From: Bryobacterales bacterium
GTDB taxonomy: Bacteria; Acidobacteriota; Terriglobia; Bryobacterales; Bryobacteraceae
DNA length: 64,000 nucleotides
Assembly (NCBI GenBank): GCA_963698105.1
Contig: CAVOPN010000015.1
Coordinates: 154,692-218,691, forward strand
Direction of reading: 5' to 3'
Part shown: positions 1 to 64,000 of the stretch, one piece after another
Numbering within the stretch: the first letter of the stretch is position 1
How the letters are laid out: each line of letters starts with the position of its first letter
Translations under genes and position numbers: made by a program
The notes under the pieces: model-generated
The model's input: only the letters and a program-made list of their open reading frames with translations
What the model was told of the DNA's origin: nothing
Databases searched by the model: none

Positions 1-63
1 GCCCAGCAACTCCCGATCGCCGATCAGGTCCCATAAAATTTCGCCGATGCTCGCGACGCGCAC
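1..63 (-). CDS. PfkB-family carbohydrate kinase, N-terminal 21 codons only (gene runs off the window)
   Basis: Minus-strand GTG at 63-61 directly follows the TAA of the upstream gene. It translates VRVASIGEILWDLIGDRELLG, a typical start for fructokinase/ribokinase-like PfkB kinases. Confidence 0.4.
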   Translation of the reverse strand, partial: MRVASIGEILWDLIGDRELLG

Positions 64-2235
64 TTAGCGAACGAAGGCTTCCTGCAAGCCTCCGTCGACC
101 TGCACGGTCTGCCCGGTGATTTTCGAGGAGCGGTCTGAGAGCAGGAAATACGCGGCCTCCGCCTGGTCCTCCGGTGTGATCGCCGCCTTGGTCAGCGTCC
201 GTTGTGCATAGTAGTTCGCGAGCTTATCGCGCAGCGATTCGTCCGTCTCCGTCTCCTGGAACTTGATATCGTATTTGACCAGCGACGCAATCACGCGATC
301 GCGCGGGAACATCGTCGATCCGGCGACCACCGTTGCGGGAGCCAGCGCATTCACGCGCACCAGCGGCGACAATTCGACCGCCAGTCCGCGCACCAGATGA
401 TTCGCCGCGGCCTTCGACGCATCATAGGCGAGCGAACCTTTTTTCGCCACCACCGCGTTCACGCTGGTCGTAAGCACCATGCTTCCGCGCAATCCCTGCC
501 GCGCGAAAACGTGCCGCGCCTCATCGCCCACCAGATACCCGCCCATCACATTTACGTCGAACGTCAGCTTCCATTGATCGTCCGTCACGTGGCCGGTGCG
601 GTCCGGCGGCACATACACGCCCGCGGTCACAACAATGCTATCGAAGCCTCCATAGGCGAGCACCGCCTGCTTCAGCATTTCGCGAACACTGGCCCGATCG
701 GTGATGTTGACCGCCACGCCAATCGCGGGTCCGCAGCCCGAAATACCCGTGCCGGCGACGCCGATGCCCACGCCGTAGATTTTCGTCAGCTCCCTTGCCG
801 TGGCCTCCGCCGCATTTTTATCCAGGTCCGCGCAAACCACGTGCGCGCCTTCCTTCGCCACGCGATGCGCGATCGCTCGACCGATGCCGTTGCCCGCGCC
901 GGCCACGATCACCACGTTGCGCGCCATCTCTTTTTCCGGCGGCATCCGCTTCAGCTTCGCTTCTTCCAGCAGCCAGTATTCGATGTCGAACGCCTCCTGC
1001 TGCGGCAGCGCGATATATTCGTCGATCGCCTCCGCCCCGCGCATCACTTCCACCGCGCAGTTGTAGAACTCGGCGGTAACGCGCGATTCGCTCTTGTCCT
1101 TTCCGAAGGCGATCATGCCGATGCCGGGAATCAGAATCACGGTGGGATTCGGGTCGCGCATAGCCGGCGAATTCGGATGCTTCGACCGCTCATAATACGC
1201 CGCGTAATCCTTGCGATACTGCTCTAAACCCGCCGTCAGCTTGGTTTTCAACCCATCCAGATTTTCTTTCTGCGGATTCCAATCGATATAAAGAGGCTTG
1301 ATTTTCGTGCGTAAAAAATGATCCGGACACGAAGTTCCCAATTCCGCCAGGCGCGCGGCGTCATGGCTGTTCATGAATCGCAGAATGGTCGGATCGGATT
1401 GCAGCGTCGCGATGAACCGCTTCTTTTTCGAAACCTCTCCACGCAGCCAGGGCAGCAGCTCGAACAACAATTCGTCGCGCTCGGCGTCCGGAATCGTCTC
1501 GTATTTCTTGCCGCCGAAAGTCTTCTCGCCCTTATCGCGCGCTTCAATATAATCCGCCGCCTTCTCGATCAGAGCGAGCGTCAGCTCGTAGCACTCCTTA
1601 TCGTCGTTGGCCCAATTAATCAGGCCGTGCTGACCCAGAATCACGCCCTTGCCCTTTTGTTCCGCCTTGGCGATTCGTTCCAGTTCCAGGCCCAGCTCAA
1701 AACCGGGCCGCAGCCAGGGCGTCCAGGTAATCTCGTCGCCGAAAATCTCTTTGGTCAACTCCTTCGACCGCTTCGAGGCCGCCACCGCGATCACCGAATT
1801 CGGATGCATGTGGTCCACGAATTTCTGAGGAACGAACGAATGCAGCGTCGTATCGATCGACGATGCACGCGGATTCAAGTTGAACGTGCAGTGCGTGAAC
1901 AGGCCCACCATCATGTCTTCATGCGGAGTCTTCGGACCCTTTTCCTGACCCGCCGCGTAGATCGATTGCAGCGCCAGCAGCTTGTCCTGATAGAGCGACG
2001 AAAAGTTTTCAAGCTTGCTGGTCCGCAAGTCCCCGCCCGATCCCTTCACCCACAGCACCTCGATTTCCCGGCCCGTCAACGGATCTTTTTCCATCAGCTT
2101 CGACGACGTATTTCCCCCGCCTGTATTGGTGATGCGCTGATCGGACCCCAGCAGATTCGAGCGATACACCAGCCGCTCCGCCGGTGACAGAGAGTTCGCC
2201 TTCTGGTCGTCCCAGAGGTAATTTACATGTTTCAT
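64..2235 (-). CDS. bifunctional class II aldolase (rhamnulose-1-phosphate aldolase-like) / short-chain dehydrogenase
   Basis: 781-aa ORF. The likely true start is MKHVNYLWDD (ATG at 2235). The N-terminal half is aldolase/adducin-like. The C-terminal half is an SDR with the Rossmann motif GAGNGIGRA and an SxnYxxxK-type site (YDASKAA). Confidence 0.85.
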   Translation of the reverse strand: MKHVNYLWDDQKANSLSPAERLVYRSNLLGSDQRITNTGGGNTSSKLMEKDPLTGREIEVLWVKGSGGDLRTSKLENFSSLYQDKLLALQSIYAAGQEKGPKTPHEDMMVGLFTHCTFNLNPRASSIDTTLHSFVPQKFVDHMHPNSVIAVAASKRSKELTKEIFGDEITWTPWLRPGFELGLELERIAKAEQKGKGVILGQHGLINWANDDKECYELTLALIEKAADYIEARDKGEKTFGGKKYETIPDAERDELLFELLPWLRGEVSKKKRFIATLQSDPTILRFMNSHDAARLAELGTSCPDHFLRTKIKPLYIDWNPQKENLDGLKTKLTAGLEQYRKDYAAYYERSKHPNSPAMRDPNPTVILIPGIGMIAFGKDKSESRVTAEFYNCAVEVMRGAEAIDEYIALPQQEAFDIEYWLLEEAKLKRMPPEKEMARNVVIVAGAGNGIGRAIAHRVAKEGAHVVCADLDKNAAEATARELTKIYGVGIGVAGTGISGCGPAIGVAVNITDRASVREMLKQAVLAYGGFDSIVVTAGVYVPPDRTGHVTDDQWKLTFDVNVMGGYLVGDEARHVFARQGLRGSMVLTTSVNAVVAKKGSLAYDASKAAANHLVRGLAVELSPLVRVNALAPATVVAGSTMFPRDRVIASLVKYDIKFQETETDESLRDKLANYYAQRTLTKAAITPEDQAEAAYFLLSDRSSKITGQTVQVDGGLQEAFVR

Positions 2236-2291
2236 GCGTATATTTGTTAGGATATCAACGCCAGTGCCACTCGCTGGCTTAAGCTTAAGGT

Positions 2292-2945
2292 ATGCGATTG
2301 TTTTTCGCGACCGCGGCCGCCATACTGCTGGCGGCGCAGCTTGCCGCGCAGGACCAGCCTTGGCGTTCCCTGTTCGATGGAACCACCTCGAAAGGCTGGT
2401 TGGAAGCATCGGGTAAACCGTTTCCCACGCATTCCTGGACCATCGAGGACGGCTGCCTTAAAGCATTGGTCCCCACCGGCGGCTTCGAAAATATCCGCAC
2501 CGTCGACACTTTTAAATCCTTCGAGCTGCAATTTGAATGGAAGCTCGCCAAGCTGGGAAAATCCGGCGTGAAGTATCTGATTCAGCGCGTGGATGATTCC
2601 ACCGCCCGCGGCTTGGAATATAAATTGGTGGATATCGACGCATCCGGCGCCATCGATCCCACTCGCATCACCGGCGCGCTCTGCTCGCTCCTTGCGCCCT
2701 CGAATGCAAACTGGCGAATCGCGGTATTCAACGAATCGCGTCTGATCGTGCACGGCGGTCACGTGGAGCACTGGCTGAACGGCGTAAAGGTGCTGAGCTA
2801 CGAAACCACCAATCCCGCCATTCAATCCGCTCTGCGCAAAGACGCGAGCCCGCAAACTCCGCTAGTGACGGAAAGTCCGATCGGTTTCGAGAACCACTCG
2901 TCGGAAGTGTGGTTCAGAAATATCAAAATCCGCGCCCTGCCCTGA
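2292..2945 (+). CDS. secreted DUF1080 (3-keto-disaccharide hydrolase-like) domain protein
   Basis: Signal peptide MRLFFATAAAILLAAQLAAQ, then WRSLFDGTTSKGW...SGVKY...HWLNGVKV...FRNIKIR, typical of the DUF1080 lectin/glucanase-fold family. Confidence 0.75.
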   Translation: MRLFFATAAAILLAAQLAAQDQPWRSLFDGTTSKGWLEASGKPFPTHSWTIEDGCLKALVPTGGFENIRTVDTFKSFELQFEWKLAKLGKSGVKYLIQRVDDSTARGLEYKLVDIDASGAIDPTRITGALCSLLAPSNANWRIAVFNESRLIVHGGHVEHWLNGVKVLSYETTNPAIQSALRKDASPQTPLVTESPIGFENHSSEVWFRNIKIRALP

Positions 2946-2957
2946 TCCGAAGTGAGT

Positions 2958-2980
2958 AGGGCAGGTCCCCGACCTGCCCT
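2958..2980. terminator. 10-bp perfect palindrome AGGGCAGGTC-CCC-GACCTGCCCT between convergent genes (repeat family A); candidate bidirectional terminator
   Basis: Sits between the stop of the DUF1080 gene (2945, +) and the stop of the M1 peptidase gene (2984, -). A near-identical palindrome occurs at 45468-45490. Confidence 0.45.
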
Positions 2981-2983
2981 CTG

Positions 2984-5593
2984 TTATTGCCTCGCGAAAT
3001 ACGCCGCGATATCCGCCGCTTGCGCCGCCTTCTCCGCTTCGCACAGCCGGATTCCTTCTAGCGTCTGCTGGTAAATCCGCGGCCCCCCCGTGAATTTCTT
3101 CGCCCGCCCTCCGAAAAAGGCGATGTACTCTTTTTCCGAAGCCGCATCGCAAAACGAACCCGCCGAATGAGGCAGCACCGCGCCAAAATCCGACCCCCCG
3201 CCGCTCGGCGCCCGTTTCAGGATCGCCTCGTAGTTCGCCTTCACGAACTCGAAAGGCATCCGTTCCGTCGCCGGATCGTCCAACCCGGAATAGAGCAGCA
3301 CCGCCGTTTCCCGTGTATCGATGTCGGAATGGATCACTAAATCCAGCGCCGCCGCCACCAGACTGGGATTACGAAACGAACCCAAGGCTCCAATAATCGC
3401 ACTGCGCTGCCGCAGGTCCTTTGTTTTCTTCAATTCGCCTACTAGCTCGTCGAAAAGACCGCGATCCCCGTGTTCCGCCGCCGTCGATAGAACGGATCGA
3501 AGCATATCGGAGTCCACCCCTGTCCCATCCTTTAACCACTGCTCGGCCAATTGCCGCGCCTCCTCCCCCAGGGTCGCGTCATATCGCGCCACAAACGGAA
3601 CCAGGTTGGGTCGCAGCAGACGCGTCTCCAGATCCTCGCCGGGTTTCGCCGACCACCCCAGTGCCCGCGCCCGTTCGCCAAAAACCTTCTCGACGAAGCG
3701 CCCGTAGTTCGGCTTCAACGCCTCCGGGACGAACCGTCTTGGACCCTCTATGATATCCTTCGCTTCCGTAACGATTTGGCGCTCCGAAGATTTCGCAAAC
3801 GTAACCGCAGCATCCAGAGCGCGGCTGATCTTCACATCGCCCGATCCGGCAAGCGACGAAACGTCGTGTAACAGCGTCAACTGCTCCGCCGGGTTCAGAA
3901 AGTCCGAACCCTGGTCGACCATCTTGTCCAGCAGGTTGCCTTGATAGAAAGAAATGTAATAACCCGACGCATTTTCGTTCGCCGCGAGCCACGACGGACA
4001 TCCCGACGCCTTCGTTAATTTGAACTCCGCATTCGTTTTATCCAGCAGAAAACATTGCTGTTCGACTCCGTTTGCGCCCCGATAACGCACGCAAACGGGA
4101 ACCTGCCACGTCTCTTTGGTGGACCCTTTCGACCCTAGCGGAAGATAGCGTTTCTGGCTGAGCGCCACCGCGGGCGCACCATCGCACTTCAGTGTCACTG
4201 AAACTTCCGGCACCCCCGGCTGATTCAAGAATGTCTGAAACGCCGCGCTCAGCCGAGGCTGCCCGGTTTGCGCGATCGCATCCAGAAAGTCGCTCATCCG
4301 GGCGTTCTTGAACGCATAGCGCTTCAAATAGGCGGTAACGCCGCTTTGAAACTGCTTTTCCCCGGTCCAAACCTCGAACATTCTAATAACCGCCGCGCCT
4401 TTTTCATAAGTAATATCGTCAAAAGCGTTCGAAATGTCGTCGTTAGTAAGGATCTCCTGGTGGATTTTACGGGTGGAAACCAGGCTGTCCTCGCTCATCG
4501 CGCCGAACTTCGCATTCAGGTCGCCCAGACGCGTCTTCCATTCAGGTTTCCACTCCGCCAGGATCTTCGAAGAGGTCCACGTGGCGAAGGCTTCGTTCAG
4601 CCAAGTATCGTCCCACCACGCGAGCGTCACTAAGTCGCCAAACCATTGATGTGCAAGTTCATGCGCGCCATCGCTAGCGTAAAGCCGGCGGCGCTGCTCG
4701 GTGTCAGTCGCGGGGTCTGCCAGCAGGATGTTCTCCGCGTAAGTGATCAGCCCGGCGTTTTCCATGGCCCCGAATCCGTAGGTCAGCGGGATGGCGATGC
4801 TGTCGCTCTTTTCATAAGGATAGGGGATTCCGAAATAATCCTGTAAGCGCTCGATCAAAGTGTGAGTTATTTCAGCGGCATATTGAGCATCCTTTGATTT
4901 ACCTTTTGGCGTAATGATGCGCACTTTGACGCCATTTAATCCCACTGAACCCGCGTCCACCACATCAAAAGGTCCCACTGCGAACGCTACCAGATAGCTA
5001 GGTAACGGTTTGGTCGGCGCAAAGACCACTTTTTTCATCCCGCCGGCTTCTTCGGTCTCCGAAACCTGCGGCGTGTTCGCGAATGCCCTGTCGCCGGACC
5101 TTACGTGCAGCGTGATCTGCCACGGCGTTTTGAATCCCGGCTCGTCGAAACAGGGAAACGCGCGCCGCGCATCGATTTCCTCGAACTGGGTGAACAGATA
5201 GTCGATGTCTCCGTCCCGTCCCTGGAAAATCCCCTCGCTGCTCTTCGGGCTGATCTTCCCGGAGTACTCGACGTGCAGCTTCGCGGGTCCAGCGGGAATG
5301 TTCGACGGCGCGCGCAGGGAGATGAAGTCTTCGTTCACCTGCTTGACGGCCAGCTTGCTCTCCTTCACCTCCGCAGCCGAGATTTGCAGTTCCTTTGCAT
5401 TGAGATAGAACAGCGTCGTGGGAGCCGTGAAGATGACATCGATATCGATACTGGCTTTGAACGTGGGAGCATCCGGCAATAATGTGAGCTCCGCCGCGTA
5501 CCGGACAGGGCGCACGCCCTCCGGCAACCGCAAAGTGGGCGTAGCCGCCATCGCGGTCGACATCAATATGAGCCAAGGGAGGCTGAGCCGCAC
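2984..5593 (-). CDS. pepN: M1-family zinc aminopeptidase (aminopeptidase N-like), secreted
   Basis: GAMEN exopeptidase motif (FGAMENAGL) and the HELAHQWFG...E zinc-binding HEXXH-18-E motif. N-terminal signal peptide. GTG start at 5593. Confidence 0.85.
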   Translation of the reverse strand: MRLSLPWLILMSTAMAATPTLRLPEGVRPVRYAAELTLLPDAPTFKASIDIDVIFTAPTTLFYLNAKELQISAAEVKESKLAVKQVNEDFISLRAPSNIPAGPAKLHVEYSGKISPKSSEGIFQGRDGDIDYLFTQFEEIDARRAFPCFDEPGFKTPWQITLHVRSGDRAFANTPQVSETEEAGGMKKVVFAPTKPLPSYLVAFAVGPFDVVDAGSVGLNGVKVRIITPKGKSKDAQYAAEITHTLIERLQDYFGIPYPYEKSDSIAIPLTYGFGAMENAGLITYAENILLADPATDTEQRRRLYASDGAHELAHQWFGDLVTLAWWDDTWLNEAFATWTSSKILAEWKPEWKTRLGDLNAKFGAMSEDSLVSTRKIHQEILTNDDISNAFDDITYEKGAAVIRMFEVWTGEKQFQSGVTAYLKRYAFKNARMSDFLDAIAQTGQPRLSAAFQTFLNQPGVPEVSVTLKCDGAPAVALSQKRYLPLGSKGSTKETWQVPVCVRYRGANGVEQQCFLLDKTNAEFKLTKASGCPSWLAANENASGYYISFYQGNLLDKMVDQGSDFLNPAEQLTLLHDVSSLAGSGDVKISRALDAAVTFAKSSERQIVTEAKDIIEGPRRFVPEALKPNYGRFVEKVFGERARALGWSAKPGEDLETRLLRPNLVPFVARYDATLGEEARQLAEQWLKDGTGVDSDMLRSVLSTAAEHGDRGLFDELVGELKKTKDLRQRSAIIGALGSFRNPSLVAAALDLVIHSDIDTRETAVLLYSGLDDPATERMPFEFVKANYEAILKRAPSGGGSDFGAVLPHSAGSFCDAASEKEYIAFFGGRAKKFTGGPRIYQQTLEGIRLCEAEKAAQAADIAAYFARQ

Positions 5594-6261
5594 TATTGAT
5601 CCCCTTCCTGAAACAATCGGACGCCCCCTTTTTGTGCGTTCGAGTTCTCGCCCAGGCGCGCACCTGGCGGCAAATCCTTCAACAACTTCGCGTTGCCGCC
5701 GCCGAGGATAACGTAATCGGCCTCCAGCGCCGCTTTCAATTTCTCAACGACGTCGGTCACGTGACGCGCCCAGCGTTTCTTACCCAGGCGTTCGAGACCG
5801 CGCAGGCCCACGTAATCTTCATACGTCCGGCCTTTCTTATACGGTAAATGCGCCAGTTCCATCGGTTCCAGATCCCCGTCGACGATCATCGCGGACCCCA
5901 GACCCGTGCCCAGTCCGAGGAATAACATGCGTCCTCCCTCATAACTGCCCAGGGCCTGCATTGCCGCGTCGTTCACCAGTTTGACGGGTTTGCCCAGGGC
6001 TTTTCGAAAATCGAAGCCAACCCAGCCGCAGCCCAGATTGTGGGGCTCCCCAACGGGGCGTCCATGCAGCACCGGACCCGGATAACCGATCGCGACCGCG
6101 TCATATTTCCAACCGTTCGTAGCTTTTTTGACCGCGGCGATCATTAGCTCAGGCGTCATCGCGGACCCCGAGTCGATCTTCACGATATCCTTCCGGTCAC
6201 TGGCGGCGATCTTCACGTGCGTACCGCCGACATCGATCACCAGGACCGTCTTAGCGGGCAT
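5593..6261 (-). CDS. ROK-family sugar kinase (short polyphosphate-glucokinase-like form)
   Basis: Likely start MPAKTVLVIDVGGTHVKI (ATG at 6261). ATP-binding DxGGT motif and LGLGTGLGSA. Overlaps rpiB by 11 nt and the peptidase start by 1 nt. Confidence 0.7.
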   Translation of the reverse strand: MPAKTVLVIDVGGTHVKIAASDRKDIVKIDSGSAMTPELMIAAVKKATNGWKYDAVAIGYPGPVLHGRPVGEPHNLGCGWVGFDFRKALGKPVKLVNDAAMQALGSYEGGRMLFLGLGTGLGSAMIVDGDLEPMELAHLPYKKGRTYEDYVGLRGLERLGKKRWARHVTDVVEKLKAALEADYVILGGGNAKLLKDLPPGARLGENSNAQKGGVRLFQEGDQ

Positions 6262-6706
6262 ACTTCTCCTCGATCGCCTTGACCTTGGCGATGCGCCGGA
6301 CGTGCCGCGCTTCGTTCGAGAACTTCGCACCGACGTACGCATTAACCAGTTCCTCGGCCATGGCTTCGCCGATCACGCGTCCCCCCAGCACCAGCATGTT
6401 CATGTTGTCGTGCTCCACTCCCTGATGCGCGGAGTAGGTATCGTGGCACAGCCCCGCGCGAATCCCGGGAATTTTGTTCGCGGCCACCGATGCGCCGACG
6501 CCGCTGCCGCACAGCAGAATCGCTTTATCGGCGCCCCCTTCGAGGATCACCTTGCCGAGAGCTTCCGCGAAGTCGGGATAGTCGTCGGGATGAGTGCTGT
6601 CGTAGGCGCCCAAGTCCTGTACTTCGTGACCCTGCGCGGTGAGGAACTGTTTGATGTGTGCTTTGAGGTCGAACCCGGCATGATCACCGGCGATAGAGAT
6701 ACGCAT
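6251..6706 (-). CDS. rpiB: ribose-5-phosphate isomerase B
   Basis: 151 aa starting MRISIAGDHAGFDLK, with LCGSGVGASVAANK and the GGRVIG motif typical of RpiB/LacAB. The longer 282-aa ORF is an unsupported N-terminal extension. Confidence 0.9.
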   Translation of the reverse strand: MRISIAGDHAGFDLKAHIKQFLTAQGHEVQDLGAYDSTHPDDYPDFAEALGKVILEGGADKAILLCGSGVGASVAANKIPGIRAGLCHDTYSAHQGVEHDNMNMLVLGGRVIGEAMAEELVNAYVGAKFSNEARHVRRIAKVKAIEEKYAR

Positions 6707-6714
6707 TTCACCTG

Positions 6715-6720
6715 TATAAT
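6715..6720 (+). promoter_or_regulatory. perfect TATAAT -10 hexamer 10 nt upstream of the ATG at 6731
   Basis: Lies in the 24-nt divergent spacer between rpiB and the serine hydrolase gene. There is no Shine-Dalgarno sequence between it and the ATG. Confidence 0.35.
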
Positions 6721-6730
6721 AGCGCCAATT

Positions 6731-8275
6731 ATGAGATTTATTCTCTTTTTGGCAATCGCCGTTTCCGCCTTCGCACAGGAATCGATTGATGCGGTGGTGG
6801 AAAAAGCCCGCAAGGTGTTCGACGTTCCGGGTATCGCCGTGGCCGTGGTGAAAGACGACCGTGTCGTGCTCGCCAAAGGGTTCGGCGTGCGCAAGCTGGG
6901 CGATCCCGCCCCGGTGACGGTGAACACTTTGTTCGGAATCGCGTCGAACACCAAGGCGTTCACGGCCGCGTCGCTCGCGATGCTGGTGGATGAAGGAAAG
7001 ATCCACTGGAGCGATCGCGTGATCGATCATCTGCCCTCCTTCCAGATGTCCGACGCCTATGTCAGCCGCGAGATGAGGGTGAAAGATCTGTTGGTCCACC
7101 GTAGCGGACTCGCGCTGGGCGCGGGCGACCTGATGTTTTTCCCAGCCTCCGATTTATCGAGCGACGAGATCGTGAAGCGCCTGCGCTACGTGCCGCTCGA
7201 TACAAGTTTTCGCAGCGCCTACGCGTACGACAACGTTCTTTATCTGGTTGCCGGAAAATTGATGGAAGCCGTCAGCGGCAAGCCTTGGGCCACGTTCGTG
7301 AAGGAGCGGATTTTTGCGCCTCTGGGTATGTCGGCCACCAAGACCAGCATCAGCGATATCAAGCCCGGCGACGATTTCGCCGCTTCGCACGCGCATGTCG
7401 ACGGCGTGCTGGCGGAGGTCCGGCCGAGCGTGCTCGATAATAACGCTCCCGCGGGCGCCATTCAATCGAGCGTCGCGGATATGTCCAAGTGGATCATCAT
7501 GCAATTGAACCGCGGCGAGATTCCCGGCGGCAAACGGCTGTTCAGCGTAGCGCGATCCAAAGAAATGTGGTCGGAGGTCACGCCGATCCCGATCAACGAT
7601 CCTCCTCCGCAGCTTCCGGCGTTGAAGATGAACTTCTCGTCTTACGCGCTCGGCTGGTCAGTCAACGATTATCGAGGCTACAAGCTGGTATGGCACACCG
7701 GCGGACTTTCAGGGATGGTGTCGCGCGTCACCATGGTGCCGGATCTCAAGCTGGGTGTGATCGTGCTTACCAATCAGGAAGCGGGCGGAGCGTTTTCTTC
7801 GATCACCATGTCGATTCTCGATCAGTATATGAACGCTCCGCCGACGGACTGGGTGGCGGGCTACGACGCGGCGGTGAAGAGCCGCGAGGCAAGCGTCGGC
7901 GAGATCCTGAAGAAGACCAGCGCGAAGCGGAATGCCGCTTCAAAGCCGTCCCTTGCGCCAGCCGGTTATGCCGGACGCTACCGCGATCCCTGGTATGGCG
8001 ACGTGACTATTAAAGAGGAAGGCGGCAAGCTCATCATGCGCTTCACGCATTCGCCGGATCTGACAGGCGAGCTGGAGCACTGGCAATACGACACGTTCAT
8101 CGCGCGCTGGAAGGATCGTTCGCTGAACGCGGACGCGTATGTGACATTTTCCTTGAAGCCCGACGGGTCAGTAGACCAAATAAAAATGGCCGCAGTGTCC
8201 CCGCTAACGGATTTCAGCTTCGATTTTCACCATTTAGCGTTGAAGCCGGTGGGCGATGTGGCGGCGTACGATTAA
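6731..8275 (+). CDS. secreted serine hydrolase, class C beta-lactamase / S12 peptidase family with a Pab87-type C-terminal domain
   Basis: Start MRFILFLAIAVSAFAQ (signal peptide). SxxK motif SNTK, YDN (YxN) motif and HTGG (KTG-like) box. The C-terminal lipocalin-like part reads AGRYRDPWYGDVTIKEEGGKLIMRF. Confidence 0.85.
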   Translation: MRFILFLAIAVSAFAQESIDAVVEKARKVFDVPGIAVAVVKDDRVVLAKGFGVRKLGDPAPVTVNTLFGIASNTKAFTAASLAMLVDEGKIHWSDRVIDHLPSFQMSDAYVSREMRVKDLLVHRSGLALGAGDLMFFPASDLSSDEIVKRLRYVPLDTSFRSAYAYDNVLYLVAGKLMEAVSGKPWATFVKERIFAPLGMSATKTSISDIKPGDDFAASHAHVDGVLAEVRPSVLDNNAPAGAIQSSVADMSKWIIMQLNRGEIPGGKRLFSVARSKEMWSEVTPIPINDPPPQLPALKMNFSSYALGWSVNDYRGYKLVWHTGGLSGMVSRVTMVPDLKLGVIVLTNQEAGGAFSSITMSILDQYMNAPPTDWVAGYDAAVKSREASVGEILKKTSAKRNAASKPSLAPAGYAGRYRDPWYGDVTIKEEGGKLIMRFTHSPDLTGELEHWQYDTFIARWKDRSLNADAYVTFSLKPDGSVDQIKMAAVSPLTDFSFDFHHLALKPVGDVAAYD

Positions 8276-8323
8276 CCTGCTCGCTTGCGTCACTGCGCTT
8301 CACGGAGTAGCTTTAAATAAGCT

Positions 8324-8542
8324 GTGAGTAAATTGGATTCCATTGTCGAGGAGTTGAAGGCTCTGCCGCCAGATCGATTGGAAAGCGCGGCGGATTACAT
8401 CCATCGGCTGAAAACGATCACGCGCGCAGAAAGGGGCGCGATCATTGAGGGCACAGCGGGATCACTCACTTCTGAAGAAGGCGACGAGCTGGCGCGGATC
8501 ATTGAAGACGCGTGCAAACGGATGGATGAACCCGCCGGGTAG
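8324..8542 (+). CDS. putative type II antitoxin (VapB-like partner of the downstream PIN gene)
   Basis: 72-aa acidic ORF with a GTG start. Its stop overlaps the ATG (8526) of the PIN-domain reading frame, a typical TA arrangement. Confidence 0.45.
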   Translation: MSKLDSIVEELKALPPDRLESAADYIHRLKTITRAERGAIIEGTAGSLTSEEGDELARIIEDACKRMDEPAG

Positions 8543-8921
8543 CGTTCTGCCCGGACACCACGATCGTGGTTGATCATCTGCGAGGCAAATCTCCGCTTCT
8601 GATTGAACGATTCAGGCAAACCAGCACACTATACCTGCCGGCGACGGCTTTGGGTGAGCTTCTGTATGGAGCTTACTCGTCGGCGTTCAAAGTCAAGAGT
8701 CTTCAACAAATCGAAATTTTCCTTCGGCTCTGTGCCATTCTTGGAATCGACAATCAAACGGCCGACTACTACGGGTCAACTCGGAATTAGGACGTATCGG
8801 AAACCCCATCCCGCAAAACGATGCCTGGATTGCCGCCGTGGCGATGCAGCACGATTTGCCCCTGGCAACGCGTGATAAGCATTTTTCGTTCGTTGCCGGT
8901 TTGATTTTGTTGAACTGGTGA
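8526..8921 (+). pseudogene. vapC: vapC (PIN-domain toxin) disrupted by two frameshifts
   Basis: Three frame segments together form one PIN domain: MNPPGSVL (frame 0), then PDTTIVVDHLRGKSPLL...ADYYG (frame 1), then RVNSELGRIGNPIPQNDAWIAAVAMQHDLPLATRDKHFSFVAGLILLNW (frame 0). The shifts lie near 8550 and 8772. Confidence 0.6.
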
Positions 8922-8978
8922 TCTCTAGACTTTTCGTTTCTGATATACTGCTGCGTCTGATAAGACGGAGCAACTAAC

Positions 8979-9440
8979 ATGCAAAACCTCCCCAGACTAC
9001 TCATCGCCGCCGCGATCACCGCAGTAGCCATGCTCGCCGCGGACACTTCAGTTGGAACCTGGAAGCTGAATTCCGCGAAATCCACGTCCACCAGTTCGAA
9101 TGCGCTCAAGAGCCGAACAGAAGTCATTGAGAGCACTTCCGATGGCGGCTTTAAAGCCACCCGGACCGACGGACGCACCAACGGGAACATGAGTTACAGC
9201 TTCACCTTCAAATACGACGGCAAGGAATATCCCGTGACCGGAGCTCTGTTCGATACGATCTCTCAAAAGCGGGTCGATGCCAACACTACGACGATTGAGG
9301 TTAAGAAACACGGAAGCCCGTACCACCAGACCGGCCGGGTCGTCGTTTCAAAAGATGGCAAAACCCGCACCATGACCGTGAAAGGCATAGACGCGCAAGG
9401 CAAGCCCGTGACCGCGACCTACGTGTTTGACAAGCAGTAA
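8979..9440 (+). CDS. hypothetical secreted beta-rich protein
   Basis: GGAG 8 nt upstream of the ATG. Signal peptide MQNLPRLLIAAAITAVAMLAA. No recognisable catalytic motif. Confidence 0.55.
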   Translation: MQNLPRLLIAAAITAVAMLAADTSVGTWKLNSAKSTSTSSNALKSRTEVIESTSDGGFKATRTDGRTNGNMSYSFTFKYDGKEYPVTGALFDTISQKRVDANTTTIEVKKHGSPYHQTGRVVVSKDGKTRTMTVKGIDAQGKPVTATYVFDKQ

Positions 9441-9533
9441 AACGGCGAATGCCGCGCCATGCTAAACTGACTTCCTAATTGATCGCCCTTCCCCGTCAGA
9501 AGCGGCAAACCTGAGCCAAGGGTGGGGATTGTC

Positions 9534-10997
9534 ATGGCGGGTACAGCAAGTCAGAGTGCGCTTCCGGCTCCGTTTCAGGACTACGGACTGGATGACGCCT
9601 ACGACGAAATGGTCGCACCGGATGGTAACGCTCGTCCGCACTACGAGCATCTCTATCAGGCGCTCCGCGAGCTGCCCGCGAGCGAATTTCGCCGCCGCCA
9701 GCAAATCTCCGACCTCTCTTTCCTGCACCAGGGCATCACTTTTACAGTCTATGGACGCAAGGAAGGGACGGAGCGAATCTTTCCTAACGATCTGCTGCCG
9801 CGCATCATCACTAGCGAAGAGTGGTCTCGAATCGAGAAGGGTCTCACTCAGCGGATTACCGCGCTGAATCTGTTTCTGAAGGACCTGTATCACGAGGGAC
9901 GCATCCTCAAAGACGGCGTGGTGCCGCGCGAGCTGGTCTATAGTTGCAAACATTTTCGGCGTCAGATGAGAGGCTTGTATGTTCGCAAGGACGCGTACGT
10001 CACCGTCGCCGGAACCGATCTGATCCGCACTCCTTCCGGCGAATTCGTGGTGCTCGAAGATAATCTGCGCGTGCCGAGCGGCGTCAGTTACATGCTGGTC
10101 AGCCGCCAGGTGATGAAACGCATTTTCCCCGATTTGTTCCGCCAATGCGGCGTTCAGGGAATCGAACATTACAGCCAGGCCCTGCTCGCTACGCTACGCG
10201 CGCTCGCCCCGCTGGGATGTGCCGAGCCCACCATCGTGCTGCTCACCCCCGGCGTCTACAACTCGGCGTATTTTGAGCACGCGTTTCTCGCGCGGCAAAT
10301 GGGAATTGAGTTGGTTGAAGGGCGCGACCTCGTCGCTCACGACAATTTTATTTACATGCGGACCACCGAAGGTCTTCGCCGCGTCGACGTGATTTACCGC
10401 CGCATCGACGACGATTTTGTCGACCCTCTCGCGTTCCGTCCGGACTCATCCCTGGGCGCGCCCGGTTTGTTCAACGCGTATCGCGCGGGAAATGTCAGCC
10501 TCGCCAACGCATTGGGAACCGGCGTCGCGGACGATAAGGCGGTCTACGCTTATGTCCCTGCGATCATCAAGTATTATCTGCAAGAAGATCCGGTTTTGAA
10601 CAACGTCGACACGTTTCAGATGTCCGATGCAGCGGAGCGCCATCACGTGCTCGACCATCTCGAAAAATACGTGGTCAAGGCCGTCGGCGAATCGGGCGGC
10701 TACGGTATGTTGATCGGTCCGCAAAGCACCGCCGCGGAACGCGATGAATTTCGACGCCGCGTGGAGGCCGATCCTCGGAACTATATCGCCCAGCCCACCA
10801 TCATGCTGTCGCGCGCGCCCTGTATTATCGATGGCAAAGTGCAGCCCCGCCACGTCGATCTGCGCCCGTATATTTTGTTCGGCGAAAAGATCACCATCGT
10901 GCCCGGGGGGCTTACGCGCGTCGCGCTCAAGAAGGGATCGCTGGTCGTCAATTCGTCGCAGGGCGGCGGAAGTAAGGATACCTGGGTGCTCCACTGA
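9534..10997 (+). CDS. circularly permuted type-2 ATP-grasp protein (DUF404/CP_ATPgrasp family)
   Basis: N-terminus ...[19 protein letters not shown] and the overall length match this family. It is the first gene of the conserved ATP-grasp / Alpha-E / transglutaminase triad. The ATG at 9534 is preferred over the GTG at 9522. Confidence 0.8.
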
Positions 10998-11944
10998 TGC
11001 TCTCCCGCGTCGCCGAAAGTTTGTATTGGATGAGCCGTTACCTGGAACGCGCGGAGCACACCGCGCGCGTCATCAAGGTCCAGTTGAACCTGATGCTGGA
11101 ACGCGAAACCGAGGACGACGACATGCACTGGAGGCGCATGTTGAAGTCGCTCGCCGTGGAACTCAACGAGGTGCCCGAGGGCGAGGCTCAAACCCTCGCG
11201 AAGTCCCTGATCTACTCGACAGACAGCCGTTCTTCGATCGTCTCCTGCGTCATGGCCGCGCGCGAAAATTCGCGCCAGGTGCGCGAGCAGATCAGCTCTG
11301 AAATGTGGGAGCAGTTGAATCGCATGTTTCACGCGGTGACGCGTAAGGACGCGGAAGAAGCGTCGGATGTCAACGATTTCCTACAGGCCATCAAAGACGG
11401 CGCGCATCTTTTTCAGGGCATCACGGATTCGAATATGACCCACGGGGAAGGTTGGCAGTTCATTCAAGCCGGCCGCTCGCTCGAACGCGCCTCCGCGCTC
11501 GCGACGCTGCTGGGTGTGCATTTCCGTGAGTTTTATGGCAAGGATGCGGAGCCGGAGCCCCTCGAATGGATCGGCCTGCTGCGATCCTGCACCGCGTTCG
11601 AGTCGTATTGCAAAGCCTACACGGCAGATCTGCGCCCGAAGCGCATCGCCGAATTCCTGGTGCTGAATGCGACCTTTCCGCACTCGATCCGCTTTTCCGC
11701 GGACGCGCTTGAGACCGCCATGAAACAGATCGGCGCCGAAGTCTCCAGCCGTCGATCGGCGCGCATCGAACGCATTGCCGGAAGAATGCAAGCCACGCTA
11801 GCCTTCGGGCAGATCGACGAGATCATGACCGGCGGGTTACACGCTTACCTCGAAACGGTGCTGCGCCAATGCTCGCAAGCTCACAGCGCACTTTACCAGA
11901 CCTATATAACTTATCCCATCGAGGCAGCGCTGCAGGCATCTTAA
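10997..11944 (+). CDS. Alpha-E domain protein (DUF403)
   Basis: Starts [25 protein letters not shown], the signature start of Alpha-E proteins. TGATG overlap with the upstream ATP-grasp gene. Confidence 0.85.
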   Translation: MLSRVAESLYWMSRYLERAEHTARVIKVQLNLMLERETEDDDMHWRRMLKSLAVELNEVPEGEAQTLAKSLIYSTDSRSSIVSCVMAARENSRQVREQISSEMWEQLNRMFHAVTRKDAEEASDVNDFLQAIKDGAHLFQGITDSNMTHGEGWQFIQAGRSLERASALATLLGVHFREFYGKDAEPEPLEWIGLLRSCTAFESYCKAYTADLRPKRIAEFLVLNATFPHSIRFSADALETAMKQIGAEVSSRRSARIERIAGRMQATLAFGQIDEIMTGGLHAYLETVLRQCSQAHSALYQTYITYPIEAALQAS

Positions 11945-12004
11945 TATGTTGATCCTTTGCGCACTCAACTGGCACAGGCTTCAGCCTGTGATCATTCCCT
12001 GAAT

Positions 12005-12958
12005 ATGTTCTACGCCATCCGCCATCTCACTCAATTCCGCTACGATTCCGCGGTCAGCGAAAGCCTGATGGAAGCGCGCATGCATCCCCGCACGGAGGGC
12101 ACGCAGCGCTGTCTTTCCTTCCAGCTCTCGGTCGATCCGCGGGCGATGGTTTATCAGTATCGCGATTATCTGGGCAATAGCGTGCATCACTTCGATGTTC
12201 CGGGGAAGCATATTCAACTGCGCATCGTGGCCGAAGCGCTGGTCGAAGTGCAGGCCGCGCCGGACCTCCCTAAGCGCCTCGGCGCCGATGCGTGGACCCA
12301 ACTCGATGCGCTCATCGCAAGCGGCGATTACTGGGAAATGCTGATGCCCAGCCAGTTCGCCGAGCCCACGCCCGCGCTGCTCGAGCTGAGCGCGGAACTC
12401 GGCGTCTACCGGCACGAGGATCCGCTGATGTTTCTGCGCGAGTTGAATGAGAGCATCTTTAGCTGGTTCGATTACGTGCCCAAGGCGACGCATGTCGATT
12501 CGCCGATTGACCATGCCATTGAGGCCCGCCGCGGCGTGTGTCAGGATTTCGCGCATATCATGACCGCGCTGATTCGCCACGTGAAAATTCCGTGCCGCTA
12601 TGTCAGCGGTTATCTCTATCCTCACGCGCTGCGTCCGGACCGGTCCTCGGAAGGCGCGACGCACGCCTGGGTGGAGGCTCTGCTGCCCGGCCTGGGCTGG
12701 GTTGGCTTCGATCCCACCAATAATCTGCTGGCGGGCGAGCGCCACATTCGAACCGCCATCGGCCGCGATTACGCCGACGTTCCTCCGACTCGCGGCGTTT
12801 TCAAGGGCAAAGCCTCGAGCGAGCTGACGGTGTCGGTTCGCGTCGCCCCGTCCGACGCGCCGCCTCCGCCCGATGCCGAAATGAGCGCGCCGCCGCTTTG
12901 GGAGCCGGCCCCCGAAATCGAACAAATCGACATCCAGGAACAACAGCAGCAACAGTAG
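12005..12958 (+). CDS. transglutaminase-family protein (Bact_transglu_N plus transglutaminase core)
   Basis: Start MFYAIRHLTQFRYDSAVSES. Catalytic Cys context RGVCQDFAH, then His (THAWVE) and Asp (GFDPTN). Confidence 0.85.
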   Translation: MFYAIRHLTQFRYDSAVSESLMEARMHPRTEGTQRCLSFQLSVDPRAMVYQYRDYLGNSVHHFDVPGKHIQLRIVAEALVEVQAAPDLPKRLGADAWTQLDALIASGDYWEMLMPSQFAEPTPALLELSAELGVYRHEDPLMFLRELNESIFSWFDYVPKATHVDSPIDHAIEARRGVCQDFAHIMTALIRHVKIPCRYVSGYLYPHALRPDRSSEGATHAWVEALLPGLGWVGFDPTNNLLAGERHIRTAIGRDYADVPPTRGVFKGKASSELTVSVRVAPSDAPPPPDAEMSAPPLWEPAPEIEQIDIQEQQQQQ

Positions 12959-12967
12959 ACTGGAATC

Positions 12968-14347
12968 ATGACTGCCAGGCCGCCTTTCCGTAAAGGACTC
13001 CCGATTCTGGGCATGCTGCCGCAATTCCGCCGCAATCCGCCCCAGTTTCTTCAGAATCTCGCACGCGACCATGGCGACCTGGTGCATTATCGTTTGGGCC
13101 ATCAGGACATTTACCTGGTCAGCAACCCGGATTGGATCAAGGACATCCTGGTCACTCATCAAACCAACTTTACGAAGAGCCGTTTCCTCGAACGCGCGAA
13201 GGTCCTGCTGGGCGAAGGCTTGCTTACCAGCGAAGGTGAATTTCATCGCCGCCAGCGCCGCCTGGTGCAGCCCGCGTTCCATCGCGATCGCCTGGCTGGC
13301 TATGCCTCCGCGATGGTCGAGTGCACCGCGCGAACTCGCCAACAGTGGACCGATGGCGCCCAGCTCGACATGTCCCGGGAGATGATGCGGCTCACTCTCG
13401 CGGTGGTGGCGAAAACGTTATTCAGCGCCGATGTCACCAGCGAAGCCGATAACATCGGCGGCGCTCTCACCGAGGTGATGGGGCTGTTCGACATGGTGAT
13501 GATGCCCTTTTCCGAATGGATCGAAAAGCTCCGTCTGCCTTCGGTGCGGCGCTTCGAAAGGGCGCGTGATTTTCTCGACCAGACGATTTACAAGATCATC
13601 GCCGAGCGCCGTGCCGGCACGGAAGACAAAGGCGACCTGCTCTCGATGCTGCTGCTCACGCAGGACGAGGATGGCTCAGCCGGAATGTCCGACAAGCAAA
13701 TTCGCGACGAAGCGCTCACTCTGTTTCTCGCCGGACATGAGACTACCGCCAACGCGCTGATGTGGACGTGGTATCTGCTGTCGCAAAATCCTGAGGCCTC
13801 CACAAAATTCTACGAGGAGATCGATCGAGTCCTCGCGGGCCGACTGCCGGCGTTCGACGATCTTTCAAAACTGAAATATACGGAGGGAGTGTTCGCCGAG
13901 GCCCTGCGCCTGTATCCTCCTGCGTGGGTCATCGGCCGCCGAACCAAGGCCGATTATTCGATGGGCACGTTCACAGTTCCCGCGCGGTCCATACTCACGC
14001 TAAGCCCTTACGTCGTCCACCGCGACCCGCGCTGGTTCCGCGAACCGGATCGATTCCAACCGGAGCGCTGGTCTCTTCCCGACGATCGCCCAAAGTTTTC
14101 CTACATCCCCTTTGGTGGAGGCACGCGCGTTTGCATCGGCGAACGATTCGCATGGATGGAAGGGGTCCTGCTGCTGGCGACGGTTGCGCAAAAATGGCGC
14201 TTCAAACTCGCGCCGGGACATCCGGTCGAAACCGCGGCCTTGATCACTCTACGCGCGAAACACGGGATGAAGATGATCGCGGAACAGCGCTCTCAGAACG
14301 TGACGTTGCCGTCCTCGTCCACGCAATCTCACCCAATCCCAGTGTGA
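12968..14347 (+). CDS. cytochrome P450
   Basis: Heme-binding loop [15 protein letters not shown]-helix AGHETT, and EALRLYPP (ExxR/K-helix region). Starts 9 nt after the transglutaminase gene. Confidence 0.9.
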
Positions 14348-15329
14348 GCACGGCCGGGTCCGCCGCGTCGTCGAAGATTAGCGCGACCCCTACGGCATCA
14401 GCGCGCCGCCTCCACCATTCGAATCCTGCAAACAGAAGCGCGACGATCAAATAGAACGGTATGAGCCGCCGCGGCCGCTTCACCATCCACGATTCCAGAT
14501 TCGCCATCGAGAACGCATAGAGCAAAAACGCGACCCAGTACCCAATCCACAACAGCGTCACGTTCGCTTTCCCCGGCGGATAGGAGCACGTAAAGGGAAT
14601 CTTGCGCAGCTCCATGGTCAGCACTTCAATCAATAAAACCGAAATTGTAATGCTGAAAATCAGGTTCGCCAGCGCCACCGCGGGCGTCCACCACACGAAA
14701 TAAAATGGCGACAACACCAGGAATAAAGGAAGCACGCCGAACCACCGCATCGACGTTCGTGTCCCATTCAACGCGGGCCTTTGCCGATCGGTATCGCATA
14801 CCCGAAACTGCCAGTTGGCCGGCAGCTCCGAAGGAATTGTGAAAATAAACCTCATTCCGCTCAGCAGAAAAAATCCCACAACGAGTGGCAACGATAGCCA
14901 GGCATCTTTATTCTTAACTGCCGGCATCACCTGAGCTGCGAGTGCGAATCCCACGCCTGCATACGCCGCCAGAAAAATGCGATGCTTCGAACTCCGGGCC
15001 ATGGTCTTGCCGATGAAGCCGACGGTCCCTCGCTCCACCGGATCGGGAACAAAATAATCCGCGATGGCCCCGATGCGTTCATGCATCGCCGTGCGGGTAG
15101 AATCGCCGCCCTCGGTCGATTCCAAAGTCCTGCGCACATGCCTGCGGTAGGAGACCGTGTACGATAATCCAGCCACTAATGTGACCAGCCCCAATGCCAG
15201 CTCCGCCCGATGCGCCAATGCTAAAAACACGGCATCGCGCGACCCGGTGATCACTTCATTCATCCCCAGGAACCAGGCAGGCGGAAACGCGTAGAGCACC
15301 CAGGAATTCTGGGCTTTCAACTGCGCCAC
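14244..15329 (-). CDS. polytopic membrane protein, probably the C-terminal part of a frameshifted ABC-associated permease
   Basis: Multi-TM ORF. Its reading frame stays open and hydrophobic ([14 protein letters not shown]) upstream of the nominal GTG. Overlaps the next ORF by 74 nt. Confidence 0.5.
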
Positions 15330-15987
15330 CGACGCCGCGATGTTGGGGAAAAGGAAGAACAGCCATAAGCAGCACGAACACCATCCCGCCTTGGACGTAC
15401 GCCGACAATTTGCGGAACCAGCGCACGCTCAAAACATTCAGCAGCACTCCTTCGAGCGCCACCAGGAACAGGAATGCAAACGCGCTCGACGCCAGAATCG
15501 AGGTCCCATGCGCCGCCATCGTAAGGATCAATCCCTGCCATACGCCACGATAAGATACCGCTGGAAATGTCACCGTCGAGACCAGATTCACCGACGCAGT
15601 GAAGGCGATCAGAAACAGCGCCAGGGCACCCACTTTGCCCATAAATATGGTCCGCGAATGGATCGGCAAAGGCATCAAGGTAGCGTAGTCGCGCCGGTCG
15701 GGAAAGAGAGCGTCCCATTCAAGGACGGTAACCGCGCCCATCACCAGCATGGAGAAAGAGAGATAAAGGCATCGGTCAGACCACAACATCGGATAGCGCA
15801 TCTCGCGGGGGAATGCGTCGAGGCCGAGGTACGTCGTGTAGCGCAAAAAGGGCAAGATGATTCCGGGCGAAGCCAGGACCGCCAGCATCTTTGTCACCGT
15901 GACTTGAATCTCGGTATTCTTGGCGACAAATTCGTTGTCGAAGAATCTCCCGAAGAAGTGCCGGATTAGTGCGCCCAGTTGATTCAC
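15256..15987 (-). CDS. polytopic membrane protein, probably the N-terminal part of the same permease
   Basis: 4-nt overlap with the ABC ATPase gene. Hydrophobic until about 15370, then a non-membrane-like tail ([17 protein letters not shown]...). Confidence 0.55.
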   Translation of the reverse strand: MNQLGALIRHFFGRFFDNEFVAKNTEIQVTVTKMLAVLASPGIILPFLRYTTYLGLDAFPREMRYPMLWSDRCLYLSFSMLVMGAVTVLEWDALFPDRRDYATLMPLPIHSRTIFMGKVGALALFLIAFTASVNLVSTVTFPAVSYRGVWQGLILTMAAHGTSILASSAFAFLFLVALEGVLLNVLSVRWFRKLSAYVQGGMVFVLLMAVLPFPQHRGVGGAVESPEFLGALRVSACLVPGDE

Positions 15988-16751
15988 GCGCTCTTCATGA
16001 CCTCCACAATTGAGTTCGCGGTGGTCTCTGTGTCCTGCTCCAGCACCAGCTCGGAAAAAATATCTTCGAGCGAAGGGAGCTGCATGAGGTTCCGCAAAGC
16101 CTCCACGGTATCATTGGCCGCGATGCGTCCCTTGCGCAGAATCATCACGTGCGTGCAAACTTTCTCGACCACTTCCAGCACGTGGGAGCTATATAAAATG
16201 ATCTTCCCCTCGCGCGCCAGCGACTTTACCAGGTCGCGAAACACCAGGCCAGTGGTTACATCGAGGCCGGAGAGAGGCTCGTCGAACACGAGGATGTCGG
16301 GATTATGCAGCAGGGCCGACGAGATCAGCACCTTTTGACGCATCCCTTTCGAATAGGATCCAATCGGGGAATGGCGCGCGGGTCCCAGCGAGAAGAGCTG
16401 CAATAAGTCGTCGATCTTGCGGTCCAGCGACTTCTTGGGAAGCGCGCGCAGCCGGCCCACCAGCTGCAAATACTCGCGTCCGGTCAAGTGCGGATAGAGA
16501 TGCGCCTGTTCCGGAACATAACCCAGCCGCCGCTTATATTCGATCAACTGCGATTGAATGCTGCGCCCTTCAAACAGCACCTCGCCGCGAGTGGGCTCGA
16601 GCAGGCCGGTAATGATGTTGACGGTGGTGCTTTTGCCGGACCCGTTCGGGCCCAGATATCCGAGCACCTCATAAGGCTTGACGGAAAAACTAACGTCGTC
16701 AACCGCCGTCGTCGTGGTGTAGCGCTTGGTCAAGGCGCGAGCTTCGAGCAT
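15984..16751 (-). CDS. ABC transporter ATP-binding protein
   Basis: Walker A GPNGSGKST, signature YSKGMRQKV, Walker B ILVFDEPLSGLD, and an H-loop SSH. Confidence 0.9.
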   Translation of the reverse strand: MLEARALTKRYTTTTAVDDVSFSVKPYEVLGYLGPNGSGKSTTVNIITGLLEPTRGEVLFEGRSIQSQLIEYKRRLGYVPEQAHLYPHLTGREYLQLVGRLRALPKKSLDRKIDDLLQLFSLGPARHSPIGSYSKGMRQKVLISSALLHNPDILVFDEPLSGLDVTTGLVFRDLVKSLAREGKIILYSSHVLEVVEKVCTHVMILRKGRIAANDTVEALRNLMQLPSLEDIFSELVLEQDTETTANSIVEVMKSA

Positions 16752-17053
16752 GGCGTATAGACTCCGGTGACTGGGAGTTTGTTCCCCGAGGGTCCCGGCG
16801 ATAGATTCGCGTCAGAATAACGCCACAGCGGGATTGTGAGGCTTATACTCGGCATCTCGCACATAGTATGCGGGGCGGTGGCGTTGGGGGAAATGGGTGA
16901 AAGTGGTATGTGGGTGAGGGACGGGGATTTATAGAGGAAATTGGGGAGCGATTCTACTGTTTCAATGGAAGCCCGCGCCCACGGGCGCTCTTTGTGGCTT
17001 AATTTTCATGTCGCTTTGGCCGGCGTCAGTGTTCCAATGCCGTTTGTTCAGCT

Positions 17054-17266
17054 TCACGCGAAGATCAGACGGCGGCCTTTGGGTTTTGGAACCGGGTCGC
17101 CAAACTCATTCGCAGTGTCGATCCAAAGACGAATGGCTTCCTGCGCACTTGCGAGGGCCGCTTGCTGCGTGGGGCCGTGGGCAGAGCAGCCCGGGAGTTC
17201 GGGCGCTTCAGCGATGAAGGTCTGATCTTCGTCGCTCCAGTAGATGATAACTTCGTATTTGTTCAT
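17054..17266 (-). CDS. hicB: HicB-family antitoxin
   Basis: MNKYEVIIYWSDEDQTFIAEAPELPGCSAHGPTQQAALASAQEAI, a typical HicB_lk_antitox fold. 4-nt overlap with the upstream hicA. Confidence 0.85.
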   Translation of the reverse strand: MNKYEVIIYWSDEDQTFIAEAPELPGCSAHGPTQQAALASAQEAIRLWIDTANEFGDPVPKPKGRRLIFA

Positions 17267-17514
17267 TCGACATCCACAAGTTTATACCGCAGAAGAACCG
17301 TTCGCACCTGCTTCACTTGGTATGGCTTTGCTTGATTGCCATCCCGTTGCAAGTTGATTTGTTCTTCTACTCCTGCCTTTCGAAAGAGGTGATGGCTGCC
17401 TTTTATCCGTTTCTCAAAACGCAGGCTTTCGAGCAAGCCGCACAGATCGTCAAACCGAATGTTCGCATCGGCCTGTGTGCTGAGTACCTGACGCAGTGTC
17501 TTCGATATGCCCAA
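17263..17514 (-). CDS. hicA: HicA-family mRNA interferase toxin
   Basis: 83 aa with the KGSHHLF motif and a ...AKPYQVKQV tail, located immediately upstream of hicB. Confidence 0.8.
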   Translation of the reverse strand: MGISKTLRQVLSTQADANIRFDDLCGLLESLRFEKRIKGSHHLFRKAGVEEQINLQRDGNQAKPYQVKQVRTVLLRYKLVDVE

Positions 17515-17563
17515 TGCTCAGCGACGATAACACAATCCGAGTGGGACTGCGCCGGGCTGCCAC

Positions 17564-18508
17564 CTACTTCTCAATCCTGACCAACCCAACCAACTCTAGC
17601 GGGTAATTCCTCTGCCTCCACGCTTCGAAGCCGCCTTCCAGGGGACGGACGCGGGTTATCCCGAACCTTTTGAGTTGCAGCGCCGCACGGGCGCTGGTGG
17701 CTTCGTTTGGTCAAGTGCAGTAGAGGATGATATCTCGATCGCGGGGGATTTCCAGATGTCTTTCCTCCAGCTCCTTGCGGTCGAACCATAGTGCGCCGGG
17801 GATCTTCGCGCCGTCGTTTGCGAACTCTTCGGCGGTGCGCAGGTCGAGAATGAACACATCCTTGAGCTGAGACTTTAACTCTTCAGGCTTGATGCGGGCT
17901 ATGCGCAGGCTTCTGATAAATCTGCGGCGCTGATAGTATTTCCAGAGGATCCACAGGGTCATCGCGCCGCCCAAAACTGCGAATAAGCCTCCGCCGAGGC
18001 GCGCCGCGTAGGCGGCTACGTCTTCCAGTTGCGTGCGGAAGACGTGGCCTAAACAGAGAAACGCGCCGGCCCACAGGAAACCGCCGAGCCCGTCCGCGCC
18101 CAGGAATTTCCACCACTTCATTTTGGATAATCCGGCCATCGGGGGCGCCACGGTGCTCAACCCGGGCACGAATTTCGCGATCACCAGCGCCCATCCGCCG
18201 AGCCTCTTGAACCAGTAACGTGTGGAGGAAACGCAGGAATCCGGTTCGAGCGAGATGCGGCACAGCAGTTTGAGAACGGACGATCCCTTGACGCGTCCGA
18301 GGCCATACCAGGCGCCGTCGGCGGCCATCGACGCGGCGATCGATAGAGATAACGCGCCGGCCCAGGAATATTTTCCGGTACCGATCAGAGCGCCCATCGC
18401 GAGCAATACCGGCATTGCGGGGATCGGCGCGCCGAGCTGCTCCGCCAATACCATCGCGAATAGCACCGGGTAGCCGTGCCGGAGCAGAAACTCCATCGGG
18501 TGATGCAT
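17564..18508 (-). CDS. DedA (SNARE-associated) membrane domain fused to a rhodanese domain; in-frame TGA at 17713-17711 (candidate selenocysteine codon, or a nonsense mutation)
   Basis: The ORF track ends at ...RDIILYCT-TGA. The same frame continues PNEATSARAALQLKRFGITRVRPLEGGFEAWRQRNYPLE... to a TAG at 17566-17564, which completes the rhodanese fold. Confidence 0.55.
17678..17696 (-). promoter_or_regulatory. SECIS-like hairpin: 7-bp stem CAGCGCC/GGCGCUG with loop CGUGC, starting 14 nt 3' of the in-frame UGA
   Basis: Perfect inverted repeat read directly from the sequence. The UGA-to-loop distance is 21 nt and the second loop position is G. Confidence 0.35.
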
Positions 18509-18516
18509 CTTAAAAG

Positions 18517-19047
18517 TTAAGCCGAGCGGGTGAGTTCGGTATCGATGGTGATGTGCACTTCGTCGCTGATGGCTACGCCGCCCGCTTCGAGGACCATGTT
18601 AAAGACGAGGCCGAAATCGCTGCGCAGGATGGTGGCTTTGGCCGACGCGCCGCGGCGGAAAAGGCCCATCGGATCCTTAATTTCCGGGGTCACATCCTCT
18701 ACATCGAGGTCGATGGTTTTGGTCACGCCGTGCAGCGTCAAATCGCCTACCACCTCATAGCTGTCATCGCCCGATTTTACAACTTCCTTCGAGACAAAGG
18801 TCATGGTCGGAAATTTCTCGACATCGAAGAAATCGGCGCTCTTCAGATGCGCGTCGCGCTGCGGCTCGCGCGTGCTGATGCTGTTCACGTCGACGGTCAC
18901 ATTGATGCTCGATGCCGAGGGATTTGCGTCGTCCAGCACGACGGTGCCGGACACTTTATCGAAATCTCCTTTCACATTGGAAACCATCAGATGGCGGACC
19001 TTGAATTGGGCATGGGTATGCGCGGGATCGATTTGGTAGTTAGGCAT
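18517..19047 (-). CDS. YceI-family (polyisoprenoid-binding) protein
   Basis: IDPAHTHAQFKVRHLMVSNVKGDFDKVSGTV and LTLHGVTK, typical YceI lipocalin-like motifs. Confidence 0.85.
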   Translation of the reverse strand: MPNYQIDPAHTHAQFKVRHLMVSNVKGDFDKVSGTVVLDDANPSASSINVTVDVNSISTREPQRDAHLKSADFFDVEKFPTMTFVSKEVVKSGDDSYEVVGDLTLHGVTKTIDLDVEDVTPEIKDPMGLFRRGASAKATILRSDFGLVFNMVLEAGGVAISDEVHITIDTELTRSA

Positions 19048-19062
19048 AACACATAGATGAAG

Positions 19063-19584
19063 TTAACTTCGGTCCGGATTCAGAACTGCAATATATCCTA
19101 AATTGCGGTAAAGCTGCTTATAATCCAGGCCGCAGCCGACGACGAAGCGGTCCGGAATTTCGAAGCAGCGGAAATCGACAGGTACCGGAACGATGCGGCG
19201 CACAGTGCGGTCGAGCAGGGTGCAAATCGCGATCGAGCGCGGAGAGCGCCCGGCGAGGGTTTGCAGCAGATATCGAGTGGTCAGGCCGGTGTCGACGATG
19301 TCTTCGACCAGCAGGACGTCTTCATCCTGGATGGGTTCGTCCAGATCCTTGGCGATGCGCACCATGCCCGGCGTATCGTGGCCGAAGCTCGAAATGGCCA
19401 GGAAATCGATCTTCACAGGGATGTCGATGGCGCGCGCGAGAGCGGTCAGGAAAAAGACGGATCCTTTTAATACGCCGACGAGTTTCAGTTCGCGGCCGCG
19501 AAATTTCGCGCTGATTTCGGCCGCGACTTCCTTGACGCGCGTGTTGACTTGTTCTTCGGTGAACAGGACGCGTTCAATGGGCAT
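19063..19584 (-). CDS. hpt: hypoxanthine phosphoribosyltransferase
   Basis: PRPP-binding motif VLLVEDIVDTGLT, ~173 aa, and the conserved GLDY box (CGLDYKQLYRNL). Confidence 0.9.
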   Translation of the reverse strand: MPIERVLFTEEQVNTRVKEVAAEISAKFRGRELKLVGVLKGSVFFLTALARAIDIPVKIDFLAISSFGHDTPGMVRIAKDLDEPIQDEDVLLVEDIVDTGLTTRYLLQTLAGRSPRSIAICTLLDRTVRRIVPVPVDFRCFEIPDRFVVGCGLDYKQLYRNLGYIAVLNPDRS

Positions 19585-20494
19585 GTTTGAAGACCAGGTC
19601 CTGCAAATCTTTTTGATAGAAGATCTGAATATTCACGTGCGGATAGATGGCGCGCAGCAATTTGATTTTACGATTCTTTTTAGTGACCAGAGCCTGCTTC
19701 ATTGTCGTAAGTTCGACATACAGATCGATTTCAGGCAGGTAAAAATCCGGAGTGAAAGCCTCGATCACATTGCCGTCTTTATCCCACTGGAGAGGGAAGC
19801 TGCGGGGCTCATATTCCCATTCGATGCGGTAGAAATTGAGCATATTCGCGAAAATCTGCTCGCTGGGATGCCCGAATTCGACGCGCTTCAAACTCGCCTG
19901 GCCGGCGGGCGCGATGCCGTGCTGGGCGAGCTGCAAGCGGGTTTGAAATTGCATTTGCGCTTCGGCGGCGCCCGAAAGGAATCCATACTCGATAAGATGG
20001 CGGGCGCAGCAGGCGGCGCGCAGAATTTCCGCGGCTTGGGGAGCGTCCATGAACTCCATATTCAGAACCAGGTCGTAGGTCTTGACGGCTCTCGCGACTC
20101 TGGATTTACGCAGGCGCTTGGCTTCGGAATCGAGACCGGTCAAAGTTTTGAGGGCCGCCGGACGTTCGAGGCGCTGGTCCACCATGACGTTACCCGCGCG
20201 GCGCGCTTCCGGTGCGACGATACCGGCGCGCAGCAGCATCGGCAGGGGGTTGAAAAGAGATTCGGCTCCGGTGACGGCAACCACTAAATGGTGGGTGGTG
20301 GCCATGCGGGTAAGGATCAAAACTGCCGCTGGTTTCCAGGCTTTTTCAGGGATCTCGGTCTCACCGAATTCCTGAGTCAGCCAGGAAGCGAGCCTGGATT
20401 CGGTAACCAATTCGAACGACAACAGTTGCGCGGCGGCGTGCGCGACTTCTTCCCAGCGCGACGCGGGGTCGCCCGAAATGGTCAGGAGTGCCAT
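19574..20494 (-). CDS. hypothetical protein: degenerate cytidylate-kinase-like N-domain plus PD-(D/E)xK nuclease-like C-domain
   Basis: The N-terminus LLTISGDPASRW resembles a P-loop that has lost its GK[ST]. The C-terminus IEWEYEPRSF...FTPDFYLPEIDLYVELTTMK has TnsA/Vsr-like D...E-x-K geometry. 11-nt overlap with hpt. Confidence 0.55.
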   Translation of the reverse strand: MALLTISGDPASRWEEVAHAAAQLLSFELVTESRLASWLTQEFGETEIPEKAWKPAAVLILTRMATTHHLVVAVTGAESLFNPLPMLLRAGIVAPEARRAGNVMVDQRLERPAALKTLTGLDSEAKRLRKSRVARAVKTYDLVLNMEFMDAPQAAEILRAACCARHLIEYGFLSGAAEAQMQFQTRLQLAQHGIAPAGQASLKRVEFGHPSEQIFANMLNFYRIEWEYEPRSFPLQWDKDGNVIEAFTPDFYLPEIDLYVELTTMKQALVTKKNRKIKLLRAIYPHVNIQIFYQKDLQDLVFKHAH

Positions 20495-20498
20495 TCGC

Positions 20499-20504
20499 TA
20501 CAAT
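20499..20504 (+). promoter_or_regulatory. -10-like hexamer TACAAT 6 nt upstream of the ATG at 20511 (leaderless geometry)
   Basis: Lies inside a 16-nt divergent intergenic spacer. No Shine-Dalgarno sequence is possible there. Confidence 0.35.
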
Positions 20505-20510
20505 CCTACA

Positions 20511-21323
20511 ATGGTCCTCGGTGTGGATATCGGTGGGACGAAAATTGCTACCGGCATTGTGAATGAGCGGGCCGAGGTTGGGCGGGCGAGGAGTCTTGCC
20601 ACGCTGGCGAATCAAGGGTATGACGTTTCCATCGGGCAGGTTTGGAAGGCGATTGAAGAAGGTCTTTCCGCCGGCGTGACGGCGATCGGGATTTGCGCGC
20701 CGGGTCCTCTGAATCCGAAAACAGGGGTGATTTTGAATCCTCCGAATTTGCCTGGGTGGCGCGATATCGCGCTTCAGGAGATGGCCGAGGCGCGATTCGG
20801 ATTGCCGGTACGCGTGGAGAATGACTGTAATGCGGCGGGACTGGCGGAGGCCCGGTTTGGAGCGGCAAAAGGCTGCGCCAGCGTGTTTTATGCGGCGATC
20901 GGCACGGGGATTGGATCGGGAATTATTCTGGACGGGAAGATTTATCACGGGAAGCATGGCTTCGCCGCGGAGGGTGGGCATGTTTCGATCGATTACCGGA
21001 GTGAAACGGTGTGCCGATGCGGGTCGAGGGGGTGCATTGAGGCGCTGGCGTCCGGACACGTGCTCGAGCGTGGAGCCTACGATTTGGATCAGTTGGCGGT
21101 TCAACTGGGCGCCTGGCTAGGAAGCGTGGTGAGCCTGCTGGATCCGGACATTATCGTGATTGGAGGTGGTGTGGCGGGGATCGGAGAGCCTCTGTTCGAG
21201 CGGCTGCGGGTGATTGTGCCGACGCGGACGGTGAATCCTTATGCTAGGGAACTGCCGATTGTAGCGGCTAAATTTGGCTCGGAAGCCGGGATTGTTGGGG
21301 CGGCGACACTGCTGGCGGTATGA
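20511..21323 (+). CDS. ROK-family glucokinase-like sugar kinase
   Basis: Start MVLGVDIGGTKIA. ROK zinc motif CRCGSRGCIEA. ExGH-like GGHVSI. Confidence 0.8.
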   Translation: MVLGVDIGGTKIATGIVNERAEVGRARSLATLANQGYDVSIGQVWKAIEEGLSAGVTAIGICAPGPLNPKTGVILNPPNLPGWRDIALQEMAEARFGLPVRVENDCNAAGLAEARFGAAKGCASVFYAAIGTGIGSGIILDGKIYHGKHGFAAEGGHVSIDYRSETVCRCGSRGCIEALASGHVLERGAYDLDQLAVQLGAWLGSVVSLLDPDIIVIGGGVAGIGEPLFERLRVIVPTRTVNPYARELPIVAAKFGSEAGIVGAATLLAV

Positions 21324-21345
21324 TCGAGGTTTGGGAGAGAAAAGT

Positions 21346-22896
21346 ATGGGTTTCTTCCTGGTTTTGATGCTATTCGCGGCTTCGGCCGGTGCACAGAGTG
21401 CGCCCAGCGGGTGGACGCTGGTATGGAGCGACGAGTTTAACGGCGCGGCCGGATCGGCTCCGAATCCCGCGAATTGGAATTTCGATTTGGGAGGAGGCGG
21501 CTGGGGCAACGGTGAGGCGGAGACATATACCAACTCGCCGAATAACGTGTTCCAGGACGGAAAGGGCAACCTGGTGATCCGCGCTATTAAGGATGCGCAG
21601 GGGAATTACACTTCGGCGCGTTTGCAGACCGGGGCGCCGGGAGCGTCGACCAGCACCACCGATTTGAGCTGGCAATATGGGTTGATCCAGGCCCGGATCA
21701 AGATTCCTTATGGGAAAGGCGTGTGGCCGGCGTTCTGGATGTTGGGCGAGAACATTTCCAAGGTGGGCTGGCCGACTTGCGGCGAGTTGGACATCATGGA
21801 GAATTTCGGGACTTATCACAATAATTTCAACATCAATAATGGGACTCCGCATGGGCCGGGGTTTACGAATGTCGCATCGCTGTCTGTGCCGTACACGCTG
21901 CCGTTCGGCGAGACGGTTTACAACGACTACCACGTTTACGCGATTCAATGGTCTCAGGATTCGATTACCTGGCTGGTGGATGGACATGCGTACAGCACGG
22001 TGACCCCGGCGTCGCTGCCGGCGGGGAGCACGTGGCCGTTCAATGCACCGGCGTTCATTTTGCTGAATCTCGCGATTGGGGGGCCGACTACGTTTCTGGG
22101 AATGCCGGATTCGACAGTGACCTTTCCTGAGGACATGCTGGTGGATTGGGTGCGCGTGTATCAACCGGCGGCGGCTGCGGCGAGCACTCCGATAATTACT
22201 CCGGGGAGCGTGGTGAATGGGGCGTCCTATCTGGGGGCGATCTCGCCTGGAAGTTTGGCGGCGGTGTATGGGACGAATCTGGCGGATGCGGTACATACGG
22301 TCTCAGGTCCGGATTTTCCGACGAATGTGGCGGGAGTTACGGTGACGGTGAATGGACTGCCTGCGCCTCTGATTTACGTTTCTCCGACGCAGATCAATTT
22401 TCAGGTTCCGTGGGAGGTTTCTCCAGGACTGGCGGTGCCGGTCGAGGTTAGCTGGAATGGGGCAGCGAGCAATGTGGAACAGGTTACGATCGCGTCGACG
22501 GCGTCTCCGTCTATGTTTTTGAGTGAGTATGTCAATGGTGTCGCGTGGGTGACCGGGGCTGTGGCGGATGGGTGTCCTACGCCGGTTTCGGAATGTTCGG
22601 TAAAGGCGGGGGCGAATTATCAACTTTGGGCGAATGGGTTGGGACCGGTGAGTTCGGCGTTAGAGGATGGCGTGCCTGCGCCTTTGGCTCCGCTGGAAGT
22701 TACGGGAAGTTGTCAGTTGACGATTGGTGGGCAGACCGCTCAGGTATTGTATTGCGGGGCTGCGCCGGGGGAGATTATTGACCAGGTGAATTTCGTATAT
22801 CCGCCGGGGGTGGGGTCGAGTAGTTCGGGATATGTGGGTGCGATGCTGACGGTGGGGGGAGAGACGGGATATTTTCGGGTTCCGGCGCCTTCGTGA
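21346..22896 (+). CDS. secreted glycoside hydrolase family 16 (beta-glucanase/laminarinase-like) with a Solibacter-type Ig-like C-terminal domain
   Basis: Signal peptide MGFFLVLMLFAASAGAQS. GH16 catalytic motif GELDIMEN (ExDxxE). The C-terminal part ITPGSVVNGASY...PTQINFQVPW resembles the TIGR03437-type domain (from recollection). Confidence 0.8.
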   Translation: MGFFLVLMLFAASAGAQSAPSGWTLVWSDEFNGAAGSAPNPANWNFDLGGGGWGNGEAETYTNSPNNVFQDGKGNLVIRAIKDAQGNYTSARLQTGAPGASTSTTDLSWQYGLIQARIKIPYGKGVWPAFWMLGENISKVGWPTCGELDIMENFGTYHNNFNINNGTPHGPGFTNVASLSVPYTLPFGETVYNDYHVYAIQWSQDSITWLVDGHAYSTVTPASLPAGSTWPFNAPAFILLNLAIGGPTTFLGMPDSTVTFPEDMLVDWVRVYQPAAAAASTPIITPGSVVNGASYLGAISPGSLAAVYGTNLADAVHTVSGPDFPTNVAGVTVTVNGLPAPLIYVSPTQINFQVPWEVSPGLAVPVEVSWNGAASNVEQVTIASTASPSMFLSEYVNGVAWVTGAVADGCPTPVSECSVKAGANYQLWANGLGPVSSALEDGVPAPLAPLEVTGSCQLTIGGQTAQVLYCGAAPGEIIDQVNFVYPPGVGSSSSGYVGAMLTVGGETGYFRVPAPS

Positions 22897-22916
22897 TTTG
22901 TTGGGGAGTCGGAGCT

Positions 22917-23115
22917 GACCGCTCCCGGTGGTCGCGGCTCTTTTGCAGAAGAAACGTCGACACTGTCGAAGGCACAGGGTCGAGTAGTCGGGCTGGGGCG
23001 AAAAGTGGGGACAGCCCGCTCTGTCCACGGCGGCGTCGAAGGCGGTCCTAGATTGGCGATTTTGGGCGCCTTGGGACAGAGTAGGCAGTCCCCATTTTTC
23101 GCAGTTTTTATCGCG
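22917..23115. repeat. composite intergenic repeat (family B, copy 1), beginning with a family C unit
   Basis: Blocks ggggcgaaaagtggggacagcccgctctgtccacgg and gggcgccttgggacagagtaggcagtccccatttttcgca are identical to the reverse complement of 47501-47571. Confidence 0.65.
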
Positions 23116-23145
23116 GTCGGGACGCGCCGCACACAGGCGGATGGT

Positions 23146-24360
23146 TTATGAATGTTTGCTGGCTGATTCCAGGTTGGGGAGGAAGGCGGTCAGCAGGCCT
23201 ATTGCTGGCAGGAAAGCGCAGAGTTGGTAGACGAAGGTGATGCTGGTCGCGTCGATCAGGCGGCCCAGGAGGGCGGCTCCTATGCCGGCTACTCCGAAGG
23301 CAAGGCCGAAAAATATACCGGAGATGGTGCCTACCCGGCCAGGGACCAGTTCCTGGGCGTAGACGAGGATGGCGGAAAAGGCGGACGCGATTACCAGGCC
23401 GATGATGACCGTCAGGATCGAGGTCCAGAACAGGTTGGCGTGGGGCAGCGCGAGAGTGAAGGGCAATACTCCCAGGATCGAGCACCAGATTACATATTTG
23501 CGTCCGATGCGGTCGCCGATGGGGCCTCCCGCAAAGGTTCCGACGGCGGCGGCGCCCAGGAACAGGAACAGGTGGATCTGCGCGTTCTGCACGGAGACGT
23601 GGAATTTATCGATTAAATAGAAAATGTAATAGGCAGTGAAGCTCGCCAAGTAGATATATTTCGAGAAGATCAGCGCGACCAGAACACTCATGGCCAGCGC
23701 TACTTTTTGGCGCGATAGAGTCGAATGGCGAGCCGGGGCGACTCGTTGCGCGGTGGGCGGGTGATGATTTTTGTACCAGGTGCCAACACGGGTCAGGATC
23801 AAGATGGAAATCAGGGCAGCGATGGAGAACCAGGCGATGCTGTGCTGGCCTTTCGGAAGGACGATGAAGGCGGCGAGCAGGGGTCCGGTAGCGGAGCCGG
23901 CGTTGCCTCCGACTTGAAAAAGGGATTGCGCGAGGCCGTGCTGTCCTCCTGAGGCGAGGCGCGCGATTCGCGAAGATTCGGGGTGAAAAACGGCAGACCC
24001 TACACCGACCAATGCGACGGCGGCCAGGATCGCGAGGAAACTGGGGGCCGAGGAGAGTAAAAGAAGTCCAGTGAGGGTGAATCCCATGCCGATGGCTAGG
24101 GAATAAGGCTTGGGGTGAGCGTCGGTATAGGTTCCGACCAGGGGCTGGAGCAGGGAAGCGGTGATCTGAAGAGATGCCGTGATCATGCCGATCTGGCTGA
24201 AATCGAGGTGATAGGAGGTTTTGAGGATCGGATAGACGGCGGGGACGACAGACTGCATCATGTCGTTCAGGAGATGGCAAAAAGAGATGGCGGCCAGGAT
24301 TCGGAATGCGGTGGCGCCCGGGTTTTGAGTGACGTGAGGCGGGAGGGTTTGGGTGGACAC
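23146..24360 (-). CDS. MFS transporter, Fsr (fosmidomycin-resistance-like) family
   Basis: 12-TM protein. The N-terminal ILAAISFCHLLNDMMQSVVPAVYPILK is typical of the Fsr subfamily. Confidence 0.75.
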   Translation of the reverse strand: MSTQTLPPHVTQNPGATAFRILAAISFCHLLNDMMQSVVPAVYPILKTSYHLDFSQIGMITASLQITASLLQPLVGTYTDAHPKPYSLAIGMGFTLTGLLLLSSAPSFLAILAAVALVGVGSAVFHPESSRIARLASGGQHGLAQSLFQVGGNAGSATGPLLAAFIVLPKGQHSIAWFSIAALISILILTRVGTWYKNHHPPTAQRVAPARHSTLSRQKVALAMSVLVALIFSKYIYLASFTAYYIFYLIDKFHVSVQNAQIHLFLFLGAAAVGTFAGGPIGDRIGRKYVIWCSILGVLPFTLALPHANLFWTSILTVIIGLVIASAFSAILVYAQELVPGRVGTISGIFFGLAFGVAGIGAALLGRLIDATSITFVYQLCAFLPAIGLLTAFLPNLESASKHS

Positions 24361-24388
24361 TCTTTCTCATTGTAATGCTTCGGGAGAC

Positions 24389-24412
24389 GACCGCTCCGGC
24401 TGGTCGCGGTTC
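24389..24412. repeat. family C short repeat gaccgctccggctggtcgcggttc
   Basis: Same orientation and near-identical to 22917-22940. The two copies bracket the Fsr gene. Confidence 0.55.
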
Positions 24413-24565
24413 TTAAGGCGTGCGATACACAACTGTATATTGGAATCTCTTAAAATACATAATGGGGGATTGCTCCGGGCTTGAAAGTGCTGTAATATCA
24501 ATCACAAGCTTCGGTCAAAGGGTGGTCATCCACGTGCTACGGATGTACCGGGTTCGTGTCGCTGT

Positions 24566-27499
24566 ATGAGGGAATTCAGGCAACAGCTCGTGAGTGCGTT
24601 GCTGGTGGTGATTACGGTTGCGGCGGTAATTGCGGCGGCCATCAATTTCCAGCAGCAGAGCCGTTTTGCGCTGCCTGACGACGGGGTGGCCTGGGTTGAC
24701 CAGGCGGCCGGCGATTCGGAGCGGGTGGTGGCGGCTTACGTGACTCCGGGGAGCGCGGCGGCGCAGGAGGCCGGGTTGAGGGCGGGGGACGTGCTCCTGT
24801 CGATTGCGGGTGTGCGGATAGAGAACGCGCTGAAGGCGACGGAGGTACTGGCGAGGCTGGGTCCGTGGTATCAGGCGGATTACGAAATTCAACGCGGCGG
24901 GAAGAGTTTTACCGCCAAGGTGATTATCGGGCAGGTGGAGCGCGACTCCACTGTTTTTTATCAATATGCGGTTGCGGTGGTGTACCTGGCCATCGGCTTG
25001 TTCGTATATTTCCGCCGGGGGACCGCCCCGCGGGCGTTGCATTTTTTTCTGCTATGCCTCACGTCGTTCATCATGTCGTCGTTCCATTATTCGGGGAAGC
25101 TGAATAATTTCGACAAGGTGATTTATTTGGGGAACGTGGTAGCGGGATATTTTGCACCGACCTTGTTCCTGCATTTCTGCTGCGTATTTCCGGAGCCGCA
25201 GAAATGGATCCGGCGGAAGGGCGCGGCGGTGCTGCTCTATTTACCGGGGCTGGTTCTGCTGGCGTTCCATCTGAGTATCATGTTCGCAGCGGCGCCGCGC
25301 CTGGAAATGCGGTGGATGCTGGATCGGACTTGGCTGACCTTCCTGTGCACGATGTACCTGGCGGGAGGAATGGTGCTGGCGTGGCAGCTGCGGAGGGCCG
25401 AGGATCCGATCGTGAGAAGGCAGTTGACGTGGCTGCGCAATGGGGCGGTGATCGGAATTCTACCGTTCGCGCTGATTTATGCGGTTCCGTATTTGATGGG
25501 CGTGCCTCCGAACCACGCGATGAATCTGGCGGTGCTTTCGCTGCCCTTGATTCCTTTGACCTGGGCGTACGCGATTCTGCGCTACCGGCTGATGGACGTC
25601 GACGTGATTTTCCAGGAAGGGTATGTTTACACGCTGGCTACGCTTGCGGTGCTGTCCATTTTCTATGGCCTGATTTTCACGGTGAGCAAGGCGGGAGAAT
25701 TGAGCGGGACGGCGATGGTGGCGCTGATTCTGATCGCGGCGTTCGTGTTCCAGCCGATTCGAAACTGGATTCAGGAGCAGCTGGACCGATACTACTTCTA
25801 TAAGGACCGCTACGATTACCGGCGCACGCTGATCGAGTTTGCGCGCGAGCTGGGGTCGCCCACGAATCTAGGGGAGATGCTGGAAAGCGTGGCGGACCGG
25901 CTGATTCGCACGCTGGGGATTCGGCACGTGGCGTTTTTCGTGTGGGATGAAGGGGAGGCGAAGTTCCGGTTGGAACTGGCCAGTAACCGGCGGGGGAAGC
26001 AGACGGAGAACGTGCCGTACGGCCTCGACATGAGTTTTCTGAGCGCGAGTCCGAAGAAGCCGTATTTGTTTTTTGAGCGGACCAGGAATTTGCTGGACGT
26101 GGTTTCGCATGAGATGCCGGTGTCGGCCCGGCGATCGATTGCGGAGCTGGAGCTGACGTATTATCTGCCCTGTTCGGCGCGCGGACGGACGATTGCTTAT
26201 CTGGGGGTGAGCCGCACGGAGACCGGCGATTTTCTCTCTAGCGAGGACGTTGAATTGCTGGTGACGCTTTCGGGATACGTCGGCATCGCGGTGGATAATT
26301 CGATGCTCTATCAATCGCTCGCGCGCAAGGTGGAAGAGTACGAAAAGTTGAAAGAGTTCAGCGAGAATATTGTGGAATCGATCAACGTGGGCATTCTGGC
26401 GGCGGATCTGGAAGATCGCGTTGAGAGCTGGAATTCGCAGATCGAAAAGCTGACCGGGATTTCCAGGGAGCGCGCGCTGGGCAGGAAGCTGGCGGAACTG
26501 CTTCCCGCAGAATTATGCGACCGTTTGGGCGACGGCGTCGAGAACGTCTACAAGTTTGTTTTGAAGCCTAAGGACGTGACGTTGAATATTGCCATCGCAC
26601 CGCTGATTTCGCGTGAAGGAGCGCAGATCGGGCGGCTGATTATTTTCGACGACGTCACGGACCGGGCGGAGCTGGAGCGGCGGCTGATGCAGGCCGATAA
26701 GCTGAGCTCCATCGGGCTGCTGGCGGCGGGCGTGGCGCATGAGGTCAATACTCCGCTGGCGGTGATTTCAACTTACGCGCAGATGCTGGCCAAGCAGATT
26801 TCGGGAGACGAGCAGAAGGCTCCGCTGCTTGAAAAAATCGCGCGGCAGACGTTTCGGGCGAGCGAGATCGTCAATTCGCTGCTGAATTTTTCGCGCACTT
26901 CGGCGACGGAGTTTGTGAGTGTCGATTTGAATAAAGTGGTTCGCGAGACGCTGGCGTTGATGGAACATCAGCTCACCAAATCGGGCGTCACGGTGAATTT
27001 AACGTTCGACGAAAAGCTGCCGCGGATCAAAGGGAGTCCAGGAAAATTGCAGCAGGTGTTCCTGAATTTATTCCTGAATGCCCGGGACGCGATGGAGCGC
27101 GGAGGGGTGCTGGCGGTAAAAACGTCGGCGCACGACGGGCATGTGCTGGTGTCGGTTGCGGATTCCGGAGGCGGAATCGCGCGGGAGAATCTGGAAAGGA
27201 TTTTCGATCCTTTTTTTACGACGAAGGGCGCGAAAAAGGGCACCGGCCTGGGCTTATCGGTTAGCTACGGAATTGTGCGCGAGCACGCGGGGAATATCGA
27301 GGTCCAGAGCGAACTGGGCGCGGGCACGCGGTTCGAGCTATCATTCCCGGAGGCGGTGGTGGTGAAGCGAATCGAGAATCCGATGATCGAGAAACCAATA
27401 GCGGAGCCGGTTTCGGTACAGGCCGTTTCTACACAGGCGATCTCGACGCAGGTGGGGCAGACGGCTGTCGCCTCGCAAAATGACAGGTTGATTTGTTGA
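24566..27499 (+). CDS. multidomain sensor histidine kinase (PDZ, polytopic membrane region, GAF, PAS, HisKA, HATPase_c)
   Basis: PDZ-like segment (GLRAGDVLLSIAGVRI), about 8 TM helices, H-box AAGVAHEVNTPLAV, N-box LNLFLNARDA, G-boxes DSGGGI and GTGLGLS. Confidence 0.85.
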   Translation: MREFRQQLVSALLVVITVAAVIAAAINFQQQSRFALPDDGVAWVDQAAGDSERVVAAYVTPGSAAAQEAGLRAGDVLLSIAGVRIENALKATEVLARLGPWYQADYEIQRGGKSFTAKVIIGQVERDSTVFYQYAVAVVYLAIGLFVYFRRGTAPRALHFFLLCLTSFIMSSFHYSGKLNNFDKVIYLGNVVAGYFAPTLFLHFCCVFPEPQKWIRRKGAAVLLYLPGLVLLAFHLSIMFAAAPRLEMRWMLDRTWLTFLCTMYLAGGMVLAWQLRRAEDPIVRRQLTWLRNGAVIGILPFALIYAVPYLMGVPPNHAMNLAVLSLPLIPLTWAYAILRYRLMDVDVIFQEGYVYTLATLAVLSIFYGLIFTVSKAGELSGTAMVALILIAAFVFQPIRNWIQEQLDRYYFYKDRYDYRRTLIEFARELGSPTNLGEMLESVADRLIRTLGIRHVAFFVWDEGEAKFRLELASNRRGKQTENVPYGLDMSFLSASPKKPYLFFERTRNLLDVVSHEMPVSARRSIAELELTYYLPCSARGRTIAYLGVSRTETGDFLSSEDVELLVTLSGYVGIAVDNSMLYQSLARKVEEYEKLKEFSENIVESINVGILAADLEDRVESWNSQIEKLTGISRERALGRKLAELLPAELCDRLGDGVENVYKFVLKPKDVTLNIAIAPLISREGAQIGRLIIFDDVTDRAELERRLMQADKLSSIGLLAAGVAHEVNTPLAVISTYAQMLAKQISGDEQKAPLLEKIARQTFRASEIVNSLLNFSRTSATEFVSVDLNKVVRETLALMEHQLTKSGVTVNLTFDEKLPRIKGSPGKLQQVFLNLFLNARDAMERGGVLAVKTSAHDGHVLVSVADSGGGIARENLERIFDPFFTTKGAKKGTGLGLSVSYGIVREHAGNIEVQSELGAGTRFELSFPEAVVVKRIENPMIEKPIAEPVSVQAVSTQAISTQVGQTAVASQNDRLIC

Positions 27500-28962
27500 T
27501 GATTCCTGAGGGTCCGCTTCCCGCTGACATCATCGCGACTGAGAATCCTTCCCGCGGGCGCATTCTGGTGATCGACGATGAGCCCGACATTCGCGAGAGC
27601 CTGGAAGCCTTGCTCTCGAGCGAAAATTATCGCGTCGATTTGGCGTTTAATGCGACGGAGGGGCTGAAAAAGCTCGAAACATCGACCTACGATCTTGTTT
27701 TAGTCGATCTGATGATGCCGGATAAGAGCGGCATGGAAGTGCTGGAAGAAATTCGACTGCGGGATCGGGAAACGCCTCTGGTCATGATCACCGCGTACGG
27801 GTCGATCGAGGTTGCGGTCGAGGCTCTGAAACGCGGCGCGAACGACTATTTCGCGAAGCCCTGGGACAACGAAAAACTGCTGATCGAGATCGAGCGCATG
27901 ATCTCGAAGCGCTGTCTGGAGCGCGAGAATACCGAGCTCAAGCGGGCTCTGAAGCAGCGCTACAGTTTTCCGAACATTGTCGGCAAGAGCGAGCGAATGA
28001 TGAAGATCCTGGACCTGGTCGCGCAGGTCGCGGCCAGCCGGGCAACCATTCTCATCACGGGTGAAACAGGCACGGGCAAGGAGCTGATCGCCAATGCGAT
28101 TCACGCGCATTCCGCGCGCAGCGAGCATCCGTTTGTGCCGGTGCATTCGGGATCAGTGCCGCCGGACTTGCTCGAATCCGCGCTGTTCGGCCACGTGAAG
28201 GGCGCGTTCACTGGAGCGGTGGCCTCGCGCAAGGGATATTTTGAGATCGCCAATCGCGGGACGATTTTCTTCGACGAGATCGGCACGATTTCGCTCGAGA
28301 CGCAGACCAAGCTGCTACGTGTGATTCAAGAACGCGAGTTTATGCCGCTGGGGTCGACGGAGACGATTCGAGTGGACGTCCGCATCGTGGCGGCGACCAA
28401 CGCGGAACTAAAAAAAGCCGTCGAAGAAGGGAAGTTTCGCGAGGATCTTTATTACCGTCTGAATGTGATCAACCTGGCGCTTCCGCCGCTGCGGGACCGC
28501 AAGGAAGATATTCCGGCGCTGGTGGATCATTTTTTCGCGAAGTACTGTAAGGAGAATGAGAAATACCTGGACGCGAATGGGAACTCGATTCTGAGCTTCG
28601 AGCCGGAGGCGATGCAGATTTTAATGGATCACCTGTGGCCGGGCAACGTTCGGGAGTTGGAAAACGTCGTCGAGCGCGCAGTGGTGCTGGCGTCGCAGAC
28701 ATCGGTCCCTGTCGATGTGCTGCCGGAGCATCTGCTCGAAGCCAAAGGCCTGCGCATCCGCCGCGACGAAAGCGGCCATCTGGCGGCGGACGCGAGCTTG
28801 TTTGAGATTGTCGCGGATTACGAGCGGCGCAAAATTATCGAGCAGCTGGAAGCGTCGGACTGGAGCCAGACCGCCGCGGCGGAGGCTTTGCGAGTACCTC
28901 TGTCGACTCTGAATCAGAAGATCAAGCGGCTGAATATTGAGATCCGGAAGCGGGGGGCTTGA
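27499..28962 (+). CDS. sigma-54-dependent NtrC-family response regulator
   Basis: REC domain (ILVIDDEPDIRE...DLMMPD), AAA+ Walker A GETGTGKE, the sigma-54 contact loop GAFTGA, and a C-terminal Fis-type HTH. TGATG overlap with the kinase gene. Confidence 0.9.
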   Translation: MIPEGPLPADIIATENPSRGRILVIDDEPDIRESLEALLSSENYRVDLAFNATEGLKKLETSTYDLVLVDLMMPDKSGMEVLEEIRLRDRETPLVMITAYGSIEVAVEALKRGANDYFAKPWDNEKLLIEIERMISKRCLERENTELKRALKQRYSFPNIVGKSERMMKILDLVAQVAASRATILITGETGTGKELIANAIHAHSARSEHPFVPVHSGSVPPDLLESALFGHVKGAFTGAVASRKGYFEIANRGTIFFDEIGTISLETQTKLLRVIQEREFMPLGSTETIRVDVRIVAATNAELKKAVEEGKFREDLYYRLNVINLALPPLRDRKEDIPALVDHFFAKYCKENEKYLDANGNSILSFEPEAMQILMDHLWPGNVRELENVVERAVVLASQTSVPVDVLPEHLLEAKGLRIRRDESGHLAADASLFEIVADYERRKIIEQLEASDWSQTAAAEALRVPLSTLNQKIKRLNIEIRKRGA

Positions 28963-28963
28963 T
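28927..28963 (+). repeat. direct repeat, copy 1 (native 3' end of the NtrC-family gene)
   Basis: cggctgaatattgagatccggaagcggggggcttgat recurs at 29903-29940 (the first 17 nt are identical, about 85% overall). Confidence 0.6.
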
Positions 28964-29048
28964 CCTGAGGCGCGGAGGAAGTTTTTGTGGCCGGATTAGC
29001 GAAGTCTTCCGGTTGTCTTCTGGTGAGCTCCTTCGCCCCGCGTTCAAC

Positions 29049-29708
29049 TTATCCTTTAGCCTTAAGCTGCACCGCTTTTTCGATGGTCTCGTAGCTCTTG
29101 CACGATATCCGGATTGCCTGATCTTCGTAGCCGTCAGCGGAGATCGTGAAGTCCTTTGAGCTGTCATTGAGGACCGCAGTAAAAATGCGTCCATGGCGAT
29201 CTGCAGTCAGTTGGCGCGTGCCGCCCACTACGGTGGCAAATGCCGAGACGACCTGGCGACCGTCGGCCGCCGACACTCTGAAATATATCAGGCAAGACGG
29301 CGGATACCGTCCGCCATCTGCACCCATGAAGCAAGGGTTCAGGATCACGCTGAAATGCTGCGCAAGGCCATAGACCAGACTGATTCGGTGGAGCGTCACA
29401 TAGCCGCATTGGTCGCTCCCGACCCGAATTGTGTGCTCGCCAAATCCAAAGTCGCAGAATTCTGCATGACCATTTACTGAGTCGACCTTTCTGACAACGT
29501 GGTTATCTGAGTCAATCAGCGCGACAGGCGTTGAAGCAGGCGTCCCCATCTCTGAAGAAACCGTCACTTTTACCGCACAGAAATCTGCGCCAGCCAGATG
29601 CTGGGCAAAGAAGCCCAGCAGGACAGCGAAGCAATGCCGCGCGATGGCGCTAGATGAGCCTTCGTGGCCAAACGTGAAGTGACTTCTTAGTGCGCTCGCC
29701 ATTCGCAT
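29049..29708 (-). CDS. hypothetical secreted protein with two CarboxypepD_reg-like beta-sandwich repeats
   Basis: Hydrophobic N-terminal segment, then two segments of the type VKVTV...G.P...V.L...........DS.G.AEF. Lies inside the segment flanked by the 37-nt direct repeat. Confidence 0.5.
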   Translation of the reverse strand: MRMASALRSHFTFGHEGSSSAIARHCFAVLLGFFAQHLAGADFCAVKVTVSSEMGTPASTPVALIDSDNHVVRKVDSVNGHAEFCDFGFGEHTIRVGSDQCGYVTLHRISLVYGLAQHFSVILNPCFMGADGGRYPPSCLIYFRVSAADGRQVVSAFATVVGGTRQLTADRHGRIFTAVLNDSSKDFTISADGYEDQAIRISCKSYETIEKAVQLKAKG

Positions 29709-29902
29709 CGCTGGAGGCTATTCTACAGTATCTAGCGTGATATGCGCCGGTGGGGTTTGGCCGCAAAACATCGGCATTTCGACTTCCGATTAATCCGGTC
29801 ATATGTAAATCGGCTGGCGTGTGAATTGGTGAGATGGGGGTTCACTGGTTCACAGGGACAGACCGAACTGTCCCCATGGTTTCCTTTGGGTTCTTCAGTT
29901 GA

Positions 29903-29940
29903 CGGCTGAATATTGAGATTCCGAAGCGTGGGCTTAGGAT
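29903..29940 (+). repeat. direct repeat, copy 2 (orphan copy of the regulator 3' end)
   Basis: cggctgaatattgagattccgaagcgtgggcttaggat would encode RLNIEIPKRGLRI, against RLNIEIRKRGA at the real gene end. Confidence 0.6.
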
Positions 29941-30417
29941 ATGATCGTCGTGGATTCCGATTGAGGATTGATCACGTCAATTCCTACTTTCATCGCAACG
30001 CGGCACATCCTGACGTCTGCAGTAACCATGGAGTGCAAAGTCCGGCGTTCACAAGATGGACTGCGATCGACAACTGAAGCGCATCGAGCGTGCGAATTCC
30101 CTCTTGGGGGCCGTACATGGCAACACATGTCCGGGCGTATTCCAAATGAATGTTCTCCAACGGCGGAGAAACGAAAATTCGGCGCTCGTAGAGATCCGAT
30201 CGCAGCTTATCCTGAGCGACCCCTCCCGGCCGCTTTGATCGAGCTTCTTCATTCGCATTCTTATCGCAAGCACCGACTCCATTTCGACCAGCGTGAGGGG
30301 TGAGATGATCACCCGATATTCGCTCTGCCGCTCGAACAGACCCTCCATGTAGTCTGAACCCGATTCACGATGGTACAGTTTGGCGAGGGCGCTAGTGTCG
30401 AGGAAAAGATTTTTCAA
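29934..30417 (-). pseudogene. vapC: vapC (PIN-domain toxin) disrupted by two frameshifts
   Basis: Frame A reads MKNLFLDTSALAKLYH...VIISPLTLVEMESVL. Frame B reads VAQDKLRSDLYERRIF...GIRTLDALQLSIAVHLVNAGL. Frame C reads HSMVTADVRMCRVAMKVGIDVINP. Together they form one complete PIN domain. The shifts lie near 30215-30235 and 30030-30045. Confidence 0.6.
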
Positions 30418-30678
30418 TTAGCGCTCTTCGCGCGACTCGATGACGGCATCGGAAAGCGAACCGTCGATCGACGAAAGGGCGCGCCTCACTTCTTCAAGCG
30501 TGATGTCGTCCGCGTTGGCACGCTCCCACTCTTCTGCTGAAAAGTACACGGAGGGATCGGAAAAGAATGCGGTTTCATCTACGATCGTCACAAGCAAGCG
30601 CGCGTGATCCGGCAGCGTCAGGGGCTGGGTGGGCTTCAGAACGCCATCCTCATACACGGCTTCGAAGGTCCTCGGCAT
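30418..30678 (-). CDS. DUF104-family (AF2212-like) antitoxin
   Basis: MPRTFEAVYEDGVLKPTQPLTLPDHARLLVTI is the signature N-terminus of this antitoxin family. Directly abuts the PIN gene start. Confidence 0.7.
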   Translation of the reverse strand: MPRTFEAVYEDGVLKPTQPLTLPDHARLLVTIVDETAFFSDPSVYFSAEEWERANADDITLEEVRRALSSIDGSLSDAVIESREER

Positions 30679-31911
30679 AGTTCAACACCCATTCTACAGC
30701 AGGCAGCCTTAACTCTAAGCGGGCGATGGTATTCTAGTACAATCTCTCGCCAAACCAATCGCACGTTAGCGGTCATCTTCGCGGGGTTCTGCGCGTTTTT
30801 GACTGTTTACGCGACGCAGCCGATTCTTCCTGTATTGAGTAAGGCGCTCGCGGTCACTGCGACTCTGGCTAGTCTCACGGTGACGGCGAGCACTCTGGGA
30901 ATGGCGTTTACCGCTCCCATGGCCGGGAGAATTTCTGATCGCATCGGGCGCAAGAAGACCATCGTGATTGCCGGGTTTGGGCTCGCGGCCTCGACACTCG
31001 CCGCGGCGACTGCCTGGGGACTTCCTTCGCTGCTGTTTTGGCGGTTCCTGCAAGGCGTTTTCACGCCGGGCATCTTCGCGGTGACGATTGCCTACGTCAA
31101 CGACGAATGGGGCGCGGCGGAATCGGGTCGAGGAATGGCCAAGTACGTGGGCGGGACGGTGGTGGGCGGGTTCCTCGGCCGATTCCTGGCGGGGCTGATC
31201 GCGGCGCGATACGACTGGCATTACGTGTTCCTGGTTTTGGGCGGATTGAATTTGCTGAGCGCCTTGATCATTTGGCGGTTCATGCCGGTGGAGACCAGGA
31301 AGCCGGCGCCTCCTGCTAGCGGGTTCTGGGCGTCGGCGGCGGAGCATTTCCGCAATCCTCTGCTGCTGGCTACCTATGCTGTAGGGTTTTGCGTGTTCTT
31401 CTCACTGATCTCGACGTTCACGTATATCAACTTCTATCTGGCGCGGCCTCCGTTCTCGCTATCGACCACCGTGCTCGGGTCGTTGTTCTTCGTTTATCTG
31501 ACCAGCGCGGTGGTGACGCCGATCGCAGGGAGGTATATCGACAGGTACGGCCACCGGTTCGTGCTGCTATGCGGCATCGCCGGAGGAGCATGCGGGTCGC
31601 TGCTGACGCTGGTTCCAAACGTGGTCGTGATCGTGATCGGGCTCGCGTTGGTTTGCGACGCGGTATTTGTGGCCCAAACTTGTTCGAGTGGATTTATCGG
31701 TGCCGCCGCGAAGACCAATCGCGCGCTGGCGGTGGGGCTCTACGTGATGGTGTACAACATCGGGGGCAGCGTGGGGTCGGCGGCTCCGGGTCCGGTATGG
31801 AAGGCGTATGGATGGCCTGGCGTGGTGGCCATGATTGTGACGGTGCAGGTGGTGACCATGTTGCTCGCGTGGCGGCTGTGGCCGGGGCGGAAGCCTGCGA
31901 GCGTCGGGTGA
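30604..31911 (+). CDS. MFS transporter (YnfM-like); start codon uncertain
   Basis: 12-TM protein with YATQPILPVLSKAL after TM1 and the GRISDRIGRKK loop. The only canonical in-frame start upstream of TM1 is the GTG at 30604, which overlaps the antitoxin gene on the opposite strand. Confidence 0.7.
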   Translation: MIRQRQGLGGLQNAILIHGFEGPRHSSTPILQQAALTLSGRWYSSTISRQTNRTLAVIFAGFCAFLTVYATQPILPVLSKALAVTATLASLTVTASTLGMAFTAPMAGRISDRIGRKKTIVIAGFGLAASTLAAATAWGLPSLLFWRFLQGVFTPGIFAVTIAYVNDEWGAAESGRGMAKYVGGTVVGGFLGRFLAGLIAARYDWHYVFLVLGGLNLLSALIIWRFMPVETRKPAPPASGFWASAAEHFRNPLLLATYAVGFCVFFSLISTFTYINFYLARPPFSLSTTVLGSLFFVYLTSAVVTPIAGRYIDRYGHRFVLLCGIAGGACGSLLTLVPNVVVIVIGLALVCDAVFVAQTCSSGFIGAAAKTNRALAVGLYVMVYNIGGSVGSAAPGPVWKAYGWPGVVAMIVTVQVVTMLLAWRLWPGRKPASVG

Positions 31912-31949
31912 CCGTCTGTACTAAGATCAATCGATAGAGGTGATGATCG

Positions 31950-32810
31950 ATGATGACGTCCATGATGACATCCAGGCGGCAGATGATGAGCCGGGTGCTG
32001 GTTGCCGGTAGCGCACTCTCGGCAATGGAGATGTTGGCCGCAGTGCCGGCTGAGACCGTGGGGGATCCCGGCGAATTAAAGCTCGGCGTGGCCAGCTATT
32101 CGTTTCGTGAGTTCGGCCGCAAGATCGCCATTCAGGGCACGCAGAAGTGCGGCGTCCGCTACATCAACTATAAGGATGTGCATCTGCCTTTGACGTCGAC
32201 GCCGGCGGAAATCAAGAGGGCGATTGCGGAGACGGAGAAGGCAGGGCTGAAAATTGTCGGCGGTGGCACGATCTATTTCCGTACGCCTGATGAAGCGGAC
32301 ATTCGATCGAAGTTCGAGTACGCCAAGGCGTGCGGGATGCCCACCATCGTGTGCATGCCCGATAAGGCGGTGCTGCCGAAGCTCGACAAGTTCGTCAGGG
32401 AATACGACATCAAGATCGCGGTGCACGCGCACGGACCGGAAGACCCGAATTTCAAGCGGCCGCAGGATGTGCTCGCGGTGGTGAAGGACATGGACCCGCG
32501 TTGCGGATTATGCATCGACGTCGGTCACACTGTACGCACCGGTGTCGATCTGGTTTCGACGGTGGCGGAGACGGGTCCGCGGCTGCTCGACATGCATGTA
32601 AAAGATCTGGCTAATTTCACGGCGAAAGATAGTCAGGTTCCATGCGGGGATGGCAAGATTCCGTTTCCGGCATTGTTTACGCAGTTGAAGAAGATGAACT
32701 ATCAGGGGTACATCAATCTGGAATATGAGATTGACGATACCGATCCGCTGCCGAATATGATCAAGAGTTTCGCGTATATGCGCGGCGTGATGGCGGGGTT
32801 GAAGGGCTAA
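31950..32810 (+). CDS. sugar phosphate isomerase/epimerase (xylose isomerase-like TIM barrel) with a Tat-type signal
   Basis: N-terminal SRRQMMSRVLVAGSALSA. TIM-barrel metal-ligand pattern (HAHGPE..., CIDVGH, NLEYE). Confidence 0.75.
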   Translation: MMTSMMTSRRQMMSRVLVAGSALSAMEMLAAVPAETVGDPGELKLGVASYSFREFGRKIAIQGTQKCGVRYINYKDVHLPLTSTPAEIKRAIAETEKAGLKIVGGGTIYFRTPDEADIRSKFEYAKACGMPTIVCMPDKAVLPKLDKFVREYDIKIAVHAHGPEDPNFKRPQDVLAVVKDMDPRCGLCIDVGHTVRTGVDLVSTVAETGPRLLDMHVKDLANFTAKDSQVPCGDGKIPFPALFTQLKKMNYQGYINLEYEIDDTDPLPNMIKSFAYMRGVMAGLKG

Positions 32811-32823
32811 CAAGACTATTCCC

Positions 32824-32941
32824 GTGGCGCGCGCACTCGTGCGTGCCGCATCGACACTCGTGTCGATACCTGCGAGGGTTATCATCATCGAGGGGGTGTC
32901 GAGATGAGTCTCGACACGGCATGCACAAGTGCGTGCGCCAC
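32824..32941. repeat. inverted pair of family D repeats (double-hairpin REP-like units)
   Basis: gtggcgcgcgcactcgtgcgtgccgcatcgacactcgtgtcga (32824-32866) and its diverged reverse complement (32897-32941), between convergent genes. Confidence 0.6.
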
Positions 32942-32959
32942 ATAAGTGACAGAGCTACA

Positions 32960-33442
32960 CTAGCGCTTGTAGGCGATCTTTCTTAACAGGCTGTGGCGCC
33001 ATTGCGCATCGGACTCTGTCTCGACCCCCTTCGGGCTGCTGCCGTCGATTACTCCCAGGATGCCGCGACCCTGCTCGGTTTCGGCCACGATCACCTCCAG
33101 CGGATTGGCCGTCGCGCAGAAAACCGTGCAGATTTCGGGGATGTCGCGGATGCGGCCCAGCACGTTGATGGGATAGCCCTCGCGCATCGACACCACGAAA
33201 GTGTGGCCCGCCGCAATTTTCTGTGCGTTGGCGGTGGCGTTTTGTTTCAGCGCATCGTCGTTGCCGTCGACGCGCGTCAGGCAGTCGCCCGAGGCCTCGT
33301 TGAAGGCGATGCCGAACTTCATTTGCGGGACGGTGTTGACAATCGCTTCATAGATATCCTCTACCGTCTTAATGAAATGGCTTTGCCCGACGATGATATT
33401 GCCGTTCTCCGGGATCTCCAGGCGCACTGTCTTCAATTCCAT
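32960..33442 (-). CDS. adenosine-specific kinase family protein (PF04008-like)
   Basis: MELKTVRLEIPENGNIIVGQSHFIKTVEDIYEA...FCATANPLEVIVAETEQGRGILGVIDG matches my recollection of this family. Alternative upstream ATGs exist up to 33469. Confidence 0.65.
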   Translation of the reverse strand: MELKTVRLEIPENGNIIVGQSHFIKTVEDIYEAIVNTVPQMKFGIAFNEASGDCLTRVDGNDDALKQNATANAQKIAAGHTFVVSMREGYPINVLGRIRDIPEICTVFCATANPLEVIVAETEQGRGILGVIDGSSPKGVETESDAQWRHSLLRKIAYKR

Positions 33443-33462
33443 TTCATCCATCATAATGAAAT

Positions 33463-35514
33463 GTGGCACAGCACAAAGCGCGCGGCGCGAAGGCCAGCAA
33501 ACTGATTGAAGGACGGCTGAATGTCCATCGCGACGGCTACGCGTTTCTGATTCCGGATAAACCGATTCCCGGCGTCGACGGCGACGTGTACATCACCAAG
33601 GAAGAAGCGCACAAGGCCATGCACGGTGACCGCGTGGGCATCCGTCTGAAGCGCGGCGACCGCGGGCGCATCCACGGCGAAATCATGCAGGTGGTGCGGC
33701 GCGCGCATCCCACCGTAGTGGGTGAATTTCGCGTTCGGAGACGCGGGAACTACGTGGTCCCACACGAGGATCGCATTCGCCAGTGGATCGAAATTCCGGA
33801 GGGCATGGAGTTTCCGAAGACGACGGCGTCGGCGAACCGCGTAGGCGTTCGCCAGGTCGACGTGAAAACCGTGGCCGACCTCGACGGCATGATCGTCAAC
33901 ACGGAGATTCTCGATTTTGGCGACGGCGATCGGCCCATCGGACGGGTGACGGAAATCCTGGGCAAGCCCGACGATTTTGGAGTCGATGTCGAAATCCTGA
34001 TCCGGTCGCATCATATTCCACACGAATTTCCGGAAGAAGCGCTGGATCAGGCGCGGTCCATCCCAGGCACAATTCCAGAGGCCGAGATCGCCAGGCGCAG
34101 GGATTTTCGAATGCTCGACATCGTGACGATCGATGGCGAAACCGCCCGTGATTTCGACGATGCGGTATGGGTGGAGAAGCTCGCGAATGGAAATTTCGCG
34201 TTGCAGGTGCACATCGCCGACGTGAGCTACTACGTCACGCCCGGCTCGGCCATCGATCGCGAAGCTTTGCTGCGCGGAACCAGCGTTTATTTTCCCGATC
34301 GAGCAGTGCCGATGCTTCCACTGGAATTGTCGACCGACCAGTGCTCGCTGCGTCCGCATGAAGATCGCCTGGTTTTATCGGCCCTTCTTGAGATCGACAA
34401 GCGAGGCGATGCTGTGTCCCAGGATTTCACGCGCGGCGTGATCCGTAGTGCGGAGCGGATGACGTACACTGCCGTGCACGGCGTGCTCGAAGGAGATGCA
34501 GAGCTGCGCAGCCGCTATGCGCCTTTGGTCGACAGGTTTGAGCTGATGCAGGAGCTCGCATCGATCCTGAACAAAAAAAGAGTGCGCCGCGGATCGATCG
34601 ACTTCGATCTGCCCGAGCCTCTGCTGGAGTTCGATGAGTTTGGAGCAATGATCGGTATCAGGCGCGCCGCCCGCAACGATGCGCATCGTCTGATTGAAGA
34701 ATTCATGCTGGCGGCGAATGAAGCCGTGGCCTCGCATATCGAAGCGGCGGGGCTGCCGATGATTTACCGCATTCATGAGCGGCCGGATCCAAAGCGCGTA
34801 CTGGAGTTCGAAGAGGTGGCGACGCAGTTCGGCTATTCGCTGGTGGGCGGGGGAGCGCCGGTGAAGAAATTCCGCGGCGAGATCATCGCGCTCGATAATG
34901 AAAAGCTCACCTCGCGCAATTATCAGAAACTGGTAGCCAAGATCGAAGGCAAGCCCGAGGAGCGCATACTCAGTTATCTGATGCTGCGTTCCTTGAAACA
35001 GGCTCGCTATAGCGATCAGAACGTAGGCCACTTCGCGCTGGCCGCGAAAAGTTACACCCACTTCACGTCGCCCATCCGCCGCTATCCGGATCTGATCGTG
35101 CACCGGATTTTGAGGGCGCATCTGGATGGAAAAGAGTACGACGACGACATGCGGGAGATCGCGAATTCATCCTCGTCCACGGAGCGGCGCGCTGCCGAAG
35201 CGGAGCGCGAACTGGTCGAGTGGAAAAAAGTCAAATTCATGATCGATCATGTGGGCGAGGAGTTCGACGCACTGATTATCTCCACGCAGCGCTTCGGGTT
35301 CTTCGTCGAATTAGTGGAGATGTTCATCGAAGGCCTGGTTCCGATGGACACCCTGCTGGGAGACCACTACACGTATCACGAAAACACGCGAAAAATCGTC
35401 GGCCAGCGGACGCGCAGGCAATTTTCGATCGGCGATAAAGTGCGGGTCCGGCTCGATCGCGTCGATGGGGTCGAGAAACGTCTGCAATTCTCGCTACTTC
35501 AGAAAAAGAAGTGA
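33463..35514 (+). CDS. rnr: ribonuclease R (RNase II/VacB family 3'-5' exoribonuclease)
   Basis: Cold-shock-like N-terminal domains. RNB catalytic domain (TIDGETARDFDDAVW...HFTSPIRRYPDLIVHR). C-terminal S1 domain (GFFVEL...GDKVRVRL). Confidence 0.9.
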   Translation: MAQHKARGAKASKLIEGRLNVHRDGYAFLIPDKPIPGVDGDVYITKEEAHKAMHGDRVGIRLKRGDRGRIHGEIMQVVRRAHPTVVGEFRVRRRGNYVVPHEDRIRQWIEIPEGMEFPKTTASANRVGVRQVDVKTVADLDGMIVNTEILDFGDGDRPIGRVTEILGKPDDFGVDVEILIRSHHIPHEFPEEALDQARSIPGTIPEAEIARRRDFRMLDIVTIDGETARDFDDAVWVEKLANGNFALQVHIADVSYYVTPGSAIDREALLRGTSVYFPDRAVPMLPLELSTDQCSLRPHEDRLVLSALLEIDKRGDAVSQDFTRGVIRSAERMTYTAVHGVLEGDAELRSRYAPLVDRFELMQELASILNKKRVRRGSIDFDLPEPLLEFDEFGAMIGIRRAARNDAHRLIEEFMLAANEAVASHIEAAGLPMIYRIHERPDPKRVLEFEEVATQFGYSLVGGGAPVKKFRGEIIALDNEKLTSRNYQKLVAKIEGKPEERILSYLMLRSLKQARYSDQNVGHFALAAKSYTHFTSPIRRYPDLIVHRILRAHLDGKEYDDDMREIANSSSSTERRAAEAERELVEWKKVKFMIDHVGEEFDALIISTQRFGFFVELVEMFIEGLVPMDTLLGDHYTYHENTRKIVGQRTRRQFSIGDKVRVRLDRVDGVEKRLQFSLLQKKK

Positions 35515-35522
35515 GAGTTCGC

Positions 35523-35528
35523 TAGAAT
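35523..35528 (+). promoter_or_regulatory. -10-like hexamer TAGAAT 6 nt upstream of the GTG at 35535 (leaderless geometry)
   Basis: Read directly: gcTAGAATcgcaggGTG. Confidence 0.3.
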
Positions 35529-35534
35529 CGCAGG

Positions 35535-38500
35535 GTGACCAAACTCCTATACTTGTTGCTCGCTGCGTCGGCGTATGCGCAGACCGTGGAGCCCAACCTC
35601 TACGCAGGCATGCGCTGGCGATTGCTGGGGCCGTTTCGCGGAGGCAAGAGCACCATGGTCGCGGGGGTGCCCGGCAACCCGGCGGTTTATTACATGGCGA
35701 CGGCCGGAAGCGGCGTGTGGAAGACCGTCGATGGCGGACAAGTGTGGAACTGCGTCAGCGATTCACTCCGTCTCACCGCGGTCGGCGCGATTGCCGTCGC
35801 GCCGTCGAGTCCGGATACCGTGTATGCGGGTGCGCCCGGAGGATTGTATCGCTCGACCAACGGCGGCGAGCATTGGGAGTTGGTCGCGCTCGAAGGACAC
35901 GCGGTGAGCTCGATCGTGATCGATCCGCGGCGTGCCGATATCGTGATGGCCGCAGCGGGCGATACCGGCGTCGTGCGCTCCACCGATGGCGGCAAAACGT
36001 GGAAGTCGACGCTTCCCGACGCGAAAGTAGGAGGCGTCTGGCTGGTCTTCGACCCCGATAACGCGAAGAATGTTTACGCCGGTACGCGTCCGATCTCCGC
36101 TGGTGGACGCGGTGGTGGCGGCGGAGGCCGCGGCGCAGCGCCGGTGCTGACACCCGCGACGGATTCGCAGATCTATCGCTCCACCGATGAAGGCGTTACC
36201 TGGAAAAAAACCAACCCCGATGGGCTGCCGGGAGGGAATTTCGGAACCATCGCAATTGCCGTCGCGCCCGGGACCAAAGGCAAGCGCGTTTACGATTACG
36301 TCGCGCAGGGGATTTTCCGCTCCGACGATGCCGGCGAACATTGGACCCGCGCCACCGACGATCCGCGCATGATCGGCGGCGGACAATTTCACGACATCAT
36401 TGTCGATCCGCGCGACGCCAATATTCTGTTCGCCACGCAGACGTCGCTCTACCGGTCGACCGACGCGGGCAAGACCTGGGAGTCGTACACTGGCGCGCCC
36501 AGCGGTGCCGATTTTAACTATGTCTGGATCGATCCAACCAACGACAGGTACATGGTCCTCGCCATCGACCAGGGCACTATCGTGAGTATGGATGCCGGCC
36601 GCACCTGGACCACCTGGTTCAACCAGCCCACCGGCCAGATGTACAACGTCAACACCGATCACGGCTTCCCTTTTTTCATGTACTCCGCGCAGCAGGATAG
36701 CGGCACCATCGCCACCCCGATTTTTGGACGCGGCGGCCAGATCACCTATCGCGACTGGTACACCACCAACGGTTTCGAAACCGCTCGCATCATTCCCGAT
36801 CCCGAGGATTCGAATTACTTATACGCGACCGGCTGGTACGGCTCGGTTTTGCGGATCAATAAAATCACCGGGCAGACGCAGCATATTTTTGAGAAGACTC
36901 CGAAATATCGCGAGAGCGGCGCGCCTCCCATGGGTTTTTCCCCGCTCGATTCGCAGACGTTTTATCTGGCGACGCAGTATCTGTTGGCCACGCACGATAA
37001 AGGAATGCACTGGGAAACCGTGAGTGCCGATCTGACGACGGGCGGCAGTGAAGGGGAACCGGCAGCGACCACGCGCAGTGGAGGCCGCGGCGGCGGACCG
37101 GCCATCAGCTCGCTCGCATTTTCGCCCAAAGACTCGAAACTGTTTTGGGCGGGTACGAATAATGGCCTGATCCAACTCACGCGCGATGGCGGAGCTCACT
37201 GGACCAACGTCGCGCCTAGGGATCTCGGCCAAGCCGGTCCAGTCTCCGCGATGGTGGCCTCGGCGGCTGATAGCGGACGCGCTTTCGCGTTGGTAGGCGC
37301 GGCATTCGGATCGGCGCGCGGTGCGGCGACCACCGCTCCTCCGCGGATTTATCGCACCGACGATTACGGGCAGACCTGGAAGATGGCTAACAAAGGTTTG
37401 CCGAACAGCGTTGGATGGGCAGTGCGCGAAGATCCAGAAAATCGCAACCTGGTGTTCGCGGCTCTCGACGCGGGCGTGTTCGTATCCTTTAATGGAGGCG
37501 ACCAGTGGCAGTCGCTGGAGCTGAATCTGCCCGCGGCGTGGTGCCGCGACCTCGCTATCGAACAGAACACGCTCGTGGTCGCCACTTACGGACGCGCGCT
37601 GTGGGCGATCGATGACATCAGTCCTCTGCGGGAGCTGGCCGCGAACGCGGCGAAAATCGCTTCGTCGACCGCGTACCTGTTCGCGCCCGCCCCAGCCATC
37701 CGCATGCAGTGGGACACATACACGGACACTCCTTTGAACCCCGATGTTCCCGCCGCGGAGAATCCACCGGACGGCGCGACGATCGATTACTATCTGAAGT
37801 CCGCGGCCCCCGACGTGAAGCTTGAAGTGTTCGATTCGTCCGGTAAGCTGGTTCGCTCCTATTCGAGCGGCAGCGCGGCGTCGCTGGGGTATAAGGTAAA
37901 CGTGCCCGATTACTGGCTCGCGCCCGCGCCGGTGCTGCCGAAAGATGCCGGCCTCCATCGCGTCGTGTGGGATCTGCGGTATCCCGATCCCGACCAGCTC
38001 CTCTACACCTACTACGGAATTCACGTCGACTATTTCGAGTACACGCTGGCCGATCATGCGATTCCGCACAATACTCCCTGGCATGAGCCGCAGGGACCGA
38101 TGGTCGTGCCGGGCCAATATGAGATTCGCCTCACCGTCGGCGGAACCACGTACCGGCAGCCGATCACGGTGAAGCTCGACCCGCGCCTGAACGCGTCGAC
38201 CGAAGATCTACAGCGTCAATTGGATCTGTCCCAGAAAATCGCGGCAAGCATGGGCGCCACCTATCAGGCGTACAACCAGGCTGCGCAATTGCGAGCCGAG
38301 TTAAGATCGCGGATCGCGACAATCACCGAAGCGCAGAAGGTGGCCGCCGCTAAGGCCGTGGATACGAAATTGCAGGCGTTAACCGACGGCACGGCCGCAC
38401 CCCCAGGACTCGGACCCATGAATCGCGATCTTACGCGCTTAATGATCGCCGTGGATCAATCCGATACCGCGCCCGCCAGTTCGCTGATCGAAAGCTTCGC

Positions 38501-38657
38501 CGGAATGTGCCAGGAGACGCGCGCGGCCCTGACCCGCTGGAGTGATTTCCGCACCACAGATGTGCCGCAATTGAACGCTCTCCTGGTCGGTCAATCGTTG
38601 GCTCCTCTTACGATCCCCGCTGTGGCTGCACGGCCGTTGGATTGCGCTCCCGAGTAA
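35535..38657 (+). CDS. secreted BNR/Asp-box repeat protein (sortilin/VPS10-like double beta-propeller)
   Basis: Signal peptide, then repeated SxDxGxTW boxes (STNGGEHW, STDGGKTW, STDEGVTW, SDDAGEHW, STDAGKTW, DAGRTW, RDGGAHW, TDDYGQTW). Confidence 0.75.
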   Translation: MTKLLYLLLAASAYAQTVEPNLYAGMRWRLLGPFRGGKSTMVAGVPGNPAVYYMATAGSGVWKTVDGGQVWNCVSDSLRLTAVGAIAVAPSSPDTVYAGAPGGLYRSTNGGEHWELVALEGHAVSSIVIDPRRADIVMAAAGDTGVVRSTDGGKTWKSTLPDAKVGGVWLVFDPDNAKNVYAGTRPISAGGRGGGGGGRGAAPVLTPATDSQIYRSTDEGVTWKKTNPDGLPGGNFGTIAIAVAPGTKGKRVYDYVAQGIFRSDDAGEHWTRATDDPRMIGGGQFHDIIVDPRDANILFATQTSLYRSTDAGKTWESYTGAPSGADFNYVWIDPTNDRYMVLAIDQGTIVSMDAGRTWTTWFNQPTGQMYNVNTDHGFPFFMYSAQQDSGTIATPIFGRGGQITYRDWYTTNGFETARIIPDPEDSNYLYATGWYGSVLRINKITGQTQHIFEKTPKYRESGAPPMGFSPLDSQTFYLATQYLLATHDKGMHWETVSADLTTGGSEGEPAATTRSGGRGGGPAISSLAFSPKDSKLFWAGTNNGLIQLTRDGGAHWTNVAPRDLGQAGPVSAMVASAADSGRAFALVGAAFGSARGAATTAPPRIYRTDDYGQTWKMANKGLPNSVGWAVREDPENRNLVFAALDAGVFVSFNGGDQWQSLELNLPAAWCRDLAIEQNTLVVATYGRALWAIDDISPLRELAANAAKIASSTAYLFAPAPAIRMQWDTYTDTPLNPDVPAAENPPDGATIDYYLKSAAPDVKLEVFDSSGKLVRSYSSGSAASLGYKVNVPDYWLAPAPVLPKDAGLHRVVWDLRYPDPDQLLYTYYGIHVDYFEYTLADHAIPHNTPWHEPQGPMVVPGQYEIRLTVGGTTYRQPITVKLDPRLNASTEDLQRQLDLSQKIAASMGATYQAYNQAAQLRAELRSRIATITEAQKVAAAKAVDTKLQALTDGTAAPPGLGPMNRDLTRLMIAVDQSDTAPASSLIESFAGMCQETRAALTRWSDFRTTDVPQLNALLVGQSLAPLTIPAVAARPLDCAPE

Positions 38658-38688
38658 ATCGGGTCGGTTATGGGACACCGTTCAGGCA

Positions 38689-38731
38689 TCGACACGATTG
38701 CCGATGCGGCACGCATGAGTGCGTGCGCCAC
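38689..38731. repeat. family D repeat unit
   Basis: tcgacacgattgccgatgcggcacgcatgagtgcgtgcgccac, the reverse orientation of the 32824 unit. Confidence 0.5.
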
Positions 38732-38780
38732 GGGCAGCGGAGGGAACTTTTCCTGCTGGTAGAGGTGTCTAATAAAAACA

Positions 38781-40454
38781 ATGGCCAGCGCGAGATTGTA
38801 TCTTTGGACCGCCATCTGCATGGTCGCGCAGCCCGCTGGGCACGGCGTCATTTCGGGAACGGTCATCGATGCCTCCAGCGGCGATCCTGTTCGCAAAGCG
38901 ATAGTGACAATAACCTGGCACGGCACTCCCCGGGCCTGGGCCACCACTCGCACCGATGGCTCCGGACGGTTCATCGTTGAGGGATTGCCCGCCGGCAAAT
39001 ACGATCTTCGCGCAGGCAAGCCGGGACTGGGTACCGCAATCTATGGGGCCAACAGCGTCCGCGAGTTGGGCGATTTGCTCACTCTGGGCGAAAGTGAAAT
39101 TCACGGTGGTGTAAAGCTTCGCTTCCTGCGCTCCGCCTCCATCTCGGGCACCGTGGTCGATCCGGATGGCGACCCCATCCCCGGCGCCGTTGTGGCCGTG
39201 CTTCACCGTGGACGCCAATTGGGCGAGCCCATCCTCACCAACGGTCAGAGCACCACCACCAACGATCGCGGCGAGTATAGAATTACCGGCATCGATCCAG
39301 GCGAATTTTTCCTCCGATGTCTTCCCAATGTCCCGCGCCCCATGGGATCGGTCCAGAACCCGATTGTGGTTCCTCAATACTTCGGAGGGGCGCACAATTC
39401 CAAGGACGCGGCTCCGTTGACCGTGCGCGCCGGCGATATTTTGACCGGCATCGATTTCCATCTCACCTCTCAGCATCCCGCGCGGATCAGCGGCCGCGTT
39501 ACAGGCGTCCCTCCTCTCGATCCACCGCCCGATCCGCCCGCTGCATCTCCGACGGTGAACGTCGGCCGGACGCGTAACATCAACGGCCAGCAGGTGGCGA
39601 TCTCGCTGACTCCAGCCGACAATAATCAGTTCACGGGAGGCGGCGGTGCGAGTGCCCGGCCTCCAGACTTCCGGTTTGATCTTCCCGATACTATTCCCAG
39701 CCGTTACCGCATTGAGGCATCCGTCCGCGCGGGGGACAAAACCTACTACGCATCGCAACTGATCGACGCTGGGGAGGGCCCCAATGACATTGTGCTGGCG
39801 ATGGCCCCCGCCGTCACCGTGAAGGGTCACCTAACGGTGGAAGGTTCCGCCCTGCATCCCGCCGACAGCTTCACCGTCATGCTTAACCCGAGTAGGGGTC
39901 GGGGCAGAAACTATTCCGCGCGCGTCAAGAAGGACGGCAGCTTTCTGGTGGAAGACGTCCCGCCGGGCCCGTGGATCCTCAACGTCAATCCCACTCCCGC
40001 CGCGTTATTTGAGAAAACCGTGCGCCTGGGAGACAAGGATTTCCTATACCAGCAAATCGAGATTCCTCCCGGTTTGGACGCGCCTCTCCATATCGTGATC
40101 AGCTCGAACACGGCCACCGTGACCGGCGAAATCGACGCCGGCGGCGCGCAGGCCAGGCAAGCCGGGATCTTGCTCGAGCCCGTCGGGACCCGCCATACTC
40201 TGGCGCGTTTTTACTATACGACGACCGCCGACGATGCCGGAAAATTCAAGTTGAACGCCGTCGCGCCGGGAAAGTACAAGATTTTCGCCTTGGAAAAAAT
40301 AGCCACGGCGAGCTACCGCAACCCAGAATCGGGCGACATTCTTGACGCCGTCAAGGATCTGGGGCAGGACGTGGAAGTGCCGGAAGGCGCGAAAATCGAG
40401 TCGCATCCGAAACTCATTCCGGAGGAGCGCGCCAAGGAGATTTTGAAGCCATGA
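38781..40454 (+). CDS. secreted protein made of multiple carboxypeptidase-regulatory-like (CarboxypepD_reg) domains
   Basis: Signal peptide, then ISGTVIDASSGDPVRKAIVTI. Repeated G.V.D.dG.P..ga.v motifs. Confidence 0.7.
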   Translation: MASARLYLWTAICMVAQPAGHGVISGTVIDASSGDPVRKAIVTITWHGTPRAWATTRTDGSGRFIVEGLPAGKYDLRAGKPGLGTAIYGANSVRELGDLLTLGESEIHGGVKLRFLRSASISGTVVDPDGDPIPGAVVAVLHRGRQLGEPILTNGQSTTTNDRGEYRITGIDPGEFFLRCLPNVPRPMGSVQNPIVVPQYFGGAHNSKDAAPLTVRAGDILTGIDFHLTSQHPARISGRVTGVPPLDPPPDPPAASPTVNVGRTRNINGQQVAISLTPADNNQFTGGGGASARPPDFRFDLPDTIPSRYRIEASVRAGDKTYYASQLIDAGEGPNDIVLAMAPAVTVKGHLTVEGSALHPADSFTVMLNPSRGRGRNYSARVKKDGSFLVEDVPPGPWILNVNPTPAALFEKTVRLGDKDFLYQQIEIPPGLDAPLHIVISSNTATVTGEIDAGGAQARQAGILLEPVGTRHTLARFYYTTTADDAGKFKLNAVAPGKYKIFALEKIATASYRNPESGDILDAVKDLGQDVEVPEGAKIESHPKLIPEERAKEILKP

Positions 40455-41989
40455 AATCTCTGTGGCTGCCGATCATCGCCGTCGCCGCCTTCGCCCAGAC
40501 GCCGCTCCCGACCGGCAGCGTTAGCGGAACCGTTACCGATGCGGTCACTCACATCCCGATAAAAAAGGTCGCGGTCTCGATCATGGGCATGGGTGGTCCA
40601 AACCAAGGACCCGCGGCCACCGCGACGGACGCGGGCGGAGGGTTCACGCTCACCAACCTTCAAGCCGGCCAATACAGATTGGTTTTTCAGCATCAAAGTT
40701 ATCCGCAAGCCCGGTTCGGCAACTTCGCGAAATCCGTGGACGTCAAAGCCGGCGAAGCGGCGGGCCCCATCAATGTGGAGTTGATGCCCGGAGCGGCCGT
40801 CAGCGGCCACATTGTGGATGAAGACGGCGATCCGCTCGCGAACTGCGGCGTTCAGATTCATCCGGCGAAAAACCCGGAGCAGGGCGCTCCGATGGTGGGC
40901 AACTCCTCGTCCAACCAGGACGGCGAATGGAGAGCTTTCGGAATTCCCCCCGGCAAATATACGGCGTCGGCGCACTGCGGACGAGCGGTATTTCAAGCGC
41001 GCCCTTTATCAGCCGGACCCGATCCGCCGCCCTCAAGAGCCTACCCGATCCAGTACTATCCTCTATCCGCCGAGTCCAAAGGCGCCCAGGTGATCGAATT
41101 AACCGGCGGTAATGAGAAATCCGGCGTCGATTTTCTGATGAGTCCCGTACCGGTGACCCAGGTGCGCGCCGTCTTCGCCCCGGGCGGAGCGGATTGGCAC
41201 GGGGACCAACTCGCCATGCAGCTGCTTCGTTCGGGCGAGCGCATGATGAATAGCGCTATAGGCGGTGCTCCCAACCTCGATAAAGGCACGTTCGACTTTC
41301 GACAGGTATTTCCCGGGTCCTATACGCTGGTCGCGTTTTCCCAGGGTCCTGAAGAAAACCGCATCGGCGCCTGGCAGCGCGTGGATGTGAGCGACAAGCC
41401 CGTGGACCTGGTTGTCGAATTGAAACACGCCTTGGACCTGACCGGCAAGGTCGAGATCGAGAGCAGTGGAAATAACACCAACAAAATTACGCCCGTGGCG
41501 ATCTTCATTCAATTGTTACCGCAATCGCAGATGGGCCTGCCCCCAGCGCAGACTCAAGTCAGCGAAGACGGGACCTTCACGCTAAAAGGCGTCCTGCCCG
41601 CGATCTGGCGTTTGCACGTGAATGGGCCTTCCGTTTTCGTAAAAGCGGCGTGGCTTGGCAGCACTGACGTAACCAACGCCCCCCTGGATGTTTCCGGCGG
41701 CGCGGCCGGTGCGTTGCGGATCATAGTCAGCACCAACACCGCGACCATCCGCGGATCGGCCCCCGCGGGACAGATGGTCAGGGCGGAGCGGTTAGACGAG
41801 GACCTCCCTTTTAGAGGAGGTCTCATGGCCAGCGTGGATCAGAACGGTCAATATATGTTCGTCGGGCTGGCTCCGGGCAAGTATCGTTTGATGCTAACCG
41901 ATTCCGGCGCCGTCAGTCAGGAAGGAGAAGGGCAGGAAGTCACGGTGCGGGAAGGTGAGACGGTCATGGTCGACTTGAAAGCTCCGTAA
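40451..41989 (+). CDS. secreted CarboxypepD_reg-repeat protein (paralogue of the upstream gene)
   Basis: ATGA overlap with the upstream gene. Signal peptide MKSLWLPIIAVAAFAQ. VSGTVTDAVTHIPIKKVAVSI and VSGHIVDEDGDPLANCGVQI. Confidence 0.7.
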   Translation: MKSLWLPIIAVAAFAQTPLPTGSVSGTVTDAVTHIPIKKVAVSIMGMGGPNQGPAATATDAGGGFTLTNLQAGQYRLVFQHQSYPQARFGNFAKSVDVKAGEAAGPINVELMPGAAVSGHIVDEDGDPLANCGVQIHPAKNPEQGAPMVGNSSSNQDGEWRAFGIPPGKYTASAHCGRAVFQARPLSAGPDPPPSRAYPIQYYPLSAESKGAQVIELTGGNEKSGVDFLMSPVPVTQVRAVFAPGGADWHGDQLAMQLLRSGERMMNSAIGGAPNLDKGTFDFRQVFPGSYTLVAFSQGPEENRIGAWQRVDVSDKPVDLVVELKHALDLTGKVEIESSGNNTNKITPVAIFIQLLPQSQMGLPPAQTQVSEDGTFTLKGVLPAIWRLHVNGPSVFVKAAWLGSTDVTNAPLDVSGGAAGALRIIVSTNTATIRGSAPAGQMVRAERLDEDLPFRGGLMASVDQNGQYMFVGLAPGKYRLMLTDSGAVSQEGEGQEVTVREGETVMVDLKAP

Positions 41990-42008
41990 CCTCTTCGCTC
42001 CATCGCGG

Positions 42009-42014
42009 TAGTCT
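42009..42014 (+). promoter_or_regulatory. -10-like hexamer TAGTCT 6 nt upstream of the ATG at 42021
   Basis: Read directly: cggTAGTCTcattacATG. Confidence 0.25.
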
Positions 42015-42020
42015 CATTAC

Positions 42021-44426
42021 ATGCGGACTGTCCTCGCTGATCTTCGCTACGGCTTGCGCCTTTTGCGCCAGGCTCCTGCTTTCGCCGCCATCGCGATATG
42101 CGCTCTCGCCCTCGGAATCGGCGCCAACACCGCCATCTTCTCGACTCTCGATTCCGTGGTGCTTCGCGCGCTGCCTTATCACGACCCCGATCGCGTCGTC
42201 ATGGTTTTCGAAGATTCCAGCTCCATCGGCTTTCCGCACAATACCCCGGCCCCCGCCAACTACTTCGATTGGAAGGCGCAGAACCACGTTTTTAGCGACA
42301 TGGCCGCCGTCCGCTACCGTGGCGCGACCATTACCGGCGACGGCTCCCCCGAACAGATCAAAGGTCAGGCCGTCACCGCGAATCTTTTCTCGGTCCTCGG
42401 TGTGACGCCTCTCCTCGGGCGAACGTTTTCCGAAGAGGAAGACCGCGGCGGCGCGCAGGTCGTGGTCATCAGCTACCGGTTGTGGCAGCGCAGGTTTCTG
42501 GGCGATCCGGCTCGCATCAACCAACCCATCATGCTCAACGGGACGAAATACACCGTGATCGGCGTGATGCCGCGCGACTTCGTCTTCCGCGATCAGGAGC
42601 GCGATTATTGGGTCCCGATGCACTTCACTCCCGCCGACCAGGCGATGCGAGGCTCCCACTACCTGAGTGTCGTCGCCCGTCTCAAGCCTGACGCGACTCT
42701 CGAACGCGCCCGCCAGGAAATGGCCTCCATCGCGAAACGTCTCGAACAGCAGTATCCGGATGATAATTACCGCGTCGGCGCCGTCGTAGTCCCGATGAAA
42801 GAGGACCTCCTGGGCAAGACGCGGATTGCGCTTCTGGTGCTGATGGCCGCCGCCGGATGCGTCCTGTTGATCGCTTGCGCGAACCTCGCGAGCCTGCTTC
42901 TCGCCCGCGCCGTAGCTCGAAAAAAGGAGCTGGCGGTGCGCGCCGCCCTGGGCGCCGGCCGCGGACGGCTGGTTCGCCAGATGGTCACCGAAGCGGCCAT
43001 GCTCGCACTTGCCGGAGGAGCCCTTGGACTCGTCTTGGCTCAAGCCGGCATGACGATTCTCGCCCGCCTGGTCCCCAACGGCTTGCCTTCAACGGCGAAG
43101 CCCGCCCTCGATCCCACCCTCCTTCTGTTCACTCTCGGACTCTCTCTGCTGACCGGCCTGATTTTCAGCGTCATCCCCGCGGTTCAGGCCGCCCGCGCCT
43201 CCGTCAACGACGCGTTGAAACAAGGCGGCCGCTCCGGCGCGGACACTCGCGGCCGCAACACCCGCGACGCTCTGGTGGTCATCGAAGTCGCCTCCGCCCT
43301 CGTGCTCCTCACCGGAGCCGGCCTGATGATTCAAACCATGGCCAAGCTCCGCGCCCTCGATATCGGCTTCCGTCCCGATCACCTGCTGACCCTCCGCACG
43401 GCCCTCGGCCCGAAGTATAAAGATCCGGTCAAAGGCATCGACTACTTAAATCGCGTCCTCGCCCAGGTCCAAACGCTGCCCGCCGTCGAAAGCGCCGCCT
43501 TCGCGTCCACGCTCCCTTTCCAGAGCATCGGCAACACGCGCGGCTTCAAGATCGACGGCGGCGGTATCGATCTCAACTATTCTCCCGACGCTTTATTCCG
43601 CGTCGGCTCCGCCAACTATCTGGAGACGATGGGAGTGAAACTGCTCGACGGCCGCCTGTTCACTGAATCCGACCGCAACGAATCCGCGCCGGTGCTGATC
43701 GTCAATGAAACTCTGGCCCATCACTACTGGCCGAAGGGCGGTGCCATCGGTCACCATATCGCCTTCGGCCGCGGCAACGAGCCGCGAACGATCGTCGGAG
43801 TCGTCGCCGACGTCCATGAGCGCGGCTACGAGCTCGCGATGAAACCCGGCGTCTACGTTCCGATCACCGCCCTCGATTACGACTGGGGTCCCGACATTTT
43901 GGTGCTTCGCACGAAAGGCGATCCGGCCTTGCTCGCACCCGCCGTCCGCCGCGTCATCGCCTCGATCGACCCCGATCAGCCTGTCTCCGAGCTGCGCACC
44001 ATGGACGAAATCGTCGACCTGAACGTCGCCGACCGCCAGCAGCAGATGACGCTGCTCGGAGCCTTCGCCGCACTCGCGCTGGTCCTCGCATCGATCGGCC
44101 TTTATGGCGTGCTCTCCTATGCGGTCACCCAGCGCAGCCGCGAGATTGGACTCCGCATGGCCTTGGGAGCCAGCGCCGCGAGCGTGATCCGGATGATTGT
44201 CGCCCGCGGACTCGCGCTTACCGGAATGGGCCTCGCCATCGGCCTGGTCGCCGCGTGGCTCGCCACTCGTGCCATGAAAAACCTCCTCTACGGAGTAGCC
44301 GCCACCGACCGCCTGACCTTCGCGGCTGTGGCTGGTTTGCTGGGATTCGTCGCTCTGATCGCCTGCTGGGCGCCGGCGCGCCGAGCGTCCAGGGTAGATC
44401 CCATCGTGGTCCTGCGCGACGAGTAG
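42021..44426 (+). CDS. ADOP-family duplicated FtsX/MacB-type permease
   Basis: Signature N-terminus LADLRYGLRLLRQAPAFAAIAICALALGIGANTAIFS. Two MacB_PCD/FtsX halves. About 800 aa. Confidence 0.85.
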   Translation: MRTVLADLRYGLRLLRQAPAFAAIAICALALGIGANTAIFSTLDSVVLRALPYHDPDRVVMVFEDSSSIGFPHNTPAPANYFDWKAQNHVFSDMAAVRYRGATITGDGSPEQIKGQAVTANLFSVLGVTPLLGRTFSEEEDRGGAQVVVISYRLWQRRFLGDPARINQPIMLNGTKYTVIGVMPRDFVFRDQERDYWVPMHFTPADQAMRGSHYLSVVARLKPDATLERARQEMASIAKRLEQQYPDDNYRVGAVVVPMKEDLLGKTRIALLVLMAAAGCVLLIACANLASLLLARAVARKKELAVRAALGAGRGRLVRQMVTEAAMLALAGGALGLVLAQAGMTILARLVPNGLPSTAKPALDPTLLLFTLGLSLLTGLIFSVIPAVQAARASVNDALKQGGRSGADTRGRNTRDALVVIEVASALVLLTGAGLMIQTMAKLRALDIGFRPDHLLTLRTALGPKYKDPVKGIDYLNRVLAQVQTLPAVESAAFASTLPFQSIGNTRGFKIDGGGIDLNYSPDALFRVGSANYLETMGVKLLDGRLFTESDRNESAPVLIVNETLAHHYWPKGGAIGHHIAFGRGNEPRTIVGVVADVHERGYELAMKPGVYVPITALDYDWGPDILVLRTKGDPALLAPAVRRVIASIDPDQPVSELRTMDEIVDLNVADRQQQMTLLGAFAALALVLASIGLYGVLSYAVTQRSREIGLRMALGASAASVIRMIVARGLALTGMGLAIGLVAAWLATRAMKNLLYGVAATDRLTFAAVAGLLGFVALIACWAPARRASRVDPIVVLRDE

Positions 44427-44446
44427 AATCCGCCACACAAGACCAA

Positions 44447-44953
44447 CTAATGGGCGGATATTTCGGCGGTCTCTTCCGCTTTTAGAGGGAAGTGGGCGCC
44501 ATCGGGAACGGGGACCAGCATCTGCTCCTTGCGGTAGATCAGAGTGGACGTGTTGTAGCTGGCGATTTCAAAGCCGTGGCCGTGCGTGATCGCGTCTGTG
44601 GGGCAAGCTTCGACACAGAAGCCGCAGAAGATGCACCGGTTGTAATCGATGTTATAGACCTTGGCGTAGCGCTCGCCTCCGCTGATGCGCAACTGGTCGG
44701 TATTTTCGGCCGCTTCAATGTAAATGCAATCGGCCGGACAGGCGGCCGCGCACAAAAAGCAAGCAACGCATTTTTCCAACCCGTTTTCATCGCGCTGGAG
44801 CTGGTGGACGCCGCGGTAACGTTCCTGGAACTTGGCCGGCGACTCCGGATAATCCTCGGTGATCGTCGGTTGGAGCATCTCCATGAAGGTGATGCCCATC
44901 CCTTTGGCGATGGCCGCTGCGCCGCCGAGCGCGTCAGAAATTTTCGAAGACAT
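44447..44953 (-). CDS. nuoI: NADH-quinone oxidoreductase subunit I (2x[4Fe-4S] ferredoxin-type)
   Basis: CVACFLCAAACP and CIFCGFCVEACP cluster motifs in the NuoI-specific context (YPE...RYRGVHQL). Confidence 0.85.
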   Translation of the reverse strand: MSSKISDALGGAAAIAKGMGITFMEMLQPTITEDYPESPAKFQERYRGVHQLQRDENGLEKCVACFLCAAACPADCIYIEAAENTDQLRISGGERYAKVYNIDYNRCIFCGFCVEACPTDAITHGHGFEIASYNTSTLIYRKEQMLVPVPDGAHFPLKAEETAEISAH

Positions 44954-45003
44954 TCTGTTTCAATCTTACCAGCTACCGAACCGGCAGCCTAGTTTTTCGA
45001 GCT

Positions 45004-45450
45004 TCAGCCAGCTTTCCATGCAGGGACAGTTTCCTCTTGTCCGAATCGGACGCCGATCGATTCCAGGTCCGCTTTCACGAACCCTTCGGAGACGAAAGAA
45101 ATGACGCTGTCGGGTTCGACTAAAAAGAGGCTGGGAACATGGGTGATCCCGAAGGCCTTGCTGACCGGGTAGCCGTCTTCTTCGCGGTCGAGCAGGGTGG
45201 GCAAGTCGACACCGAATCGCAATTCGAAGCGCCGCGTGGCTGACGCGTCGTCTTCGGAGATGGCGATGACCTGAAGCTTGCCGCCTGCGAGGCGATTAAG
45301 AAAGGGAAGAGTGAGCTGGCAGACGGGGCAGCTGATTTTAAAGAGGACGAGGAGAACCGGACCTGTCGCTAGGATGTTGTGGAGCGAATGTTGGACGCCC
45401 TCGAGGTCGTGGAGAGAAAATTGCGGGGCCTTTGATCCGGTAGAGAGCAT
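45004..45450 (-). CDS. thioredoxin-fold redoxin (TlpA/AhpC-TSA-like)
   Basis: GSKAPQFSLHDLEG...VLLVLFKISCPVCQ, with a CxxC active site. Confidence 0.75.
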   Translation of the reverse strand: MLSTGSKAPQFSLHDLEGVQHSLHNILATGPVLLVLFKISCPVCQLTLPFLNRLAGGKLQVIAISEDDASATRRFELRFGVDLPTLLDREEDGYPVSKAFGITHVPSLFLVEPDSVISFVSEGFVKADLESIGVRFGQEETVPAWKAG

Positions 45451-45467
45451 TCTAAAAAATCTTGCGG

Positions 45468-45490
45468 AGGACAGGTCGGGGACCTGTCCT
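45468..45490. terminator. 10-bp palindrome AGGACAGGTC-GGG-GACCTGTCCT (repeat family A); candidate terminator of the STAS gene
   Basis: Lies 2 nt after the STAS gene stop. Near-identical to the palindrome at 2958-2980. Confidence 0.45.
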
Positions 45491-45491
45491 A

Positions 45492-45902
45492 CTAGGTGAT
45501 CGGGTCTTCCTTTTCGGCCTGGACGAATTGCAGGATGTCGAAGTGTTTGATTTCGCGGTCCGGGAAGAAGCTGTTCACGGCGTCCTGTTCGTCGGCGAAG
45601 ACTTCAAAGATGGTGTGCAGCTTGGTGAGCAGCAGCAATTCGACGTTGCGCTTGTTGGGATTCACCAGCTTCAACGCTCCGCCGGCCTTCTTCAGAGACG
45701 TGAAGCAGATGACCAGTGCTCCCAGGCCTGTCGAGTCGATGTATTCGACGTTTTCCAGGTTCAGCAGGACCTTTACGTTTCCGGCGGCGGCGACCGCGGT
45801 GCATTGTTCGCGGACCGCGCTTGCCTCTCCCACGGTGAGACGGCCCTTCAGCGACAGGATGACCACGCCTTCGCGCGCGCTTTCACGAATATCGAGACTC
45901 AT
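45492..45902 (-). CDS. STAS-domain anti-sigma-factor antagonist (SpoIIAA/RsbV-like)
   Basis: LKGRLTVGEA...LNLENVEYIDSTGLGALV, carrying the phosphorylatable Ser of the DSTG motif. Confidence 0.85.
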   Translation of the reverse strand: MSLDIRESAREGVVILSLKGRLTVGEASAVREQCTAVAAAGNVKVLLNLENVEYIDSTGLGALVICFTSLKKAGGALKLVNPNKRNVELLLLTKLHTIFEVFADEQDAVNSFFPDREIKHFDILQFVQAEKEDPIT

Positions 45903-47418
45903 TAGAAGCTAGTGTACCGGACTCGGGCGGTGCAATTTCCGCAGGCTCTGGCCCCGAGGGCAGCAGCACGGTGAACCGGGTGCCGACGCCCGAATTACTG
46001 GCGACGTCGATGCGCCCTCCGTGGGCTTCGACGATCCAGGCGACGAAGCTGAGGCCGAGGCCGAGTCCTTGGATCGAGTTGGTCTGCGCGTTGCGGACGC
46101 GATAGAAGCGGTCGAAAATATGCGGCAGATTTTCGGCGGGAATGCCGACCCCGGTGTCCTCGACCGAGATTTTGGTCCAGCCGGATTCGCGGGCCGGCCC
46201 CACGAAAACACAGACGGAGCCGCCTTTGGGCGTGTACTTCACGGCGTTCGAGAGCAAGTTCGAGAGCAGGCGCTCGATCTGGGTGTGATCGGCTTCGACG
46301 GGCGCGCAGGGTTCGATGGACGCCGTGAGTTTCACGTCTTTCTCCTCGGCGGGAATCTGGAACTGATCGACGAGGTCGGTGACCACTTCGGCAAGGTTGA
46401 GAGGCGCTTTTTGTAGCACCACCTGCCCGGATTCGGCCTGCGACAGCAGCAACAAGGCGCGCACGATGCTCGAAAGTTTCTCGATATCCTCCATCGCGTT
46501 GATGATCGATTCGCGATACTGCTCGGGCGTCTCGGCGGTAAAGAGCGCGACTTCAAGCTGGCCTCGAATGGCGGTGATGGGGGTACGCAGCTCATGCGAA
46601 ACGTCGGTCGAGAAGCGCCGGATCTGTTCGAAGGATTGATGCAGGCGCTCGGTCATCTGATTGAAGCTGTCGATGAGGTGATCGAGCTCATCGCCCGCGC
46701 CGCGTAGAGGGATCTGCATAGTGAGCGTGGATCCCGTCACGTTCTGGGCGGCCTGCGCCACGGAATTTACGGGTCGGATGGCGATCCCGGCGAGCCACCA
46801 TCCGAAAAAGCTGGCGAGCACCAGCATGGCGGGCGCGAGCAGAAGATAAGTTCGGGTGAAACTTTCGACGGTGCGGTACGGTACGGCGAGCGAGCGCCCG
46901 ATGGCGAGAAAATATTTATGCTTGTGATCGTCCTGCGTCCAGCCGGCGCGGATCATGTACGGGACGCCGTCCGCGTCCTTCTGAACGAAGTACTCTTTGG
47001 GCCGCGTTTGCTGTTGGAGAACGTTCTGGATGGTGGCGCGCGTTTCCGGCGTATCAATTCCGATGGATTCGTAAATAGTCGAATTTTCAAGCACGTTTCC
47101 GTCGGCGTCGGTGAGCAGGTAGACGTGGCGGAGGCGTTCGACAGTGTAGGCTTCATCGGGGTCGGTGCGATCGTAGACCCACTCCGGACGTTGATTCACG
47201 AAATGGAGATAGCCGACCGTTGCGCCCCAGTCGGCTTCAACGGTGGTCTTGACGTCGGCTTCGGCCTCTTCTTTTAAATGACGCCAGAAGAAGAATCCGA
47301 TGGCGGCGAGGAGAATGGCGAAGAAGGCGACGTAGCTCAGCGCGAGCCGAAAGCGGAGGCCGCGCACGAATCCTACGCGTAGCTGGCGGACTCCGAAGAC
47401 TCGCGTGAATCTTGCCAT
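45883..47418 (-). CDS. sensor histidine kinase (two TM helices, HAMP, HisKA, HATPase_c; CusS/BaeS-like)
   Basis: H-box FSTDVSHELRTPITAI, N-box LLSNAVKYT, G-boxes DTGVGI and GLGLGLS. Confidence 0.85.
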   Translation of the reverse strand: MARFTRVFGVRQLRVGFVRGLRFRLALSYVAFFAILLAAIGFFFWRHLKEEAEADVKTTVEADWGATVGYLHFVNQRPEWVYDRTDPDEAYTVERLRHVYLLTDADGNVLENSTIYESIGIDTPETRATIQNVLQQQTRPKEYFVQKDADGVPYMIRAGWTQDDHKHKYFLAIGRSLAVPYRTVESFTRTYLLLAPAMLVLASFFGWWLAGIAIRPVNSVAQAAQNVTGSTLTMQIPLRGAGDELDHLIDSFNQMTERLHQSFEQIRRFSTDVSHELRTPITAIRGQLEVALFTAETPEQYRESIINAMEDIEKLSSIVRALLLLSQAESGQVVLQKAPLNLAEVVTDLVDQFQIPAEEKDVKLTASIEPCAPVEADHTQIERLLSNLLSNAVKYTPKGGSVCVFVGPARESGWTKISVEDTGVGIPAENLPHIFDRFYRVRNAQTNSIQGLGLGLSFVAWIVEAHGGRIDVASNSGVGTRFTVLLPSGPEPAEIAPPESGTLASNESRYS

Positions 47419-47451
47419 ATTCTATATTGGCAGGGCATGGCCCCGCGCCAC

Positions 47452-47651
47452 AATGGGGACTGCCTCGGCGCACCGATCATAGGCGATGGCGATGAAAAGT
47501 GCGAAAAATGGGGACTGCCTACTCTGTCCCAAGGCGCCCGTGGACAGAGCGGGCTGTCCCCACTTTTCGCCCCGGCCACTCGGCCCCTGATGTTTTCGAG
47601 AGTTTCGACGTTCCATTTCCCTTTCAAGAACCGCGACCATCGGGAGCGGTC
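47452..47651. repeat. composite intergenic repeat (family B, copy 2, inverted relative to copy 1), ending with a family C unit
   Basis: Reverse complement of the 22917-23115 blocks. Contains an internal duplication of aatggggactgcct (47452 and 47507). Confidence 0.65.
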
Positions 47652-47670
47652 CATCGAACGCGCTAAAGTG

Positions 47671-47676
47671 TACACT
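47671..47676 (+). promoter_or_regulatory. -10-like hexamer TACACT 7 nt upstream of the ATG at 47684
   Basis: Read directly: gtgTACACTcgactatATG. Confidence 0.25.
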
Positions 47677-47683
47677 CGACTAT

Positions 47684-48376
47684 ATGAGAATTCTCGTCGT
47701 CGAGGACGAAAAACGCATCGCCGATTTCCTCTCCCGAGGCCTCGAAAGCGGAGGCTATGCCGTCGACGTAGCCAACGACGGCAACACCGCCATCGAGCTG
47801 GTCCACAACACCGAGTACGACCTGATTATTCTGGACCTCGGTCTCCCGGATATGGACGGCTTGAGCGCCCTGCAGAAAATCCGCAACCGCAAAACCAGTC
47901 CCCCCGTGCTGATCCTGAGCGCCCGCGACGCCGTCGACGACCGTGTCAAAGGACTCGAAGGCGGCGCCGACGACTACCTGGTCAAGCCCTTCGCCTTCGT
48001 CGAATTGTTGGCCCGCGTCCGCGTCCTCCTCCGCCGCGGCCAGCCCACTCCCGAACGCCTCCAGGTCGGCGAGCTCTCTCTCGATTGCATCCGCCGTAAA
48101 GTGACCCGCTCCGGTGAAAACGTCGAGCTCGCTCCCAAGGAATTCAGCATCCTCGAATACCTGATGCGCAACCGCGGCCGCCCACTGAGCCGCACCATGA
48201 TCGTCGAGCACGTCTGGGACATGGATTACGACGGGCTCACCAATATCGTCGACGTCTACATCCGCCATCTGCGCAGCAAAATCGACGACAAATGGCCAGA
48301 AAAGATGATCCAAACCGTCCGCGGCATCGGTTACATGCTGGATATCCCCGATAAAGCGGGCGAAATCCCCAGATAG
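47684..48376 (+). CDS. OmpR/PhoB-family response regulator (CusR/CopR-like)
   Basis: MRILVVEDE...DLIILDLGLPDMDG, with a winged-helix C-terminus (LSLDCIRRKVTRSGENVELAPKEFSILEYL...VRGIGY). Confidence 0.9.
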   Translation: MRILVVEDEKRIADFLSRGLESGGYAVDVANDGNTAIELVHNTEYDLIILDLGLPDMDGLSALQKIRNRKTSPPVLILSARDAVDDRVKGLEGGADDYLVKPFAFVELLARVRVLLRRGQPTPERLQVGELSLDCIRRKVTRSGENVELAPKEFSILEYLMRNRGRPLSRTMIVEHVWDMDYDGLTNIVDVYIRHLRSKIDDKWPEKMIQTVRGIGYMLDIPDKAGEIPR

Positions 48377-48488
48377 CGTTTTCAACCACCACCGTTCGGC
48401 CAAAATAACGCCGATCTAACACTGTGAGTTTTTCGCTTGGTGGCCGAAGTGCCTCTAGTTTTCTGCGTCAGAAATCCTGAATGTTACT

Positions 48489-48718
48489 GTGGCGCGCGCC
48501 TCCAGGCGTGCAGCGTCGACATTCGTGTCGACGTTCCCGCCTTTGTTTCCGTGAGCTGGAAAGACACATCGACACGATGCGCCACGCCTACGCGTGAGTG
48601 ACGCGCTACACATGCCTTAAACCAGCGTTAGACAAAGGCGTTTACCGCGTTATTTCGCTACCGGCGCCATGCGGAACGTCGAGAGAAATGTCGACGCTAC
48701 ACGGCCGGTGGCGCGCGC
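48489..48718. repeat. cluster of full and partial family D repeat units
   Basis: Full unit at 48489-48532, truncated unit at 48569-48585, gtcgagagaaatgtcgac hairpin at 48678-48695, and gtggcgcgcgc at 48708-48718. Confidence 0.5.
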
Positions 48719-48726
48719 TACGAGCT

Positions 48727-50960
<2,234 letters not shown>

Positions 50961-50963
50961 CAG

Positions 50964-51094
50964 GTGGCGCGAGCTTTAGCTTTCAGCGTCGACGTTCAGT
51001 CGACGCAAGCGGCATCGGACGCCGGCTACAGCCGTCGCTGCAAGCTGAAGCTCTCGCCACTTGGCTTGAAGAGCCGCGACCAGCGGGAGCGGTC
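50964..51094. repeat. family D unit (50964-51006) followed by a family C unit (51071-51094)
   Basis: gtggcgcgagc...gtcgacgttcagtcgac and gagccgcgaccagcgggagcggtc. Confidence 0.45.
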
Positions 51095-51096
51095 TG

Positions 51097-52371
51097 CTAC
51101 GCCAAAGAGAGCGCGTCGCGATCGCGGTCCATGGAGGCTCTCATACGGGCGCTGTCTTTCGTCACGAAGAAAATCGCGGCGACCAGCAACAGCAGGCACG
51201 CCAGCAGATAAACCGTCGAGGCGGCGGTGATTCCGGCGCTCAATCCGCGGTCCTTGGCGATCCAGCCTATCAATACGGGCGCGGACCCGCCTCCGCCGAG
51301 CCACCCTACGGAGTTTAGGAATCCGGCGGCGGTTCCTCGGGCCTCCGGCCGCACCACGTCGAACAGCGACGCGAAAATGTTCGCATCGTACATCCCTTTG
51401 CAGAATCCCCAGCAGGTGAGCGCGACGATTAATGCTGTTACGGAACGCGTCATGCCGCACCAGGCTACGAAGGGGGCTCCGCAGAGGACGCCCGCGGCTT
51501 GCACCAGGATTCGTCCACGGGGCGTTTTCGAGCGGAGGAAATCGGCTAGCCAGCCGCCGGTGAGCGATCCCAGCACGCTGGCAAGTTGGACGAAGATCGT
51601 GGCCGTTAATCCAGCCACGGCCAAGCCCATGTGGAAGCGGTCGTAGAGGAACTTGGGCATCCAGGTGAGCAGCACGACGGCCACGAAGTTCGAGCACATG
51701 AACGCGCCCATCAGGCAGAACATGGTCGGCGTGCGGACCAATAATTCAAAAAAGCCGGCGAGATTGAGCGAGGCGGCGGGTGTCTGATTTTTCGTCAGGT
51801 CCGCCAGGCCGCGTTTGGGTTCGCGCAGGAAGCGGGTGAGCGCGAAACCGAGCAGAATGCCCAGGCCTCCGAAGACCACGAACGACCATCGCCATCCATA
51901 ATGCTGGCCGATCAGGCCGGCGAAAAAGCCCCCGGCGATGGTTCCCGCATAGACGCTGGTTTGATGGATTCCAATGGCGCGGGAGAGCGTCTCCTTGCCG
52001 TGAAAATCGCTGATCATGGACATCGACGCGGGGTAGTAAAAGGTCTCGCCCAGGCCTTCGGCGGCGCGCAGCAGGAATAGGGAGTTGAAGCCGCGCGATA
52101 ACGCGGTAGACATACAGATCGCGCTCCAGGCATAGAGGCCGCCGAGGATCGCCTTCTTTCGGGAGATACGATCGACGACGAATCCCGCGAAGAAGCCGCT
52201 TAATCCGTAAACCCAGGCGAAGGCGCTGCCCAGCAGGCCGAGCTGCAGCAGGTTCAAGCCCAGCTCTTTTTCGAGCAGAGGGAAAACGGAGTTGATCGCC
52301 TGGCGGTCGGCGTAGTTGAAAAATGAGATGCACCATAGCATCGCTACTACGGCCCAGCGGTAGTTCGTCAT
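51097..52371 (-). CDS. MFS transporter, anion:cation symporter (ACS, hexuronate/galactonate-like) family
   Basis: YRWAVVAMLWCISFFNYADRQAINSVFPLLEKELGL is characteristic of ACS-family MFS proteins. Confidence 0.8.
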   Translation of the reverse strand: MTNYRWAVVAMLWCISFFNYADRQAINSVFPLLEKELGLNLLQLGLLGSAFAWVYGLSGFFAGFVVDRISRKKAILGGLYAWSAICMSTALSRGFNSLFLLRAAEGLGETFYYPASMSMISDFHGKETLSRAIGIHQTSVYAGTIAGGFFAGLIGQHYGWRWSFVVFGGLGILLGFALTRFLREPKRGLADLTKNQTPAASLNLAGFFELLVRTPTMFCLMGAFMCSNFVAVVLLTWMPKFLYDRFHMGLAVAGLTATIFVQLASVLGSLTGGWLADFLRSKTPRGRILVQAAGVLCGAPFVAWCGMTRSVTALIVALTCWGFCKGMYDANIFASLFDVVRPEARGTAAGFLNSVGWLGGGGSAPVLIGWIAKDRGLSAGITAASTVYLLACLLLLVAAIFFVTKDSARMRASMDRDRDALSLA

Positions 52372-52453
52372 TTATAGAGCAGCCACATTAATGGACTGAA
52401 TGCTTCCAAGTTTCGCTCAAATGCCATCCAGAGCGCTTCCTAAAATCCGTTCT

Positions 52454-54859
52454 TTACCGAGCCGCGACCGCAGGGAGTCGATCCTGCTCCACCTTGATTA
52501 ACCACACCTCGGAAACTTGCGTGCCGCGTCCGTTGCCGCCCAGGCCAGAGGGCTTGGTCCACTCTAGCGTCAGCACTCCGGTCGATGTCGCCTGCCGCGG
52601 GATGTCGAACTCCGCTTGCTCACCCACTGGCCCCTTGGCCCGGAAAGGATGCACTTCCACGGAATTCGCCGTCAAGCGCAATGGAATATTCCGGGCGTCG
52701 CCGCCGTAGGAAATCCGGATTTTGTATCGCGCCTTCGGGTCCAGGTCCGTGTAGCGCATGCGCAAGGGGCGATCGCCGATAATCTCCGCGTCGGCTGCCC
52801 AGGTGGTCCGGGCGCCTCTTTGCATCGAGCTGCCAAAAGAAGTCAGCGGCGATTTTAGAAAATCGGGGTCCTGGGCGTAGGATTCGCCCATCACCAGATG
52901 AGGACGCTGGTTGACAAAACCTAACGCGTCATAGAAACCGCCGGGGCCGGGGTCGGTCCAATGCAGCAGGTTATCGATTCTCGCGATGCGGTCCGCCTCC
53001 TCGGGCAGCGCGCGAATCTCCTGAAACTTATTCTCCAGCCAGATGCGATTGTTCAGCGCGAAATCGATGCTGTCGAGGCTGGCGCCGCGATCGATAGAAA
53101 TTGCCTTGTACCGGTCCACGCTCAGCTGCATGTGGATACTTTGGAACAGCGCTTCGGCGAGCTCGAACCCACGCGCCCGATAGTTGCGCGCGTCTTCGGT
53201 ACGCAGGTCGGCGTCCAGAATCGCCTCGGCGGCTTCCATGGCTTTCAACGAACCGGCGGAGGTCAAGGGATACGTCCGCCTGGCTTTCGCAAGCTCCGCC
53301 ATCGCCATTTCTTCCTGCCGGTTCTCAGACAGCAGGCGGCTGTGCTCGTAGGCGTCGTAATAGGCGCGATAGAGGGCTTCCTGAAATCTCCAGTTCAGTT
53401 TCTGCTGCGGCGTCGCGCGCCTCTCCAGGTCCTGAAACTGCTTGAGCGTTACGTCGACCTGGCGGTTCGATGCCAGGGGTCCGCGCCAGTTTTCCTCCAG
53501 CGCGAAGAGGCCGTTCGCGAAGTCGTCGGCCATATCGTCGCCGATGAAAAACCGGCTGTAATCCCTCAATATGTCTTTGGTCGACGCTTCTGGATTCCAG
53601 CCCAGGCCGCTCCAGATAAATTTGTTGACGTCATCGTTGCAGCCTTCCGAGTAAGTTACAAAGCCGTCGGCGAAAGGTTGATACCGTTTGAAAATCGCCG
53701 TCTCGTCGACGGGTCGCGGATTGATCACCTCGCGTGCTTCCGTGGTGGCGTACGCCAAGTCCCAATCGGGCACCGGAAATTCGGAGTGGATGCTGTGAGT
53801 GATATCCGGATAGAAGCGGATCGGAAACCGCTTGGGCACCAGCGCGCGAAATTCTTCCAGGCTGCCGTATACTTGCGGGCCGAACACTACGCCAGAAAGC
53901 CATTTTGGCTCCTGCGCCATCAGGCCCCAATATTCGTCGCGCCACTCCTTGGTAAATCCCTGGGGGGACATCCACATTTGCGCCTTGGGGTGATACTTGT
54001 GGAGGCTCGCCGTCTGCTTTTCGAGCAGCGCGAACATGTATTTCGGCTGCGTGTGACCGGGATCTCCTCCGGGAACGAAGATCGCGTCGATGCGGGGAAG
54101 CTTGCGGAACACCTCGGCCCATTCCTTCAACGCAAAATCGACCTGCGCTGGATCTGAATAATCTTTTTCCATCGCCGGGTACCAGATGGATACATCGAGG
54201 CCGTATTCATTGGCGATGCGCGACATCTCGACCATCATTTCCAGCTTCGGCAGCGGGAAGTGTGGACTCTCGTCAGCATCGTCGGTGCGCGGAGGTAGCA
54301 GCTCGATGGTATTGTTCCCAAAGATCGCCAGCTCGCGAATATACTGCTCCCACATCGGCACCGACCAGGCGTCATAGGCGTTGGTTTTCGGACGATACCC
54401 CAACTGCTGTCCGCGGATGGCGTACTTCGGACCGGTGGTTATATTCAGGCCGCTTTCAAGATCGAGCCGCTGGCGGGACATATGAAAATGGCGCAGCAAA
54501 GAGCCGGTACCGAAGACTACGCCGCGGTCGTCGGCGCCTCCGACCACGGCCATCCTGTCGGTCGATACCAGCGTGAAACTTTCCGGGTTGGCTGCCGGCA
54601 TCGGCGCGAAGCTCCGAACCGCGGCGGCCAGGCCCAGATAGATCGCCGGCGCTCCGGGCGGTGCGCCGGTTGCGATTTTGAGCCGGAGCTGGGTGCGTTT
54701 TTCAATCTCCTCGACCAGCATCTGGGCGGCTTTTTTTTGAGGAGTGGTGGGGGTGCCGGCCAGTATCACCACTGCGTTCTTGAAATCGGCGGCGAAGACC
54801 GAGGATGTCCAGAGGGCTAGCGCTGCGAGACGGGGCAGCATTGTTTTGCTTGTTTTCAT
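52454..54859 (-). CDS. secreted putative glycoside hydrolase (GH20b/GH67N-like N-domain plus TIM barrel); function uncertain
   Basis: Likely start MKTSKTMLPRLAALALWTSSVFA (ATG at 54859). N-terminal AVVILAGTPTTPQKKAAQMLVEEIEKRT pattern, then a barrel-like core (IRGQQLGYRP...NTIELLPP). Confidence 0.5.
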   Translation of the reverse strand: MKTSKTMLPRLAALALWTSSVFAADFKNAVVILAGTPTTPQKKAAQMLVEEIEKRTQLRLKIATGAPPGAPAIYLGLAAAVRSFAPMPAANPESFTLVSTDRMAVVGGADDRGVVFGTGSLLRHFHMSRQRLDLESGLNITTGPKYAIRGQQLGYRPKTNAYDAWSVPMWEQYIRELAIFGNNTIELLPPRTDDADESPHFPLPKLEMMVEMSRIANEYGLDVSIWYPAMEKDYSDPAQVDFALKEWAEVFRKLPRIDAIFVPGGDPGHTQPKYMFALLEKQTASLHKYHPKAQMWMSPQGFTKEWRDEYWGLMAQEPKWLSGVVFGPQVYGSLEEFRALVPKRFPIRFYPDITHSIHSEFPVPDWDLAYATTEAREVINPRPVDETAIFKRYQPFADGFVTYSEGCNDDVNKFIWSGLGWNPEASTKDILRDYSRFFIGDDMADDFANGLFALEENWRGPLASNRQVDVTLKQFQDLERRATPQQKLNWRFQEALYRAYYDAYEHSRLLSENRQEEMAMAELAKARRTYPLTSAGSLKAMEAAEAILDADLRTEDARNYRARGFELAEALFQSIHMQLSVDRYKAISIDRGASLDSIDFALNNRIWLENKFQEIRALPEEADRIARIDNLLHWTDPGPGGFYDALGFVNQRPHLVMGESYAQDPDFLKSPLTSFGSSMQRGARTTWAADAEIIGDRPLRMRYTDLDPKARYKIRISYGGDARNIPLRLTANSVEVHPFRAKGPVGEQAEFDIPRQATSTGVLTLEWTKPSGLGGNGRGTQVSEVWLIKVEQDRLPAVAAR
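52459..52483. repeat. family C repeat overlapping the last codons and stop of the hydrolase gene
   Basis: gagccgcgaccgcagggagtcgatc, almost the exact reverse complement of 54876-54899. Confidence 0.55.
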
Positions 54860-54875
54860 AAGTTGAAATGTGAGG

Positions 54876-54899
54876 GATCGCTCCCTGTGGTCGCGGCTC
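54876..54899. repeat. family C repeat upstream of the hydrolase gene
   Basis: gatcgctccctgtggtcgcggctc. Confidence 0.55.
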
Positions 54900-54901
54900 A
54901 A

Positions 54902-55132
54902 TTAGGGCTCCCAGATAGCGGCGGAGATTTCTCCGGAGGCGTAGTACACGGTTACGATTTTGCCATCCTCGCGCTGGACTGTTCTTGTATATCCGATCTC
55001 CCACGTGGCTCCACGGTCGAGCACAATATCGGGAGACCACGTTTTCCTATCATCGCTCGAAAATTTCGCGCGGATTTCGAAGGTTCTGACGGAGCGGGAC
55101 GGAGGGACGGCGCGGATCGGGGGCTGATGGGT
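54902..55132 (-). pseudogene. 3' remnant (76 codons) of a BNR/sialidase-like gene
   Basis: Translates ...VRTFEIRAKFSSDDRKTWSPDIVLDRGATWEIGYTRTVQREDGKIVTVYYASGEISAAIWEP-stop. Contains an Asp-box (SSDDRKTW). Has no start codon and is cut off by a stop next to the integrase end. Confidence 0.5.
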
Positions 55133-55139
55133 TCAACAA

Positions 55140-56100
55140 TCACGCGCCCCGCGGGGGCATCCATGTAACGGACTTGTGAATCGTTGTTTGACGCGGCGCG
55201 ATACGCGCCAAGTAACCCCCAAGAGCATAGGCTTCCATCTTCGCTCTGGCGTCATCCAGCGCCTCATCATCGACCATTCCATAACGGGTGTCCATCGAGT
55301 CCGTTTTATGGCCCATGATCGAACGTCGTGTCAGATTGTCGATTCCGGCCTTTCTCATTTGGTGGTGCGCCGACCTTCGCAGGTCGTGAAAGTGCAGGTC
55401 AATCGGCTCGACGCCATCAGCCACCATTTTTTCCTTCAGGGCATCGACCGCATGTTTCCAGTTCGTATCGAAGCGCTTGATCGGTTCGCCTTCTTTGTCA
55501 GTGCGAAGGTCGTACCAAAAGCAGATGAACGGATTTCTTGGGGAATGCACTTCACGTAGTTCCTTCTGGTGACGAAGAACTTTTTTCCATCTCGCCAAAG
55601 AACGGGCACTTCACTGGACCTGTTTTTGTGATCTCAAAGTAAATGCAAGCGCTCATCGAAATCAATCTGATTCCACTTGATGTTGAGAATATCGGCTTTC
55701 CGCCTTCCGATGTGGTACCCAAGCACGAAGGCGCATTTCAGTGCCGGGTGGATCGGATCACGAAAAAATGTGTAGTACGAATCTGGCAAGCGGACTCGTC
55801 TCGTGTTTTGCGTTTCGGGTTTCTTATGGAAATCGCATCCTCCAGGTGGCATGGCGTGAACGGTGCCGAGCTTGATTCCAATTTTGAACGACTGCTGGAC
55901 CTTTGACAGATCACGGTTGATCGTGGTGTCCTGAATCGGCTTCCCGTTCCCGAGCGTGCTTGGCAGGATGATCGTGCCCGGTTCGTTCCTGAACATGGGC
56001 CGGATCGTATCGGGCGACAGCTTCAAGTTTTCGGCGAGTTCTTTAACTGTGAATAGGTTTTCTTGGAGCGGTCCATCTCTGCGTAGGATGCAGTTTGCCG
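55140..56100 (-). pseudogene. int: tyrosine recombinase (phage-type integrase) with two frameshifts and no start codon
   Basis: HTH LFTVKELAENLKLSPDTIRPMF. Core-binding and catalytic Arg region GYHIGRRKADILNIKWNQIDF. Shifted segment YFEITKTGPVKCPFFGEMEK. Then HDLRRSAHH...IMGHKTDSMDTRY (the R-H-R-Y catalytic set). Confidence 0.7.
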
Positions 56101-56134
56101 ACGCAAAAACGAGTGCAGAGCGTTCTTGGCTTAG

Positions 56135-56210
56135 TGCGCTACCCTGTGCGCTACCCGGCTCTTGGAACGTGCCTCAATTGCCCTGATTAGCGCTACCCTT
56201 GCGCTACCCT
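56135..56210. repeat. two tandem pairs of the 9-mer core GCGCTACCC, separated by about 30 nt
   Basis: gtgcgctaccct-gtgcgctacccg (56135-56157) and tagcgctaccct-tgcgctaccct (56188-56210), between the integrase remnant and tRNA-Leu. Confidence 0.5.
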
Positions 56211-56270
56211 AGACGACTTCAGCCACCTTTTGATGGGTGGCTGATTTCTTGTAACTCTTTTATTTTCTTC

Positions 56271-56357
56271 TGGTGCGGATGAAAGGACTTGAACCTTCAC
56301 TCCCTTTCGAGAACCAGAACCTAAATCTGGCGCGTCTGCCAGTTTCGCCACATCCGC
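56271..56357 (-). tRNA. tRNA-Leu (anticodon UAG), 87 nt with encoded CCA
   Basis: Hand-folded cloverleaf. Acceptor GCGGATG/CATCCGC, 3-bp D stem, anticodon stem CCAGA/TCTGG with loop TTTAGGT, long variable arm, T loop TTCAAGT, discriminator A plus CCA. Confidence 0.9.
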
Positions 56358-56386
56358 AGTTGCTTCGATTATAGCGATTCGGATCT

Positions 56387-56896
56387 CTATCTCGCGTAGG
56401 CCGCGACTCTGCGCAGATTTGCCGCACGCTCCGGCGCGATCAGGCGCGGGGACGTCCTGCCGCAGCCGCAGGGCGCGGTTTCAAGAATTTCCCCTTCGCG
56501 CGGACACGCCAGTGGAGATTCAATATGCAACCCGTCGTGCGCTTCGCATTCCTGAGCCAGCAGGCAGCACTCCTCGTCGATTATCTGCTCGAATATGGGA
56601 ACCCGGAATGCGCGCCACAAGCGCTCTCGTGCATCCTCGGAAAGCGGCGGCTCATAGGGACGCACCAGGGCGATCAGCGCATTGCTCACTGAGGGAACCG
56701 GCGGCAGTGCCAGCAGCCAGGCCGGCGGAGCGGCGATCGCCAAGGGGCAGAAATCCGCGGCCTCCTTGCCCCATCCACGTTCGAAAACCCGGGTGTTTCC
56801 CGTGGACCGAAAGCCGCCGATCAGGATCGCCGTCAGCGGCGCGGGAGGGATCGGATAGACCAGTACCGGTTTTTTCCGCCAACTTCTGATTTGCAC
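56387..56896 (-). CDS. hypothetical protein, possibly a truncated PaaK/CapK-like adenylate-forming enzyme
   Basis: ...IFEQIIDEECCLLAQECEAHDGLHIES...CGCGRTSPRLI weakly resembles the C-terminal half of phenylacetate-CoA-ligase-like proteins. At 169 aa it is too short to be a complete enzyme. Confidence 0.35.
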   Translation of the reverse strand: MQIRSWRKKPVLVYPIPPAPLTAILIGGFRSTGNTRVFERGWGKEAADFCPLAIAAPPAWLLALPPVPSVSNALIALVRPYEPPLSEDARERLWRAFRVPIFEQIIDEECCLLAQECEAHDGLHIESPLACPREGEILETAPCGCGRTSPRLIAPERAANLRRVAAYAR

Positions 56897-57003
56897 ATAT
56901 AACTCGTTGCGTCAGCGGGCCAGAATTCTCAGGAGATTTTTCATCGACGACCTTGCGGATGCCGAGATTCCGATGTCGTCGTACAGGGCGGGACGTGCCC
57001 TAC

Positions 57004-57444
57004 TTAGCGATCACTGACAGGGAGCCGGTGGCGGAGGAGCGTGCATCCAAAACCGCGATGCGGATGCGGGAGAGGTTTTTTTGGGGCGAGATGGCTTGCT
57101 CCAGGATCAGGCCTTCGCGGCGCTTCGCGTTATAGACTTCGTCGGTGATATCGATGGTTATTTTCTTAGTGGCGGTCGAGAGAGTGCGCCCGTCGGCGGA
57201 TTGAGAGATAAAGGCTATGTCGAATTCGCCAATCCATTTTCCATTTTGGTTTCGAGCGCGAGATCTTCGAAACCGATGCGCAGCGCGATGCGGGAGTTGT
57301 CCATGGTGGCGACCAGACCGATAGCGGTGGAGTCGAGCGAGTTTACGGCAGTCTTGCGACGTTGACTTGGACGAGTTGGGTAGAGACGCGGATGGTGGGA
57401 TCCTGGGCGAGGAGGAAAGCGGGGAGCAGCAAGATGGCGCGCAT
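57004..57444 (-). pseudogene. remnant of an acidobacterial VWA-type secreted protein (signal peptide and C-terminal parts only, two frameshifts)
   Basis: Frame 1 reads MRAILLLPAFLLAQDPTIRVSTQLVQVNV then stops. Frame 2 reads ...LDSTAIGLVATMDNSRIALRIGFEDLALETKMENG. Frame 3 reads KWIGEFDIAFISQSADGRTL...RIRIAVLDARSSATGSLSVIAK. There is no VWA core. Confidence 0.4.
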
Positions 57445-57459
57445 CCTATTCAGGCCATC

Positions 57460-58278
57460 TCAGTGGGTCATCGAATAGACGATGAAGTTGATGCCCATGC
57501 GGATTCCCAGAGCGGAATAATGTTCCGGGTATTCCGGATAGTCGGCCCACTCCCAGGAATCGCCGGCATCGATATTGAACCAGATGGCGATCATTAACCG
57601 GCCCTGGTCGTCGTAGATGCCGCGCCAGTGCGGATCGACGCCGTCGTTGCGATAAGGGCGGCCGCTGCGCAGGGACCATTCGCCGGGGATGGGAGTTTTC
57701 GCGAGATCGAAAACAGTATGGAAGGCGCTGTCGGATTCGTCGATTTCCACGATGGCGCGGTCGGCAAAGATCATGTGCATGTTGCGCTCGAAATTTCCCC
57801 ATTCGCGCGTGCCCCAGAAATCGTCGCAAATTAAGAATCCGCCGTGGAGAAGATAGTCGCGCAGCTTAGCGGCTTGCTCATCGGTCAGGTTCATACTGCC
57901 GGCTTGCACGGCGTAGAGCCAAGGGTAATTGTAAACGTCATCGCCATCGTCGAGGTTCACGGGTTGCTCGACGGAGCGGACGTTCAGCCGCGTCAGGCGG
58001 CGCACAGCGACCGTGAAGTGGCGATCGGCGCGCGGATAATCGTTGGTCCAGGCGGCCCATCCGTTTTGCCAGGGTCCGCGAGTGCGAACCAGGCCGATGG
58101 TGGGATGCGGTGGAAACATGAGGCGGGCGAACATCCACTCGGTCTTTTCGCGATAGTCGGGAGGCAGAGGAAAGTCGGCGTACTCCTGGCCCGGATACTG
58201 CCGGAAAGGCTGCTGAAACGCGTACAGTGTTCCCAAAACGGCGAAGGCCAGCGCGAATCGCCCGTTCCGAGGAAGCAT
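57460..58278 (-). CDS. DUF4159 domain protein
   Basis: WTNDYPRADRHF...NYPWLYAVQAGSMNLTDEQAAKLRDYLLHGGFLICDDFWG matches the DUF4159 pattern. Confidence 0.7.
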   Translation of the reverse strand: MLPRNGRFALAFAVLGTLYAFQQPFRQYPGQEYADFPLPPDYREKTEWMFARLMFPPHPTIGLVRTRGPWQNGWAAWTNDYPRADRHFTVAVRRLTRLNVRSVEQPVNLDDGDDVYNYPWLYAVQAGSMNLTDEQAAKLRDYLLHGGFLICDDFWGTREWGNFERNMHMIFADRAIVEIDESDSAFHTVFDLAKTPIPGEWSLRSGRPYRNDGVDPHWRGIYDDQGRLMIAIWFNIDAGDSWEWADYPEYPEHYSALGIRMGINFIVYSMTH

Positions 58279-58357
58279 ACAAGCATCATTATCACCAACC
58301 GGGCCTCTTGCGCGAAAGATCGATCGGGAGTAATCTGCAATCAGAGAGGTACTTGCG

Positions 58358-58990
58358 GTGAAACTCGTTCGTTCTGCTCTTCTTCTTTCTTCTCTTTTTT
58401 CCCTTTCTCTTTTTGCCCAACACGGGGGCGGCGGTCATGGCGGCGGGGGTGGCCATGCCGGTGGAGGCTTCGGCGGTGGGGCGGTCCGCGGTGGCGGAGG
58501 CTTCGGCGGCGGTGCTTACCGCGGCGGCTCATTCGGCGGATATCGCGGCGGATACTACGGAGGCTATGGCTACCGCGGCTTCGGTTACGGCTACGGGTTT
58601 GGATTCGGCGTGGGATTGGGCTGGCCCTATTATGGCTATTACGGTTATCCCTACGGCTATCCTTATTATGGAGCCGCTTACTACGATCCCTATTACGATT
58701 ACGGCTATGCGGCTGCTCCAGCGGTGACCTACGCTGTTCCGGCGGCTCCGGCCGCTCCAGCGGCTCCAGCCGTGGCGGCAGGCAGCTACTATCGCCAGCC
58801 GGATTACTATTTGATCGCGTTTAACGACCATTCCATCCGCGCCGCTGCGTCCTATCACATCGTGGGCGATGACATTGAGTGGACGCCGAAGGAAGGCGGT
58901 CCGGTGCAGCGCGCTCCTCTATCGAGCGTCGATAAGGCGTTCAGCGCACAGATCAATCGCGACCGGCGCGTGCAATTCAACCTCCAGTAA
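58358..58990 (+). CDS. secreted Gly/Tyr-rich low-complexity protein with a conserved globular C-terminal domain
   Basis: GTG start preceded by agagagg. Signal peptide MKLVRSALLLSSLFSLSLFAQ. About 110 aa of G/Y/F/R repeats, then a PAAPAAP linker, then YYLIAFNDHSIRAAASYHIVGDDIEWTPKEGG... Confidence 0.65.
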   Translation: MKLVRSALLLSSLFSLSLFAQHGGGGHGGGGGHAGGGFGGGAVRGGGGFGGGAYRGGSFGGYRGGYYGGYGYRGFGYGYGFGFGVGLGWPYYGYYGYPYGYPYYGAAYYDPYYDYGYAAAPAVTYAVPAAPAAPAAPAVAAGSYYRQPDYYLIAFNDHSIRAAASYHIVGDDIEWTPKEGGPVQRAPLSSVDKAFSAQINRDRRVQFNLQ

Positions 58991-59034
58991 ATTCAAGCGC
59001 ATCCGGGGAGTGAAGTTCTGCATCCACTGAGGAT

Positions 59035-60096
59035 ATGGACCTTTTCTCCCCTTTGTCTCTTGGCGACTACACGTTACGCAATCGGATCGTAATGGCGCCC
59101 ATGACGCGGTCGCGCGCCGATGCGCAAGGCGTACATTCCGCGCTCGCCGTAGAATATTACAGCGCGCGGGCCGGTGCGGGCTTGATTCTCACTGAGGGAA
59201 CGGGTCCAAGTCCGATGGGGATGGGCTATGCACGCACACCCGGTATTTATAATGACGCGCAGATCGCTGCGTGGAAAAACGTGACGGATGCTGTTCACGG
59301 GCGCGGCGGCCGGATTTTCTTACAGATTATGCACGTCGGCCGGATCGCGCACTCCGCGAACCGGACGATCCCCGATGCTTTGGTGGCTCCGTCCGCAATT
59401 CGCGCGGAGGGGATGATGTGGACCGATTCGCAGGGCCTGCAACCGAACGACACGCCTCGCGCGTTGGAGCTTGCGGAGATCCCGCGCGTGATCGAGGAGT
59501 ACGCCACAGCGACGCGCAACGCTTTGAAGGCGGGTTTCGACGGTGTGGAATTGCACGCGGCGTCCGGATATCTGCCGAACCAGTTTTTAAGCCCGGATGC
59601 GAATAAGCGGACGGATGCATACGGGGGATCGATCGAGAATCGCATTCGCTTCGTGATCGAAACATTAGAGGCCATGATTGCGGCGGCGGGCTCTTCCGGC
59701 AAAGTCGGCATGAAAAACAGTCCGGGAATGAAGTTCAACGGCATCAACGACTCGGATCCGATTCCGACGTATGTCGCACTGGCGAACGCCATCGCACCGC
59801 TGAATCTCGCCTATCTCCACGTAATGCGCAGCGGGATCGGCGCCGAGGTCGCGCTCAGAAAGGCCTATCCCGGCACAATGCTGTTAGGCGGAGGCTTCAC
59901 GAAAGAGGAAGGGAATAAAGTCCTGGCCGAAGGCGGCGCGGACGCGATCGTCTTCGGCTCGAAGTACCTCGCAAATCCCGACCTGGTCACTCGATTCGAG
60001 AGAGACGCAGAGTTGAACGCGCCCGATCCCTCCACGTTCTATACGCCCGGCGCGAAGGGATACACGGATTATCCCTTGCTTGGTCCGGTACACTAA
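59035..60096 (+). CDS. nemA: Old Yellow Enzyme family alkene reductase / N-ethylmaleimide reductase
   Basis: LRNRIVMAPMTRSRA...LQIMHVGR...GFDGVELHAASGYLPNQFLS...RTDAYGGSIENR. Confidence 0.9.
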   Translation: MDLFSPLSLGDYTLRNRIVMAPMTRSRADAQGVHSALAVEYYSARAGAGLILTEGTGPSPMGMGYARTPGIYNDAQIAAWKNVTDAVHGRGGRIFLQIMHVGRIAHSANRTIPDALVAPSAIRAEGMMWTDSQGLQPNDTPRALELAEIPRVIEEYATATRNALKAGFDGVELHAASGYLPNQFLSPDANKRTDAYGGSIENRIRFVIETLEAMIAAAGSSGKVGMKNSPGMKFNGINDSDPIPTYVALANAIAPLNLAYLHVMRSGIGAEVALRKAYPGTMLLGGGFTKEEGNKVLAEGGADAIVFGSKYLANPDLVTRFERDAELNAPDPSTFYTPGAKGYTDYPLLGPVH

Positions 60097-60108
60097 AAGT
60101 TCACGCCC

Positions 60109-61065
60109 ATGTTCAAGTCTTTGTTCGGCTCCTCGCCCGCTCCTTCTTCCGAGCCTGGTCTTCTCGAACGCCTCAAGGCCGGCATTCAGAAGACGCGCGC
60201 GGGCCTCATGGAGAAGATCGAGGACGCCGTCAGTGGACGTAAGGAGATCGACGCGGGGGTTCTCGAAGAGCTCGAATACGCGCTCATCACCGCGGACATC
60301 GGCTCGAAAACCACGGCCGAGATTCTGGAGCGCATCCGCCAGCGCGTGGAGCGCCATCAGGTAGGCGATATCGCGGAGCTGAAGAGCCTGATTCGCGAAC
60401 ATCTGCTGGAGATTTTGCAAGCGACGGAAAAGCCCGTGCCGCTGGTGAAGGATCCTCCGGCGGTGATGATGGTGGTGGGCGTGAACGGGGCGGGGAAGAC
60501 CACGTCGATCGGGAAACTGACGCGCAGGTTGCAGTCGGAAGGCCGCACCGTACTGCTGTGCGCCGCCGACACGTTTCGCGCCGCGGCCATCGAACAGCTG
60601 GAAGTGTGGGCGGAAAGAACCGGCGCAGGATTGATCCGCCAGCAACCCGGCTCCGATCCGAGTGCAGTGTTGTTCGACGCGCTACAGGCCGCGAAGGCGC
60701 GCAAGGTCGACTACGTGATCGTCGACACGGCGGGACGTTTGCACACCAAAACGAATCTGATGGCGGAGCTGGAAAAAATGCGCCGGACAGCAGCGCGCGT
60801 GATTCCGGAGGCCCCCCACGAAGTGCTCCTGGTGATCGAAGCCACGACGGGACAAAACGGCTTGGAGCAAGCGCGCAAGTTCACGGAATCGAGTGCGGTG
60901 ACCGGAATTATTTTGACCAAGCTCGACGGCACGGCCAAAGGCGGAGTGGTGGTGGCGATTTCGAGGGAGCTGAATCTGCCGATCCGCTATGTAGGGGTCG
61001 GCGAGCAGTTAGACGATCTGCTGCCCTTCGAGCCCGAAAACTTCGCAGCGTCGTTGTTCGATTAA
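60109..61065 (+). CDS. ftsY: signal recognition particle receptor FtsY
   Basis: NG domain: [42 protein letters not shown]. Confidence 0.9.
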
Positions 61066-61072
61066 CGACACG

Positions 61073-61282
61073 CTAGGCGAATAGCAAACGCCCTTTGGGC
61101 TCCGGAATAGCGCGCCCCAATTCCTTGGCTGTCTCGATCCATTCGTCGATCACAATCTCGACGTTGGCAAGCGCTTCCTGCCGAGTCGGCCCGTCAGCAG
61201 CGCATCCGGCAAGTTCAGGGATCTCGGCGATGAACGATTGGTCCTCGTCGCTCCAGTAGAGAATGATTTCGTGTTTAGTCAT
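61073..61282 (-). CDS. hicB: HicB-family antitoxin (second copy, no intact hicA partner)
   Basis: MTKHEIILYWSDEDQSFIAEIPELAGCAADGPTRQEALANVEIVIDEWIE, a clear paralogue of the 17054 hicB. Confidence 0.75.
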   Translation of the reverse strand: MTKHEIILYWSDEDQSFIAEIPELAGCAADGPTRQEALANVEIVIDEWIETAKELGRAIPEPKGRLLFA

Positions 61283-61314
61283 GTGTCTTTCATAAGAGTC
61301 AAAGATCACGTCCT

Positions 61315-62040
61315 TCACTCCGTCCCGCGTTTCACTTGGCCATTTCTAAGCAACTTGGCTAAGTCCCCTTTGTCGCCTTTAAAATCCGCCAATAGCATTC
61401 CGTCGACGATGCTTTCGTATGTTTCCTTGCGTCGCGATTTTTCTTGCATGCCAAGTGAAGTGACGCGGAACAGCCTGTCGCCAGATCCTTGGCTGAGTCT
61501 AGCCCCACCGGGTTTCGCCGAACTTGGAGGCGTCGATTTGCTCGATGTAATGAATTCGAATAAGAAGAGCTGATCGCGGTATCGGCGGTATCGCACTAGT
61601 TCGATGCTTCTAGGGATCTGTTGAACAGCGTGCTGGTCATAGGTCGAGAAATCCCCCGCTATACAAACCAAGCGAGGGCCCGACCAGTCCACATGGTCGG
61701 AGGCATCCGCGCCGAGTTTCCTTCCTACAAGCCGCTCAAACTCGGCCTGGTGATCCATCAACCAATCAAAATAATAGAGAACCTGATTAATAACGTTCTC
61801 GTTGAGCGCTCGTTTGTATTCAATGATGACAGGATGATTGCGGTCGTCAAGCCCGAGCGTATCGATCCTGCCGCCGTGGGTCTTGCCTGTCGGGTACTCC
61901 GTTGCCACCAAACGAATGTTTAGAAAAGACGGCAGGTTGTTTTCCAGTAGGCTCTGAAGAGACTTTTCGATCGCAATCGATTCGCCCATTAGCTCCTCTA
62001 CTGCGTCCGAGCCAATTCGGAATAGCTTTATCTCGCCCAT
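61315..62040 (-). CDS. PD-(D/E)xK nuclease-like protein (NucS/DUF91-like core)
   Basis: GRIDTLGLDDRNHPVIIEYKR supplies the D...E-x-K motif after an N-terminal LENNLPSF... segment. The C-terminal 80 aa are unassigned. Confidence 0.5.
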   Translation of the reverse strand: MGEIKLFRIGSDAVEELMGESIAIEKSLQSLLENNLPSFLNIRLVATEYPTGKTHGGRIDTLGLDDRNHPVIIEYKRALNENVINQVLYYFDWLMDHQAEFERLVGRKLGADASDHVDWSGPRLVCIAGDFSTYDQHAVQQIPRSIELVRYRRYRDQLFLFEFITSSKSTPPSSAKPGGARLSQGSGDRLFRVTSLGMQEKSRRKETYESIVDGMLLADFKGDKGDLAKLLRNGQVKRGTE

Positions 62041-62226
62041 TCACCGAATATACTCGCTTGGCCTGGCGTGTCGCCTGTGGTGGCTCAAAGTGCAACTCAA
62101 GCGCCTCTTTAAGATTCGCGAGCGCTCTTCTTCCGTCTCACCCTGACTCGCAATGTCGACCTCCAGGCACTGCGACACGTACCAATCTCCTTCGCGCCAA
62201 ACAGTCGCCGCAAACGGTCGTTTCAT
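62041..62226 (-). pseudogene. HicB-like (HicB_lk_antitox/UPF0150-type) gene with a frameshift
   Basis: MKRPFAATVWREGDWYVSQCLEVDIASQGETEEE, then a frame change near 62120-62130 to ALANLKEALELHFEPP. Confidence 0.5.
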
Positions 62227-62230
62227 GACT

Positions 62231-63589
62231 TTATTGTTGCAAATACCGCCCCACCGCCTCCGCCGCCTTCCGACCCTCCGCAATCGCCCATACCACTAAC
62301 GACTGCCCCCTCCGCGCATCCCCCGCCGCGAAAATTCCGGGTACCGACGTCGCGTAATCCGACGTTTCTATATTCCCCCGAGCATCCAGTTTCACCCCAG
62401 TCTCTTCGAGAAGTCCTGAGCGAACAGGACCCGTGAACCCCATCGCCAGCAGCACCAGATCCGCGTTCAGAACAATCTCTTCCCCCGAATCGAGCTTCTT
62501 CAAATGAAGCTGCTTCACGTTGCCAGCCTCATCGCCGGTAAACTTCGTCGACGACGCCGACCAGTGCCTCTCGCCGCCCTCCTCATGCGAGCTCTCGACT
62601 CGCAATTGCAAAGGCCACAAAGGCCACGGCGTCGATGCCGCTCGATTTTCCGGAGGCATCGGCAGAATCTCCAGCTGCTTCACCGACGCTGCTTTTTGAC
62701 GATGCGATGTTCCCAGGCAATCGGCGCCGGTATCGCCTCCGCCGATGATGATCACGTGTTTGCCGGTCGCAAGAATCTGACCCTCGACCGCATCTCCAGC
62801 GATCCGCCGGTTCTGCTGCGGCAGAAAATCCATCGCATAGTGGATGCCGCGCAACTGCCGCCCTTCGATCGGCAATTCGCGAGGCTGCTCCGCGCCCATC
62901 GCGAGCACCACCGCATCGAACTCCTTCAGATCCGACGCATGTACGCTTATGCCGGTTATAAACGAGACGCCCTCCGCCGCGATCTGCTCCAGCCGTCGAT
63001 CGATCCAGCGTTTCTCCATCTTGAAATCGGGTATGCCGTAGCGCAGCAGGCCGCCCATCCGGTCCGCTTTTTCAAACAGCGTCACGCGGTGTCCTGCCCG
63101 CCTCAATTGCTGTGCCGCGGCCAATCCCGCGGGCCCTGATCCCACCACCGCCACTCGCTTTCCCGTCTCTTTCAGCGGACGCTCGGGATGAATCCAGCCT
63201 TGCTCGAACGCATGATCGATAATCGAGCGCTCGATCACCTTAATGGACACCGGAGGCGCATTAATTCCCAGCACGCATGCCGCTTCGCAAGGCGCAGGGC
63301 AGATGCGCCCGGTGAACTCCGGAAAATTATTCGTCGCATGCAGCGCACGCACTGCTTCACGCCATCGGTCGCGATAAACGAAGTCATTCCAGTCGGGAAT
63401 CAGATTGTTCAGAGGACAGCCCGTATTGCAGAAAGGCACGCCGCAATCCATGCAGCGCGCGGCCTGCGTCTCCACTTTCGCGTCCTCGAAATCCTGATAA
63501 ATTTCAAAGTAATCGTTGACCCGCTCCTCCACCGGACGCCGCGCGGGAACCTCGCGCTCATATTCCAGAAATCCTGTGACCTTACCCAT
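62231..63589 (-). CDS. gltD: glutamate synthase (NADPH) small subunit
   Basis: Start [13 protein letters not shown]. Fe-S Cys cluster region CMDCGVPFC...GCP...[15 protein letters not shown] Rossmann motifs [14 protein letters not shown] and [12 protein letters not shown]. Confidence 0.9.
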
Positions 63590-64000
63590 GCACTGCTTCC
63601 TTCTTGCGTCCCACGCCCAGCACCCGCCGATACTCATGCGGGAAAACTTTCACGAACTTCGGCTGCATGAAGTGCCACTGATCCAAAATCCAGTTCGCCC
63701 GCGGACTCCCCGTCTCCTCCGCATGACGCGCGATCCAGTGGCGTAGCGTCTCGCTGTCGTCGGCCTCCTCCACCCGCTCCAGATCCACGCTTTCCCGATT
63801 GCAGCGAGTCCTCTGAAACTCGCCGTTTTCATCCATCACGTACGCGAAACCACCGGTCATGCCGGCGGCGAAATTCTTGCCCGTATCGCTCAGGCAAATG
63901 ACCAGCCCCTTGGTCATGTATTCGCAGCCATGGTCGCCGACGCCTTCCACCACCGCCGTCGCGCCGGAGTTACGCACAGCGAACCGCTCCCCCGCGCGGC
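63582..64000 (-). CDS. gltB: glutamate synthase large subunit, C-terminal GXGXG domain (partial, runs off the window)
   Basis: ...[41 protein letters not shown]... 8-nt overlap with the gltD start. Confidence 0.85.

Follow-up and report, generated by a model that had tools for sequence, protein, structure and literature searches.

The locus described here raises the question of whether a TGA triplet in a gene for a DedA-rhodanese fusion is a stop codon or a codon for selenocysteine (Sec). The gene is on the minus strand of a 64,000 nt stretch of DNA from a Bryobacterales bacterium, referred to as the window. The open reading frame as listed (18508..17711) encodes 265 aa and has the C-terminus ...RDIILYCT, followed by TGA. 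Its start is the ATG at 18508 in the ORF list; a database twin of 261 aa (P0001) has been called from Met5. When the same frame is read past the TGA, 48 sense codons follow, PNEATSARAALQLKRFGITRVRPLEGGFEAWRQRNYPLELVGLVRIEK, and then a TAG, which gives a read-through product of 313 residues. The original prediction was that the TGA at 17713–17711 is a Sec codon, with 48 codons, a TAG at 17566–17564 and a hairpin downstream of it. All of these elements are present at these positions. The parts of the reading frame are as follows.

17564–18508, minus strand: recoded coding sequence with 265 codons, UGA (putative Sec266), 48 codons and TAG; domain content from Pfam

17711–17713, minus strand: in-frame TGA, predicted codon for Sec266, inside the rhodanese active-site loop C264-T-U266-P-N-E; Cys column in homologues, TGA kept in orthologues

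17567–17710, minus strand: extension of 48 codons after the UGA, which completes the rhodanese fold

17564–17566, minus strand: TAG, the predicted true stop, from in-frame reading past the TGA

17612–17887, minus strand: rhodanese domain PF00581, residues 208–299, Pfam E = 3.2e-15, also with PDB sequence matches

17717–17719, minus strand: Cys264 codon TGC, canonical catalytic position in 4 of 5 profile alignments, predicted partner of Sec266 in C-x-U

The extension contains the helix past the active-site loop, the RVRPL strand and the GGxxAW element. That it completes the rhodanese fold is borne out by Pfam, where the domain match is whole only with the extension included. The 265-residue database product would end within the active-site loop and be without a foldable rhodanese domain.

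Full-length relatives read ...LYC[S/T/N/A]-C-P-N-E... at this position, and a Cys occupies the TGA column (n = 17). A Cys had been expected there from C-x-C-P-N-E relatives, and C266 is indeed invariant in the 17 sequences, as are C264, P267 and E269. Approximately 100 of the best 120 database homologues (63–100% identity) stop at exactly the TGA point, with lengths of 261–266 aa. The TGA is kept at this column in orthologues that are 67–89% identical, and in two orthologues in conserved synteny the DNA has the TGA and then a conserved 47-codon extension. A metagenome scan for YC-x-TGA-PNEA gave at least 120 TGA-bearing stretches. Nearly all of those listed run on in frame through ...RPLxGGxxAW..., for 41–68 codons, and their DedA part is only 35–60% identical to that of the window. 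This set was picked for TGA by the search pattern, so that its size is uninformative on the ratio of Sec to Cys forms; what can be taken as evidence is limited to the downstream features, which were not selected. A contig scan, one of whose patterns included the Cys codon, gave, among the matches listed, 80 loci that match across the TGA column (best-segment identity 46–64%); Cys is present in 29 of the 29 in which C-x-C-P was located.

The codons downstream of the TGA have the properties of a coding sequence. Entropy at codon positions 1, 2 and 3 is 0.93, 0.86 and 1.63 downstream, compared with 1.26, 0.99 and 1.70 upstream, i.e., the in-frame periodicity of the extension, with its high third-position value, matches the pattern before the TGA. 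Between the window and a related sequence (L082) there are 12 synonymous and 6 nonsynonymous codon differences over the 39 extension codons compared. Purifying selection on the downstream codons, on which the original prediction depended, is thus apparent.

The hairpin proposed as the selenocysteine insertion sequence (SECIS) is within the extension.

17678–17696, minus strand: candidate SECIS hairpin within codons 271–277 (T-S-A-R-A-A-L), fold -12.8 kcal/mol, assigned by bSECIS criteria, covariation and Sec-form specificity

It consists of a perfect 7-bp stem and a 5-nt loop and starts 14 nt past the TGA. The 5' arm is CAGCGCC (17696–17690), the loop CGUGC (17689–17685) and the 3' arm GGCGCUG (17684–17678). 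The published bSECIS model (PMC13188914) specifies a loop of 3–9 nt, an upper stem of 4–16 bp, a UGA-to-loop distance of 16–37 nt, a G in the first two loop positions and a minimum free energy (MFE) of -7.5 kcal/mol or lower. Checked against this model, the window hairpin is within every published limit. The spacing of 21 nt and the G at loop position 2, which is followed by a U at position 3, are in the bacterial SECIS ranges, as had been claimed for them.

The original prediction had also raised compensatory changes in the hairpins of relatives, and these are present. A stem alignment of 75 distinct sequences has 86.7% of its cells paired, with both-sided changes at 6 of the 7 pairs. The covariation score is 0.219 compared with 0.088 in shuffles, and none of 500 shuffles reaches 0.219; all slid registers score lower, in cells paired and covariation score alike. 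Columns 17 and 35, both third codon positions, covary between C-G and G-C (Fisher p = 3e-6).

A comparison of Sec and Cys forms shows that the hairpin goes with the TGA. An MFE of -7.5 kcal/mol or lower is found in 100% of 117 Sec forms and in 23% of 30 Cys forms, and 98% and 20%, respectively, have all four core pairs intact; the Cys control, drawn from the contig scan above, consists of these 30 sequences only and is more distant on average than the Sec forms. The G at loop position 2 is present in 117 of 117 Sec forms. The loop Arg codon is never CGC in Sec forms (0 of 111), whereas CGC is the commonest codon there in Cys forms (14 of 25). In Sec forms, stem codons 7 and 9 have a third-position entropy of only 0.31–0.49. 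As judged from these alignments, synonymous sites in Sec forms are under constraint from the hairpin, which most Cys forms do not have. The hairpin is still present in the closest Cys orthologue (L206) and is therefore not strictly diagnostic of Sec. The 71-nt stretch folds with an unexceptional energy (z = -0.34 compared with shuffles), and since such a value is ordinary for GC-rich sequence, thermodynamics alone proves nothing here. Of the 1750 TGA triplets in the window, 10 (0.57%) have a hairpin of equal or better quality downstream, at a distance compatible with a SECIS. The comparative data lie far outside what chance would give. Rfam was searched at the gathering threshold and at E ≤ 10; nothing of the SECIS type came up, and the only two matches were due to chance.

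Genes for Sec insertion were sought with Pfam on 20 long window ORFs, with ARAGORN and by tblastn with E. coli SelA, SelB and SelD; selA, selB, selD and tRNA-Sec were not found in the 64-kb window and approximately 1.3 Mb of related loci. The supplement of PMC1794560 includes SelA, SelB and a Sec-containing FdhA for Solibacter usitatus, a related member of the Acidobacteria. SelA sequences similar to that of Solibacter (69–90% identity) are abundant in soil metagenomes and MAGs, and in metagenome sample ERZ26871208 SelA co-occurs with a TGA-form gene, at the level of the sample and not of the same genome. Together, Solibacter usitatus, the close SelA homologues and the sample co-occurrence support Sec machinery at the level of the lineage. 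Among ordinary stops in the window TGA is the most frequent and terminates about half of the long ORFs; UGA is therefore not reassigned. A scan of the window for TGA flanked by coding-like frames gave no convincing candidate for a second selenoprotein gene.

The Cys column, the conserved TGA, the coding constraint and the covarying hairpin all support the selenoprotein reading. From comparative analysis of sequences, the recoding signature consists of a Cys/Sec pair, conserved downstream coding and a covarying, Sec-specific hairpin, and it is very probable that the UGA is decoded as Sec and that this is a genuine selenoprotein gene. Three other explanations can be weighed against the same data. 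The original prediction gave as its alternative a nonsense mutation too recent for the downstream codons to have decayed. In that case a Cys-type DedA-rhodanese gene would only just have become a pseudogene. One base change (TGC or TGT to TGA) would be enough, a Cys-type orthologue (L206) exists in the same synteny, and Sec machinery is not seen in the 64-kb window. However, the TGA is shared by the 67–89% identical orthologues and by at least 120 stretches whose DedA parts are far more divergent, the downstream frame has codon periodicity and a synonymous excess, and it is only in TGA forms that the synonymous sites of the hairpin are under constraint. Nonsense mutations that arose recently and independently cannot yield this pattern. 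The conserved TGA and the purifying selection downstream effectively refute this alternative, and its probability is negligible.

Sec insertion in bacteria has a low efficiency and faces competition from RF2, which means that part of the product should be truncated. The UGA might then mainly terminate, with a functional product of 265 residues, a DedA protein with a rhodanese stub, and with Sec read-through minor or conditional, e.g., on selenium availability. As this explanation needs, the whole DedA domain is encoded before the UGA, but the rhodanese would be cut within its active-site loop, and Cys-type relatives produce the full-length protein only. Selection upholds both the extension and the SECIS, which implies that the read-through product is what is selected, and we regard predominant termination as improbable. 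UGA is also the leakiest stop codon, and it could be decoded by a route other than Sec, i.e., near-cognate read-through (Trp or Cys), a suppressor tRNA or a reassigned code. The failure to see tRNA-Sec in the window and the related loci agrees with such a route. Its probability is nevertheless very low: the many ordinary long ORFs that end in TGA exclude reassignment, and homologues have Cys, neither Trp nor Gly, at the TGA column. In addition, the covarying hairpin has a SelB-type loop G[G/U] and the correct spacing and is maintained only in TGA forms, and the rhodanese CxU type is a recognised Sec family.

Decoding of the UGA as Sec also agrees with published work. The original prediction referred to rhodanese sulfurtransferases as a reported selenoprotein family, and rhodaneses of the CxU type are published as such (PMC9312934, PMC13188914, PMC1088965). 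The prediction of form 3 (CxU) is attributed in PMC13188914 and PMC9312934 to Zhang & Gladyshev 2005, Bioinformatics 21:2580. The window protein has PF00581, the C-x-U-P-N-E loop, the Sec column and the SECIS hairpin in common with form 3 (NF041203, rhodanese_LYCAU), which is its best NCBIfam match. With Cys in place of U the window protein scores 88.4 bits, short of the equivalog cut-off (115); single-domain L105 scores 187.8 bits, L169 99.2 bits and a Na/H-exchanger fusion (L131) 100.4 bits. Single-domain metagenomic members of the NF041203 type, e.g., L105, align in register with the window hairpin. The motif is LYCTU in the window protein and LYCAU in NF041203. NF041203 is a single domain of 126 positions, whereas the window rhodanese makes up the last third of a DedA fusion of 313 residues. 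The only full NF041203 member scored, L105, has a hydrophobic N-terminus that resembles a signal peptide, as judged by eye. The position just past the UGA inside the ORF and the small apical loop with G[U/G] are shared with E. coli fdhF and the consensus bSECIS, but the window hairpin has no sequence similarity to the fdhF element. It also has no bulged U; a bulged C is present in some subfamilies.

The other two known systems for comparison are those with membrane domains. The window protein shares a VTT domain above the Pfam gathering threshold with UptA, the undecaprenyl-phosphate transporter, and the DedA paralogues of E. coli. The NCBIfam models for UptA and DedA show weak similarity over residues 29–195, and the scores are far under the equivalog cut-offs (44.5 vs 250 bits for UptA and 37.8 vs 236 bits for PRK10847). 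What sets the window protein apart from UptA and E. coli DedA is the invariant Cys pair in LCRISLEPDSC together with the rhodanese selenodomain at the C-terminus. TsoB (NF045694, rhodanese/DsbD fusion-like) likewise joins a Sec rhodanese domain to an integral membrane domain, but its membrane partner is DsbD-like and its motif is UxxxxU, with two Sec residues. Membership of the window protein in NF045694 is excluded by a score of 15.7 bits against a cut-off of 805. A literature search found no paper that describes a DedA-fused CxU rhodanese or that ties DedA to selenoproteins. The fusion of a selenium-type rhodanese to DedA therefore appears to be undescribed; the CxU rhodanese type itself has been known since 2005.

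The remaining features of the locus are in and next to the DedA part.

18044–18424, minus strand: DedA/VTT domain PF09335, residues 29–155, Pfam 51.6 bits compared with a cut-off of 33.9

18233–18262, minus strand: invariant Cys pair C83...C92 (LCRISLEPDSC) in the DedA part, from the alignment of relatives

18517–19047, minus strand: YceI-like gene, 8 nt upstream of the DedA-rhodanese gene, from the ORF list and neighbour comparison

By the standard bacterial route, the mRNA hairpin, a 7-bp stem with the loop CGUGC inside the coding sequence, would recruit SelB-GTP-Sec-tRNASec, the UGA at 17713–17711 would be recoded to Sec, and translation would go on for 48 codons to the TAG. The predicted product is an inner-membrane protein of 313 residues with an N-terminal DedA/VTT transporter-like domain and a C-terminal rhodanese domain, joined by a positively charged linker, KYYQRRRF. 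The rhodanese domain is probably cytoplasmic. The YceI-like gene is probably co-transcribed with the DedA-rhodanese gene. A YceI gene adjoins 6 of 64 Sec loci by strict tblastn and 33 of 184 loci by clustering, so that it is recurrent but not universal, and YceI as an obligate partner is ruled out. Genes for fusions of CxU rhodanese to transporters often sit behind genes for MarR, nitroreductase, SDR and YceI.

In 4 of 5 profile alignments C264 falls on the catalytic Cys, and the loop then carries an insertion of two residues; the fifth, an ungapped alignment to 6mxv, places residue 266 and not C264 at the catalytic position. In an AF2 model of a Cys orthologue (P0002, pLDDT 80) the strand ends at residue 263. 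Cys264 would hold the position of the canonical rhodanese nucleophile, with Sec266 in a loop two residues longer than usual. Sec266 could form a selenenylsulfide with Cys264 or take over a persulfide or perselenide. The rhodanese would then be a redox-active or sulfur/selenium-transfer module on the membrane domain, possibly gating that domain. The C-x-U site may have a thiol partner in the C83/C92 pair, which could relay with Cys264/Sec266. The chemical role of Sec266 and the biochemical role of the protein are suggested here from sequence features.

Among the at least 120 metagenome matches, fusions of the module are to DedA/VTT in 89 of the 120 listed and to CPA-type Na+/H+ exchangers in 6 of 120. 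These are unrelated transporter classes, and they are fused to the same rhodanese module with the same SECIS. One tentative reading, which we consider possible and not the likeliest outcome, is that the C-x-Sec rhodanese is a selenium-based switch, redox or persulfide in type, and is portable: bacteria would fuse it to membrane transporters at their cytoplasmic end. If this is true, thiol, selenol or electrophile stress would be coupled to lipid or ion transport, or alternatively the protein itself would move sulfur or selenium species. It would also be an unannotated membrane selenoprotein, widespread among soil Acidobacteriota.

In database records this gene and approximately 100 close relatives, of the best 120, are named "VTT domain-containing" or DedA proteins of 261–266 residues and are cut at the Sec codon. 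Since the records end there and the NF041203 model misses these relatives, the selenoproteomes of soil bacteria, notably Acidobacteriota, are undercounted and the architecture of the family is misdescribed. The mechanism of Sec insertion is entirely conventional, and for specialists the value of the finding is useful and not startling. DedA proteins are functionally ill-understood, and a Sec two residues from the rhodanese nucleophile, on a scaffold of DedA or a Na+/H+ exchanger, would provide a testable handle on what such fusions sense or transfer.

The DedA/rhodanese gene, its read-through frame and the hairpin are found at the following positions of the window.

18508 (ATG) to 17713–17711 (TGA), minus strand: DedA/rhodanese ORF up to the TGA, ending ...PRDRDIILYCT
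Past the TGA to 17566–17564 (TAG), minus strand: extension of exactly 48 sense codons (PNEATSARAALQLKRFGITRVRPLEGGFEAWRQRNYPLELVGLVRIEK), by translation
17696–17690, minus strand: hairpin 5' arm CAGCGCC, starting 14 nt past the TGA
17689–17685, minus strand: hairpin loop CGUGC
17684–17678, minus strand: hairpin 3' arm GGCGCUG
Residues 29–155 of the window protein: VTT/DedA domain (Pfam)
Residues 208–299 of the window protein: rhodanese domain (Pfam)
18233–18262, minus strand: invariant Cys pair C83...C92, LCR[IV]SLEPDSC, inside the DedA domain

The Pfam rhodanese domain is complete only if the 48-codon extension is included. The original prediction placed the stop after ...RDIILYCT, read 48 in-frame sense codons to the TAG that complete the rhodanese fold, and described a perfect 7-bp stem with loop CGUGC 14 nt past the TGA. 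This description is accurate in every detail.

A homologue search with the read-through protein gives thousands of relatives, and the figures here are from the best 120. Approximately 100 of these are annotated as stopping at the TGA point, since they are 261–266 residues in length with a query coverage of 83–84%. These short homologues span identities from 100% to ~63%, and some bear the NCBI name "VTT domain-containing protein [Bryobacteraceae bacterium]". The best 120 also include ~19 full-length relatives of 300–321 aa and one N-terminally truncated relative of 276 aa. All ~19 full-length relatives have ...LYC[S/T/N/A]-C-P-N-E... in the active-site loop, and C264, C266, P267 and E269 are invariant in their alignment; the window TGA thus represents a conserved Cys column, in agreement with the C-x-C-P-N-E motif given in the original prediction. 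Two orthologues (79% and 67% identical) have a TGA at the same codon and share the synteny Pribosyltran - YceI - DedA/rhodanese with the window. Both show an "intergenic" gap of 150–200 nt after the TGA, because a conserved 47-codon extension occupies it.

A metagenome scan with the pattern TAYTGYNNNTGACCNAAYGARGC, which imposes the TGA but nothing 3' of the sixth codon, matched at least 120 stretches. Nearly all of the 120 listed stay in frame for 41–68 codons, via ...G[IV]xxVRPLxGGxxAW...; the exceptions are three loci, L188, which is unrelated, and L103 and L164, where the frame is disturbed. The DedA parts of the metagenome TGA sequences are only 35–60% identical to the window, which argues that the TGA is old and maintained. 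In 107 distinct sequences the codon-position entropy is 0.93/0.86/1.63 3' of the SECIS and 1.26/0.99/1.70 upstream, a pattern that implies translation of the extension in this frame with purifying selection. Such in-frame translation and selection exclude the alternative, a recent one-nucleotide nonsense mutation in a Cys-type gene.

The consensus bacterial SECIS (bSECIS) has an apical loop of 3–9 nt, a stem of 4–16 bp, a G among the first two loop bases, in most cases with G or U after it, a UGA-to-loop distance of 16–37 nt and an MFE ≤ -7.5 kcal/mol (PMC13188914, a review). The window hairpin agrees with 4 of 4 bSECIS criteria (loop C-G-U-G-C of 5 nt, stem of 7 bp, distance of 21 nt, -12.8 kcal/mol); the 21-nt distance and the G at loop position 2 noted in the original prediction are within these ranges. 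The 71 nt around the hairpin fold with an energy that is unexceptional for a 59% GC sequence (z = -0.34); the value of -12.8 kcal/mol is that of the hairpin by itself. In the whole window, both strands and all frames, 10 of 1750 TGA triplets are followed by a qualifying hairpin, i.e., 7 or more Watson-Crick pairs in the stem, a loop of 3–9 nt, a G among its first two bases and a spacing of 16–37 nt. This scarcity is suggestive of a non-chance occurrence; the comparative data are decisive.

The hairpin is in identical register across 117 distinct Sec-form sequences. Their loops are CGUGU, CGGGU, CGUGC, CGGGC, AGGAU, AGUUU and GGUCU, position 2 always being G, and the stems show compensatory variants (GCGCC/GGCGC, GUGCC/GGCAC, GCACC/GGUGC, GGCC/GGCC, GGCG/CGCC). 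With 75 distinct rows, 86.7% of cells are paired and both-sided changes are present at 6 of the 7 stem pairs. The covariation score is 0.219 vs 0.088 in shuffles, a value reached by 0 of 500 shuffles, and slid registers are all lower for both cells paired and covariation score. The outermost stem pair consists of two third-codon positions (Thr ACC/ACG and Leu CUG/CUC) that covary (Fisher p = 3e-6).

Thirty Cys-type genes with similar peptides at the hairpin position, SAR[V/T/M/L]A[L/F], provide a control. An MFE ≤ -7.5 kcal/mol is seen in every Sec form (100%) and in 23% of the Cys forms (Mann-Whitney p = 9e-13); all four core pairs are intact in 98% and 20%, respectively. Codon choice is free in Cys forms (Ala GCC/GCG/GCT, Val GTC/GTG); in Sec forms the Ala codon is GCC in 104/115 and the Val codon GTG in 85/93. 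The loop Arg codon is CGC in most Cys forms (14/25) vs 0/111 Sec forms, where CGU or CGG accounts for the loop signature G[U/G]. This contrast implies that the RNA structure is selected only where UGA needs recoding. The closest Cys orthologue (protein P0002, L206:10001–10942; 76% identical, same synteny) has TGT at the Sec column and keeps the full, identical window hairpin CAGCGCC-CGUGC-GGCGCUG, an apparent fossil SECIS left by a recent Sec-to-Cys replacement.

These sequence comparisons make it very probable that the window gene does encode a selenoprotein and that its SECIS is of the conventional bacterial kind. The Cys/Sec column, the coding constraint and the covarying, Sec-specific hairpin support the candidate reading in the original prediction, and the tests that it set, on TGA in relatives, on purifying selection (as a refuting condition) and on compensatory changes, all gave positive results.

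Support for Sec machinery is indirect. The nearest relatives of the window gene carry the label Bryobacteraceae. A 2006 survey lists Acidobacteria with three selenoprotein families, and its supplement has SelA, SelB and Sec-FdhA sequences of Solibacter usitatus (PMC1794560). Soil metagenomes and MAGs contain Solibacter-like SelA in abundance (69–90% identity). In metagenome sample ERZ26871208 (ENA; L210–L213), a DedA-rhodanese gene of the TGA form lies on a 705-kb contig, and a Solibacter-like selA lies on each of three other large contigs (142 kb, 397 kb and 1.56 Mb); selA and the TGA-form gene thus co-occur at the level of one sample, not one genome. In loci L209, L212 and L213 selA adjoins efp, not selB. 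No tRNA-Sec was found in the 64-kb window, where the sole tRNA is Leu, and SelA, SelB and SelD are not among 20 long window ORFs scanned. With the E. coli proteins SelA, SelB and SelD as queries, tblastn gave no match in the window or in ~1.3 Mb of related loci, which is uninformative for a several-megabase genome.

The N-terminal two thirds of the window protein is a DedA/VTT membrane domain, above the Pfam threshold and weakly similar to the UptA and DedA equivalogs. The Cys pair C83...C92 is present in 17/17 full-length homologues and in 63/89 Sec-form DedA fusions among the matches listed, and maps to a loop that AF2 models with low confidence. A basic linker, KYYQRRRF, separates the two domains; under the positive-inside rule, the rhodanese domain would probably be cytoplasmic. 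C264 aligns with the catalytic Cys in 4/5 profile alignments to solved rhodaneses, which would make the loop two residues longer than canonical with Sec266 at position +2; an ungapped alignment to 6mxv places residue 266, not C264, at the catalytic position. In the AF2 model of a Cys orthologue (pLDDT 80) the central strand ends at residue 263, consistent with C264 as the canonical catalytic Cys. Cys264/Sec266 may form a selenenylsulfide or act as a persulfide/perselenide relay.

Rhodanese-related selenoproteins are known from the Sargasso Sea (PMC1088965), and the tables of two papers list the CxU subtype, one under "COG0607 form 2" (PMC9312934) and the other under "form 3, NF041203, CxU" with attribution to Zhang & Gladyshev 2005 (PMC13188914); the metagenomic family named in the original prediction is thus published. 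The window rhodanese module belongs to this CxU class because domain, motif and SECIS agree. NF041203 (rhodanese_LYCAU, 126 positions) is the best NCBIfam match, but at 88.4 bits, below the cut-off of 115, the window protein is not an equivalog, and its fusion to DedA sets it apart in architecture. One metagenome protein, a single-domain form whose N-terminus resembles a signal peptide, scores 187.8 bits as a full member. A full-text literature search found no description of a DedA-fused selenoprotein, although absence there is not proof.

Among the 120 metagenome matches listed, 89 are DedA fusions, 6 are Na+/H+ exchanger (PF00999) fusions, several consist of a single domain, in some cases with a hydrophobic N-terminus resembling a signal peptide (by eye), and 10 have no architecture call. 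Na+/H+ exchangers are a second transporter class bearing the C-x-U selenodomain. In these fusions, on metagenome contigs L118, L131, L144, L173, L193 and L205, the C-x-U-P-N-E module is at the C-terminus of an exchanger part of ~500 residues, with the motif LIAYCA-U-PNEATSARVAQELRQAGW and the same SECIS hairpin as the window type.

Same-strand upstream neighbours within 3 kb of 184 DedA-rhodanese loci (L001–L206, Sec and Cys forms pooled, the neighbours recurring in both alike) include YceI (33), short-chain dehydrogenase (~27), MarR (25) and nitroreductase (~22); dCTP deaminase is common downstream on the opposite strand. For some members of the family, not all, these neighbours suggest an operon for electrophile or redox stress. 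Other window features are as follows.

17263–17514, minus strand: weak HicA-like ORF (PF07927 E = 1.5e-4, below gathering score)
17054–17266, minus strand: HicB-like antitoxin ORF (PF15919 E = 1e-8)
15984–16751: ABC ATPase gene, beyond the Hic-like pair as seen from the true stop of the selenoprotein gene
12968–14347, plus strand: cytochrome P450 ORF
11981–13342, minus strand: long ORF without Pfam match

The Hic-like pair looks like a lineage-specific toxin-antitoxin insertion, as the syntenic relatives L081, L082 and L083 have just ~200 nt there. The P450 ORF and the opposite-strand ORF (region 11981–14347) overlap by ~375 nt; a similar overlap in L081 and L082, called as a P450 gene and a 586-residue gene without Pfam match, suggests that the gene calls do have this feature and that it is no ORF-list artefact.

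The recoding in the window gene is of the textbook type, and the DedA-CxU fusion is a new architecture of a known selenoprotein kind. This selenoprotein is widespread in soil bacteria, and annotation systematically truncates it.
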